Source: Catajapyx aquilonaris
Lineage: Eukaryota
DNA: 56,305 nt
NCBI GenBank assembly: GCA_000934665.2
Contig: KZ538647.1
Coordinates: forward strand, 1-56,305
Direction: 5' to 3'
The position numbers and the translations under genes were made by a program. This document shows, one piece after another, positions 1-56,305 of this stretch. The notes below the pieces were generated by a model. That model saw only the letters and a program-made list of their open reading frames with translations, did no database searches and was not told the DNA's origin. The number at the start of each line of letters is the position of its first letter. Within the stretch, counting starts at the first letter, position 1.

Positions 1-1572
1 ATGACCTCGCCCCCTGCCAGTGCCCTCAGGCTGAAGGTGGCCAGTCGGATGGAGGAAGGCGGACAGTTGAAGGTGGAGACTGTCTGCTTCTTCTGCGCAG
101 AGGGGGGTCAACCGAAGGTCATCGATCTCGGCGGGGTGCGCCGCAAAGAGAATTCGACTGTAGGTAGCCTCTTCAGAAACTACGACGTGAAAAAGATGAA
201 CAAGAAACCATTTGTGATTGGGATGTACGTGGGGCCAGCTGACATGGAAGACGTTCGAAGGAGGAGAAAAGAATCGGGAGAAGTTTACCTTAAACTTTTC
301 GAACGAATTTACATCGTGTGCGAGGAAGGGACCAACTTATTCATTTCTGAGATTTACGTGAAGGAGCCTACCAGTGCTGATATGGACCACAGGTTGGACA
401 ACGGCACTTGGGTTGGGCTGACACCTGATCTGTTGTCTGGACGGATCGATGGAATAGGCGGATTTCCTTGCACGGTGGACGCATATCGACACACCCTCAT
501 CACTCATCCCTTCTTATACGTACACGCGACATTCCTGACCAGAAGACCCGGAGGAGTGGTCAGCTGGAGGGTGATCTACAGGCCCTACGTCCTCCCCTTC
601 TGGGTGACCTTGGGGGTCACCCTGGCCCTCCTCCCCATCGCGATGGGCAGACTCTCCCGCTGCGACCCATCTCGAGGGAGGTCAGAGGTCGAAGGGCAGC
701 GACTGACCCTGCTGGGATCCCTCCACGTCCTGGCCAGACACCTGATAGAACAGCCCGTTCCCTTCCCCTCATCCCGCCGCTTTCTCTTCCTGGCCTCGTC
801 CTTCCTCTTCTTCTCCACCGTGGTCATCACTGGCTACAAGGCCAAGATGGTCTCCTTCCTTACCTTCCCCCCGAGGGAGTTTGTCCCGAGGAACTGGAGG
901 GAACTGGAGGAATCGGATTGGACCATCGAAGCTGACATGATCAGTTTTCTTCTCTGGAAGAAATTCCTCTCCTTCGTCGATGATCCTTTCTACCACTCCA
1001 TTGATGCGAAGTTGTCCATGGGGGACAGTATCCGGAGTTGCCTGCAGAAGATGCAAAGAAAGCAAATTGTCTGCGCTGGTGCGGACCTGTTCTTGGATCA
1101 GGAGATTTACCTCTTTCGCGGCACTTCTGGGCAGCCAACATTCCGTTACTCCGATGACCACATATTTCCGAGTTACAGTGGGTCGAGTTACCCCCGGGGC
1201 CAAACCATGGCGTATCACATCGGATCCAAAGTCGATAGATTTTTGAATGAAAATGATATGATATCAGTGATCTTGCGTGACTACATGTACCTGATGTTCC
1301 TCCGTTCCTTGGACCGAATCCGGGCCAGGGAGAGGGCCAACCCCCAAAAGGCAGAGGAAGTGTTGACCAGGACAAAGCTCTCCGCCATCTTCAACATGTG
1401 GTTGGTGGGACTGGCTGTTGCTCTGGGTGCATTTGCAATGGAAATCTTCACTCGCAAGTGTGGTGCGAAAGTGAAGAGCCTGAGAGCGAGAAGACCAGTC
1501 AACCTCTGCACCTCACCTTTACAAGAAGTCAAAGAAAGACCCTTAACCGGACAATATCCCTTTTTGCGTTGA
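1..1572 (+). CDS. Divergent ionotropic receptor (IR, iGluR-related chemoreceptor); intronless ORF of 523 aa, N-terminus possibly incomplete
   Basis: S1-like NGTWVGLTPDLLSGRID and THPFLYVHATFLTRRP; M1 (RPYVLPFWVTLGVTLALLPIAM); re-entrant pore segment ending LIEQP; M3 with a degenerate SYTANL motif (GYKAKMVSFLTFP) followed by PRNWREL; S2 region; terminal TM (LSAIFNMWLVGLAVALGAFAMEIF). No signal peptide is visible and the ORF begins at base 1. Confidence 0.88.
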   Translation: MTSPPASALRLKVASRMEEGGQLKVETVCFFCAEGGQPKVIDLGGVRRKENSTVGSLFRNYDVKKMNKKPFVIGMYVGPADMEDVRRRRKESGEVYLKLFERIYIVCEEGTNLFISEIYVKEPTSADMDHRLDNGTWVGLTPDLLSGRIDGIGGFPCTVDAYRHTLITHPFLYVHATFLTRRPGGVVSWRVIYRPYVLPFWVTLGVTLALLPIAMGRLSRCDPSRGRSEVEGQRLTLLGSLHVLARHLIEQPVPFPSSRRFLFLASSFLFFSTVVITGYKAKMVSFLTFPPREFVPRNWRELEESDWTIEADMISFLLWKKFLSFVDDPFYHSIDAKLSMGDSIRSCLQKMQRKQIVCAGADLFLDQEIYLFRGTSGQPTFRYSDDHIFPSYSGSSYPRGQTMAYHIGSKVDRFLNENDMISVILRDYMYLMFLRSLDRIRARERANPQKAEEVLTRTKLSAIFNMWLVGLAVALGAFAMEIFTRKCGAKVKSLRARRPVNLCTSPLQEVKERPLTGQYPFLR

Positions 1573-2043
1573 TGACTCTTATGATCGTATCTCGCCTTCC
1601 CCGTCATGAATGAAGCCACGTTCGGCGATATGTTGGGGTGACACTCCGTTCCAAATGGCGTTGATGTGCCTAGCCTACAAGCAAACACCATCCCTCGCAT
1701 AACATCATCCGACTGAGACTGCGGACAGAAATGAACAAATCAGTGTAAGTAGAGCACCTCATCAGCCCTCGTCCCTATATGATCAGTAGAGTCCGGATTT
1801 TTAGGCAAATGCCTATTTAGTTCCTTAACATTTGCGATGGTTTTGTGAAGAGATCCATCCGTTATCCTATATCTGAAAGCGTTTTCGGTTTTTTTTTGCG
1901 GAGTATTTTTTGTGTTCCTGAAAGGACCAAATCCGTTCAGAAGTAAAACGAATCATGTTTCCATTACGCGTATGCTAGAGTTTTCTCAAATTTCCTCTGA
2001 TTGTTGCAAACAGAGGAAAATTTAGAAAAGTATTTGGCAACAT

Positions 2044-2082
2044 AGTTTCCACTTGCACAATATTATTGTGCAAGTGGAAACT
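2044..2082. repeat. Perfect 39-bp palindrome (19-bp arms, 1-nt centre)
   Basis: agtttccacttgcacaata-t-tattgtgcaagtggaaact. Confidence 0.9.
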
Positions 2083-2334
2083 GGCTGTAAGTGTAGTAGA
2101 GGCAAGAACAAGTGATACTTTACTTGCACGTCGTGTCTTTAGCCCAAGTTTCGTGATTTCCTGTCAGTTTATCAGTTATTGTTATTTGGTTTTCGTTATG
2201 GTTTGCAACCTTATAGTATTTTATACTATAGGCCCATAAAATTATTCTAGATTTTAATCATTCGTGACATTATCCTCACACGCCCGAAGAAATAAAAGTT
2301 TTGTCCCTGTTTCATGCATATTTCGGGGTTTTTT

Positions 2335-3050
2335 CGTCCCTAAAATATCCGGACAAATAACACTGTTCAACAAAATAACACTATTTTCTATTTTCTGAAG
2401 ATGTGAATAGTGATTCCTATTGTCATTTCTGCGCTGAATCCGGATATCTGATCGGAAGGTTTCTGTCAGGCACAGATTTTGAGATATATCGTTTTAAAGT
2501 TTGGGACGCTTTACTAGGGGACTTTCCGAATGAAGTGGGTCTAACTGTTGCTAGACCGTCTCGAATCTTGGTGAAAATAATCACAGATGCAGTGACCTAT
2601 TCCTCAATGCTGCTTATAAAGTTTCGGTCATATTGCGAAATACCATGACGAGGAAATAAATTGCAAAAATCTGGAAATGGCTGAAAATCAGGCCTCTTTT
2701 GGAGATTTTTTTTCGTTTAGTGGAAGTAGTCAAAAGCCAATGAACATTTATTATACTGTATATTTTTTCAGTAGGGTCTCGCCTTAAGGAATAGGTGAGT
2801 ACAACTGTGATTATTTTCACCAAGATCCAAGACGGTCTAGCAACATTTAGGCCCCACTTAATTCGGAAAGTCCCCCAGTATAAAACCTGTCCAAACATTA
2901 CAACGATATATCTCAAGAGGTGTTATCACAGCACGGTTATAATATTACAGATTTGGAATCAGCGGCGAAAATACGTATTGAAACACATATCATAACCCGA
3001 GATATATTTTCCTTGTCGAACAGTGTAATTAGACCAGGATTATTTCACGG
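2335..3050. mobile_element. Degenerate foldback/MITE with ~270-bp inverted arms (ends approximate)
   Basis: ggggactttccgaatgaagtggg...tgttgctagaccgtctcgaatcttggtgaaaataatcacag (~2517-2586) is the reverse complement of ~2806-2875; outer acactgttcaacaa pairs with ttgtcgaacagtgt. Confidence 0.75.
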
Positions 3051-4891
3051 AATGGAAGGGAAGGATAGTGCATTACTCGTGTTTATGACGTCGGTGTTTA
3101 AGGAGAGTGAGACATGATCCATGGACACTATCATTGTTCATGTCGTAAATAATAAATCCTCATTTAAAAATTCCTAATGACCGTGTTACAAAGACACGGT
3201 AAGATGTGTGATGGCATTTGGACCACAAGGACACTATTATAAATACGGATGTTCCTCACATTGTGTGTTTTCAGTGGTTAACTCTCAGTCCCTGTCTGCT
3301 AATATTTTGTGTCGGTGCATTTTCACTTGTGTCCTCATGACTCTGGCTGTCTTGCCTAGGATCACCACTCACAGTGACAGGTGTTTCTCACCTGGGTCAT
3401 CCCTTCACAACATGGCTTGTCACTGTCATTGTTGCACTTCTCTGGGATGCAAAACGCAAGTGAATAAGAGCGTTCGCGTTGCGCTTATTGCGATAAGATG
3501 TCCTTTGTCCTCTGCAAAATAAAAAAACATCCGCAAAGGAAGTAATATCAAATATTAAATGAAAAATATACTTTTGCCCATTTACTTATGATTATGGTTG
3601 CACAAAAATGGAGCCCAGTTGCATCGCTGCAATTAGTGTCAGCAATGAGGCTGAAGCAGGATGTTAGTAAAAGGCGATTTAATTGTCTTGCAATTTTTCA
3701 CAGTCAATTGCAATACGGGCACTGATTCAATTCTCCTCCACATTGTCAATATTATACGTACACGTAATGTGCAATGCACTGTAGTACAACAATACATGAA
3801 ATCGCCCCTTTTCAATCCCGAAATCCTGTCCTCAATGTGTGGGTGCACCAGCAAACTGTTTCATTGCCGCACCTTTTACAGAAAGCACAGTTCATTCGTC
3901 TTGTTTGTAGTAACTTATGTTCAGTAATAGTAACTTAATACAAGCCAAATCATTTCTGTTCGAAAAGTAATTCAGATGCACGTGTGACACCCTCCGACCC
4001 AAATGCCCATCCACCGAGTCTCATGTTTGGCATGCAGAACATGGGCATTGGAGATGTACAATAGTGAATATTGTCACCAATAAATCAGGGACGAAAACAT
4101 TTGTTTTATTCATAAACCCCTGTCAATTTTGGAGTTCACAGGGCGACTCTGGAGAAGGATGCCGGAACCTTGACAACGTCGCAAACGTCAGCCATTTTGT
4201 TCTCCCCAAGAGTAGCTTTGGAAATAAGTACATCGCAATACACCCACTATAGCCTACGGAGAGCTTACCAGCTATCATTGTTAATGCCAACCGTGCATGC
4301 TGCGCGAACTGCGGTGCGCTCTAAGTTGCTCTCTTAAAAAATCATCTATAAAATGGCTGCGCTACATGTAACGCCTGGCTAGACCTTGTCTCCACACACT
4401 TTTCTTCCATAATGCGACCTCCTCTCTGGCGACTCCCCGATGAATAAACCATGAGCACTAGTTCCCCTTGCCTCCTTCTTCTGCCTCCTTCAAAATTCAT
4501 ACTTTCCTTGCCGCCCATGCCTATCTCTCATAATGGCTTGGATTAACCGCGTAATTGAACGCGCCCGACCGGAAACTGCTCTCTTGGCCCCCACCCTTCT
4601 TCATCATCCCACTTCCACGTCTAAAACCTTCTTTCCACCACCCATTTTCTGCCTCTTACCTTCTCAGGACGGGGTGTGTCTGCAGAGAGCAATATTCCCT
4701 CCTATATCCTCATCTCTCAAGTACAGGATTAAGAACGTGGGGGCCAAGGGATATGCAGCCTGGACTGGAATTATTATCATACATAGAATTGGATAGGGGT
4801 GACTCTGTCCCTACATTGACTCATCACCTAGGGGCATGCAGTTACCATAGTTGCCACGTGGAGTGCAGCCATCTGGTTGTGGCATATCGTA

Positions 4892-5118
4892 CAATGCCGG
4901 ACAAAATTGCATTCCCTGAATGTAACCTGGCAACGCCGCCTGGAGGAGGAGGGCGCATTCAAGCATCAGTACGTGATGCGCGCTTTACCGCTCTTGCGAT
5001 TGTTGCCACCGTTTCCAGTAGCAACAATGGCAAGAACACTGCAAGCGCCCAGGGAACATCCACCCTCCCCGACACTGACAAGAAACCCATTTAGGAAATC
5101 CAATTTTGTCCGGCAGTG
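4892..5118. mobile_element. Tc1/mariner-like MITE
   Basis: TIRs caatgccggacaaaattgcattcc / ggaaatccaattttgtccggcagtg; TA on the left flank. Confidence 0.6.
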
Positions 5119-5653
5119 TCCAAGTGTGGGGCGGGCTGGGCAGTGTTGCCAAATTTTAGCAGCAGGTTTACTCGTAAAATAAATCGTCTAAATAGAGACT
5201 ATTTAGACCACTGCTCCCTGACCACTACTATTGTAACTCGCAGCTCGCTTCCACACATTTCCTGCTGGCTGTTTGGCTATTAGGACAAGTGAATTAATGA
5301 GGATGTGATACAAATGAGAAAACAAACACTGTATCGATCCTTCACTTTGTAAAGATAAAGATGATTAGGCTTTTTTCGTCCTGAACTCTTTTTTTTTGTG
5401 GCTTTTCCGTCCATCTATCCTCTTGTTTTTTTTTTCCACACCTCTCCGCAATCCATAACAATCCGAATAGTAATCGACCCATAAATATTCATTCAATTTG
5501 CCCCCTCATTAATTAGGACGACGCCGACGACGTCAACAACAGGCAAGATTTACGGCCTCGCGTTCTCTCACAAATCACTGTTGCTATATCAATTTCATAT
5601 TTTTTGTTAAAAAATACTAGCGCTTGTGATTTCAGGTCAGGGACACATTATAA

Positions 5654-5946
5654 TAGGAATTTTTTATGAGCGCAACCGAGTGCTCAACAGAGTTCGCGCA
5701 AGTTGTTTCCAACACTACCCTCGAGGGGGTAGCAGAATGCCACACGTTTGCCACGTTGCCAAGGCTCTGGAGCGAACCTTAGAGGCTACCCAAAGAGTTC
5801 TGCTATACAATATATTATAGCAGAACTCTTTGAGGCTACCTGTGTGAATTTGGCCCCCTGATGAGTAACTCTGGCAACGTTGTAGGAACAATGGATCTGC
5901 GCGAGTGTGGGTGCGCACTCGGTTGCGCTCGTAAAAAATCATCTAT
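5654..5946. mobile_element. MITE family B copy carrying an internal 42-bp insertion
   Basis: TIRs ttttttatgagcgcaaccgagtgc / gcactcggttgcgctcgtaaaaaa; related copies at ~12037, ~20290 and ~20892, with partial ones at ~4190, ~11560, ~11770 and ~39300. Confidence 0.8.
5791..5832. mobile_element. Micro-element or P-type excision footprint: 17-bp TIR + 8-nt filler + 17-bp TIR, 8-bp TSD
   Basis: aggctacc|CAAAGAGTTCTGCTATA caatatat TATAGCAGAACTCTTTG|aggctacc. Confidence 0.8.
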
Positions 5947-8489
5947 AGTACCTTGAGATTTTTTTTTGGTACTGACGGTGAGCAGGTTATACGTTTTCAT
6001 TTATTATGCGTATACGTATAAGAGTGATTGTATGCGCGATGAGTTTGCAGTTATATAGGGTGTGGTCTGGCTTTTTAGTCCCAAATTCTCCGTGGCAGAA
6101 AAGGCGTTTTGTTGGAGAGAAATTACCATTGAAATGATATTCCAACGTAGAGGGGGGGCTTTTCCTCGGGTGCTCTGTCCGACATCACGCTTTTGCTGCA
6201 ACCGCCAAGGATTATGGAAATTATGTCGCCGCAAGGAGGACCGGGACAGGAAAAGGGGAGAGAGGGAGGCGTCGTGGGCGTCGTCGTCGGTCGGTGGGGC
6301 GTCGGGAAAATACTGCGGTTTCTCAGCAGGATTGATGGTTGAAACCAACCAAAAAAATTATTTATAGCCGACATTTCCGCACGGTTCCGGACCGGGTCCA
6401 TTGCAAAGTGAGCCTGGTTCGCTTGCTCCATAAAATGTCAACAAATGACTCAAATTAATCAGTGGATGAATAATAAGATGTGTGTAGCATGGAACAGTAA
6501 TCCGAGCATCCCTCGTATAGGAACATGGCAAGACTTACCGAATGTCATTGCTTTTTTTTAAAGAAAAAAAGGAAGCGAGAAAGGACAGAAAAACGGAGAA
6601 AGTATTTTTTTTGCAGTGTGTGTGTCCCCCTGAGCGTGATGTGAAAGTGGGCGATAACTCATTTCCATGGAAATTGCTTTTTTGCACACTCCCTTGGCCC
6701 AGCGGAGAAGGAAGGAGGAATTTCGCCAATTGCATTTTCTGCGGCCGAAACCAAGACTTTTTCCTTTCTTTTCTTTTTCTCCAGCTTCTAACCTCTGCAT
6801 CACATCCTCCATTTTTTGGACACCCCTCCACTCTCTTCTCCTTCCTTCCTTCCAACATTATTGGAATGCTCTTCAAACGACAACTCGATTGGAGGGAAAG
6901 AATTGGCCGCCATTTATCCGACACTAACTCGACCTTATATTCTCAGGTCGTCGGAGCCCGGAATTAACTGGAGAAGATTGGTGTAAATTCTTTCTCCGCT
7001 GTCCACAGTTTCTTTACGTGCTGATGATATATGAGGCTTCGTAACTGAATCAGCGCAATTGGCCCTACAGAGAGCTGACACAATGTGCGAATAAACTCAA
7101 ATACTTTTAGCTGTTTTTGGAGCAGTTTTGCATATACAGCAAACAAATTGCATAGGCGTCATACATATACAATGCCAATATTTGCTAAATCTAATTTTTC
7201 AGCCCGCTGTGCAAAATACGATTTGTCTGGAAACAAATCGTCACACTTTGCTGCATACAGTCATGCATCAGTGTGCAAATCACCTGCTAATAAGTCTGGG
7301 AGCTGGAAATCTTATTAACAAAAACGTCTGCGCAAAAACCATTTCCATTCGTCGTCGGCAAAATTCGTTTCGTTTGGAGTCGACACGTTTTGTCATCAGC
7401 TTTCGCAGCAGTTGCTTATTTCCAACACCCACTTTTTGACAGTACATTTCGCAATATTGGCCCTCCTTTTTTTTGTGCAGGTTGCATAACCCTAAAAAAG
7501 ACAGCTCCGTTTGTGTCTTGGACCAAACAAGATAGTCGCTCGAGGGGGATGGGATGGCCTCTCCCACGACGCCCTAGACGCCCTAGACGCCTCATTTCCG
7601 ATGCATCCTCCGGCACTGCTTGCTTGGTTGAATTTCCAAGCCAGTTCACCTCCTCATTGCCTCCTCTTCACGATTTATTTACCTGCTCTTCTTCCCCTCA
7701 CTTAACTCCAACTCACCCAGTCAATACCTTACAGCTGGTGCCATCTCTAAAGGACAATGGACTGGAGAAAATGGAGCCGAATTTTGCTGAATGTCACCTG
7801 CACATCATCTCTGCAGGTATCAGTTTTTGTGGCTGACCAAACTTTTTTTTTCACCCCAAAAAATTTGTTTTCGCCGCCCGACATGTGTGCACACACTCGG
7901 ATCTACAAAACCTCAGTACGAGTGTTGTGGACGTGAAAATGATTCCTGTCGCGTATCACGTATTCCAAACGTGTTTGCCCTAGTTATTTCGGTCCTTTTT
8001 GCAGAGACCGCCCTCCCCTCCCCCCCAAAAAAATCCGCTCATCGCCCCATTCTCTGGTCATAGATGAATGCCGCCGATTTTTGTGTTGTTTTTTCTGTCG
8101 CCGTCGAAAAGAGATGATATTCGAGCCCGATCCGTGTCAACATCGAGGCTGCATTGCGATATTTTATTATTGATCACACAGCCATAGTGCCGCATCATAC
8201 CGTCAAAAAATGCTGTCCTTTTTCACCATTTTATGCGCAAAACACGGACGAATGAAAAATAATATTTTAAGAGATCTTTCGCATTTAAGTGCGACTTTCC
8301 TTACGTTTTTTGACCTAGTTTTATATCGACTGGAAAGATGTAGGTTGGGCGGAACTTTGGCCCCCATTTTAGATTGATGCGAGGAGCCAATCATCCGGAA
8401 ATTGCGTATAGCCTGAACCCTGGGCAAAGTGTTGTTTGATCCACACGCTCGATGTGGGAGGCAGTAATTCTCGTGGGGGTTGAAGCCAA

Positions 8490-8580
8490 GATAAGAGCTG
8501 CGTTCCATTCCGGGCCCACTGAACAAAAAGGGAGGGGGAATTCCCGACAGGAATGGCCTGAAGCGACACACACACACACA
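8490..8580. repeat. Dispersed repeat family F (also ~41495-41630 inverted and ~51995-52150)
   Basis: Shared tgcgttccattcc...acaaaa..gagggggaattcccg...aggaatggcc. Confidence 0.6.
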
Positions 8581-9011
8581 TGGACGCAAAAAAAAAAAGG
8601 AGAGAGAGCGCTTTCATCTAGGATCAGCTCCCCCCCAAAAAGGCAGAGGTCCCCCAACACATACCGCTGAATTGGCCAGGACCATGTTTGGATTTGCTCG
8701 CTTCGCCAAAAAAAAACCGAGAGTGTGTCGGCGGAATCAGGGCTTCTCAACTATTTACTCGTCAATATGCATCAGATCATGGTGTGCTGGAGCATGATCA
8801 TGCCCGGATTATTTGCATTCAACTCTTCGTACTTGTTTGTCTCACGCACTCTAAGCTCTGAGACGGATCAGCCTGTATGCAAATAGGCTGGCAAAGTATC
8901 GCAAAATAAACATGGCAAATTTAACTACATTGCTCGATTTTCGGACTTTCTCACTTCTCATTATATCTCAATGTGATACGGGAATCAAAGTACTATCGGG
9001 TTCAAATACTT

Positions 9012-9119
9012 TTGGCCTCTTTATCCTGGTCTTGAAGCAACCCTTCGCACAGGCCCCAGGTTGATCAGGTGTGTGCGTATGTGTGAAGGGTTGCTTCAAG
9101 ATCAGGATAAAGTGACCAA
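9012..9119. repeat. Inverted repeat / small MITE
   Basis: tttatcctggtcttgaagcaacccttcgcaca ... tgtgtgaagggttgcttcaagatcaggataaa. Confidence 0.7.
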
Positions 9120-9640
9120 TAGTACCTTTTAGGATATTAATTTAGTACCTTGCATTTGAATGAATGAGGTCGTGACTGTGGGAGAGGTTTGCTTGATTAC
9201 GACCAACAAAATCTAGCACGAATTATGCCAAAATCATAATATCCTGAAAGGTACTCTAATATTCCATCAGAGTACCTTTCAGGATATTATTATTTTGGTA
9301 TGCCTTCCTTTTTGAACGAATGAGGTCGCGTGGAGAAATTTGCACGATTATGATACCCCTATAATAATAGCCTTATTTTTTCCGTCTCCGGAACGCTCTA
9401 GATGTGGCGGCCTGAAGAATTAGTGCCGTGACCAAAAGGTGGCAGCACTCCCTTGGCGTCCTGATGAATTAGTGCCAAGGGAGTGCTGCCACCTTTTGGT
9501 CACGGCACTAAAAGGTTTTCATAAAAAATGTTTTGCCCGAAAAGGTTTTGCCAAATTTTGGCTACGGATGCGCTAGTAATATTATAATCGTGCAAACTTC
9601 TCCGGATGATCGCATTCGTTCAAAAGTATGGTATTAAATG
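9120..9640. mobile_element. Two adjacent degenerate MITEs sharing the terminus agtacctttcaggatat (right end approximate)
   Basis: agtaccttt(t/c)aggatatt at 9121 and 9272; atatcctgaaaggtactct at 9239-9257; internal ttgaacgaatg...ggagaaatttgcacgattat is mirrored at ~9584-9626. Confidence 0.55.
9421..9510. repeat. Perfect hairpin with 37-bp arms and a 16-nt loop
   Basis: tagtgccgtgaccaaaaggtggcagcactcccttggc (9421-9457) and its exact reverse complement (9474-9510). Confidence 0.92.
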
Positions 9641-11859
9641 TCCAGATTTTAAGGAACGGTCGTGCTAGATTATTTTTTTGCTCCAATTGTTATGAAACAA
9701 CCTGCACACTTTCAATAAGCTTGTAACGAGAGTACATTTTTAAAAATGAATATTGCGCCAATGCGGAGTATTAATAATAATAATGCGGCAGATGGGAATC
9801 CACATCCCGCAATTTGGCGTGCAGTACACCGCGCAATTTCTGATTGCTTAACACCGTGTGCGTCAATACAGAGTGGAATGTTGCCTATCCTGATCCGGTA
9901 TGTCCGAAGAAAAACGAGCGCAATGAATTTTGGTGAAGCGAGAAGCAAATGAGCAGTATAACGAGAGGCTCATCTCCCCTTAACTCCATCCGCGGTCCTA
10001 ATTTCGGAGGTTTTTGGGGGGAAGGTGAAGGAACCCAAAGTCGTCTCTCTCTCTGGCAGAGAAATTGAACCAACGAGGCCCCGACATCAATCAAACCCTG
10101 GCAATAACTCCTAACGACTGACACCATTTTGAGAGTAGTTTTTTGGGACCAATATAAATTGCGTTTAACATCCTGCCCATGGTTAGAGTTGTGGCTTTGG
10201 TGAGCGACAGGGTTATCATTGCTGCGGGCAGAATTAGCCAAAAAAAATGAGAGAGGAAGGGTTTAAATTTCAATCAGTTTGATGAGAAATGGTTTTAGTG
10301 GGTCGCGAGGAATATAGAGGCAGTCTTAATAACAATGGGAGCGGCACTAATTAAATGAAAACTTGCAGGGAGGAAATTCCGGGAGACTTGGACTAACTTT
10401 TGGGAAATAAGAGACGGTCCCTCTTGGCCAATTAGTTTAGCGAGACGACCAAGTTATCAGTCCTTTGATATAGTGTGGGGAAAGAGACGGAGATGGTGAA
10501 GAAATACACGGGTTGTGCAGTGTAATGTGCTGGGTACTATCGCCGACAAAATGTACCGAGTCCCGACTCTTATTTTTTTTACATGTATAGACTGTCGGCT
10601 TGCAAATATCTTTTTTCCCCGGGAGAAGCGCATTTTCTTTCCGAAAATTAGATGCGATTTGGCCAAATCCGACCAGACTAAACTTTTGGTTATGCCCATA
10701 ACTTGTCTGGCCGTAGCAGCTTAGTGGCTTTAAAAATTATGGCGGAATATACTATCCCACGAAATTACTGCAGTAGAAAAGTTGGCCCAAATCGCCCCCG
10801 AATTTATTTGATCGCAATTTTTTTTGCCAATTGCGCCGTATAATGGGCATTTCCGGTTTATACGAACATTTCCATTTAAATGAACTCGAAAAAGGATCAT
10901 ATTCGGACGCTAATTTGAGCGCAAATTGTTCCCGATGATGTTACATTAAAAGTGAAACTCAATTTTCTACTACTTACACCTGTATCGCGGATATGCGCAT
11001 TTAAAAGTCAATTTTTTGTTCTGTTGAACTTGTAGGTACGGCCATTATTAGCATACGATTGCAATCGTTCGACCTTGATTCGAGCCCCGCATAAATTGGT
11101 TGCCGCCCCGATTTCATACCGACAATTTGCAATAGTTAAATACATCCAGTTGGCAGAGTGGTTGCCTTAACGCAGGCTAATTCTGTCCAATCGGATTAAC
11201 CCCCCTCTGGACATGACTAATGCGCTAATTATCCGGCGCGTGCTTGTTTGAAAACGAATTGGCGACGTCGCCCCCCTCCCCCATCCAAAATCGCAACATT
11301 CACCAGCAGCCAGCAGCCAAAGCTCCAATCTCAACAAAGGAATCCAAACATCCAGCCTCTGATATCGCTGGCATTGCAATCACTTACCGCAACATTATTA
11401 CCCCAATTGATTACGGACACTCGCTCTCCCATTGGCTGTCCAGGCTGCAACGACTTTATTTTCTAAATGAGCCAGTTAGGTTAACTATACAGTATACAGA
11501 TGAATATTTTAATCAGCACCGCAGGTCGATTATTCAGACAACAACGTTGCCAGGTTAGTTTCAGAGCCTCGGCAACGCCGTCTTAAAAGTAAGCCATTTT
11601 GTTGCCCCCCCCCCCCCCCAAGCGTATAGCGTTAGAAATAAGTGCTGCGCAGTACACTCGCTATACAGAGATTACGAGCGATCATTGATAATTCCTACCG
11701 TGAGCTCTGCGCAAACTGTGGTAGGCATACATACTGAGGTTTTTCGTTAAAAATGCAGCTATAGTTACGTTTGTAACGGCCATTTTGTTTCCTTCCAAAC
11801 GTAGCGTTGGAAATAAGTGCAGCGCCATACACTCGATATACCAGCTGTCATTGATAGTA

Positions 11860-12021
11860 CAGTACTGGCTAATAATCGAGGCAACAACTAGCGACATTTT
11901 CCCGAAGCGGCAGAAGAAGGAATCGAAGATAAGCATGCTACAAGCCGGGCGAGCAAGATTCCTTCTTCTGCCGCTTCGGGAAAATGTCGCTAGTCGTTGC
12001 CTCGATTATTGGCCAGTACTG
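11860..12021. mobile_element. Tc1/mariner (pogo/Tigger-like ends) MITE with TA TSD
   Basis: ta|CAGTACTGGCTAATAATCGAGGCAAC...GTTGCCTCGATTATTGGCCAGTACTG|ta; ~65-bp near-perfect arms. Confidence 0.85.
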
Positions 12022-12036
12022 TAAATCCATCTCCGC

Positions 12037-12400
12037 AGAGGATTTTTTTTACGAGCGCTACCGAGTGCGCACTCACACTCGCGCAAGTATATTGTTCCGA
12101 CGACAACAACGGAGCCACAGTTACTCCTCAGGGGCCAAATTCACACAGTGGTTGTCTCCAAGGCCCTATTTCTCTAACAGTGGTTCAAAATAATGTAAAC
12201 CCGGTTCAAGTTAATCCCAGTTCAGAGAGTCTCCGAACTTGGATTAAACCGGACTCGAACAGAGTGTATACATTTGAACCACTGTTGGAGAAATCGGGCC
12301 TATGATCCGTTCCAGGGTCTTGGCAACGTCGCACTCGAGGGTAGTGTTGGAAACAACTTGCGCGAACTGTGTCGAGCACTCGGTTGCGCTCATACAAAAA
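12037..12400. mobile_element. MITE family B copy (inverted relative to the 5654 copy) with a nested MITE
   Basis: ttttttttacgagcgctaccgagtgcgca ... gcactcggttgcgctcatacaaaaa; the body matches 5654-5946 in reverse. Confidence 0.8.
12162..12300. mobile_element. Nested ~140-bp MITE, possibly PIF/Harbinger-like
   Basis: TIRs ggccctatttctctaacagtggttcaaa / tttgaaccactgttggagaaatcgggcc; TSD not clearly preserved. Confidence 0.7.
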
Positions 12401-14850
12401 TATATTGGTATCTAGTCGCGTTTGTAATGGAATGATTACATCGTTGTGTCGAATAGTGTGGCCAGAAAGTGCAGATTTGAATTCCAGGTGGGGGTGGTGT
12501 CAAACAAAAAAAAGGGTTTGTCCAGTGCGCCACCGACTCTTGATAGGGCCAGTGTTACAGTAACTGGAATGTAGGCCAACCGCACGTACAGTGTGATCAA
12601 TATTTCAAGACTGCGGTTTGCAGCCTGGTCTTGCTTTTGTCCCAGTTGGGGGATTTTGAGAGGCCTGGACCAGCAGGACCGGGGCCAACTTTGTCCACTC
12701 GATATAAAAAGAGGCGGAAAAAGGATTCGGGCTTTTTTTTTTTAATACGGTTGTCCGAGTAGTACTATCATAAAGGGGGATTTTTTTTTTTTGGGGGGGG
12801 GCCAACCGGATCCCAGATGAGGTTGAAACAACAAACGCGCCGTATGTGCCACATGTTTAAGCAAACAAGTCACTGTAACTACAAGTCGTGATTGCGCCTT
12901 AATCATTGATGATTTTAATCAATGCTGTGTTTACTCCTGGTTCACTTATTCACCAAGGACTGAGACGCTGATTACATCTGAATTTGTCCTTGGCTCACGT
13001 GGGTCACATCCCTGCCCAATTGCAAACAAATTGCCGTAATTGTCTATATTGACAATGTGGCGATACAACATCCGTTGTGAGTAACGACCTCGCCATTTTC
13101 CAATTCCGCGCTCCAGTTGGCCCAGTCATTTCGCACTACTCCAGAGACATCTCTTTTCTTTTTTTACACTTCTAATGCACTACTGGACTGCAATTTATCT
13201 CCCCCAAAAAATTGACCGTAACAACAACAGATCAAAAATTGCAAATTAACGTTTATTTACGATTCGTGTGCTTGAAATTTGACAACTTTAATTGCGCCAT
13301 GTATCTGGCGCTAATTCCAAGCAACTCTTTGTGTCCAAACAATGCTGATGTGAACAAGGGTAAGCTGTAGTACCTGTAATTACAAGCGATAAGTGGATTA
13401 TTCGAGTACGCTTATAGGCGTGTGTGCTTTTCAGATTCTGAGACCAAAAAAAAGGTATCATAAATCCACCTCGGGGGCCTTAGATATATCCTGGAAGCAG
13501 ATATTATTCTCTTTTTTATGGGCCCCAGTGCACTGGTCGTGATGAATGGTCGGGGGTGACTTGCTGCTGGGGGCAGAGCAGAAAGAAAATAATGGAGGCC
13601 AGGTCGAGGGGGGATCCAGCCGACAAAACTAATAATCACAACTTACGGAGGCAGATGCTACCAGTCAACCAAAATATTACATGCTAACAATAATTATCGA
13701 CAACAATTAAAACAGGGAAAACACACAGTCTCGTGCGCCATGATTATTTAATAACCGTGATGCATATTGATAGCACTAACAGTAAGTAGATTTTCTTACA
13801 ATGCTTTTAAGGGGCTTGGGTGAACGTAGGATGCTTCGAAGGATCCGCTTCATTTGACTCTCATATTTTATTCACAGCTTTCTATACGAGAATGCTTCTT
13901 CTCTAAAAAGTATTAAAATATTTATTTATTCTCTCGACGTTGGGAACGGCAGCGGCTTGAAATATTCGTTCGATCCGAGACCGTTTGTTTGTTTTCTCGT
14001 ATACACATTTCATAATGCAACCATCGTTGCTTGTTGAATGCTGCACGCAGAGAATATTCTAAGAAACACAATAGTATAGCAAACTTTAGGGAATGAAACA
14101 CATCCTGATTATTTCTGGCCACTGCGTCTCGCAATTGTAACAATGCTTTGCGAGAAGATTTTTCAATGGGGACTGGAGGCATTACTTTTGAGAGTACAAA
14201 CTGGGTCGGAGGAAGCAAATAAAATCTGAAGGAGAAAGAGAAGAGTCTTAGTACTTGCGGTCCTTTGAAATCTCCGCGGTTCGAAATGAAAATGAGGTAG
14301 GAAAAAAATAGGTGGGTGGGTAGCTGGCTCTTGGCTAATTAATAATGAAGGAGCCCTCCCTCTAAGCAGCAGATATGCTACATGAAAGGGAGTATTATCT
14401 TCATTGCATTAATTAGATGGGACGTGGAGAAGATGCAATTAAGGAGGTTGGGATGGAATAAGATGCTTGCTTGGCAACTCCCTGAAATCAGGTCTCGCCA
14501 AATCACTGCCTCAACAGTCGCAAAGGGATGGTCCAGGTGGAGTGTCCCCATTTTGTCTCATTAATCCGCTTTTAATTAAGCGGTATTATTAAAATGTTCG
14601 GTACATGGAATAGCCACGAGAATGAAATTTAAATATTGTTCAGAGTGAATCACTTGCAATGAAACGTGGATGTGCATTGCAATGAAATAATGATGCTCTG
14701 TAATAAATATATTCTTTCTATATAGTTTACCCGACTGAACCGATTTGAATTATTCAACAAGGTGTATGCATAGTGGCTAACTGTGGTTAGCATTGCTTCA
14801 TTGCCAGGCATGTCCATCACAGTGCTGATTTATAGATCATTATTATCTAA

Positions 14851-15040
14851 CTAGTGTCAAAGTGCGCCGCTTCAAACTGCGGCTAAAGTGCTACAAAGTT
14901 GTTAACTAATAACAAAATTATTCACGAAGTAACCGCATCCTTTGATTTTGTTCCAAACGAGCCGCAATAAAGTGGTCTCCATTGTGGTCCAACCACTCAC
15001 GTCCTCGCAAAAAGAGTGTACTCTCCTATAAATAGAGAGA
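14851..15040 (-). mobile_element. Minimal non-autonomous Helitron (190 bp)
   Basis: Minus strand reads A|TCTCTCTATTTATAGG...GCCGCagtttgaaGCGGC-gcactttgaca-CTAG|T: 5' TC, subterminal GC hairpin, 3' CTAG, A/T target, no TSD. Confidence 0.7.
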
Positions 15041-16802
15041 TTTCTCGTGATGCGGACTAATGAAAATTAATTAAGCTTGTCCCATCATGTAACGAGTAAA
15101 AGTTGACTAGAATCTAACTTTAACCCCCAGAATCGAGTGTTTAAACATAAACCGCGGTTTGTGTGGCGTTAACTTCAAGTGCCAGCAAAGATGGCACGTC
15201 CTCTTTTGCCTTTATTGGGCCATATTACTCCTCTTCAATGAGGCAAAAAAATCTCGTTTACGAGCCTCTTCTTTTTTAAATGCGACCCATGCTGATTATG
15301 CTTTTAAAATGCAAAGCAGACGCCCCCTCCTTTTTTTTTAAAAAAAAAAAAGAAGTTTAATGCTTCGCAATATTCAAGCAGGCTTTTGTCCCTCCGGATT
15401 ATGCAATTTGTGAGCCCCGTTTATGCACATCGCGCACTCTTTTTTTCGAAATAATTTTACCGCTTGCTAGAGTGCAAGACTGACCCATGGAGGTTTCAAA
15501 ATGTCAAAGGTCATTCAGAAGGTTGGTGGGTGGTGGTGGTGGTGTATCCATCAGCTCGTATGATTCAAGCGGCCAAATTTTCATTAGAGAGGAACTTGCA
15601 TATTATATAAGTAAAATGGCTGGAATGGAAGGAAACATTTCTTCATCTGTTTGGTCCTGTCGTCATCTCTCTTTTAATGAGAAGACGCTCGTTGTCTTGG
15701 GCACACATAAAGCCCAGGCAAAGAGGAACGAGGAGCATGCCAACCATTAGTTTTCATCCCAGGAAGAAAGTAACAGTGGAAGGAAATGAAATATGGCGAA
15801 TTCCAGGGAATTAGCTCTTCCTGCTTATGCACTGCATAATGTATGTACGGTGGGTGTATTAGAAGGAGAAGTGGCAGTCTGCACTAATTAAGATGACTTC
15901 GTGAGGCAGAAGAAAAGGCCTTGGGGTGACCAGCTGTGCTAACCAGGACTTTTGAGCAGATGAACGTCAGCAATAAACCAGCTTATTTCCAGGAATGACT
16001 GCGCAATGGGCGGGTATAAAAAAATTGTAATTATTCTGGAGAAATTATACGAGTTTTTTTGGTATCCGACAGCATGACCCGGAGCAGTCACTAATAGCTC
16101 AAACGCTGTGCCAATCACACGTCCGGCTTGTTATGCATTGTGTGATGCAAGTAATTAATATGATGGGATCGAAATTGGATTACTTTGTTTTTGTTTAAAA
16201 ATGTGCCGAGCTAATTCTGTCCCCCTTTGGCTTCATTCAGCGTAAAACGGATGTCAAAATTAGCTTTCCCCGTGGTAGCTAATTTTTTCATAATAAGTTT
16301 GGCGCAATAAAATGGCACGGAATGCTTCATTCGAGTAAAGCGGTTTGCCAGTATTGGTTGTTACTGAGTGATGAAATTAAGCTCCGACCGCAAATAGTAA
16401 GTTTATTATGTTGGAGGAGGAGGAGGAAGGAAAGTAATGATCCGCAATGGCATTTGATGTCTTGAGAGGATTGCGGTTTGGCCGTGGTTGGAAGCGGAAT
16501 TCCTTCCGAGTTGCGTTGGCTCTCTCCTCTTTGATCTCCCAATTGAATAACAAGAGAGTTACTTGAGAGAAGGGCCGAGAGAGAGTAGTCTCTGCCCGGA
16601 TATTCGCAGCAGAATCAGAGATATTTGCAAAATAGGGGCGTTTTCCGGCCCGTTGAGCCTCCTCATTGACAAAGTGCTGCTCATGCTGGAGCCTCCATCC
16701 AAACCAGATGGACACACTTCGAAAAGACATATACTGGATAAGTAAATCCAGCGTTGACCAAAAAAAGAACACTCAACTACTATATTCTACTGTAGTAGAC
16801 GT

Positions 16803-16906
16803 CTAACAGATGGCTCGCATCCTCCCTCTCTGGACAGTGCTGCCACTCTCATGTCATGCGGGGGAAAGTGGTACTACATGCACGTTGGTGATGAGTCACC
16901 GCGACG
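16803..16906. repeat. Dispersed repeat family H (also ~24365-24460)
   Basis: Both copies carry ctaacagatggc..catcct..ctctct...gtactac.tgcacgttggtgatgagtcaccg. Confidence 0.65.
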
Positions 16907-16976
16907 ACAAAGTCCATTAGGGCGCTATAACTACCGCCTTTGTTGAAGTGTGTCCCAACCTCTCTGATAGCCATAG

Positions 16977-17293
16977 CCGGGTACATAAGAGGAGCAAACA
17001 TTCGATTTCCGCGTCTCTCTGTTTGGGCCGTTGCCATTTAGAAGTGTGGGCAACGCCAATGAGGTATAAATAGGGTACAGGCAAAAATAGGGTCCGCCAT
17101 CTTTGATTCGCTCGTGTTCTTGCCGTGTAGTTGCCATGGCCGCCAAAACCATCAAAGATGGCGGACCCTATTTTTGCCTGTACCCTGTTTATACCTCGTT
17201 GGCGTTCCCCACACTTCAAGATGGCCGCCAGCCTTGGCAACGGCCCCAAACAGAGAGACGCGGACATCAAAGCCTTATGTATTATGCTCCCTG
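16977..17293. mobile_element. Foldback MITE family A, copy 1; 7-bp TSD GCCATAG
   Basis: ~125-bp inverted arms (ggtataaatagggtacaggcaaaaatagggtccgccatctttgat); right end tatgctccctg; gccatag at 16970-16976 and 17294-17300. Confidence 0.88.
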
Positions 17294-20289
17294 GCCATAG
17301 AGAGTGAACCTGTTGTGTCTTGTCATTATTGAACGGATAAAGTGATATCTATGGTAACTACATGCACCTAGGTCAACTGGTATCCTGGAGTCTGAGAGAA
17401 TTGTGGATATGATGAGGAGGTCCTCTCCTTATGCGACCATCTCCTCCTCGTCCAATTTGGACCAAAACCGGATTGGGAAATTAGGACCGCATCCAGTCGA
17501 GTATTTTCTATTCATCCTGCAGGCAAACAAAGGCCTTTTTTCCCCCCTCTGCAGGTCTCTAAAAATTTGGTAGGGTATGCAGGAGAGGGTTTCAGAGCCT
17601 GTTTGCTGCCTACAAATTGGGGGCTGGGAAAGGACCCCCTCCTCCCATGTCTAGCAGGCCAGAATAATCAAGCAATCTTATTAGCCCCCAGAGGAAAACT
17701 AGACTCTTGTATTGCACCAAAAAGAGGGTTGAACGAACTTTGTCTTACGTAGTAAAGTGGACCCGGCCTGGTTTCAATCCGTGCCCGTCTAAATGGGGCT
17801 AGTTTGTCAACAAAGCAGTCCAATGAGACTGTATTTGCCTGATAATTGTCTCGTCTCCTATTGCTGACCAGAGCAGGTCAGTAGGCCACTCTGTAATTGA
17901 ATGATACCCTCGGGATGAAAGAGGAGGAAACAACAACTGGGTGGTGAGAGAGGTTTCAATTGATTGGCCAGCAACAATGGCCCCGGTGGGTGGGTTGTTT
18001 GTGCCGCGGTCTGACACGAGGTGTGAATAGAAGTAAGGTGTCCGTTGTTGTGTGTGCGAAACAATGCAGCGGGGTCTCATTGATGGCTGCGTACTCTCAC
18101 ACCCAAACATGACACGACAACAAACCTTTCTAACCAAAATGGTCTGGTAAAAAATAGTCGTGTCCAATCATAGCGAGTACACTCTAATAATTACCCTACC
18201 CTGCATTATTTAAAAAAAAAAATCTGCGGTCTGAAATTATTTTAATGAGCGACCTCGCCTAATAATTAACTAATTAAACGAACCCAATAATTATGAACAT
18301 TAACGAGGCTTCGGTAATTAATTTCAATACTTTTGTACATAGTCGCATCAGCGTTAATGACTCGGATAATAAATTTCTCGGTGTATTTTTTGCCGGCGAA
18401 ATTTACCCGATTATTATCAGTCCGACTGGAGACAAACTCCCAGTATTCTGTTCGTACACCTATGCGATAATCCGAAATGCAATTAACCGAGTTCCGCATT
18501 TTTCTTTAAGACAACAATGGGATAGGTGCTGACACAAAAATAGCAATTACATGGCAATCGGATCATCCTCGCACGATGCAAGGTCCGGCATGAATTCCAA
18601 TCAGCCCTGCAACAATGCCCGGTCATTGTTGAAGAAACATGCGAGGCTTCCCCCCCCCCCCAAAAAAAAAGACCTTTCCTGCTGGGTAATACTCCAGCCA
18701 GGTTAATTGTATTTGTCGGATTATCTCCCCGACCAATAACAGCCCCCGTCGCTTATCCCTCTCTAACAAATCCCTCAAACCCTGGCTTCAATTTTGCAAG
18801 GGCCATAATATTTCGAGGGAGATCCGCAATGATCCCGGATCAAAGGAAACGGCCATGAAAATTCACTCCTGGCAATAAAGTGGCTTGGGGGGTGTTTTAA
18901 TCCTCGTTTAGATCCGGCTTCGGTTAAAGTCTTTGCCCGAAATCCGGGACCCGCAATTATCCCAGAAGCGCGACTCTCTTGTGCCCAGCAGGTGAGGTGA
19001 GAGTTTGGGTTGGTCAACAATGCTTTTCCGCGGATAATGTTGCGCATCGGATAATGGCATCGTCATTTCCGCCGTTTTTATTGCCGACAATGGTGCACTT
19101 GGCAGTTTTACACCCGGTTTTAACTGCGCCCATTGCAAGCTTAATCGCGTTCACCTAGATACAAAACAAAATGGACTCTAGCGGGCAAAAGTGTGTTCCT
19201 CTCTGGATCCGTGTTATGAAACACCCGGTGCTTCCGCCGCCTTGATGCTGACTCGATCTTAATTATCCACGCTGCACTGGGTTGATGTACAGAGCACGGC
19301 GTAATGCCCATTACACCACCGACAGCGCAGAGAGAAATTGGTACGAAATGAGGAACAGAATTGGCATCAAAGGGCACTTGCCACGAAATAATAACGCTGT
19401 AATTACAACCGCCCAAGCTCATGCACAGCTCGACTAACATGTGTGTGGAGACTGTAACGAGACTACTCTGCCACTAAGTAAGTACATACTGTACCACGTA
19501 TTACGACACTGCATGTAACATATCCCCCTTTTCAAGCGGAGTACAAGGTGGCAGATAATTACCCTGCCTTCCTTCGCGCAAGTTGGATCCGGGCCCAGCA
19601 GGTGTTTGCAGCGTGGGAATTCAGGCGGGCTCCTTTGTGATGCCCCGAAGTGGATGTCCCAGATAGTACCCCAGTTAGTTTGGTCATCCACAATCAAGAG
19701 GCTTTGAGGCTGCATGCCTCCAGGCCGAATCAGATGCAATATCTCTGACAGAGAAGCTGCCTCTTTCGGAGCCTAGTTTGTGCTCCGCTGGAGGCCGTTT
19801 ATTCTGCTGGAGAGAGATGCGTTTTCCTCCTAAAAGCACCAGTAGCCGCAAGAAGCAACCTGGCCATTTCCATGCAAATCCGTATCATCGCGGTCCATTC
19901 TGGGGAAGCCTCCCTGGACCAAACAGCCCATTCAAACACCAGGAGTCGCAGGGTGACCTCGGCCCCAAATCCTTGTAAAGGGGTATGCCTCCTCTTCCAG
20001 CGGAGGAAAAGCTGCCTGTGACGAATGGCAAGGGGGCGACGGAAATGATCGAGTGTCTTTTCTGGTGCAGCTGGCAAAGGATTACTCTTTTTAGTTGGTC
20101 ACGTAACGGGGATAAAAATGGAGGCCAGGTTGGAAGGAAGCGGGTTTCGTGTGGTCACGCGCAGGATTCCCAAACTTTCTTAGGGTCTCGTTCCTTGCCA
20201 GGATAATCGCTCTAGACGGATTTAAAGCGTTATTCAGGCCACCCGCTACTACTCTTCGATGGAATAATACTAACTTATCGATGAGACTA

Positions 20290-20845
20290 TTTTATGGATT
20301 TTCATCCAACACATTAGAGGGCGCACTGCCCTTATTTCCAACGCTACGCTTGGGGGGAACAAAATGGCCCACGTGGCTCTGAAACCGAACCTCAGGAGGT
20401 CGCGGGAAGGGAGCATATAGGCTACTACATAAGAGGCGCAAACTTCTGCGCCTTTGATGTCCGCGCCTCTCAGTTTGGGGCCGTGGGGAACGCCAACGAG
20501 GTATAAATAGGGTACAGGCAAAAATAGGGTCCGCCATCTTTGATGATTTTGGCGGCCATGGCAACTACACGGCAAGAACACGCGCGAATCAAAGACGGCG
20601 GACCCTATTTTTGCCTGTACCCCATTTATACCTCGTTGGCGTTCCCCACACTTCAAAATGGCCGCCAGCCTTGGCAACGCCCCAAACAGAGAGACGCGGA
20701 AATCGAATGTTTGCACCTCTTATGTAGTATATATGCTCCCTGTCACGGGTGTGAAGTCGGCCCCTGAGGAATATCTATGGAAACGTTTGTGTTGGAACAA
20801 TGAAGCTGCGCGGGTGTGGATGCGCACTCGGTTGCGCTCGTAAAA
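20290..20845. mobile_element. MITE family B copy interrupted by a family A element (left end approximate)
   Basis: cttatttccaacgctacgc...ggctctgaaaccgaacct [insert] tgtgaagtcggcccctgagg...gcgcactcggttgcgctcgtaaaa. Confidence 0.7.
20407..20742. mobile_element. Foldback MITE family A, copy 2 (opposite orientation); 7-bp TSD tcgcggg/tcacggg
   Basis: Ends (a)agggagcatat...ctacataagagg / cctcttatgtag...tatatgctccctg; the central loop is reversed relative to copies 1 and 3. Confidence 0.88.
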
Positions 20846-20891
20846 CAATTACGTTATATGGATGGAAATAATGTCGTTGGTACTATTTTAT

Positions 20892-21160
20892 GAATTTTCT
20901 TACGAACGAGTGTGTACCACCTTTCGCGGAGCGTGCACGGTTGGAATTATTATCAATAATAGCTGGTATAGTGGATGTACTGCTCTTATTTCCAACACTA
21001 GGCTTGAGGAGCCAAAATGGCCGACGTTTGCGACGTTGCCGAGGCTCTGAAACGAACCTGAGGCAGCAATTGTGAATTTGGCTTCTGGGGAATAACTCTG
21101 GCGACATTGGTGTCGTAACAATAGAGCTGCGCGAGTGTGGATGCGCCCCTGTAAAAAATT
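20892..21160. mobile_element. MITE family B copy without an insertion (empty site)
   Basis: Uninterrupted ggctctgaaacgaacctgaggcagcaattgtgaatttggc at 21043-21082. Confidence 0.7.
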
Positions 21161-21614
21161 CGTCGAAAATAATATATTATTGGATAACTCGAAAATATTA
21201 TTCAATAACTCGAAGCTCCTACTCAACCTCTGTCCGGAGAGGTGGAACTAGGAGGAGTCAAAGTAGCCACGGCCAATCACAGCCATTGACGTCGCAGCCA
21301 ATCGCTGACTCAATACGCCACCCATGAATATCGATGCAATCGGCAGAAAATATCGATATATCAGAGAGGGTCGTTTGAAATATATAAGGCTGCAAAGCTG
21401 TAGACAGTAAGTACTACTGATATTGGGATTTTTATATGCATGTTGTACTTACTTTTTTATCGTTTAAAAATTCGAGGATATCTTAGTACTTGGTGTGCCG
21501 ATTGATGATGAGCATAAAGGAAGAGATGGGTTGTTAATACGGGGGAAAACCCTACCTGTCAAGTGGTGGGTGGTGGTGAATGATGACTGGTAGCGAGAGA
21601 AAGGCGCGAAAGAT

Positions 21615-21797
21615 GATAAGCTTCGAAGGCATTTGAATAAGAAGGTCTAATCTGCGAATCGATGGAGCGCGAATCGCGAACCATAAATTTTGCAAACTTA
21701 TGGACTGCTGGTTGAGGAGGATGGAGTATAGAGGAGGGGAAGGTCGTGAACAACCCATGGAAAAAGGCCGTTGCTTGAAATATATCTCTCCGGGAGG
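21615..21797. repeat. Dispersed repeat family E (also ~36790-37005)
   Basis: Both copies share tctaatctgcgaatcgatggagcgcgaatcgcg...cataaattttgcaaa. Confidence 0.7.
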
Positions 21798-22689
21798 AAA
21801 CTTTTATACTCGGATTGAAATAACACCCTCCGTGCTCGGTGATGCATTGCCCATAAAGTGGATTGTTCAACCCAGCAACTGCAGTACAAAGCAGCAATCA
21901 ATTTTGAGAGATTTTTTTTCTATTAATGGCCGTTGAGACCGGATCCGCTTTGTCGAACCGAACGCGCTTTGAGAAGACGTTTTTTTGCAAACAGACATAC
22001 ACATTGTGAGATTGAATAGAGGGGAAGAGAGTCCGATGAAAAGAAGGCTTACAGTCTGGAAGGAAATGCGTTTTGATTGTGTGAATATAAGTCCTCGGAA
22101 GAAATCGGCTTTTTTTCTCTCTCTCAGAATCCGCACCAAACGATCGCTCTTGCACACAATATTTAAGAAGTAGGATTATAAGTCAAAAAAATCGGACAGA
22201 ATAAACCCATTCGATGCAAGGTATCAGCATATTCTCAACATAATGCGAGCAGGTTAAACGCGCATAAATTTCACTTTAACTGCTAAAAATAAGAAGCGCT
22301 GCTTTCTTTAAAAGGCCTGCAGGGAATGAGATTTTGATGGATCCATCATTGTTGGGGGGATGTCGAATCCTCCCCCTCTTGGGCATTAAAAAAAGGCCTT
22401 TAAAATCCTCCCTTTTCTTCCCCCACTTCCCACTGAGAAACGCATCGGCTTATTGATATTTTCACTCTTCTATCCATACAGTATTTTCGTCTCGCTTCTT
22501 TTGTGTAACACCCCCTCCTCCGAGCGACCGTGATGCAACACTTTATATGGATGAATACAGCGCAGAGCGAACAATGTTGCAAATATTCTTTGGCTCCGAG
22601 CGATCGAGAAGGAAAGACGGAGGTTGCCAGAATTGCGCAAGAATACATCGGAAGAACGGTGCTCGGATTTTTAAAGCAGTAGTTGGATA

Positions 22690-23570
22690 CAGTCGAATCC
22701 GGATAATATTGCGTCGGATTTATTTGCATAATTATGATCGTCGATGCGTTGCGAAATTCAGCCGGATTATTGCATAAAATGCGTACAAATCCGTATATTT
22801 GCATAAGCACGTGCATTTCGAATAATTGAAACCTCGAGTATCCAAAGGTCCCAAGTCCACATTTTGACCATTTCGAGTTACATGTATGGGGGGNNNNNNN
22901 NNNNNNNNNNNNNNNNNNNNNNNNNNNNNNNNNNNNNNNNNNGGGGGGGGGGGAAATCACGAAAATTTTTCCCCCCATTTCGATCATTACTTATCAATTT
23001 CGGTTTTATTGTCTCTCCTGAAAAGTTGAGGTGGTTGGACTTGGGACCTTTTGCAACTGAAGGTTTCAATTGTATACATACGTAAAATCTGGATAATTGC
23101 ATAAATTGTGTAAAAATTTTGACGATTACACAAAATTGATCAAAATTATATTAAATGCATTGAAATCCGGATAATTGCGTAAGATTTATCGGCATATGAT
23201 CGTCGATTTATTGCGTAATTCAGCCGGATTATTGCATAAATGCATAAAATCCGGATATTTCCATATACACGTAAAATTCGGATAGTTACGTAAATACCTA
23301 AAATTCGGATAGTTGCGTACACTGTTTGAAAATTTTGACAATTGCGTAAAATTAATTAAAATACTGATAATTTCGTCGGATTTATTGGCCGTCAATGTGT
23401 TGCACAATTCAGCCGGACTATAAACGGATAATTGCATAAAATACGTAACATTATGTTAATTGCATAAATTGCGTAGAATTCTGAAAATTGCTCAAAATTG
23501 GTCAGATTTCTGATGATTGCATAAAATGGGTATAAATCCGGATAATGGGATAAAATGCGTAAAATGCCTG
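22690..23570. repeat. Degenerate ~20-bp tandem repeat (atccggataattgcataaaatgcgta-like) with a TIR element spanning an assembly gap
   Basis: Many ccggat(a/t)attgc(a/g)taaa variants; aattgaaacct...aaaggtcccaagtcca (~22823-22859) is inverted at ~23036-23071. Confidence 0.65.
22894..22942. other. Assembly gap (N run) between G homopolymers
   Basis: Run of n flanked by poly-G on both sides. Confidence 0.99.
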
Positions 23571-23710
23571 ATGTTTGAGAGCCTTGCGAAGAAGGATGAT
23601 TGTCACTTGCGGGTTTCCAGCAGGGTAGTTATCGGCTTGGGGGGTAGCAGGTGTGGAGAATAGGTGTCATTCTATTTGGGCGGAATTGGCTTGGCGATCA
23701 TTCCTTCTCC

Positions 23711-23766
23711 AGGCAGGCAGGGAGGCAGGCAGGCAGGCAGGCTAGGCAGGCAGGCTAGGCAGGCAG
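23711..23766. repeat. (AGGC)n microsatellite, imperfect
   Basis: aggcaggcagggaggcaggcaggcaggcaggctaggcaggcaggctaggcaggcag. Confidence 0.9.
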
Positions 23767-25443
23767 CTCCAGACAGACGGGCGTAAAGAAACGGACGAGG
23801 GAGGGACCTATCAGATTTCTTCCCCTTTTCCCTGCCTGCCAACCCTTATCTTCTCACAAAGCTCTTTTCTGCTGCTCCAAAGAGAAGCGCATTCAGCGGG
23901 GGTCAGGCCCAACCCAAAGAGTTGTGGCCCATATAATGGATGAGGCCTCATCGATTCCTCAAATGACATCATTTGAGAGCAACGCATATTGTTGTCAGGT
24001 GTTGGCAAACATTCAGTTCTCCTTTTTTTGAGGGGGCCAAACACACACACGCACACCATTCCGCCTGGATGACCGCCTGATTAGCTTTCGACTTCACCAA
24101 ACACACCATCCATCAACTTCAACTGGATTCTACCCTCTCCATCAAGCCAGCTTACAATACACCAGTCACTTGTCAATCCTAAGAGCAAACAACATGGCTC
24201 TAGAGCCGGCTTGTCTGGACCTGCTTTTTTTGGAGGAAGAGTTTTCGTCCACTATAAAGGGGGACATATTCGATGTAGAATACCGCAATAATTACCTCGC
24301 GAAAGTGAAAACATGGCAACACTTCCCGGCTCGCCCCGCACTTGGGAGGTAATACGATATGCCACTAACAGATGGCGCACATCCTCTCTCTCTGCCCACT
24401 ACTGCCATTCTCAGGGGGCAAGTCGTACTACGTGCACGTTGGTGATGAGTCACCGTGGACAGACACAGTCTCGCTTTTCCGAAGGGCCTAAAATTCCCCG
24501 TCATTTAGATGAGAAATTCGCGTCAGCTCCTTTCGGGACTGATCTGGGCCAAGTTGGGCCGGATAAGAACTGGATCAATAGGAACAAGGTTGGCCAAGGC
24601 ACGGGTAGAATGGGTAGAGAGAGAGAGAAAAGAGGTTTTAATTGTCCGAAGCCCGCTGCTTCCACCACATAAAACCAAGCAAAGTACGTGCCTCTGACGT
24701 CATCCGGCCATAAACTTGTTTCTCTAACAATGCTTTCGTTCGACCCGCCTGGCCCCGAAATTTTGGAAGGTAGAAACGTGACCTTATTTCACACCCAGGT
24801 CATATCCACCAGACACATGTTTGATTGGAGTTCGACGTCCCCTATTCCTTATTCTTCCTTTAGTTGGTAGCAGTGTTGCAGTCTAATTCGAAATAATCGC
24901 TTTTGGGAGCCCACAGTTATTGACTCCTTTTCTTTTATTTTACGACAGGAAGCTATCTAACGAGTTACGGATTTTTTCCAAAATATCGCATAAAATAGTC
25001 GGGGGGAGAGAAATAGAAAGAATCCCGATAAAAAGGCGCATAATTCGTGGCTCATTACCTTCCTCCCAAGCCTGGATCGGAATCCAATAGGAACCGCGTC
25101 TTTTTTGGGAGGGGGCCTACGAGGTTGGCAACATTTCGCATGATGCATTGCCTCCATTGGAAAGATTAGTAGCAAGTTATGGGTCGTTAAACAGGCGTAG
25201 TTATATATGCACCTTTTTATATTTAGGGAAAAATTCCTCTTCGATACTATAAAATCGATCGAAATAAACGATCAAAAGATAGGCCAGTTGCCCCATAAAA
25301 TTTAAACAAATGCAAATTAATTTACTAAAATCAATTTGATGTTTATGGAGTCCTTTCTTCGCACCCACCTGTTTCCATGACCACGTAATCGACAACAATC
25401 GATGGCTATTTTTTGATGCCATGGAAAAATCACATTGTCGTGA

Positions 25444-25773
25444 CAATTCCGTTGCCACGAAGATCGGGTGCCATGGCAATCCCGTTGCCGGGAAGATCGG
25501 GTGCCACGGCAATCCCGTTGCCATGAATACGAGGTGACATGGCAATCCCATTGCCATGAAGATCGGGTGCCATGGAAATCCCGTTGCCAGGAATAACAGG
25601 TGCCATGGCAATCCCGTTGCCGGGAAGATCAGGTGCCATGGCAATCCCGTTGCCAGGAAGAGCAGGTGCCATGGCAATCCCGTTGCCAGGAAGATCAGGT
25701 GCCATGGCAATCCCGTTGCCAGGAAGAACAAGTGCCATGGCAATCCCGTTGCCGGGAAGATCAGGTGCCATGG
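25444..25773. repeat. 33-bp minisatellite, about 10 units
   Basis: Unit TGCCATGGCAATCCCGTTGCCAGGAAGATCAGG; it produces the 11-aa periodicity in the ORF track. Confidence 0.93.
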
Positions 25774-26844
25774 ACAAATTAAGTAAGTAAGTAACTACTG
25801 TAACTAACCTTCCTTTACGTAGGCAATGGACTATGTAAGATAGATTTCTTTCAGTTTGGTTACCTTTCTCTTTCCTTTCCCAGAAGTGAATGAATGGGCC
25901 TAAGGGCTAACTTAATGCAAGTTTTGGATGTCTGCTTTGGCCTTCTTCATCCTCCGACCGCCCACCTTGGCAGCTGCTGTGTATAAATCTCCAGCTTCCA
26001 GTTATTTCCATTTTTTTCTTCTCCAGCGGCCAGGAGTTATAAGGAAAAGAGCATTCATCTTTTGCTTTCCTGGATTTGTGACAGCCCAATATTAGTCAGG
26101 GATTTTTCCCCCCCTTTTGGAAGGAAAAAAACCTTAGCACACTTCCCACCATTTCTTGTGTGTTGAATTGGCTCTCAGCGTTCTTGAAAGAGTGGAAATA
26201 ATTCGGGTGACGGACATTCTTCACCGTCACCTGACTTCTTTCCCCATCATCAAGTCCACATCAATCGTCCTCGAGAAGTGTTAACTTTCGAATGCAGTCC
26301 TGCGTCTAGCCACCTAATAGTGGACCTCGCAATCATACCAGTGTTTTATGTCCTCCAAGAGACAGTGTGACAGGTCGTACCGAAGGAGAGGAAAATTTTG
26401 CATGCCATTCAGCTGCAGACTCTGCGAAAAGAGGAATTTGCGACATCCGGAGAGAAGACTAGGGTCATAGCCAGCATCGATTTCATTGGACCAGTTACGA
26501 GCCAGCGGAACAGACTGCGGTGGGCTGGATTGGGTGGGCGGGTAGATTTTTTTTAAAGGGGGGGTCCAGAGAATAAAAAATATTGGCGAAGACATTTGGA
26601 GGCTTCGGGAGGGATCAGTTGAAAGGGAGGGATGACTCGGGCTGGAAAAGTGCAACTGCCCAAACCCATTTCACACTTACGCGACCAGCTGAGGACGCCA
26701 AAAAAATGGGCCAAAAAATTATTCCACACGGAGATAAGTTATACACACGATGTTAGTGTGTATGCAAGACGCCAGTTCCCAGCTTAGCGATTCAGAGTCG
26801 GGACTTTAGGAGAGAAAATATGTGGTTAGGAGGAGAGGAGCCTA

Positions 26845-26960
26845 AATGGAGGGAGGAAGCCTGAAAATTCATCAGGGATAAGATCAAGTCTATGAGAGAA
26901 GAGAGCTTACAGGACCGGAAGCTGCGTCTGCCGAATACAAACGACCGCATTACGACGACA
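26845..26960. repeat. Dispersed repeat family I (also ~44985-45110)
   Basis: Both copies carry aaatggagg...aattcatcag...ggaagct.cgtctgccgaat.caaacgaccg. Confidence 0.6.
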
Positions 26961-28199
26961 CTTCTTATAGTCGGTGGGGGAGAAAAGGAGGATCTCTAGC
27001 CTTTTTTTGCCTGGCTCATCACACCACCATCACTCCTTGGAGCCTGAATTGTCTTTGAGAGTTGGATTGTGTGGTGGGGGGAAAATGTGCGTTCTTCCTA
27101 TAGAGAGTTGAGGATCAGAGCTATAAACGACAGACGCAATAGAAGCTTCAGCATCAACTCCTCACACAAGGTTTGCACAAACTTGCCCTGGCTTGTTTAT
27201 AAGCATTTCCACTAGTGGACAGTACGAATATATAGAGTCCCTCTGAGCAAAGCGTGGAATTCGCAAAACGTCCAGATGAAGGAGGGAAGAAGAGAATATA
27301 ATGCTCTTTATGGAGTTATGTAAATACCTTTGTGTGCATCCGAGCACAACCGAGGGTAGTATTGTATTATGCTAATGGAGGGCTTCAAAGTCTCATTGTT
27401 AACCGCAATACAGAGCTGTGTGTGTGCGGCTTGCTTTGCTTGTGAAACCGCAGCGTTGTTGCAAACTAGCTGGACGTTTTGGTGAGGTCCGGTTGTAACC
27501 ACAAGGTGTGTCGTAATTTGATGGGTTTCTTGGCCCGAAATGTATACGTGCACTCCCCAGCAGGCTGTGCGAGCCTCTCCAATTTTTGAAATTGCGCTGT
27601 GGCGCTTGATATTTGGGCGGTGTGAGACTGCAGTCTGCTGCGGGGCATCTGAGCCTTTTCCTCTCTCCGGTTGCATCCGTCTGCAGACAAATGAGAAGCG
27701 ACACGGCTCAAAACACAAGCTGGCCTCCTTGTCTAGCGAGAGATATGGAAATATACGGGGGGACGTGTACGGAAAATTAAGGAGAAGGAAAAGGATTCGG
27801 GAGAGGTAAGAAAAAGGGGAGGGCAAAGGCAGATAAATGGAGGCGACGGCAAGTGTTGGGGGACCCAGGCTGAGGTCCCCGAGCAATCTGTGCAGACACT
27901 GTTGCAGCGACAATCTCATCTCGGCTGGAGGCTGCAGCGGGTAAGACCTGGATTCGGGAAGGCTAAAGAAAATTCCCTAGGGGACACGGGAAAAGTTCAG
28001 CACCGATACCGCACCTGTACGAAGGGGGGTCTACCTTCGAAAAATTGGCAAAATATCCGATGCGACGCTCGCAGTCAGGGATTGAGCGCCAGAAATCGTG
28101 CCTTCCAAGTGGAGTCCTCGACTTACGTCAATCCGGACACACTTGTTAAATACTTACAGGGAAAAAAAGACGTTGCCAAAAATTTTGGCACGCGATGGT

Positions 28200-28340
28200 G
28201 GTCGGTTCAATCAGGGCCATTGGAAGGAATCTGCTCGAAAAATATGTGGGAGCTGTGATGTTCCCTTCTGGCAAAGGATCGTGCCGGGCATGCACTCGAG
28301 GGACACATTCGCGGGAAACGGATGTTCCGGGACTTGGCAA
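28200..28340. repeat. Dispersed repeat family C (also ~32408-32520)
   Basis: Both copies carry gttcaatcagg...tgtgatgttcc..ctg.caa...cgtgccgggcatgcac.cgagggacacattcg...cggatg.tccgg. Confidence 0.7.
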
Positions 28341-29588
28341 ATCTTTGCACAGAACCAATGGTGGTGGTGGTGGGGTAGGAGCAATCGGGCATTTCATTCA
28401 GATACAAACGGGCGGGCATTCCAACACACAACTCGGATGCAACGAATTCCAATAAGGTCAATATGCTTCCAATCTGAGCAGGAAAAAAGGAGGGCGATGG
28501 GCCTTACTCCTGCTGAGGTTAGGTTAGGTTAGGTTAGCCTAATATTTTCTTTTAAATAAAATGGCCGAATTGTCGTCCGATATTTTTGATTTTAAAATAA
28601 TATTATCGCATTTCCATTCTAAATATTCATACGGACTTCCCAGTGTTAAAGGGTGAGCGTGGCGAAGAGTGCTGGGTGAAGTGACCCAGATATGAAATGG
28701 CGAAGAAGTGAGGAAGGGGTGAGCCGAATGGAAGGAAGAGGCGGAGAAAGCCAAGAGAGGAAGACGAGGAGGGGCAAAGTGTGTGTGGAGGGGTGGGGGG
28801 TGTCCCTGGAGAAGGGTTGCCTGGAATTATCCAAGGCGAAGTGTCCAGACCAATTTGCTGGTCCTTCGCCTTCCCTCTCTAGCCTGCTGGGAAATATCTC
28901 CAAACGTCTTCCATGATACCACTCCTGTCTATATTTCCGTCCACAACTATTACTCTCTCACCTGGACCTGGAAGCTCTATAAAAAAGGTAGGGCCAGCTG
29001 GCCCTAAATTGGGACGATGAAGGACTGGGAAAAAAAGGCTGCAGTTTCAAGCTGCATTCAGATTCTTGAATTTCAAAACGAAACTGGCTGAAAGAGCCGA
29101 GTGAGTTTAGCTAGTGCCCAGATTGTACCGCGAGAGTTGACGAGCGTATAAATCAAGCCAAGTGCTACAATCAGGCTCCAGCAGCACACTCTTCTTTGGG
29201 CTGTGCAAAAATCTGACCCTTTACTGCGAATTAAAAACCTCGAGCCACTTACGCTTTTTAATCAGGCGTACCTCCCCCCCGCTGAAATATTTCACGCTCC
29301 ACATATTTGTCAAATGCAGCACATGCCGACTGAAATGCCACGTTAATTACTCCACGCATGATGCAGGGGGATGCATTTTAAACTACGTCTCGACCGCGTC
29401 TCGGCTGCCAGATACTGGGCCATGCACTGGTCCAGTCACACATCCATTATTGATGTGTGCGTGAGTCTGCTGCTTCTGGTCGCATCTGGTTAGCAGATGG
29501 GATTTATCACGCCCATGTTTTCTACCTGGCCTGACCCAGTTTCTGTGTGTCCTACCACATGCGCTCCATGTATCTTACATAATGTTAT

Positions 29589-29935
29589 CAGGGATCATAT
29601 ACTACATAAGAGGCGCCAACATTATCTGTTTGGGGCGTTGCCAAGGCTGGCGGCCATTTTGAAGTGTGGGGAACGCCAACGAGTATAAATAAGGTACAGG
29701 CAAAAATAGGGTCAGCCATCTTTGATTCGCGCGTGTTCTTGCCGTGTAGTTGCCATGGCCGCCAAAACCATCAAAGATGGCGGACCCTATTTTTGGCTGT
29801 ACCCTATTTATACCTCGTTGACGTTCCCTACACTTCAAAATGGCCGCCAGCCTTGGCAACAGCGCCAAACAGAGAGACGCGAACATCAAAGGCGCCGACA
29901 GAACTTTCCGCCTCTTATGTAGTATATGCTCCCTG
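29589..29935. mobile_element. Foldback MITE family A, copy 3; 7-bp TSD atgttat/gtgttat
   Basis: CAGGGATCATATACTACATAAGAGG ... CCTCTTATGTAGTATATGCTCCCTG with long inverted arms. Confidence 0.9.
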
Positions 29936-31364
29936 GTGTTATGTAAAACAGAAAGTTTGTTGGTATTTATGTATTCTCGGGCAATGTAACTCACTTCCGG
30001 AGTACTGCGAGTTCTGAAACTTAGCACACCGATGTCTTACGTGCCACTGATTCCGGAAAAAGTCCTAGAACAGCACTTGTTTGAATCTAAATGCCCAAAA
30101 TTTTGGATTTAATATGTCGATCACTGTGCGAAGGACGGGTTCCCTGCTTGTCCCGTTATATTGTACACTCAAATCATACATATCAGCGCTTTCTTGGAGT
30201 AATGGAAATGCTGTAACATACTGCCTTGCCCCATCATCCTACAGAATAACCAGGGGGGATGGGTATGGCTGTACAGCGTGATAGGGGCTTGTTGAGAGGA
30301 GGCTTTTCCGGATGTGGACGCAAACACGGGCTGACATCAAAGCCAGGCGCCGGAAGCAAATCGGGCCCACGTCCACTGCAATTTCTGGTAATGCGCCTGG
30401 AGTAGACTACTACTGACTCTCTCGCTAGTGGTCCAGCAGCCAGCCGCATTCCTGCACCACGCAAAAGCCAAGTCAGAAACGACCCAACAAGTAGCCAGAT
30501 TGGGCCAAAACGGGCCTGAAATGTACAGAAATAACATGCCCCCAAGACACGCGCGGCCACCCTTATAAGAGACGCCCTTCGAAAGTGGAATGAAATATTC
30601 AAAGGGGGATATCTGGTTTTAATGCAAAGGATGGGAAATGAGAAGGAGGGATGTTTGAAATGGTGAGGAAATCAAGCCCCTTGCTGCACCCAGGGGCTTT
30701 ACAACAAAGGCAAGGAGGCGTTGGCAGCAAATAATTTCTGGCGCCCCTGGGAATAATGGGGGGGATGAGGAGGAGAGGAGAGAGAAAAGCGGAGAGAGGA
30801 AACTTTGTTAGCACGATTCCTTCCTATTCCCACACAAATCCCATTCCAATAAGACTAGAGGAAAAGGGCCCTGAGACATTTCAACGGAGGCGGCCTTGCT
30901 CCTCCTCGATGGTGATTTACAAGCAATGCATTACCTTCCTTGTCTTATACCGTCGGGCTTCAAACACGATGCTTAAACAATGGGCCGGATAAACATTCAA
31001 AAGTTCCGGATTGGAATAAATGATCCGGTTCTGAAACGTCCACCTTGCGATATACAAATTTGCAATTATATTAACAGTGGCTTGAAAAGAGGACTGGAAA
31101 AAATATCGAAAAATGAAAGCAAAAGGGACAGAATCACACAGCGTGGAATGAAAGGTAGAAACCACTAATAACTTATTAAGCGCCCCCATTTTGAAATGCC
31201 GTGGACAGGAGGAGGCCTGCAGTTATTATTAGCTACAGTTACGCTGACCTGTGCTCATGTTTGACTCTGTCATTGTTTCGGTCCATATTTGCCTTTTCTG
31301 TGGCTTTTTAAACGTCAGAAATTACTCCAAGCTTATATTCCGATTGTATGAACAGAAATGGGAA

Positions 31365-31678
31365 ATCGCGTCATTCGAGTAGATTTTCTCCCATTGGCCA
31401 GTGGGAAATGATGCTGACAAACCCGATAAGATAGGACAACAATGACATTGATTGTTGTCATTCTCATTTCCTGTTGCCAATGAATCTGCCTGTAAATTGA
31501 CAGTGGCGGATAAATTGAACCCAGGAAACCGGAAGTTGACCATGGAACCTATATTTTGGTCATGCTGAATCCGAGTCCGAAAGCCGTTTGTCGCCATCTC
31601 TTGCAGTTTAGGTCCTGATATATGTCCACGGACAGACGGACTGACAGAGTTTTTTCGATGAGAAAAAGTCTACAAATA
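31365..31678 (-). mobile_element. DINE-1/HINE-like non-autonomous Helentron, family D
   Basis: Shares attcgagtaga.tttt, ccggaagttgaccatggaacctat, a (GACG/GACA) microsatellite and terminal aaaaagtcta with three other copies. Confidence 0.65.
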
Positions 31679-33537
31679 ATGGTCCCAAAATGCGTCTGTG
31701 GTCGTAATAAAATATTAATTAATTCGTTAATCACTTTGCATTTGCCACGAATTGGCTGTTATACACTGACACTTGTTTATTTTAATTATTTCCGACGTGC
31801 GATACATTTTATTAGCTGATTTTTGTTCATTTTGTGTTTCCACCATTTATCTAATTATTATTCATCGTTTCGTAGTTAATTTCGCGACTGTTTGTTCCGC
31901 GATTATCTCGTCTTCCATATAAATGCGAGGATGCCCTGCAGGCAGAGAGTGTGCTGATGCATAGATCCCCACCTGAAGGGCACTTAAGCCTGCAACACTG
32001 TAAGAGAGGGGGCCCCCCTGCTCTTTATTCTCCAAAAGGACACCGTGTGAATGCAAAGTAAGCCTCCGCTTTGTCTGCACAGGAATACAGAGACATACAG
32101 GGTGTATCGTAACGATGTATGAAAACATGTAGGGTCTGCGCAATGCTTGCACCAAAATTTAAGACGAAAAGTGAAGGCAACATGGCTGAATCAACACTTT
32201 GTACACCAGCGAACGTGTGTGAAATCCAGCAATCAGGAAACCCGCTGACTAAACTGGACAAATCATGTCTGAAAATTGGTCTACCAAGAATGGCGATTCG
32301 TTAGGTCTGTTCCACAACGGTTTCTGCCCAATACACCCATCCCCCCCCCCTCCTCCCAAAAAAAAGGTGGGTCAGGCTTATTGGCTCTGGCACGTGTGCC
32401 TCTGGCGGTTGTTCAATCAGGTTTCTGTTGCAGGATGTGATGTTCCGTCTGACAAGAAACCGTGCCGGGCATGCACCCGAGGGACACATTCGAAGGATCC
32501 GGATGCTCCGGACTTGACCCGGAATTATTGACAAGTCGCTGGACGAAACGGAACCAATTCGGCCTCTAGCTGACCTCTCCAAAAGCCAGTAGTAATACTG
32601 AAATAGAATCTCAATTACAGCCAGATCTCCTAATGGGAAATCGCAACATTTGGTGGTCAATTTGGCAGCATTTCTAACGATAGGTATTATCTGGCGAGTT
32701 AGGCAGTAAAATGACGATGTTTTTCAATTCCATTCCTGTGCAGGCTACACCGGGTAAACACGGAGACGTTTAGCTTTGCATTTGTACTACTTTTTTTGTG
32801 TGTGTGTTTTAAAGCTGGCAGAGCTCGCGCCACTGAGAGAATAAAAACGTGGGAGCAGCAGCTGTTTCTGAACTGCGGAACGGGCAGCCAATAGAAATTG
32901 CTGGGAATGGTGGCGGCGGAAGTGGGGAGCGTTTTTCCTCGGGATAAGAATGGGGGGAAATGCATCGGGACAAACAAAAAAGAGAGAGAGAGACGGCCGG
33001 AAAGGGGGTGGGCTCGCATACTCTTTTATATCCGTCCTCTCGAGACTTTTATAGTGTTTTACTGTTGCATTAGTTTTGGGCTGCTGGTTGGAAAAGGGAA
33101 AGGCCGGACTTTTCTGAATACAAACGAGATCGCGCCAAATACTGCAGCGACTCCTGTAAAAGCAATTTGTACAATCTTACGAGATAAAGATTAGAGATCA
33201 TTAGCCAAAATAATGACTTGAAAATGATACGCCACTTAAATCTTGGCTGGAAATATAACGATGGAACCCGCGGCAAATCTGCAGTTGGAGAGATTTTTCC
33301 TCCAGTGGAGTGTGTGCAGTGAGGCACGTCCTTGCTGGAGAAAGGCAGCCCCGAATCAAACTTTCTCCGCGCACTTTTTTCCAGACCACGTCTCTCTCGC
33401 CCCCAACGTTGCTAAGAAATGCCAAATGGGCCTGGCTGCGTTTGAAAGCCAGTCCCCTGGGAATGACAGGGGAGCCAGGTTTTTTGACTTTATCCGGATT
33501 GGGTCGAATCCACAAAATATTACTAGTACAGTGCTGG

Positions 33538-33736
33538 ACATTAATTGTGTGTCGTACTTGTGGCGTCACTAGCCGATGGAGGCAAAAGAGCGAATCGAAA
33601 CGATCATAAATCAAACGAAGGCCGTCGTAGGGAGGGAAAATTACGATCGAGTGAGGGTGGTCATCCGGAGGCCGCTTTCGATTCGCTCTTTTGCCGCCAC
33701 TGGCTCATGGTGCCACCAGTACGGCACCATTAATGT
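33538..33736. mobile_element. Degenerate MITE
   Basis: acattaat...gtact...ggcaaaagagcgaatcgaaa / tttcgattcgctcttttgcc...agtac...attaatgt. Confidence 0.65.
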
Positions 33737-34730
33737 TTAACACGGTCCATATTGTGCCAACAGAGTTTATCCTGACTGCTGAGAGCTACCCTTCCGTCTC
33801 TTCTGTGCTGCGGATCATCAACTCAACAGGATGAAAAATCGACCCCGTTTCCCACCGAGTTGATAGACCTTTTTATTCCAAAGTGTTCCCCGCTTCTGCG
33901 CAGGACTTTGCACAAGTTAGTGTCCTTTGTCAACCGGGGTCTTACGAATCCATATTGAGCAGAGAGTGTGGAACACGGCCAAGATTCTGTCTCTCTCGGA
34001 GAAGGGGGCAAGAGGGCCGGAATGAAATCCTAGGAGAAACAACTTTATGGGCATGCACTGTAGGCCTACTTACTCCGGTTTATGTACTGGGATTGTTCCG
34101 AGTGGGAGCAGCGGCCCGGACAATTAAATCCGGTCCAATTGCCCTTGTTGCCAACTTTGCAGCGTCTCTCTATTGATCCCCTTGTCCATCTGCAGACAAC
34201 CCGAGTCCCTCCAATCAATCACGAACACTAGGACAGGGAATATGGCTTGTACTCGACACTGCATAGATTGCGAGCTTCATTTCGAGCTCGGCATGTCTTG
34301 TCATTGGCTGGTGCCTCCTGGCACGACACACTTTGTCTGGCAGGGTTAGTTTGTACAAGCTCAGATATCTGCAGCCCAAGCACTGCCGTGGGCTAAAAAG
34401 AAGAAGAAGAAGAAGAAGAGGAAAAAAGTGCAGTCTTCAAAGTGAGGAAGCCGCGAGGGGTTCAGAGGGGGGGGGGGGGGGTATAGTCCACATTATCAAG
34501 AGTGGATGGCGGAAGGAACGGGGGTTTGGATGCTGCCAGTTTGGGAGGCTGCCAAGGTCGGAATCAAAGTTAGCCAACAGCAATTCGACCAACCTCCTCC
34601 ACCTGCCGGAGGAAAAACACTCGCCTCTTTTTTGTGCCCCCAATAATGGGGCGGGAAGGCACCATATTGAGGGGTCAGACGGTCCCAAACCCAGCAACAA
34701 TCCGATAAATATTGCGGAACTCGGAGGGTA

Positions 34731-34884
34731 GTTAGGATAGGCCTGGTTAGATATTAGGTTAGTTATAGATTAGTTAGGTTAGGTTAGGTTAGAATAGATG
34801 AGGTTAGGTTAGATTAGGTTAGGTGAGGTTAGGTGAGGTGAGGTGAGGTTAGTTAGGATAGATTAGTAGATATTAGGGTTAGGT
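34731..34884 (+). repeat. Interstitial degenerate (TTAGG)n / (TGAGG)n tract
   Basis: ttaggttaggttaggttag...ttaggttaggtgaggttaggtgaggtgaggtgagg; shorter related tracts at ~28517, ~39665 and (opposite strand) ~49700. Confidence 0.85.
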
Positions 34885-37204
34885 CATTGTTTAAAAAACC
34901 CACAAATGAGCAAACATATTAGGAAAATGATTGTCAGCAGAGACTTGAAGGCGTCGTGTTGGCAGTGCCAAGCTCTAAATCCAGGTTGATGCATCAGACA
35001 AGTATCTAAATCCGTGTCGGTCCGCGAAATTGGTTCTCTAAAAGTAAACGACATCATCAGGCATCTCAGCCTCTTTCCCTTTTCTTATCTGAAACTGCCC
35101 CCTCCTCCGCTCTCACAGCTTAAGAGTGATGTGCACCACCACTTTAACCAGAGCCGTAATTTCCTCTCGGGCTGCAATGGAAAATAAAATGGGAGGGGTG
35201 GCTGAGGAGAAGGGAATTAGGACCAGTCTTAATTTGCATGCTCCATCCTCGGATTGCTCCAGAAATCATGGAGACTCGGCACAAGTTGCGCCACTCTTTA
35301 GCGCTGTCACTTTTATCGAATTTAATTTTAAAAAACATTTGAAAATTTGCAGGGGTCGTACGCAAATGACTGCGAGTCATTCAACATGAGTGAAATGAAG
35401 GGCTAGTTTTTTCAAGGTGTCCAACGCGGCCCGCCTCGTTTTCCCATGCACCTGGTTTTATTGGAACAGTGTGGGTGGAATTGAATTGGACAAATGGAGC
35501 GAGAGAGAGAGACGGGAGGGGGATGGTGAAACGCAAGCAGGCGCTTTGTTTCACTTTTGTGCTGGGGACTGGCTGCTGCCTTGGAGCCTGAATCTGGCAG
35601 CCAGCTTTTGCAGTATGAAAAGGGAAAGGGGGGGAGGCAGCAATCAGGGGGAAAGGCCTGGCAGACATTTGCATTTTTAAGGGATTGAAGGGACGGGTTT
35701 GAATTGGGGACCTGCACGTTTGCTGGTTAAGTAATACTTCTGCTGGTTCTAATTGGTTCGACCAGGCCATTTATAATTATGTCAACCAAACGCCATTACA
35801 ATAGGCTATACCCATTTAAATCCGATATCCGATAGTTTGTTTGTGGGGAGAACATTGCATGCATTCTGCGCTGTAAGTAATTGCTTCATCACATAAAAAT
35901 GATCGCTGCAAGTGACTGCTTTCAGCGCAATTGCTGTTGCGGAGTACTTGCTCTAAGTAGGTGCAAAGTGGTGGAATTCTGGTTAATTAATGGCCGACTC
36001 GATTCAATGCTGTTGCATTCCCGATGAGAGATGGTCCGGAATGAAGGAAACTCGTAGTTTCCCAGAGAGCGAGTCTATGAATAGGCGCGGGTCTATGCTG
36101 CTTGCAATAGTCTATCGTAGGTCGTACTGCATGAAGCCTCCTCTCCAGAGACACTCGCAGCGAAGTTTGGCGATTCATTTTGCCCGCAGTGCAGAAAGGC
36201 TTTTGCCGAAATGTCGACATATTTTAGCTAATAAATCTTGCAAATTTACCGGATCACTGAATTCGGATGAATCCCAATGGGGGAAGGGGCGGGGGGACGG
36301 ACTGAGAGTGAGTGTGGAAAGAGAAAAATTAGTAGTTCCCATGAAACTTTTCAAAACCAAACTGATTAGGTCCAGCAGACGAGAATTAATGCGAATTCGC
36401 CAAAAACATGATTTTGGACTCGCGCAGTTATTTAACAACTTTGATGGAAGGCAAAATCATTATTGGTATATTTTAACACCCAGTCTATCGTAAACTCTCG
36501 CAATTAACATTATTTTAATAAGCGTAACATTTTCGGGACGTACGTTTATTTAGTTAATGTCCTGAATATTCTCTTTATGCTGCCTGTTTTTTCTAAGCAT
36601 TTGAATATTATTTTCATGATCGCAAATTTCATACCTTCTGGAACCAATTTTGTAACTTTGACCAAAACTTGCAGGTATTTTATTATCGGTAAAAAAAATT
36701 GTCCCGGTGCAGTGCGAATTTGCACGACCTCCTGTTCGGTCCTTGATTTGTTTCTGTAGGCTGTGCATAAATATCTCGAAAAAGTTACAAAAGCCTCGAA
36801 GGCATCTGACGAGTTGGCGGAAATCGAGTGCTCGCACAAGAAGTAAAGAGTCCTTCTAATCTGCGAATCGATGGAGCGCGAATCGCGTTCATAAATTTTG
36901 CAAAAAAGAAAAGGAAAAAAAAAAACTTTTCGGACTAGCTGGGGGTGTCGGGGAAAGGCCGTAAACGAAGAGAGAGGAGGTCGCATAAATATATCTCCGG
37001 GAAATAGCAGAGGATCTGATGGGAAAAGATGCTGCAGGAAATGCGCGGCCACTTTGCACATCAGCAATCTGGGGGAGGAAAAGGGTAGTCTGTCTGATAC
37101 ATGTCCACAGACAGACAGACAGACAGAGCGGTTCTATAATCCTTTTCTCCAAAGAGTCTAAAAAAGGACAGTTGTAGCCTCTAAGTAAATAGAGTTAATA
37201 ACTC

Positions 37205-37508
37205 AAAGATTGGCACATCACGCGAGCGTGATTCGAGTAGACTTTCTCACATTGCCAAGGAAATTCAAATTGGAAAGCAATGACGTAGAATGTTGTCAGT
37301 CTCATACCTCGTTGGAAAATTTATAAATCATATTGACTCGACCGTGGAGGATATAATGAACCCCTGATAACCGGAAGTTGACCATGAAACTTATTTAGGG
37401 TCCTACGAATACGAATTCGAAATGTTGTTGTCGCAATATCTTGTGGGTTAGTCACTGATACATGTCCACAGACGGACGGACAGAGACTTTTATGAGAAAA
37501 CCTCTAAA
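37205..37508 (-). mobile_element. DINE-1/HINE-like Helentron, family D
   Basis: Stem-loop atcacgc-ga-gcgtgat next to subTIR tagacttt; ccggaagttgaccatg; gtccacagacggacggacagag. Confidence 0.65.
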
Positions 37509-38495
37509 AGGAACATAAGAACTGCTTTGAAAATGATGGAGATTAACAGATGATAAATGGCTCCAAATTCTGATTTTTCTCCGGTGACCACAAAAATGTT
37601 GTCTGAACCTTACGAGCCACCCTGTACATTCCTCTCAAGAGTAACCCCCTTCTAATAAGAGTTAACGCCACGTAGTCGGCCATAAATCACTCCGGGCATG
37701 GAGAGTAATCCGGGAGCGACCCCGTTACTCGTCGCCAACCTTTATTCCTTCTTTAAAAAATGTGACATTATCATTAAAGCGGGGGGGACGGGCGACGAAA
37801 CATATTTTAATCCAGCAGCAGCAGGCAGCATCTTCCTCCTTCCATTCTCGTCCTAATATTCTATTGTAGTGTCCCGGGGATGCCCCAGTAATGAATCCGA
37901 GGTCTCCGGAGCAGGTTTTCCATGGCCGTCCGGGGAGCACTCTCTGGAAACTTCTCCTGCCCGGAAATTCTTCCAACATTTACGAGGCCGTTACCCTGGG
38001 ATAGTTAACGCCCTAGCCTTGCACAGCCTCTCTCTCTTTCTCTCTGATGCTGGACCCGGCATAACCCCTCCAGGGTCGTTATCATCCGCAGACTCGGCGC
38101 ACACCTCTGGAAACCGCAACCCCTGCTCATTTCTTACTGGCCCACGGCGGTCTAGAAAGGCGCAATCACAGCTGTTGTTTACAGCCACAGGGTGACTAGC
38201 AACTCAACATTTCCCGCCCCACAAATATTCCCTAGAGACCATCCTTATCTGGGTCAGCTTGTGAGGAAGGAGAGGCGTGGGTGGCATAACCCTGCAGGAG
38301 CATCTCTCGGGAACTGCTATCTACAGGATGCCCTTCTTTCTTCGTGTTTGCGGTGCTCAACTTCTTATCGCTCAGCCTCTCGGGAGAATAATGTGTCCTT
38401 TGCCCTTCAGCAGACAGCATCTCTTAACTCAGCTGGTCCGGGATTACATGTCAATTGGCGCGCAAAATGGTTCTGATGGTTGATATAGACTCATA

Positions 38496-39011
38496 CTAGC
38501 TGCGATACCCGGCGTTGCTCGGGAAGAAGCAAGCTGAAAAGGACAGGCAAAAAATACGTGTAATTAAGAATCATAATTAAAGGAAGGCCGGGTCGGAAGG
38601 ACCGGAGAGGTTGGAGGTGTAGGAGGCGGACCACAGATGGCAGGCAAATGACGGTTGGCGTTCCAGGAGTACAGACAGACCGATCGCAAACAATTCGCCT
38701 TTATTTATATAAATTAGCAGGGGAACCGTTCTTCGCACGGGCATGGGGATTGGTAATGGTAGGGTAGGAGCGCCATCTGTGGTGGGAATAAAATTGCTGC
38801 GGATGAATACCAAACTTCGCTTTTAAAAAACAATAAAAAATCATAAATTTCTGGCATTTAGATTCAAAAAAGTTCGGTCTTTTGACTTTTCCCTCAATCG
38901 GCGGCACGTAAGACATCGGTGTGCCACGTTTCAGCCTCTCAGTAGTCTGAAAGTGGGTTAGGTACCCGAGATATACAAACAAACAGATAAACTTTCTTTA
39001 TGTATATAAGA
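38496..39011 (-). mobile_element. Non-autonomous Helitron (516 bp)
   Basis: Minus strand reads A|TCTTATATACATAAAG...CCCGagcaacgcCGGG-tatcgcag-CTAG|T. Confidence 0.75.
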
Positions 39012-41074
39012 TTGTGCACCTGTGCTGTGTAAATGAAATGTGTTCTCGAAGGATGACTTAACTGCCAAATGAGCAAGTCAGCCGGAAAGTTTTGCACACT
39101 TGATCCTCCAGGACAGCAGCTGGAGTGTTTTGGAAAGCCCTCTGGAGATTTTGCACCGGGCGGATTAAAATTCTTTTATATTCCAGACAATATTATGGCA
39201 AACTCTGAAACTTTCCAACTGACATGTCTCGGATTAGTGTGCATGACACTTTGCTCAGGAGTCCGAGTCAATACAGGCTGATTAAGATGTTAGTGAATTT
39301 CACAAGTGCGCAACCACAGTTCGCGCAGAATGCACTGTTGGCATTAACAATGATCGATGATAATCTAGCTGTGTAGTGTGTGTGTACTGCGCTGTGCTTA
39401 TTTCCAACGCTACGTTTGGGCGAAAGCTACGTTTCCAAGGTGTGCAGTGTGACCAGGAAATGGGACACGAGGGTTCTTGTCTTCAATAAGCTGTGGGACC
39501 GGAAGTATGTGATTTTACTGTAACTGTGGGGACTATACTGTCCCCACAATTTCTCTTGTGGGGACATTTTGGGACACACTAGAACGTTACCGTTATAGTG
39601 GGGACATGTCCCCACAATTTCGATTTGCGGGGTTTCACACATGTCCATTTCTCTCAGCCTATGTTAGTTAGGGTAGGGCAGGTTAGGGCAGGTTAGTTTA
39701 CACTAGCTTCGAAAAGTTGAGTTTTCAATGTCCCCATAGCTTATTGAGCGCAAGCCGTGTGGGTTGCCGCGTATGTCTATTGGCTAACTTTTTCTCACCA
39801 AACTAAACTCTTTTAGATGCGATTTGAATGGCACCCCCTCCTCGTGTCCAGAAATTCATCCCAAAGTGCTTTGGTTCAGCAGTAAACCTCCGTTCCTTCT
39901 CTCTCTCTCTCTCTCTCTCTCCCTCTAAAGGCGTTGATCCCTGGACCATTTATAAAAGCGGGGGTCCCCCTTGTGTGACGGCACTTGTCACCAGGTGGGA
40001 TCAAGGGAGGTAAAAGCTGGATTAGTTACCTCACAGGGTCTGCCCCTCTCCAGCCGATCCAAACCATGGGGCTTTTGCGACCTTTTCCCGAGCCCACATT
40101 TGTTATTATTAATATTTTGTCCTCTTCTGTCACGTTTCCATTATTTGTCGGCCTGGATAAATTTGATGTCGCGGCGACCATTCGTCTCGGGAAGGGTCGG
40201 GGAAGCATGAAAAACAACACAGCTGCATCCAGACACATGTATTTTGTTCTATCCCCAGCAGCGGAACAAGGATTTATGAGGCTTTTTATTTTTCTTCTCC
40301 GGGGCGATACCACACTCTCTCTCCAGACACTTTTTGGAATCCACTGCATTTATAAGCTCATTCATAATTCGTTCTCTCTCTCCTAATCTTCCTTTCTCTT
40401 CTTTCTTTCTTTCTTTCTCTGCTGGAGGGATTTGAGTCCAGGAGGGAGACGCTAATGAGTTTTCTGTCTGGCGAAATACAGTCAAAAGCAGCGCAGCAAT
40501 TTTCTTCGTCCGGATACGACGCATTACTCTCTGAGGAAGCCACGACGCTAATATACGTTTCGCAAAGAGTTGAAAGTCATAAAAATATATTAAAATACTA
40601 CAAACAAGCGCATATGCACGTCGAACTAAATAAGTAATCAAATATGAAATTTCAGCGTTTGACGGATGACAGTTCATAAATTTTGCTAACAAAATTACAT
40701 CTGAAAACATATCGATAATAATAAACCGGTATGCTACCACATTACACGAGGGAGCAGTTTGATTCCGCAATCACATAATTACCTGCCGATAATAACGACA
40801 TGCAAATCGAAAGTAAAATATTTATAGAACGCCCTACATGTTTGCGCTGATTGCAAAATAATGTGCCAAATATTTGATACCTCGATTAAGGAAATAACAA
40901 ATTTGGCGCATATTAATTGCATTTGGCCTAAAATTACCTCGCGTTTCTAATACTCATAATTTAGGTTTCAAAAGTCAACAAATTATAAAATCGTGCCAAA
41001 CAAATAATTGCAGGCAATACAACAGGCCTTTTGTTCTTCCGTCGCATGTACGTAGCTCGGTAAATCGACGCATT

Positions 41075-41270
41075 TACCTCCGAATTAATTGCTCTGGATC
41101 AGTGGTACATTCATGAGCACTGTACCAACATTGACAATGCAGACTTGCACAATATTCGCATAGCTTTCGTGTTTGCATGGCCTTGCCAAAATTATTCAGC
41201 AAATCCTGGCTCTCCGACCATAACCCGCAGCACGTCCTCCCTCTCTGAATATTCAATCGGTGTACACACT
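41075..41270. repeat. Dispersed repeat family G (inverted copy at ~53475-53667 in a Dpr intron)
   Basis: atcagtggtacattcatgagcactgt.ccaacatt.gacaa...aaaattattcagcaaat...tgaatattcaat matches the reverse complement of ~53475-53667. Confidence 0.75.
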
Positions 41271-43957
41271 GTACATACACGGGTACAAAGTTAGGCTGCA
41301 AACCACTAAGTGCCCGACGTGTTGCATTTATTACTGGAAAATATTTTAACGTGGTTTTCGAATTAATTTTTTTTTTTCCACATATCTTTTCATGCTTCGA
41401 GCCATTTTGTGCTTGGAGCATTAGAGAGTGTGCTGGTCATTTTTTTTCTTCTTTTGGTGGCAATGCAACCGTGTCCAGTGCACCACGCCATTACCTTTTT
41501 GTGTGTGTTCCTCGCAGGAATTCCGCCTTTTGTTGGCCGCGTTCGTCGGTGCGGAATGGAACGCAAAACCTCCTTTTCTATCTTGGACACCTAACCGACC
41601 AACATTACTGCCCCACCGGGTGTGTCCTGACCCCTTGACACATAGTCAGTCTAAAATGCCGTGCATGACCTCCAAAGCAAGCGATGTTGTCCATCAGGCA
41701 ACAGATAAATGGGCCAATCACAAAGTTTCGCACACAAAATTAATGACAAATTATCCGAAAATTATTACAAGCTTGGCAGTGTGTCATCAGATTACCGCGG
41801 TTTGCGTTAGTAATCGCGCGCAAATTACATGGCGATATAACGATATGCAAATCAGGAGCAAAATGTTTATTGACTTGTTAGATTACCAGTGATTATGACG
41901 TGCTACGCTGGACTAATCTGCCGATGGTTGAGGAAGTGTCTGACTTTTTTGCGAAACTTGGGGAATATTGCTGAATTGACCATTGACAAGTCCTAGTGTG
42001 CATTTGGGAAATAACTTGCAGAATATTGGCATTGAGGTGTCTGACTTTTTGAGAAACTTTGCGAATAATTTTGCCAGAAAATATTGACAGGTTTCGTTGC
42101 ATTTGATCCGAATTTGAACAGGTGGGGAGCAGCAGTTTACATTTGCGAAATAACGTGCATAATATTGGCACATCTCCTTTCATAGTACCTGTGGGCATCT
42201 GCGCAATTAGCCTCCAGGCGCCCCTTTTCATTGGCCTAACCTGCCTCACCTGAGGTATGAATAAAATTTGCGCTAGTGTGAACAAAATGGCGAGCGCTAA
42301 TTGCCCATTGGATCTCATGAATGGTACGGACTGAACCTCCTGAACCATTGAAGCTGCGTCCCCAAAGACACGTTTATTTCACAGCGGAATTGCGCAAAAT
42401 GCAACGTGGCATGTGGGATTAGTTAACCCAACATTTGCAATACACGGTTCATCGTAGTAATGTTTCACTATATGAAACACCTTGTATTGCCTGACACGAA
42501 TCGAAACTAAATTCCAACATCGAACAAACATTTTTTGGAGGGGAAACCTAATCAGTATGAACCGGACAGGCAAATGCTTGCAAAACAATTTTTGCGGGGT
42601 GTTGGCAAAGAGGCGTCCAATTAGAGAGACAAAAATGCGCAACACCCATGATGATATGTTGACAGGAATGATTTCATTTCACTCGTATGGGTGCGGTTGC
42701 ACACACACACGTGTCTGTGGGACTGGAAAAAAAAGTTTGTTCAAAAAAGCGACACGAGTAATTGATAATGCCAATGCCAGCCGAAAATATTTTGAACATT
42801 CTGTCTATGGCCTACCATTAGGTTGATGTTATATTTTTTCCTCTTTAATTGCGCTGAAAGATGCGGCAAGTTGTGATTTTTAAACTATATAGTAGAGTGT
42901 GATGATTGCGATATTTTCAGAATAATAATACTGCATGGTGCATACTTAATCAGTTTACAGCGCAATGTTTTGTGTCGGTAGGATCATGACTCGGCTCATT
43001 GCCAGAGGCGCATCGCAATATTGCGAAAACAAAATTCTCTTCAAGCGGAACTAACTAGGCCTGGCAGAATAAACAGCCTTAAAACAACACGGCTTAAACT
43101 CCATGAACTGCACCGCCTTACAAGTGCATTCTCCCCGCAGTTTGGCGAATAATTATTACGCATTAAATTTAGTCGCTCGTATACGACGCGATTTGCAAAA
43201 CTTGATGCATCGACTTCAAAGATGAATAAAGTCAGTTTGAATATTCTGAGACAAATATCGCCTGTTCTCTCAGTGTCTGCCGGTGTTTTCTCGTGGTCCT
43301 GTTTGTAAAATCCACTCAACATTAGAGCTCCAAAAATCGCCAAAAAGTCTGGTCGGTTTTGATATGACAACAATACGCTGCAAGTTTTTTCGCGTGTCGC
43401 CGCAGTAGCCGCTGGAGCAACTTTCAATCCGCCAATGGCTTGCATGCTAATTAGATCTGCTCCCTCTCCCTCCATCCCCCCCCTAAAATAATTAATCACA
43501 CATCTCTTGAGAGGATAATTAATCTGGCCCGCTTGGCTGCACTTGACGGGGGCCTTGTCACAACTCTTGCCCTCCAGAGAACCAGAGGGGGGCTACAGAG
43601 AGAAGAGAGAGTCTTTGCCAAAACCTCCTTCTTGCCAAAATGTCTGCCACGCTCTCACCTTGCCAGGTCAACCCTTCCATTGGTCTGTCTGCTCCCAAGA
43701 TTGCACCTGAAGTTTTGCTCGTTACCACGGTAACTCATTACGCGATTCGTAAGCAAAGTTTAGGGAGGTTAAACTTTCCGGATATATGGAGCAACGTGGG
43801 GTCAAAATTAGTCGCACGTAACCCGAAGTGAGAATAATTAATGAATGACAGAAATATATAACATTTTGGAGATTTTCCGCCCACGCAGTTTCGCCCCACG
43901 GTACAATTGCGCCCCGGAATATTCGTCCCCGTAACAGTAACCCTTCTCTGTACATAA

Positions 43958-44226
43958 GTGATAGAACACCCGAATGCCTAAAAGGCGAATATTTAAAAGG
44001 GGGCGAAATTGCCACGGGGCGAATTGTCCGGGGGCGAAACTTCTGGGATGAAATAGATAAATACCGAAAAATTCGCAAATGACGCCAACGTGATAACACA
44101 CGAATGCCTAACAGGTGAATATTTAAAAGGGGCGAAATTGTCACGGGGCGAATTGTCCGGGGGCGAAACTTCGGGGACGAAATAGATAAATACCGGAAAA
44201 AATTCGCAAAATGACGCCAACGTGAT
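43958..44226. repeat. Tandem duplication of a ~132-bp unit with ggggcgaa subrepeats
   Basis: cgaatgcctaa.agg.gaatatttaaaagggggcgaaattg.cacggggcgaattgtccgggggcgaaactt...tgacgccaacgtgat occurs twice; inverted ttcgcccc motifs at ~43875-43932. Confidence 0.88.
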
Positions 44227-44560
44227 TCGAGTAGACTTTTTCTCATTGGGCAATGGGAAACGAGACTGACAAACCCGATACGATACGACACGATGCGATT
44301 CTAATTGGACAACAACGACGTTGATTGTTGTCACTCTCGCTTCCTGTTGGCAAGGAACGTAATTTAAACGGTAATGTGCCTGTAAATTGACCTTGGCGGA
44401 TATAGTGAACCAGGAAAACCGGAAGTTGACCGTGGAACCTATTTTGGTCACTTTGAATCCGAATCCGAAATCCGTTTGTCTCTATCTTTTTGTCCACAGA
44501 CGGACGGACGGACAGAGCAGTTTTATCAGACTTTTTGTCGATGCGAAAAAGTCTACAAAT
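44221..44560 (-). mobile_element. DINE-1/HINE-like Helentron, family D
   Basis: Minus-strand 5' end tttgTAGACTTTTTcgcatcgacAAAAAGTCT hairpin, then (GTCC)n, then a 3' subTIR AAAAAGTCTA; this is DINE-1 architecture. Confidence 0.7.
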
Positions 44561-45788
44561 TTGGCAAATTTTGTTGCGACGCAAACTTGATGTATGATAC
44601 AGGCCCTGCTGTAATGTGAGTATACAGCTCACTATTGGACCACTACATAGAGCTAGGTAAGCGCATTACCGCGACACGACCTATCGCATTTGATGTGGGG
44701 CCGGATTCACTTCTGGATTCTGCCCCCTTTGATGTCAAGCCGCGTTTGAGTGAACACCCGGAAAAACCTTGGTAAGCCTCCTGACATACGAGGCTTATAC
44801 TCTCCTTAAATCGCAAAAAATATATATAACTGGCAGAAAATGTTGGAAAAATATCCGTCGTTTAAAAAAAATTATGTAGGTCGGCTATACGAGAGTCAGT
44901 GTGTCACTAGGTCGCTTGGCATCGATTGGATCGCGTCCAATCTGCACACAAAAATTCCTGCAAAAAAAGGAAGTTGGAAAAGCCCAAAATGGAGGCAGAA
45001 TCCCGCGAATTCATCAGTGATGATGATAAGCGAGAGCACAGCCTTGGGAAGGGAAGATCTTGCACTATACAGGAAGCTTCGTCTGCCGAATGCAAACGAC
45101 CGATTTAGATTCAAAACTACACATTTGTATTCTGGGAAGGAGGGGGGTGTCTAACACGATCCCCCACCCAACCCGCAGCACCCACAGCTAGAGGGATAGA
45201 GACGAAGATGGCGAGAGACAAGAGAGAGTAGTTGGTGGCCAAATTTGAATTCTCAACTCATTTTCAGAGAACAAGTGTTTCCGAATGGCACGACAGGTTG
45301 GAGTCCGTTTTGTTCGCATTTATATTATAATAATATTACGCTGGCCCCTTTCATCATTTCCATCCTCCCCCTGGAGGCATGATAGATGTGACACGTGCAC
45401 ATGTAAGCATGCAGCTGGAGTAAAATTAACTGCGTCCGGACCCCTCGGAATGAATTGTTCCCCGCTCTTGTCCTTCGCCGGACACCATACCCCCAGCGAG
45501 CGACATGTGGAGCTCTTGGGACCCATTTAATTATTGTGTTCCGGTCGGAATGACCCCCAGTGACCACCATCCCACGCGCCATTTATTTCGTCGGTCCAAT
45601 CCTGGGGTAAAAACACACGGGCCGGTCTGGAACTGCGCCATTTGTCAAAAACCTCGGCTCCGTTTTTGGGGGGGCTTAAACTCTACACCTGAATCCTTCT
45701 GAATAGACCGACTCGACCGGTTCTGGACTTGTGAGGCATTCACACGAGATCCGAACCTGGATCACTTTTAAAAACCGATATGTTCTTG

Positions 45789-46061
45789 GTTTGGTTTAGT
45801 TTGGTTTATTAGGAAGAAGCCAAAGCAACTGTGGCTATCTGGCTGTAGAAGAAGCAAAGGTGGGACAGATGGAGAGAGAAACGAAGAGGAAGAAAGAAGA
45901 GAGGAAAGACTGGTATCTCTCTTAGTCTGTCTCCTATCCCAAAGACCTGTCCGGCTTGGGAGGCCCTACCAGTAGACGAAGCTACCGCCGGCATAGCTCT
46001 TGGGGTCACGGGAGAAACGCAAACCCCACCACCACGATAAGGTGGAGATACCATCGGGGGG
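45789..46061 (-). mobile_element. Full-length short non-autonomous retroposon (SIDE/SINE-like) with an HDV-like ribozyme head and LINE-like 3' tail
   Basis: TSD atatgttcttg at 45778-45788 and 46062-46072 (12 bp if the flanking g is counted); 3' stem-loop AGCCAgatAGCcacagttGCTtTGGCT, then AATAAACCAAACTAAACCAAAC tail; no RT-coding capacity. Confidence 0.82.
45911..46061 (-). ncRNA. HDV-like self-cleaving ribozyme (nested double pseudoknot, extended P4), predicted by eye
   Basis: Minus strand: P1 CCCCCC / GG(T)GGGG; P2 TGGTATCTC / GAGATACCA (9 bp, perfect); P3 ACC/GGT with L3 TTATCGT; branched P4 (TCTCC/GGAGA, CCCAA/TTGGG, CCGGC/GCCGG, GGTAG/CTACT); J4/2 ACTAA with the candidate catalytic C. 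P1 begins at the element's 5' boundary. Confidence 0.72.
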
Positions 46062-46644
46062 ATATGTTCTTGCAACTATTTCATTACGTAAAATATTGTT
46101 CAGACAGAAACGAAATGGTGGCATATCCATTGTTATTTGTTTGTTTGTTTGTTTGTGTTGCACATCCTTTTCTTTCCCTAGTGACGAAACCGAATGAAAA
46201 GTTGTGGTCAAAGTTGCGTCTTTGAAAAGATTTTTGCCCCCCATGAGACGATGACCCTTCCCTTCTCTCGAAAACTTTCTACATTACGCTTTTTTAAAAA
46301 TACCTACAAAACATCTGTAAAGAAACGTAGACAAAGTTTAGGACTTTCTTCCGCAAGATCTCTATAATCTTGGATCTATACCGAGAGGTTGTGATGCAAG
46401 TTGAATTTTTGTACAGTTTTGTATAACTTGTAGTCTATTGCGTTTGTATAATTTTTGTGCGGGTTTGTACTACTAGTAGTCTATCGTGTTTGCATAATTT
46501 TTGTATAATTTTTTTCAACTTTATATTGTTTCATTTTTTAAAATATTTCTCTAATATGTTTAATTTTTGTCTACTGAATTTCTTGTATAAATTTTGTAAC
46601 TTACATTTAAATGTATAATTTCTGTATACTTTCAAACGCATTGC

Positions 46645-47032
46645 AATAATCCCAGATGTGGGAAATGTTTCACTTCAGCTTTACCTATAAGTTAATATTC
46701 TTAATTTAATTTAATTTAATTAGTCTAACAAAGCTTTTCCTTATCGCTCGTAACAGTTACGCCTTTTTTTCTTGGAGATTTGTATAGTTTGTATATATAT
46801 ATTTTTTTTTCATTTTTGTCTAATTTTGTATAATTATCCCAATTGTCTAGTTTTTTTTATTAATTTTGTATGATTTCAAAAACATTTGAATAATCCCAGC
46901 TAATTATATGGGAAATGTTTTACTTGATGTAATGAGTCTATCACCTTCAGACTAGTGAATTTTGCTAATAGTCTGACAAAGCTTGTCCTTATCGCTCGGA
47001 GCAGTTGCGCCTTTTTTTCTGGAGGATTTGAT
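46645..47032. repeat. Degenerate tandem duplication (~245-bp period) in AT-rich sequence
   Basis: aataatcccag...tgggaaatgttt...agtct.acaaagctt.tccttatcgctcg..cagtt.cgcctttttt at ~46645 and ~46889. Confidence 0.7.
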
Positions 47033-48510
47033 CGACTTGGGCATTCAACTAACCTTACCTTTTGTATTCCCCCGAGAAGGAGGCTCCTTTCTTCCTCCTC
47101 CTCCTCCCTAGTTCCCCTCCTCCTCCTCCTCCTCCTCTTTCCTGCTCCTTGATTGGCGATTAAGCGAAGAGACGCAGGGAGCGTGTGACTCGAATGTGGA
47201 AGGGAAAGATGAGCCCCTGTTACCACCGAAGGGAGGAATTAACTCCACGGGAAATCCAATTGTGCCTCGGGGACTTATTCTCTCCCCCACCCCCCACTTT
47301 CTTCTCTGACCTAGTCACGTCAAGAGTTTAAGTGCCTGCCAAAGGCTGTCTGGGACGTCTCTCGGACGTCAAACGAGGTATGACGTTCGACGATCCGATG
47401 TGACAATTTGATGGCCGCAACCCAAAATTCAACCCGATTTCAAAAGGAAAATTTCGCAGAGTGCGGCTCGTTTCGAAAATCAATCATAATCACAAAATAT
47501 CGCTGCTCTTTGTGCGTGTTTTTGATTTAATTACAGGACGACTCTTGTCAACATCACAAAACTGTTGAGCCAGCATTTCTCTCTGCATGGTGAATATTTT
47601 TTCGAATGCCTGAGGGTAGTACAGTACCGAGGCGGGTAGTTGAACCATTTCGGATTGATTGCCAGGCCTCCACCATCCGACAGGTTCTGCCTCCCACCAA
47701 ATACCACCGCGGCCTATATATGCTAGGGTAGGCCGCAAAATATTTCGAGAACGAATGGTATGATTAACAAGAATTAATCGCAGCTTCGGTGAAGCTAATT
47801 AAAGTGCTCGGCAGTTGAAAATCACAAAATGAGCCTCTATAAATATCACGCGATTTTAAATGAAATTAATAATAACACGAGGAGTTTCAATAATTTTCAT
47901 ACGGGCAGTGAGAATATTTTCAATGAAAATAGTGTGTAATAATGATAATTATAATAATGATGACAGACCCCACAATGAGGGTTCTCTCGTTGCAAAATAT
48001 TATTTTATCTCCTTTTTTCACAGGAAGACCTAAGTGATGTGTTTGTCCAGAAGTAAGATGGCCTGTAAGCCCCCCCCCCCCCCCAAATAGTGGATGGGAA
48101 ATGGTTTGAAATGGGAGATAACTGTGCAACAATATTACAAAGAATATAATTTTATTAAGATGCAAAAAACCGCTGTATACCACACGACAACTTTTAACGA
48201 GCCGTTAACTTACCTTACAGTTCGGTGATTTTTAAAACGTGCTTTTTCACACACACTTTCCTCCTGTCGATCACATGGGTAAGAAATAGTTCATCTGGCG
48301 ATTCGGGAGAAATAATCCTAACTCAAATCGCGACACATTCGTTGACCCGCGCTTGGGGGGTCAAACCAGATGACCCCTTAGTCCAGACAGCTCCAGCTAG
48401 TCAATCTTCATTGAGGTCACTCTCCTGTCGTCATCGAACCGACGTAATCATCACCATTCCTGCTGGATGTCGCCTATATTTTAGTCTTCCGCATGCGCAT
48501 CAGGTACATA

Positions 48511-48831
48511 CAGGGTGCTAAATAATATTCAGACAAACCTCTAGAGCACCAGAGAATCACTTAAAACTTTCCGGACCCGAGACTGTCCACATACGTCGTA
48601 CCAGACGCCTCACATAGATGTCGCACCGTGATGCCACTCTCAGGGTGTGTGAGGAGTAGTGGTACTATTAGCTCGGACAAACAATATTGTTTGAATGGTA
48701 TTACCACGTTATTCTAATTTCAACTCCGATCTGATTTGTTGTGGCACCAAAGCGATGGAAGTGTCGTAGGCTGTGAAGGCCACTCGAGTGATTCTGTGGC
48801 GCTCAACGTTTGCCTGTAATTGGCCACCCTG
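48511..48831. mobile_element. Degenerate Tc1/mariner-like MITE (CAGGGTG ends) overlapping the predicted Dpr stop codon
   Basis: ta|cagggtgc...cagacaaac...gagcaccagagaatcact / agtgattctgtggcgctc...gtttgcctg...ccaccctg|tg. Confidence 0.65.
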
Positions 48832-48978
48832 TGCACATATGTAAAAGAAGCTTACACAAGCTGATGATTGGTGCGAGAGCAGTCAAGTGTGACATCCACG
48901 TGTTGAGAAGACACGCGACCAGCTGCGGGCAGGCGCGACTCATCGCGTCCTCGTGCTGCACCGCCGCTGGGAGCTCTC
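48803..48978 (-). CDS. dpr: Dpr-family gene, last identified exon ((G)ELPAAVQH plus hydrophobic tail); 3' end uncertain
   Basis: Acceptor ctgcag after a 65-bp intron, phase 1; GELPAAVQH matches the Dpr post-Ig2 GExPAAxQ motif. In-frame TGA at 48805-48803, or an alternative donor GTAAGC at 48855. Confidence 0.72.
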
Positions 48979-49043
48979 CTGCAGTGTTAGTGATCCGTGA
49001 CTATATAGACACACAGAGTACATAACTTGTAATCAGACCATAC

Positions 49044-49168
49044 CATTGAGCACATGAAGGGCTACATCGGACTTGGCCATTGTCCCAAGTCGACAAGTGT
49101 AGTTGGCCGAGTCTTCTCTCCTCGCCTCTTCCAGACGAAGGATGGCCATTGTATCATTCCCATCCACA
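49044..49168 (-). CDS. dpr: Dpr-family exon, C-terminal half of Ig2
   Basis: Acceptor ttgcag, donor GTATGG; (S)VDGNDTMAILRLEEARREDSANYTCRLGTMAKSDVALHVLN(G) with a DxxxYxC motif; phases 2 and 1 fit the neighbouring exons. Confidence 0.88.
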
Positions 49169-49217
49169 CTGCAAATTGCAACAATGCTTATTGTTATTAT
49201 TAACAAGATTAGCAAAT

Positions 49218-49933
49218 CTTGCGAGCGTGATTCGAGTAGACTTTTCTCATTGCCAAGGAAACTTAAATTGTTCAAAAACGACGTTGCCCGCCTCATTTGT
49301 TGTTGCCAAGTAACGTAAAAACTAATTTCAAAGTCATGTAGACTCGACTTTGGAAGATATACGTAACTTGAAAAACCCGAAGTTGACCATGAAACCAACT
49401 TAGGATCCTCTGAACTCGAATTCGAAACCGTTTGTCCCTATCTCGTGCGGTTTATTAGGCCCTGAGTGGGTGTCCACTGACGGACGGAAGGACAGAGCCA
49501 AGATATATACTAGTATTATGGGATTCACGAGTCCTGGCCTGTTAGGCTCCTCCGCCGTCCTCCCCCCCTCTGAAGGCGACGTTGCCACACAGCTCGGGGG
49601 CGGGAAGATTTGAATTGACACGCCTGCCAGGAGGATGGGAGCGAGCACTTGGCAGCAGTGCAGTAGGGATGGGGGGACAACCAGGCCTGGAAATACGACT
49701 AACCTTTCCCTAAACTATCCCTATCCCTAACCTATCCCTTGTTAAGACCGAACCCCGCACCAATGGCTCCTACTCGCGAGAATCACGAGCATTCCAGGCC
49801 TGATTTCTTCCGCCGGTGACGTAGGGAGGAGGTGGGTGGAGCCTAACAGGCCAGGACTCGTGAATCCCATAATAGTATATACCATGGACAGAGCCGTTCT
49901 CTAAGACTTTCTTGCAGATAAAAAAGTCTAAAA
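49218..49933 (-). mobile_element. DINE-1/HINE-like Helentron, family D, split by a nested MITE (in a Dpr intron)
   Basis: gcgagcgtgattcgagtagacttttctcattg...gaagttgaccatg...gacggacgg [insert] agactttc...aaaaaagtctaaaa. Confidence 0.65.
49499..49886. mobile_element. P-superfamily-like MITE with 8-bp TSD GACAGAGC
   Basis: gacagagc|caagatatatactagtattatgggattcacgagtcctggcctgttaggctcc ... ggagcctaacaggccaggactcgtgaatcccataatagtatataccatg|gacagagc. Confidence 0.85.
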
Positions 49934-50368
49934 CTCATTATTGCAAGCAAATTTTGACACACCCTGTATTTTAGGCTAATGAATTGCCAGCAGAGTGAGG
50001 CTTTAAAATGGTATGCTGGGAAAAGTGTGCGAATAGCTGTGAAAATGTGTCGATAATCGCCACCGATCATCACTGATTGGTCCATTTGAAGAGTAATTAC
50101 TAGAGTGGAGATTTTAACACATGACAACAACAACAACAAAAAATGTGTGCGTGTGCGGCTGTAAAATGGCAGTAATTCACAAAACCGCCCAACATAATTG
50201 AAAAGCTCTTCATATGTAAAAAGGCGTGGATTGGACATCATGTAATTTCGGTTTTGCGTGCGGGTCAACATAATTATGTTATACCAAGTATTCAGTCGCG
50301 ATTCTGATTGTTCTATCCAGCGACCAATTTAATTAGAAGCAATAGCCAGTGCCTATGGATAGTCTCAC

Positions 50369-50546
50369 CTGGCCCCTTCTCTCCAGTAGTTGTTCGGAGT
50401 GATGGCGTGGTCTTGCAAGTACCAGGTGGGAGAGGCGTCTGGAGATGGCTCCGAGGCCTGGCAGGTCAGCTCGACCCTTGACCCAGCCTTGTAGTATCTC
50501 TCCGACACCACCTGACCCTGCTCGTCCACCACTCGCAGCTCTGGAG
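50369..50546 (-). CDS. dpr: Dpr-family exon, N-terminal half of Ig2 (not shown in this frame by the ORF track)
   Basis: Acceptor gtctag, donor GTGAGA; (A)PELRVVDEQGQVVSERYYKAGSRVELTCQASEPSPDASPTWYLQDHAITPNNYWREGA; 178 nt, phase 1 in and phase 2 out. Confidence 0.88.
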
Positions 50547-50570
50547 CTAGACATAATGAGAAGGCCAGCG

Positions 50571-51133
50571 TTTAGAGAGGACCAGACACGATCGAGACTA
50601 GTTCTGGACAGCGTCTCGGCTGCGTCTTGGGTTGGGTGTATAAAAATGGCGACCGCGTTCGGACCGCGTCTAGGATCAGATTTAATCAAAGGTGGTCACC
50701 TGAATCGATGGCGACCGCGTCTCGACCACATCTGGATTGCGTCTGGATCGCGTCTAGGATCGGGTTTTAAAAAGGCCAGACGTTGTCAGCCTAATGGAGT
50801 GTATAAGCAATGGTGATCACGTCTCGACCGCGTCTGGATCGCGTCTCAATCTAGTCTCGACATCAGCGTCTAGGAACTGGTTGACTGAAAGTGCCAGACG
50901 TTGTCAGCCTAATCGAGTGTATTTAGCAAGTGACCGCGTCTCGGATAGAGTTGAATTGAAGGGCCAGACGTGGTCAGCCTAATCGAGTGTACAAACAATA
51001 ACGACCGCGTCTCGAACCGCGTCTGGGATCGGGTTAAATTAAACGGCCAGACGTTGTCAGCTGAATCGAGTGTATTAACAGGGACGACCGCGTCTCTATA
51101 GCGTCTCGACCGCGTCTGTCCCTCCACCCTAAA
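50571..51133. mobile_element. TIR element with internal tandem repeats
   Basis: Ends tttagagaggaccagacacgatcgagac / gtctcgaccgcgtctgtccctccaccctaaa; many gaccgcgtct motifs and four gccagacgt.gtcagc.taat.gagtgta units. Confidence 0.65.
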
Positions 51134-51429
51134 AGAGTGACTAATAATTGTCAAGGGTTTCCAACCTGACAGTCACTCGAGTCTCATTTTGCGGACACAT
51201 TTGCAAACATTTTTTCCACACTTGAGGTGAGGTGGGAGACGAATTGCAATGCAATGTTAATGCAACGAGTGCGCTTTAACCCCCTCGAGAGTATAGCCAG
51301 CATTTGCAGGCAACGGGATGTGAAAAAGCTGCAAATGCAATTTGGTCAGTGCGTACCTATAGACGCGGTCAAACCAGACAGACCCAGTTTCAAACGCATT
51401 TTAGCAAGCTGAGAAGGTGTCTTTCTCTA

Positions 51430-51693
51430 CAGGGTGTTCATCCTAAGCGTGCCACCAGAAATGGTGGCGGTAGATGGCGCAGGTGTGAGCATTTTTGCAT
51501 AAGGAACTAGGGGTCGGAAACGCACCCTCACCGAGTTACGCCCCTTTCAAGTTTGCGGCAGGCAGTGTGCAAGAGGCGTGCGGCTCTGTGAGGGTGCGTT
51601 TCCGACCCCTAGTTCCTTACGCAAAAACGCTCACACCTGCGCCCTCTATCTACCACCATCTTTTCTGGTGACACGCTTAGGATTAACACCCTG
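51430..51693. mobile_element. Tc1/mariner-like foldback MITE (CAGGGTG ends)
   Basis: ta|cagggtgttcatcctaagcgtg...taaggaactaggggtcggaaacgcaccctca, mirrored by tgagggtgcgtttccgacccctagttcctta...cacgcttaggattaacaccctg. Confidence 0.85.
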
Positions 51694-52387
51694 TGCGTTA
51701 ACAGCTTGAGGTTTCGATCGCGGCTGAGACGCGGTTCCAAACATTCCGAGCTCCATTTTGAGCCTCGGGATGAGCCGCGACAAGTTTTGATTCGGTTCAC
51801 ATTCTGGCAGTTGAACTGTCAGTTTGACTCGGTCACGTCCTGCGTAGTAAAGAATTCAGAGGAATCAAAGGACTTGTGTCAAAGGATAGTGAAGCAGGGT
51901 ACCCAATCTCTGGGTTAACAAACCACAGCTTCACTTGATATCCCTGCACAGAGATCGTGTATAGGAGAAGAGGAGGATTCGACAAAGGAATTCGAGTCTG
52001 GTTCACACCCCGTTGGAGCAGTCGCTCTTTGGAGATAGAGGAGAGACACTCGGCGCTTGTGTTGCGTTCCATTCCACACTGACGAACGCGGACAACAAAA
52101 GAGGGGGAATTCCCGCGAGGAATGGCCCGGAACCACCCAACAAAAAAGAGGAAGGTGGTAATGGCGATGAGGGAAGCCAGCCGGGTATACATTCCGAGCA
52201 AAAATAAACAAGATAAATGGAAGCCAGCAAAATGGACACCCGTGAAAATTAGGGTAATTATTAATCTCTCTCGTTGCCTTATCTGAATGCTACCCACTCC
52301 GGACAACAGACCGCGATAACTGAGGGCGACATAAACGCGGAGTTTGCCATGCCTCGAGGAACTTCGGAAATAATAATAATGAAAATA

Positions 52388-52601
52388 CAGGGTGTTCCAA
52401 ATTCGTGGGACTTTTTTATAAATGATATCGTCCAATAGTAGTTATTTTATGTAGCTTGTTGTGCTCCTAACCAGGTTCCCCCAATTCTATAGCAACTGCT
52501 TTATTCGACCCCCTGGATCGGGGCACAACAAGCAACACAATAATAGCTACTATCGGGCGATATCAGTTATAACAAACGTCCCACGAATTTGGAACACCAT
52601 G
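52388..52601. mobile_element. Tc1/mariner-like MITE with TA TSD
   Basis: ta|cagggtgttccaaattcgtgggac ... gtcccacgaatttggaacaccatg|ta. Confidence 0.85.
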
Positions 52602-52656
52602 TATATTTAATATAATATTTTGTTATATTTATATTATCTTATTTATGTCATAAATA

Positions 52657-52992
52657 CAGGGTGTTTCAACTTTTTTGTAGGAACAGTTATCGAAAAATTG
52701 CACGCAGCTGCTACTTTGTAAGCAGTGACTTGCAAACGGTGATTTTTTGGAGGAATGGAGAATGGGGGAAAATGAGGGTCACACATCCCACCACATGGCA
52801 TGTGTGACCCTCTTTTTTCCAGGCTTGACCCTCAATTTTCAGCAGGCAGCACGTATGCCACTTCAACCTACGATTCGCAGGGAATATTCCCCGTTCCTCC
52901 GAAAAATCACACTTTGCAAGTCACTGCTTACAAAGTAGCAGCTACGTGCAATTTTCCGATAACTGTTCGGACAAAAAAGTTGAGACACCTTG
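52657..52992. mobile_element. Tc1/mariner-like MITE with TA TSD
   Basis: ta|cagggtgtttcaacttttttgt...gctgctactttgtaagcagtgacttgcaaa, mirrored by tttgcaagtcactgcttacaaagtagcagc...acaaaaaagttgagacaccttg|ta. Confidence 0.87.
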
Positions 52993-53189
52993 TATAAAAT
53001 TACTGTACATAAGTGGGGTATATAATTCTAATTATACGTATACCGTAATATATAATATAATAACTTAATAAATAGTGAGAATAATAATTCTTATTGCTGT
53101 TATCGCGGCTGGTTGTCCGGAGTGGGTTGCATTCTGATAAGGATAGACCGTCTAATGTCCTTCGTCTGGACAATTTTTGAGGTACTGAC

Positions 53190-53409
53190 CAGTGACCCTG
53201 AGGTGGACGATATGTGCTGTGGGTGGGTGGGTGGAGATCTGGCAGAGGTAGTGTCCCTCGTCCCTCCTGTTGGCGAACCTGATGGAGAGACGCCAGTTCC
53301 CTGGGTACCTGAAGGAGAGGGACACTCTCTGGTCGCTGCTGTAGGTCTGTCTTCCCACGGTCAAGAGGTCGAGGGCACCGTCCTCTGTCCGACGACGGAG
53401 CCAGGACAC
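53190..53409 (-). CDS. dpr: Dpr-family exon, Ig1 body
   Basis: Acceptor ttaacag, donor GTCAGT; VSWLRR...LLTVGRQTYSSDQR...YPGNWRLSIRFANRRDEGHYLCQISTHPP carries the typical Dpr/ZIG-8 Ig1 motifs. Confidence 0.92.
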
Positions 53410-53799
53410 CTGTTAAATTGGGCAGAATATTTGGATATTTTTAAAGCCATATTGCAATATTGCATTGCTTTGAACGCACATGTACCCGCATTGAATATTC
53501 AAGAAGGGCAGGCTGCAGGATGAGCAGCTCCCGGAATTTGCTGAATAATTTTGGGCATGGTAATGCAAACACTGAAGCTATTCGAACATTGCAGTTGGGC
53601 CTTGTCAAATGTTGGCACAGTGCTCATGAATGTACCACTGATTCAAAACAATTCATTCAGCGGTAACTGCCTCTGTTTGTCGAGCTCTGCTCAGGTTTAC
53701 TGATATCTCCGCACGGCTGGGTTTGCAATGTTCCCGTTTTAGCCGGAGTTAACTGCTGGACTAAAATTTTCGCTTTAAAATTATTTAAATGTTATGTAC

Positions 53800-54098
53800 C
53801 GTCTTGTCGTGCAGCATCCCGATTCGACAGTCCAACAGAACCGTTGCACCGACTCTAACTGTGACGTTGGCCGAGGATGAGCCGTCCTCGAAGTATGGGC
53901 CGTACCGGGGGCCTTGGTGGTAGTGATGCAGGGGCGGCCCCGGGGCAGAAGTCCTTCCTTCCTTCTCTCCACCAGTCACTTCTTGCTGCTTGGATCCGAC
54001 TCCTACAGATGGCCTGGCAGTCGACGACGTCATATCCGGTGACGTATGGGGCGAATCCAAGATGGACGTCTGCTGAACCTCCCACGTCATCGTAATAT
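53800..54098 (-). CDS. dpr: Dpr-family exon, N-terminal linker and start of Ig1; upstream signal-peptide exon(s) not located
   Basis: Acceptor tttgcag (phase 1), donor GTACAT (phase 0); ...[34 protein letters not shown] joins in frame to VSW. Confidence 0.88.
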
Positions 54099-56305
54099 CT
54101 GCAAATAACAATCGGATTTAAATCATTTATTTCAATAATATCGCCCAAAATGACCCGAAAACATTTTTATTTGTTTTTAATGTATGTTACTTTCATTATT
54201 ATGTCAACCTATCCATGAAAAAAGTGCCAAATTAATCAAACTAAATGCGTTGCTCCATTTGAACAAATCAGCCCACCACGAAGCATTTTGCGTCTGATTT
54301 GTATGTTAATTAACTGAGCGATTGCAAGCGCAAACTGTATGTTCCGCGCGTAATGTGATGACATATTGTTATGGTAGCAATAGTTTCCCATTTTGTAGTA
54401 GATGTTTTGTGATTGGAAAACGTGGAGTTTATCCCGACTATTTTTTTCTGTTGGCACCTTTGGCTATAAACAGGCTGTTAACCTTCCGGTTAGCCACTAA
54501 TCGGCCGTTTTAATTAAACGCAGTTTAAGAGCCGCTAAGATGCAACTTGTCTCTTAACTGACAGTCAAAAAATGTCTGGTGGAGATGAGCTTGAATGTCT
54601 GTCACTAACGGGGGGGGTTAATCCATTTAAGTCTCCGATAATCAAAATGCGTTCGCTTAACCTGGTTATACACCGATTGTCTCTGTATTGATTTTATATC
54701 GCAGGCAGTGTTACCAATGGAACCTAGTCACCTGCTGTTACACTCCACACAGCCTAACAACCTTAACAAAAAAATGAGGCATGCGACCTCTGCGGTTAAC
54801 CAATACACGGCAGGGTTTCAAAAGAGGATTTCTTATGTACCGCACTGTCCCCAGAAAGGGCAGAGGTCGCCGCCTACTTTTTGAGAAGTTATGCTGTGGG
54901 TAGAGGCCCACTGTAAGTGGCGTCCGATTAGCTCCATAATCAATCGCAATCCGCAGTTTAACCGGCGCTAACCTTAGGTCATCTTAACCAAAAGTTTCAG
55001 TTGCAGCAAAAGTGAGATAAGACGTTGATGTATGTCGTGAAGATTTTATATGGGGGTCAGCGAGTGGACCATCAAAATAAAAAAGGAGCAAAAAGTGTGA
55101 GTGAAACTCTCGCTGCCCTCCGGAGAACGGTGGTAAAGAGACGAAGGTTTGGGAGATAAGAGTGGAGACCCCGGCTATGACGGAATGGGGCTCAAAAGAG
55201 GTCTTATCTGGACTGCTTTTCCTCGAAAACAAGAAGAGCGTCGGCTGCGTCGAGTCTAGGCCTTGCAGATAGCAGTTGGCCCCCTCAGGGTTGTATACCC
55301 CGCGGAGCAATCCTTACTCCGGTGACGTCATGAAGATAAGAAGTGTCCTGTGGGAACCAGAGTCCCTCAGGAATAAGCCAATCGGATCAGGAGGGGAACA
55401 ACACTAGTATTCCAAACAAGTACGATCCTCGGCTCGACATTTTATACCATTTGGAGCGATATTAATAGGTGCATGACTGGTCCTGAATTGTTGCAATTTC
55501 AAGGTAACGAGGCCCCTCTTTACGCCTCTCTAATCCCGCCCTCCAGTTTAACTTCCAAAATTTTCATAATGGAAAGGCGGACTCCCCTTTCCATCCAAAT
55601 TCTGGTCCTAACTTGTAAGAGGAAAGTTTCCGGATTTGCATTTGGCCCGGGCTAAAATTTGTTCTCTCCACCCCCTGAAGCCTGCATGCGACCCCTTCCT
55701 TTCCCTCTCCTACTTTATATGGAAGTGTCATCTGTGTCAACAAACTTTGAGACAAACGAGAGCCCCTCCTTACTGTACACCCTTTGCCATGTTCCCCTCC
55801 AACAATCCTTGGTTCCAATGGAATTAAACAAGTACACGGTCATACTGATCAAAAATTCAGCCGGATTGAGCTCTGCCAAATTCTGCCCCTGTGCTTACTC
55901 TAAATTATTTGTATGTGCGTCAGAAATAATTGTGGCGCAAACATCTTGAAGGGCATGCAGGTGGTAGTAATTCACGCTAAAATAATACAGTACGGTACAG
56001 GACTGGTAATGGCTCCTCAGACTTATCTTGCCTCACATCAGCCTGTTTCTAAAGAGGCCTCGTTACTGTGGTGTACCGAGCATGTATCATACAGTGCAGT
56101 ATTCCATTTCCTCCTAATTAGATTTCCCTCGTCCAGTCGATTCCAACAATAGTAGTTCACCTTACGAGACCTCCTTTGCCTTTACAGTATTATACAGTAT
56201 TATGAGGGATTCCATGGTTACGCCTGGGACCTGCTGCGAGTGCCTGACCTTCATTCCAGTTATTTTCCTTTTTGGTCGAGAAGAGATGATCGGGAGAACC
56301 GCAAG

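Follow-up and report, generated by a model that had tools for sequence, protein, structure and literature searches.

A dispersed, high-copy retroposon with a predicted HDV-like ribozyme head that is shared with LINEs

The window analyzed here, the whole stretch of 56,305 nucleotides, contains on its minus strand one copy of a repeat that is best explained, with a probability of roughly 65%, as a high-copy, non-autonomous non-LTR retroposon of an insect, most probably of a termite, that carries an HDV-like ribozyme head, is transcribed with its host sequence and is mobilized by a partner LINE. The first 150 nt are, on strong evidence, a portable module, which in related insects makes up the 5' end of an autonomous LINE. 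Support also exists for assigning the element to a family of non-autonomous non-LTR retroposons that share a fixed 5' end and lack a Pol III head. The features of the copy are collected in Table 1.

An earlier reading of the letters alone (the sequence-only reading) had described a target site duplication (TSD) of 11 to 12 bp around a minus-strand unit of ∼270 bp, and this description is borne out. On the minus strand, CAAGAACATATC has exactly two matches within the window, both exact, compared to a chance expectation of 0.01, and 0 of 100 shuffles reach two. The C at 46061 can be assigned either to the TSD or to the element, so that the TSD measures 11 to 12 bp and the unit 272 to 273 bp. The source organism carries this unit in high copy number: 1,203 contigs of run X1 match it, and the summed contig depth of that run reaches 7,156 to 120,314 in the bins from 45783 to 46067, compared to 29.7 to 38.4 in the flanks. 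The jump from ∼30 to between 7,000 and 120,000 falls exactly between the two TSD copies. The head is also repeated on its own in X7 (organism B) and X9 (a termite gut metagenome), which show 44 and 39 loose contig ends, respectively, at 46061. In run X5, the 3' part is covered ∼20 to 30 times more deeply than the head. Neither a second copy of the retroposon nor an (AAACY)n stretch besides that of its own tail was found within the window, and literature searches, with Repbase outside their scope, yielded no description of the retroposon.

Table 1. Features of the retroposon copy and its surroundings (positions in the window; nt 1 corresponds to 46061, minus strand)
Feature	Position	Strand	Remarks
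Whole retroposon copy	45789..46061	-	272-273 bp; bracketed by exact 12-bp TSD
TSD, upstream copy CAAGAACATATC	46061..46072	-	Exact match; last C (46061) possibly nt 1 of the element
TSD, downstream copy	45777..45788	-	Exact match to CAAGAACATATC
P1 5' strand, CCCCCC	46056..46061 (nt 1-6)	-	Proposed cleavage 5' of C at 46061
J1/2, GAT	46053-46055	-	
P2 5' strand, GGTATCTC	46045..46052 (nt 10-17)	-	Invariant, but stretch fixed by the search pattern for relatives
Catalytic-core hairpin: P3 ACC, L3 TTATCGT, P3' GGT	46031..46043	-	P3 invariant in 11/11 sequences; L3 variable at positions 3-5 only
P1 3' strand, GG-T-GGGG	46024..46030 (nt 32-38)	-	T34 unpaired; A there in 10/10 relatives
nt 39, P1.1 partner of L3 nt 24 (46038)	46023..46023	-	A24-U39 here, G-C in 10/10 relatives
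P4, large branched domain with three-way junction	45926..46022 (nt 40-136)	-	RNAalifold: 32 pairs, 4 compensatory
J4/2, CTAAGA, starting with C137	45920..45925	-	Candidate for the catalytic cytosine: C at 45925
P2 3' strand, GAGATACC	45912..45919 (nt 143-150)	-	Homology with long relatives stops directly after it
Pyrimidine-rich spacer	45845..45911	-	Sequence reading
3' stem-loop, 27 nt, 11 bp with one bulge	45818..45844	-	-10.0 kcal/mol, z -2.3
(AAACY)n tail, AAACC AAACT AAACC AAAC	45789..45807	-	Period 5, 4.4 copies

The first 150 nt of the element contain all parts of an HDV-like fold in the order and at the places proposed earlier, as seen both by reading the sequence and in a descriptor scan. 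The helices follow one another as P1-P2-P3-L3-P3'-P1'-(P1.1)-P4-J4/2-P2', with P1' immediately after P3'. HDV-like ribozymes are cut where P1 begins, at its first nucleotide (PMC4908430, excerpted text); P1 of this element starts at the first base after the TSD, and the predicted cleavage site matches the element's 5' end in position. P2 had been described as a perfect helix of 9 bp, of which the 8 bp formed by GGTATCTC and GAGATACC stand, and the ninth pair, U9-A151, is confined to the window copy, with U.U in all five long relatives introduced below. An A-to-G variant at 45914, which makes up ∼46% of the X1 depth, retains a G.U pair with U12. The 3 bp of P3 close an L3 of 7 nt in which U at positions 1 and 2 and G-U at positions 6 and 7 are invariant in 11 of 11 sequences. 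P1.1 comprises one pair only, compared to the usual 2 bp of HDV-like ribozymes, and its second position is U.U in all sequences.

The core departs from the textbook form in the unpaired base inside P1, the C at position +1, and an extra GA between C-N-R-A and P2. P1 consists of six G-C pairs broken by this one base, a T or an A that is in no case complementary. A G at +1 with a G.U wobble at the base of P1 is near-universal in HDV and CPEB3-type ribozymes; here, +1 is a C paired with G38, and the cleavage site consequently has no G.U wobble. In HDV-like ribozymes, the catalytic C of J4/2 is followed by N-R-A, a pattern that the C-T-A-A of the window fits, with the two additional bases before P2.

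Taken alone, the HDV-like fit is not significant, because the relaxed HDV descriptor, which was built around this very candidate, yields 0.2 to 0.7 chance matches per shuffled window. With a P2 of at least 7 bp, 200 dinucleotide shuffles give a mean of 0.70 matches, and 51% of them contain one or more; with at least 8 bp, the mean is 0.23, and the share is 20.5%. The real window contains the candidate and one meaningless, AT-rich chance match near 10901 on the minus strand. The nested minimum free energy (MFE) of the first 162 nt has a z score of +0.20, with 116 of 200 shuffles folding as well. The descriptor matches, the MFE, and the fact that the fold was fitted by eye after the fact all agree with a retroposon head of ordinary kind that resembles the HDV-like fold by chance. 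Such a coincidence is nevertheless quite improbable. Each start position has a chance rate of ∼6 in a million (0.70 matches per 112,610 positions), yet the fit begins at the first base of the element, and by chance neither the conservation pattern, the compensatory changes, nor the R2-like core described below would be expected. What lies beyond chance is that the fold and a TSD-bounded repeat share precisely the same 5' end, together with the conservation pattern of the relatives. The search with HDV-like covariance models proposed by the sequence-only reading came out negative: the Rfam ribozyme families (HDV, CPEB3, and drz, including drz-Agam) gave no match to the window copy or to five relatives, at the gathering score or at E values of up to 10. 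The drz-Agam-2 family is found among the RTE- and baggins-type HDV-like ribozymes. The pseudoknot is absent from the Rfam models, for which a P4 of 97 nt should also carry a heavy penalty.

A scan of metagenome contigs, with the 5' strands of P1 and P2 preset by the search pattern, returned 57 loci, comprising 10 true relatives and 47 chance seed matches. A 24-mer from the head had given 0 matches in an initial scan of metagenomes, and 17-mer matches at 37 loci in genome contigs and 15 in viral contigs were rejected as chance, since none extends beyond 26 nt. All 10 relatives start at the C-run and have unrelated upstream flanks, which confirms the shared 5' ends expected at this point and agrees with the predicted cleavage site; the run contains 6 C's in six relatives, 5 in two, and 7 in two. 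Five long relatives align over nt 1 to 149 with 78 to 81% identity, and all similarity is lost immediately past the P2 3' strand; the contigs of the remaining five stop after ∼80 to 95 nt. Within nt 1 to 42 and 137 to 150, variation is limited to L3 positions 3 to 5, the unpaired base of P1, nt 39, and the N of J4/2, with the A of J4/2 in addition in one relative. This N is T, G, or A among six sequences, with C-G-A-A, C-A-A-A, and C-A-A-G occurring among four relatives. L060 lacks the candidate catalytic C.

The P1.1 pair between nt 24 and 39 covaries, with G-C in 10 sequences and A-U in one. A-to-G with T-to-C is the most frequent type of change. Overall, 97.8% of the structure cells pair, compared to 36 to 60% when the partners are slid. 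The window copy differs from the consensus of the relatives at 30 positions, 12 of them among 100 paired and 18 among 51 unpaired positions (Fisher P = 0.0011). Eight of the 12 differences at paired positions form four compensatory pairs. The P4 structure and the pair counts come from one and the same set of sequences. The covariation looked for is present in P1.1 (A-U to G-C) and in four pairs of P4, whereas P1, P2, and P3 show no variation; being invariant in 11 sequences (P1 and P3) or 6 sequences (P2), these helices provide no covariation evidence either way. The sample effectively consists of two lineages, so that each covariation counts as a single event. In comparison of the sequences, the 150 nt of the head show the behavior of a conserved, structured module with an HDV-like layout.

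A conserved structured module at the 5' end of a LINE might also act as an internal promoter, a protein-binding site, or a translation element without any cleavage, with the 5' end resulting from transcription initiation. The observed covariation lies mostly in the peripheral P4, which is possible for any structured 5' untranslated region (UTR), P1 to P3 are invariant as a promoter-like sequence would be, and the non-textbook core (C at +1 and the P1 bulge) goes along with the lack of an Rfam match. For L1Tc, the same 77 nt are described as promoter and ribozyme (PMC3383444 and PMC3185411, excerpted text); this double function makes a promoter role plausible here as well and need not exclude cleavage. 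The P1.1 covariation, in contrast, ties L3 to the base that follows P1, and no model other than the HDV-like one predicts this tertiary pair. The boundary of the module coincides with the end of P2, and J4/2 retains C-N-R-A with a free N, neither of which favors a non-cleaving module. The same applies to the P3/L3 core: compared by eye, ACC-TTATCGT-GGT is identical at 11 of 13 positions to the primer for the "catalytic region" of Drosophila R2 (PMC3414825, excerpted text), with mismatches at L3 positions 2 and 3, the latter being the P1.1 nucleotide. On these grounds, a module without cleavage is considered unlikely, and an HDV-like ribozyme remains the preferred reading of the head.

The sequence-only reading had suggested looking for a full LINE with the same head, and such elements are present among the relatives from other samples. 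In L057, L094, and L103, an AP-endonuclease open reading frame (ORF) starting with MLPLETKQ lies ∼230 nt beyond the head; longer database proteins with this start (30 of 32 residues identical) match Exo_endo_phos with 25.7 to 45.4 bits (cutoff, 24.5). The 5' end is thus shared with an autonomous LINE, the head showing 78 to 81% identity to these AP-endonuclease elements. The head also opens derivatives with internal deletions, in which only the end of the reverse transcriptase (RT) ORF is retained. L102 and L060 jump at nt ∼362 to the last 35 codons of this ORF, followed by a short (TGAA)-type tail. In a search of the 38-aa L102 peptide against protein representatives, the RT C-terminal part of L102 and L060 is 89% identical to the C terminus of P0233, which itself matches RVT_1 with 33.4 bits (cutoff, 29.6). 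Within the window, no LINE with the 3' end of the present element was found, and tblastn with the RT C-terminus proteins gave no match. At least three architectures are seen: the head with a 122-nt (AAACY)n end; the head with the 5' UTR, the RT C terminus, and a (TGAA)n end; and the full LINE.

The 3' stem-loop is a candidate recognition site for the reverse transcriptase of the partner LINE. None of the X1 variants with a share of at least 10%, among those listed and mapped, falls on a paired base of its stem. One frame of the 3' part is open up to TAATAA; it is of low complexity, and a coding remnant was dropped as an explanation. The earlier guess that the partner LINE belongs to the I group had been drawn from the tail alone and is not supported. 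The head-linked LINE begins directly with the AP endonuclease and ends in a short (TGAA)n-like repeat tail, as RTE elements do, a combination that we take to be RTE-like rather than I-like.

A tRNA-like Pol III head, the absence of which had been noted from the sequence, is indeed not found. ARAGORN detects no tRNA, Rfam gives no match to tRNA, 5S, 7SL, or snRNA at E values of up to 10, and the unit contains no box B when up to 2 mismatches are allowed. Its single box A-like match (2 mismatches), located in L3/P1', is at chance level, with 202 such matches compared to 218 expected. A U1 snRNA-like origin of the head, suggested by a resemblance, found no support in Rfam and was dropped. Termite SINEs in print are tRNA derived (PMC9191728, excerpted text of S4 Fig), and the element contains no TTTT run, as would suit a classical SINE with a head from tRNA or another small Pol III RNA. 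The printed Talud consensus starts with the 9 bases found at nt 74 to 82 (GGCGGTAGC), the one 9-mer in common in a by-eye comparison (PMC9191728, excerpted text). This tRNA-like 9-mer begins 73 nt from the 5' end, in contrast to the Talu heads, which start 5 to 11 nt before box A, and the four published termite SINE consensus sequences in S4 Fig of the same excerpt show no further likeness to the retroposon by eye. The Talu SINEs resemble the element in host, which belongs to the same group of insects, in length (∼230 to 390 bp), and in their dependence on LINEs and differ from it in their tRNA heads with A and B boxes (PMC9191728, excerpted text). With the same head opening a LINE, a derivation from tRNA or another Pol III RNA is very improbable and is already largely refuted.

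For the preferred reading as a ribozyme-headed retroposon, the following multistep mechanism is proposed. The module would fold as an HDV-like double-pseudoknot ribozyme with a P1 of six G-C pairs around an unpaired base, a short J1/2, an 8-bp P2, a 3-bp P3, a 7-nt L3, a one-pair P1.1, a branched P4, and a C-N-R-A J4/2. The element would have no promoter of its own and would be transcribed within a host transcript, from which cleavage just 5' of the first C would set the exact 5' end common to all copies. The reverse transcriptase of the partner LINE may then be recruited through the 3' stem-loop together with the (AAACY)n tail. Target-primed reverse transcription into a new site would be the last step, producing the duplication of 11 to 12 bp.

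Similar arrangements are described for R2 and the R2/R1 short internally deleted elements (SIDEs) of Drosophila, which likewise carry an HDV-like head at the very 5' end (PMC3414825 and PMC3774820, excerpted text). According to the same excerpts, the R2 SIDEs consist of the ribozyme plus the LINE's 3' end, like the relatives L102 and L060. In the R2/R1 hybrid SIDEs, the identity shared with R2 covers only the ribozyme and 5 to 8 nt more (PMC3414825, excerpted text); this mirrors the five long relatives, with identity ending a few bases past the ribozyme in the former and right after P2 in the latter. R2 ribozymes show a P1 of 6 to 7 bp, with 1 to 2 mismatches at the top in about a quarter of the elements, and a highly variable P4 (PMC3774820, excerpted text). 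The irregular P1 and the variable P4 are thus traits shared with the present head, and mismatches in P1 are linked to weak or absent cleavage in that source. R2 and its SIDEs occupy a single site in the 28S rRNA genes and are few, in contrast to the dispersed and very abundant family described here with its ordinary duplication of 11 to 12 bp. The element further differs from R2 in its (AAACY)n tail, which takes the place of poly(A), and in its one-pair P1.1, to which L3 contributes the purine.

The L1Tc/NARTc system, with Pr77 and the ribozyme L1TcRz, also combines a dispersed LINE and short non-autonomous relatives that share a 5' module (PMC3185411, PMC4035085, and PMC3383444, excerpted text). 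The L1Tc ribozyme, whose activity is shown by experiment, begins with C1, pairs G with C in P1, and forms a single-pair P1.1 (PMC3185411, excerpted text). Cleavage at C1, the G-C-rich P1, and the single-pair P1.1 recur as traits of the present head, where cleavage is predicted only. The likeness seen is one of layout, L1TcRz comprising 77 nt compared to the 150 nt of this head with its branched P4 of 97 nt. Moreover, the host of L1Tc/NARTc is a protist, not an insect, and promoter activity is shown for Pr77. RTE and baggins represent a third case, with promoterless LINEs that are freed from host cotranscripts by HDV-like ribozymes (PMC6765202, excerpted text).

A 2019 review already describes some non-autonomous SINEs as using HDV-like ribozymes (PMC6765202, excerpted text). 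Given that ribozyme-headed LINEs and short derivatives are known from the rDNA-specific R2, trypanosome L1Tc relatives, RTE, and baggins, the principle is not new, and the retroposon is a new example of a known trick rather than a new kind of element. It adds a dispersed insect family of very high copy number in which the conserved head is a predicted ribozyme module and not a Pol III gene, as well as natural evidence that this module moves as a unit between elements. It also provides a test case for the tolerance of the HDV core toward a C at +1 and an interrupted P1. Elements of this kind are likely to be labeled "SINE" or "unknown" in termite repeat libraries and are missed by the Rfam models. 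A more far-reaching proposal, put forward tentatively, is that in termites the 150-nt HDV-like head, with its unusual core, serves as a portable processing cassette in place of a Pol III head. This cassette would be shuffled onto different LINE 3' ends, would bring promoterless short elements to thousands of copies via host transcripts, and may double as a promoter like Pr77. If this is true, the cassette would be a metazoan counterpart of the trypanosome Pr77 system.

The target-site duplication CAAGAACATATC occurs exactly twice on the minus strand of the window, at 46061–46072 and 45777–45788, against a chance expectation of 0.01; two matches were reached in none of 100 shuffles. These copies bear out the sequence-only reading, which had described a minus-strand unit bounded by such a duplication. 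The unit between them measures 272 to 273 bp, the C at 46061 being assignable to either the duplication or the element, and terminates in AAACC AAACT AAACC AAAC, with no other such stretch and no second copy of the unit within the window. Each of the fold and tail elements previously listed for the unit was found in its place (see the table). The head, the first 150 nt and a candidate HDV-like ribozyme, is joined directly to 122 nt without likeness to any other sequence reached. This 3' part contains one reading frame, of low complexity, open to TAATAA just ahead of the tail.

Parts of the unit (nt 1 = 46061) and the reverse transcriptase (RT) peptide of two metagenome relatives
Feature	Sequence or position	Strand	Basis
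P1	CCCCCC nt 1-6 with GG-T-GGGG nt 32-38	minus	read from sequence
J1/2	GAT	minus	read from sequence
P2	GGTATCTC nt 10-17 with GAGATACC nt 143-150, plus U9-A151 pair in window copy	minus	sequence
P3 and L3	ACC/GGT enclosing L3 TTATCGT	minus	read from sequence
P1.1	single possible pair A24-U39	minus	read from sequence
P4	branched domain, 97 nt	minus	read from sequence
J4/2	CTAAGA	minus	read from sequence
Pyrimidine-rich spacer	between head and 3' stem-loop	minus	read from sequence
3' stem-loop	27 nt, between spacer and tail	minus	-10 kcal/mol, z -2.3
RT C-terminal peptide ...EEALDRTMWRARFGRGFGPV.RQTTK	L102:55-168; L060 about 849-965	minus (L102); plus (L060)	

Taken alone, the HDV-like fold is no more than what is expected by chance. 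Rfam shows no ribozyme family in the whole window at the gathering score, and none around the unit or in five relatives at E values up to 10. For the first 162 nt, the nested minimum-energy fold does not surpass that of shuffles (z +0.20). A relaxed HDV descriptor, written around the candidate itself, allowed a single bulge at most in a P1 of 6 to 7 bp and combined it with a 3-bp P3, an L3 of 6 to 8 nt with U...G-N, one P1.1 pair, C-N-R-A plus 0 to 2 nt, and a P2 no shorter than 7 bp. It matches the candidate and one other place in the window, near 10901 on the minus strand (∼10760–10901), an AT-rich chance match with weak helices and without repeat context. The average per shuffled window is 0.70 matches, falling to 0.23 if P2 must reach 8 bp or more (200 shuffles each), by our arithmetic a chance rate of ∼6 per million start positions; the candidate's fit begins at the first base of the unit. 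Since the fold alone stays at chance level, the case must rest on position and comparison.

Of 22 sequencing runs, 4, all from organism A, contain half or more of the words sampled from the locus, and two runs labelled termite gut metagenome contain a small share of them. Contigs of four runs were compared with the locus stretch. In X1 (organism A), 1,203 contigs matched, and the summed depth, which differs from copy number and is read solely as "very many copies," rises from 29.7–38.4 in the flanks to 7,156–120,314 inside the unit. The steps coincide with the bins containing the two duplication copies. The unit belongs to a large family of repeats whose ends are fixed. The depth profile is even in X1; in X5, also from organism A, the 3' two-thirds of the element reach ∼20 to 30 times the contig depth of the head, which might be explained by copies truncated on the 5' side, by another type of library, or by a headless subfamily. 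Repetition is confined to the head in X7, from organism B, and in X9, a termite gut metagenome, with depths of 132,264 and 25,458, respectively, in bin 46030–46048. The main point at which contigs diverge into unlike sequence is 46061 (X7, 44 contigs; X9, 39 contigs; agreement of 0.43).

Other features of the window, which contains 49 N in total, were recorded alongside the unit. A 523-amino-acid open frame begins at the window edge (1–1572, plus strand) and looks like an intronless ionotropic-receptor-type gene; its match to the ligand-gated ion channel domain is weak, Lig_chan reaching 20.9 bits with a cut-off of 30.8. A 33-bp unit repeated 10 times in tandem (25444–25773; 87% matches) overlaps a minus-strand ORF (25201–25743) without a Pfam match. 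An interstitial block of ∼23 copies of TTAGG, the telomere unit of insects, lies at 34754–34866. Together with the sequencing runs that contain the locus, this block points to an insect, probably a termite, as the host.

A 24-mer of the head has zero matches in metagenome contigs. The search was made with a 17-mer spanning nt 2–18, which fixes the 5' strands of P1 and P2, and reached 57 metagenome loci, 10 of them true relatives. Matches to a 17-mer in prokaryote (37 loci) and viral (15 loci) collections are attributed to chance, none being longer than 26 nt. Five long relatives (L057, L103, L094, L102, and L060) align over nt 1–149 with 78 to 81% identity to the window copy, and five short ones (L059, L105, L097, L062, and L054) align over nt 1–80 with 84 to 85%, where their contigs end. 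The 5' start at the C-run (5 to 7 C), a common end that the sequence-only reading had proposed as a check, is seen in all 10 relatives, and their upstream flanks are unrelated. (AT)n or (GTAT)n microsatellites stand directly upstream of the head in three relatives (L103, L094, and L057), an adjacency for which a target preference of an endonuclease or seeding by microsatellites may account.

Homology between the window copy and the five long relatives ends directly after the 3' strand of P2, so that the module they have in common coincides exactly with the proposed ribozyme. This resembles the R2/R1 hybrid SIDEs (short internally deleted non-LTR elements) of Drosophila, whose identity to R2 is limited to the ribozyme and 5 to 8 nt (PMC3414825). 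By eye, the ACC-TTATCGT-GGT core agrees at 11 of 13 positions with the "conserved catalytic region" primer for Drosophila R2 in the same paper; the mismatches are L3 positions 2 and 3, the latter being the P1.1 nucleotide. Variable sites in the core (nt 1–42 and 137–150) are limited to L3 positions 3 to 5, the unpaired P1 base, nt 39, the N of J4/2, and one A of J4/2. The unpaired P1 base is T in the window and A in all 10 relatives, never complementary to its C. The N of the C-N-R-A motif is T, G, or A, the next A is also altered in one relative, and the candidate catalytic C is absent in one, L060.

The P1.1 pair A24-U39 of the window is G24-C39 in 10 of 10 relatives, both changes being transitions; this pairing of L3 with the base after P1 is specific to the HDV-like model. 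The MAFFT alignment shows pairing in 97.8% of 319 cells, compared to 36 to 60% with partners slid by 1 to 3 columns, and two pairs have changes on both sides, a level matched by 9 of 500 shuffles. For the P4 domain alone, RNAalifold predicts 32 pairs, 4 of them compensatory, counted on the same sequences that had served to predict the P4 structure. Between the window copy and the consensus of the relatives there are 30 differences in 151 positions, comprising 12 of 100 paired and 18 of 51 unpaired positions (Fisher P = 0.0011); 8 of the 12 paired differences form four compensatory pairs. The covariation looked for across P1 to P4 was thus found in P1.1 and P4, but P1, P2, and P3 are invariant in this sample and therefore neither supported nor contradicted. 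Effectively, two lineages are sampled, so that every covariation counts as one event. In organism A, the most frequent P2 variant, A148 to G (∼46% of depth), retains a G·U pair.

The head departs from the textbook HDV-like ribozyme in four respects: position +1 is a C paired with G instead of a G·U wobble, one unpaired base interrupts P1, P1.1 is a single pair, and two bases (GA) separate C-N-R-A from P2. According to PMC3185411, the L1Tc ribozyme, which is active in experiments, starts with C1 as its 5' end, contains G-C pairs in P1, and forms a P1.1 of one pair. For R2 ribozymes, PMC3774820 gives a P1 of 6 to 7 bp with one or two top mismatches in about a quarter of elements, a P2 of at least 5 bp, and a P4 ranging from absent to extensive; it also connects mismatches in P1 with cleavage that is weak or absent in some species. 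Fast cleavage is favored by a short J1/2 according to PMC4908430, and J1/2 of the head is likewise short.

Among the rival readings (ALTERNATIVES), the main live one takes the head as a structured, noncatalytic 5' module, such as a promoter or protein-binding site; the head could also be promoter and ribozyme at once, as in L1Tc. Within the reach of the tools, a head of tRNA or other Pol III type can be excluded, as the sequence-only reading had held: ARAGORN and Rfam find none, there is no box B inside the unit, and its one box-A-like match occurs at chance frequency. Four published termite SINE consensus sequences begin with tRNA-like heads (PMC9191728). By eye they show no likeness to the unit except for one 9-mer, GGCGGTAGC at 45980–45988 (nt 74–82, inside P4), identical to the first 9 bases of the Talud consensus. 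This match is possibly due to chance, or a tRNA-like sequence might have given rise to part of P4.

The five long relatives have ∼362 nt in common and then diverge. L057, L094, and L103 contain an ORF beginning MLPLETKQSGG ∼230 nt downstream of the head, with a one-base insertion in L103. This start is common to 452 longer database proteins (E values up to 0.001), and 12 of the best 120 have a precomputed PF03372 match. A Pfam rescan of five listed proteins found Exo_endo_phos in three (25.7, 45.4, and 28.0 bits; cut-off of 24.5) and no domain match in P0271 and P0276. Protein P0297 is identical to the ORF start at 30 of 32 residues, with the endonuclease domain from residue 41.

Past the shared part, L102 and L060 carry a segment encoding ...LKEEALDRTMWRARFGRGFGPV.RQTTK, a stop, and then AAATGAATGAA. 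The peptide matches 2,966 representative proteins at E values up to 0.001, the best 150 all short; nearly all matches are short spurious ORFs, and the peptide is enormously repeated in public data. Some arthropod genomes must contain a LINE 3' end with this peptide, or short elements bearing it, in very high numbers. Among the best 120 in a longer-protein search from P0050, one of the proteins matched by the peptide, PF00078 is precomputed in P0233 and P0269. P0233 spans the RT from the YADD motif to the C terminus of the peptide, with which it shares 31 of 35 residues, and reaches 33.4 bits for RVT_1 (cut-off of 29.6); P0269 lies slightly under that cut-off (28.9 bits).

In the host of the relatives, the head thus opens a LINE whose ORF starts with an endonuclease, and also internally deleted derivatives keeping just the 5' region, the last 35 codons, and the tail, which is the architecture of SIDEs. 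The 5' part with the endonuclease and the 3' part with the RT probably belong to one LINE, given the ∼362 nt in common. Its endonuclease-first ORF and short-repeat tail would be RTE-like. Of the LINE looked for, the head was found in the relatives, but no LINE fragment resembling the element's 122-nt 3' part is present in the window.

HDV-like ribozymes that occupy the 5' ends of LINEs, SIDEs, and trypanosome nonautonomous elements with the L1Tc head are already in print, and HDV-like ribozymes are used by some nonautonomous SINEs according to a 2019 review (PMC6765202). Among the matches listed, the literature on HDV-like ribozymes and termites is mainly about viruses of the delta-like kind and about RNAs with viroid-like or self-cleaving ribozymes, and one paper concerns R2. 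No description of a ribozyme-headed element in termites was found in this literature or in that on termite SINEs and on HDV-like ribozymes of RTE, BovB, and SINE elements, Repbase and the supplements of closed papers lying outside its scope. The element is of interest to transposon and ribozyme research and has practical value for repeat annotation.
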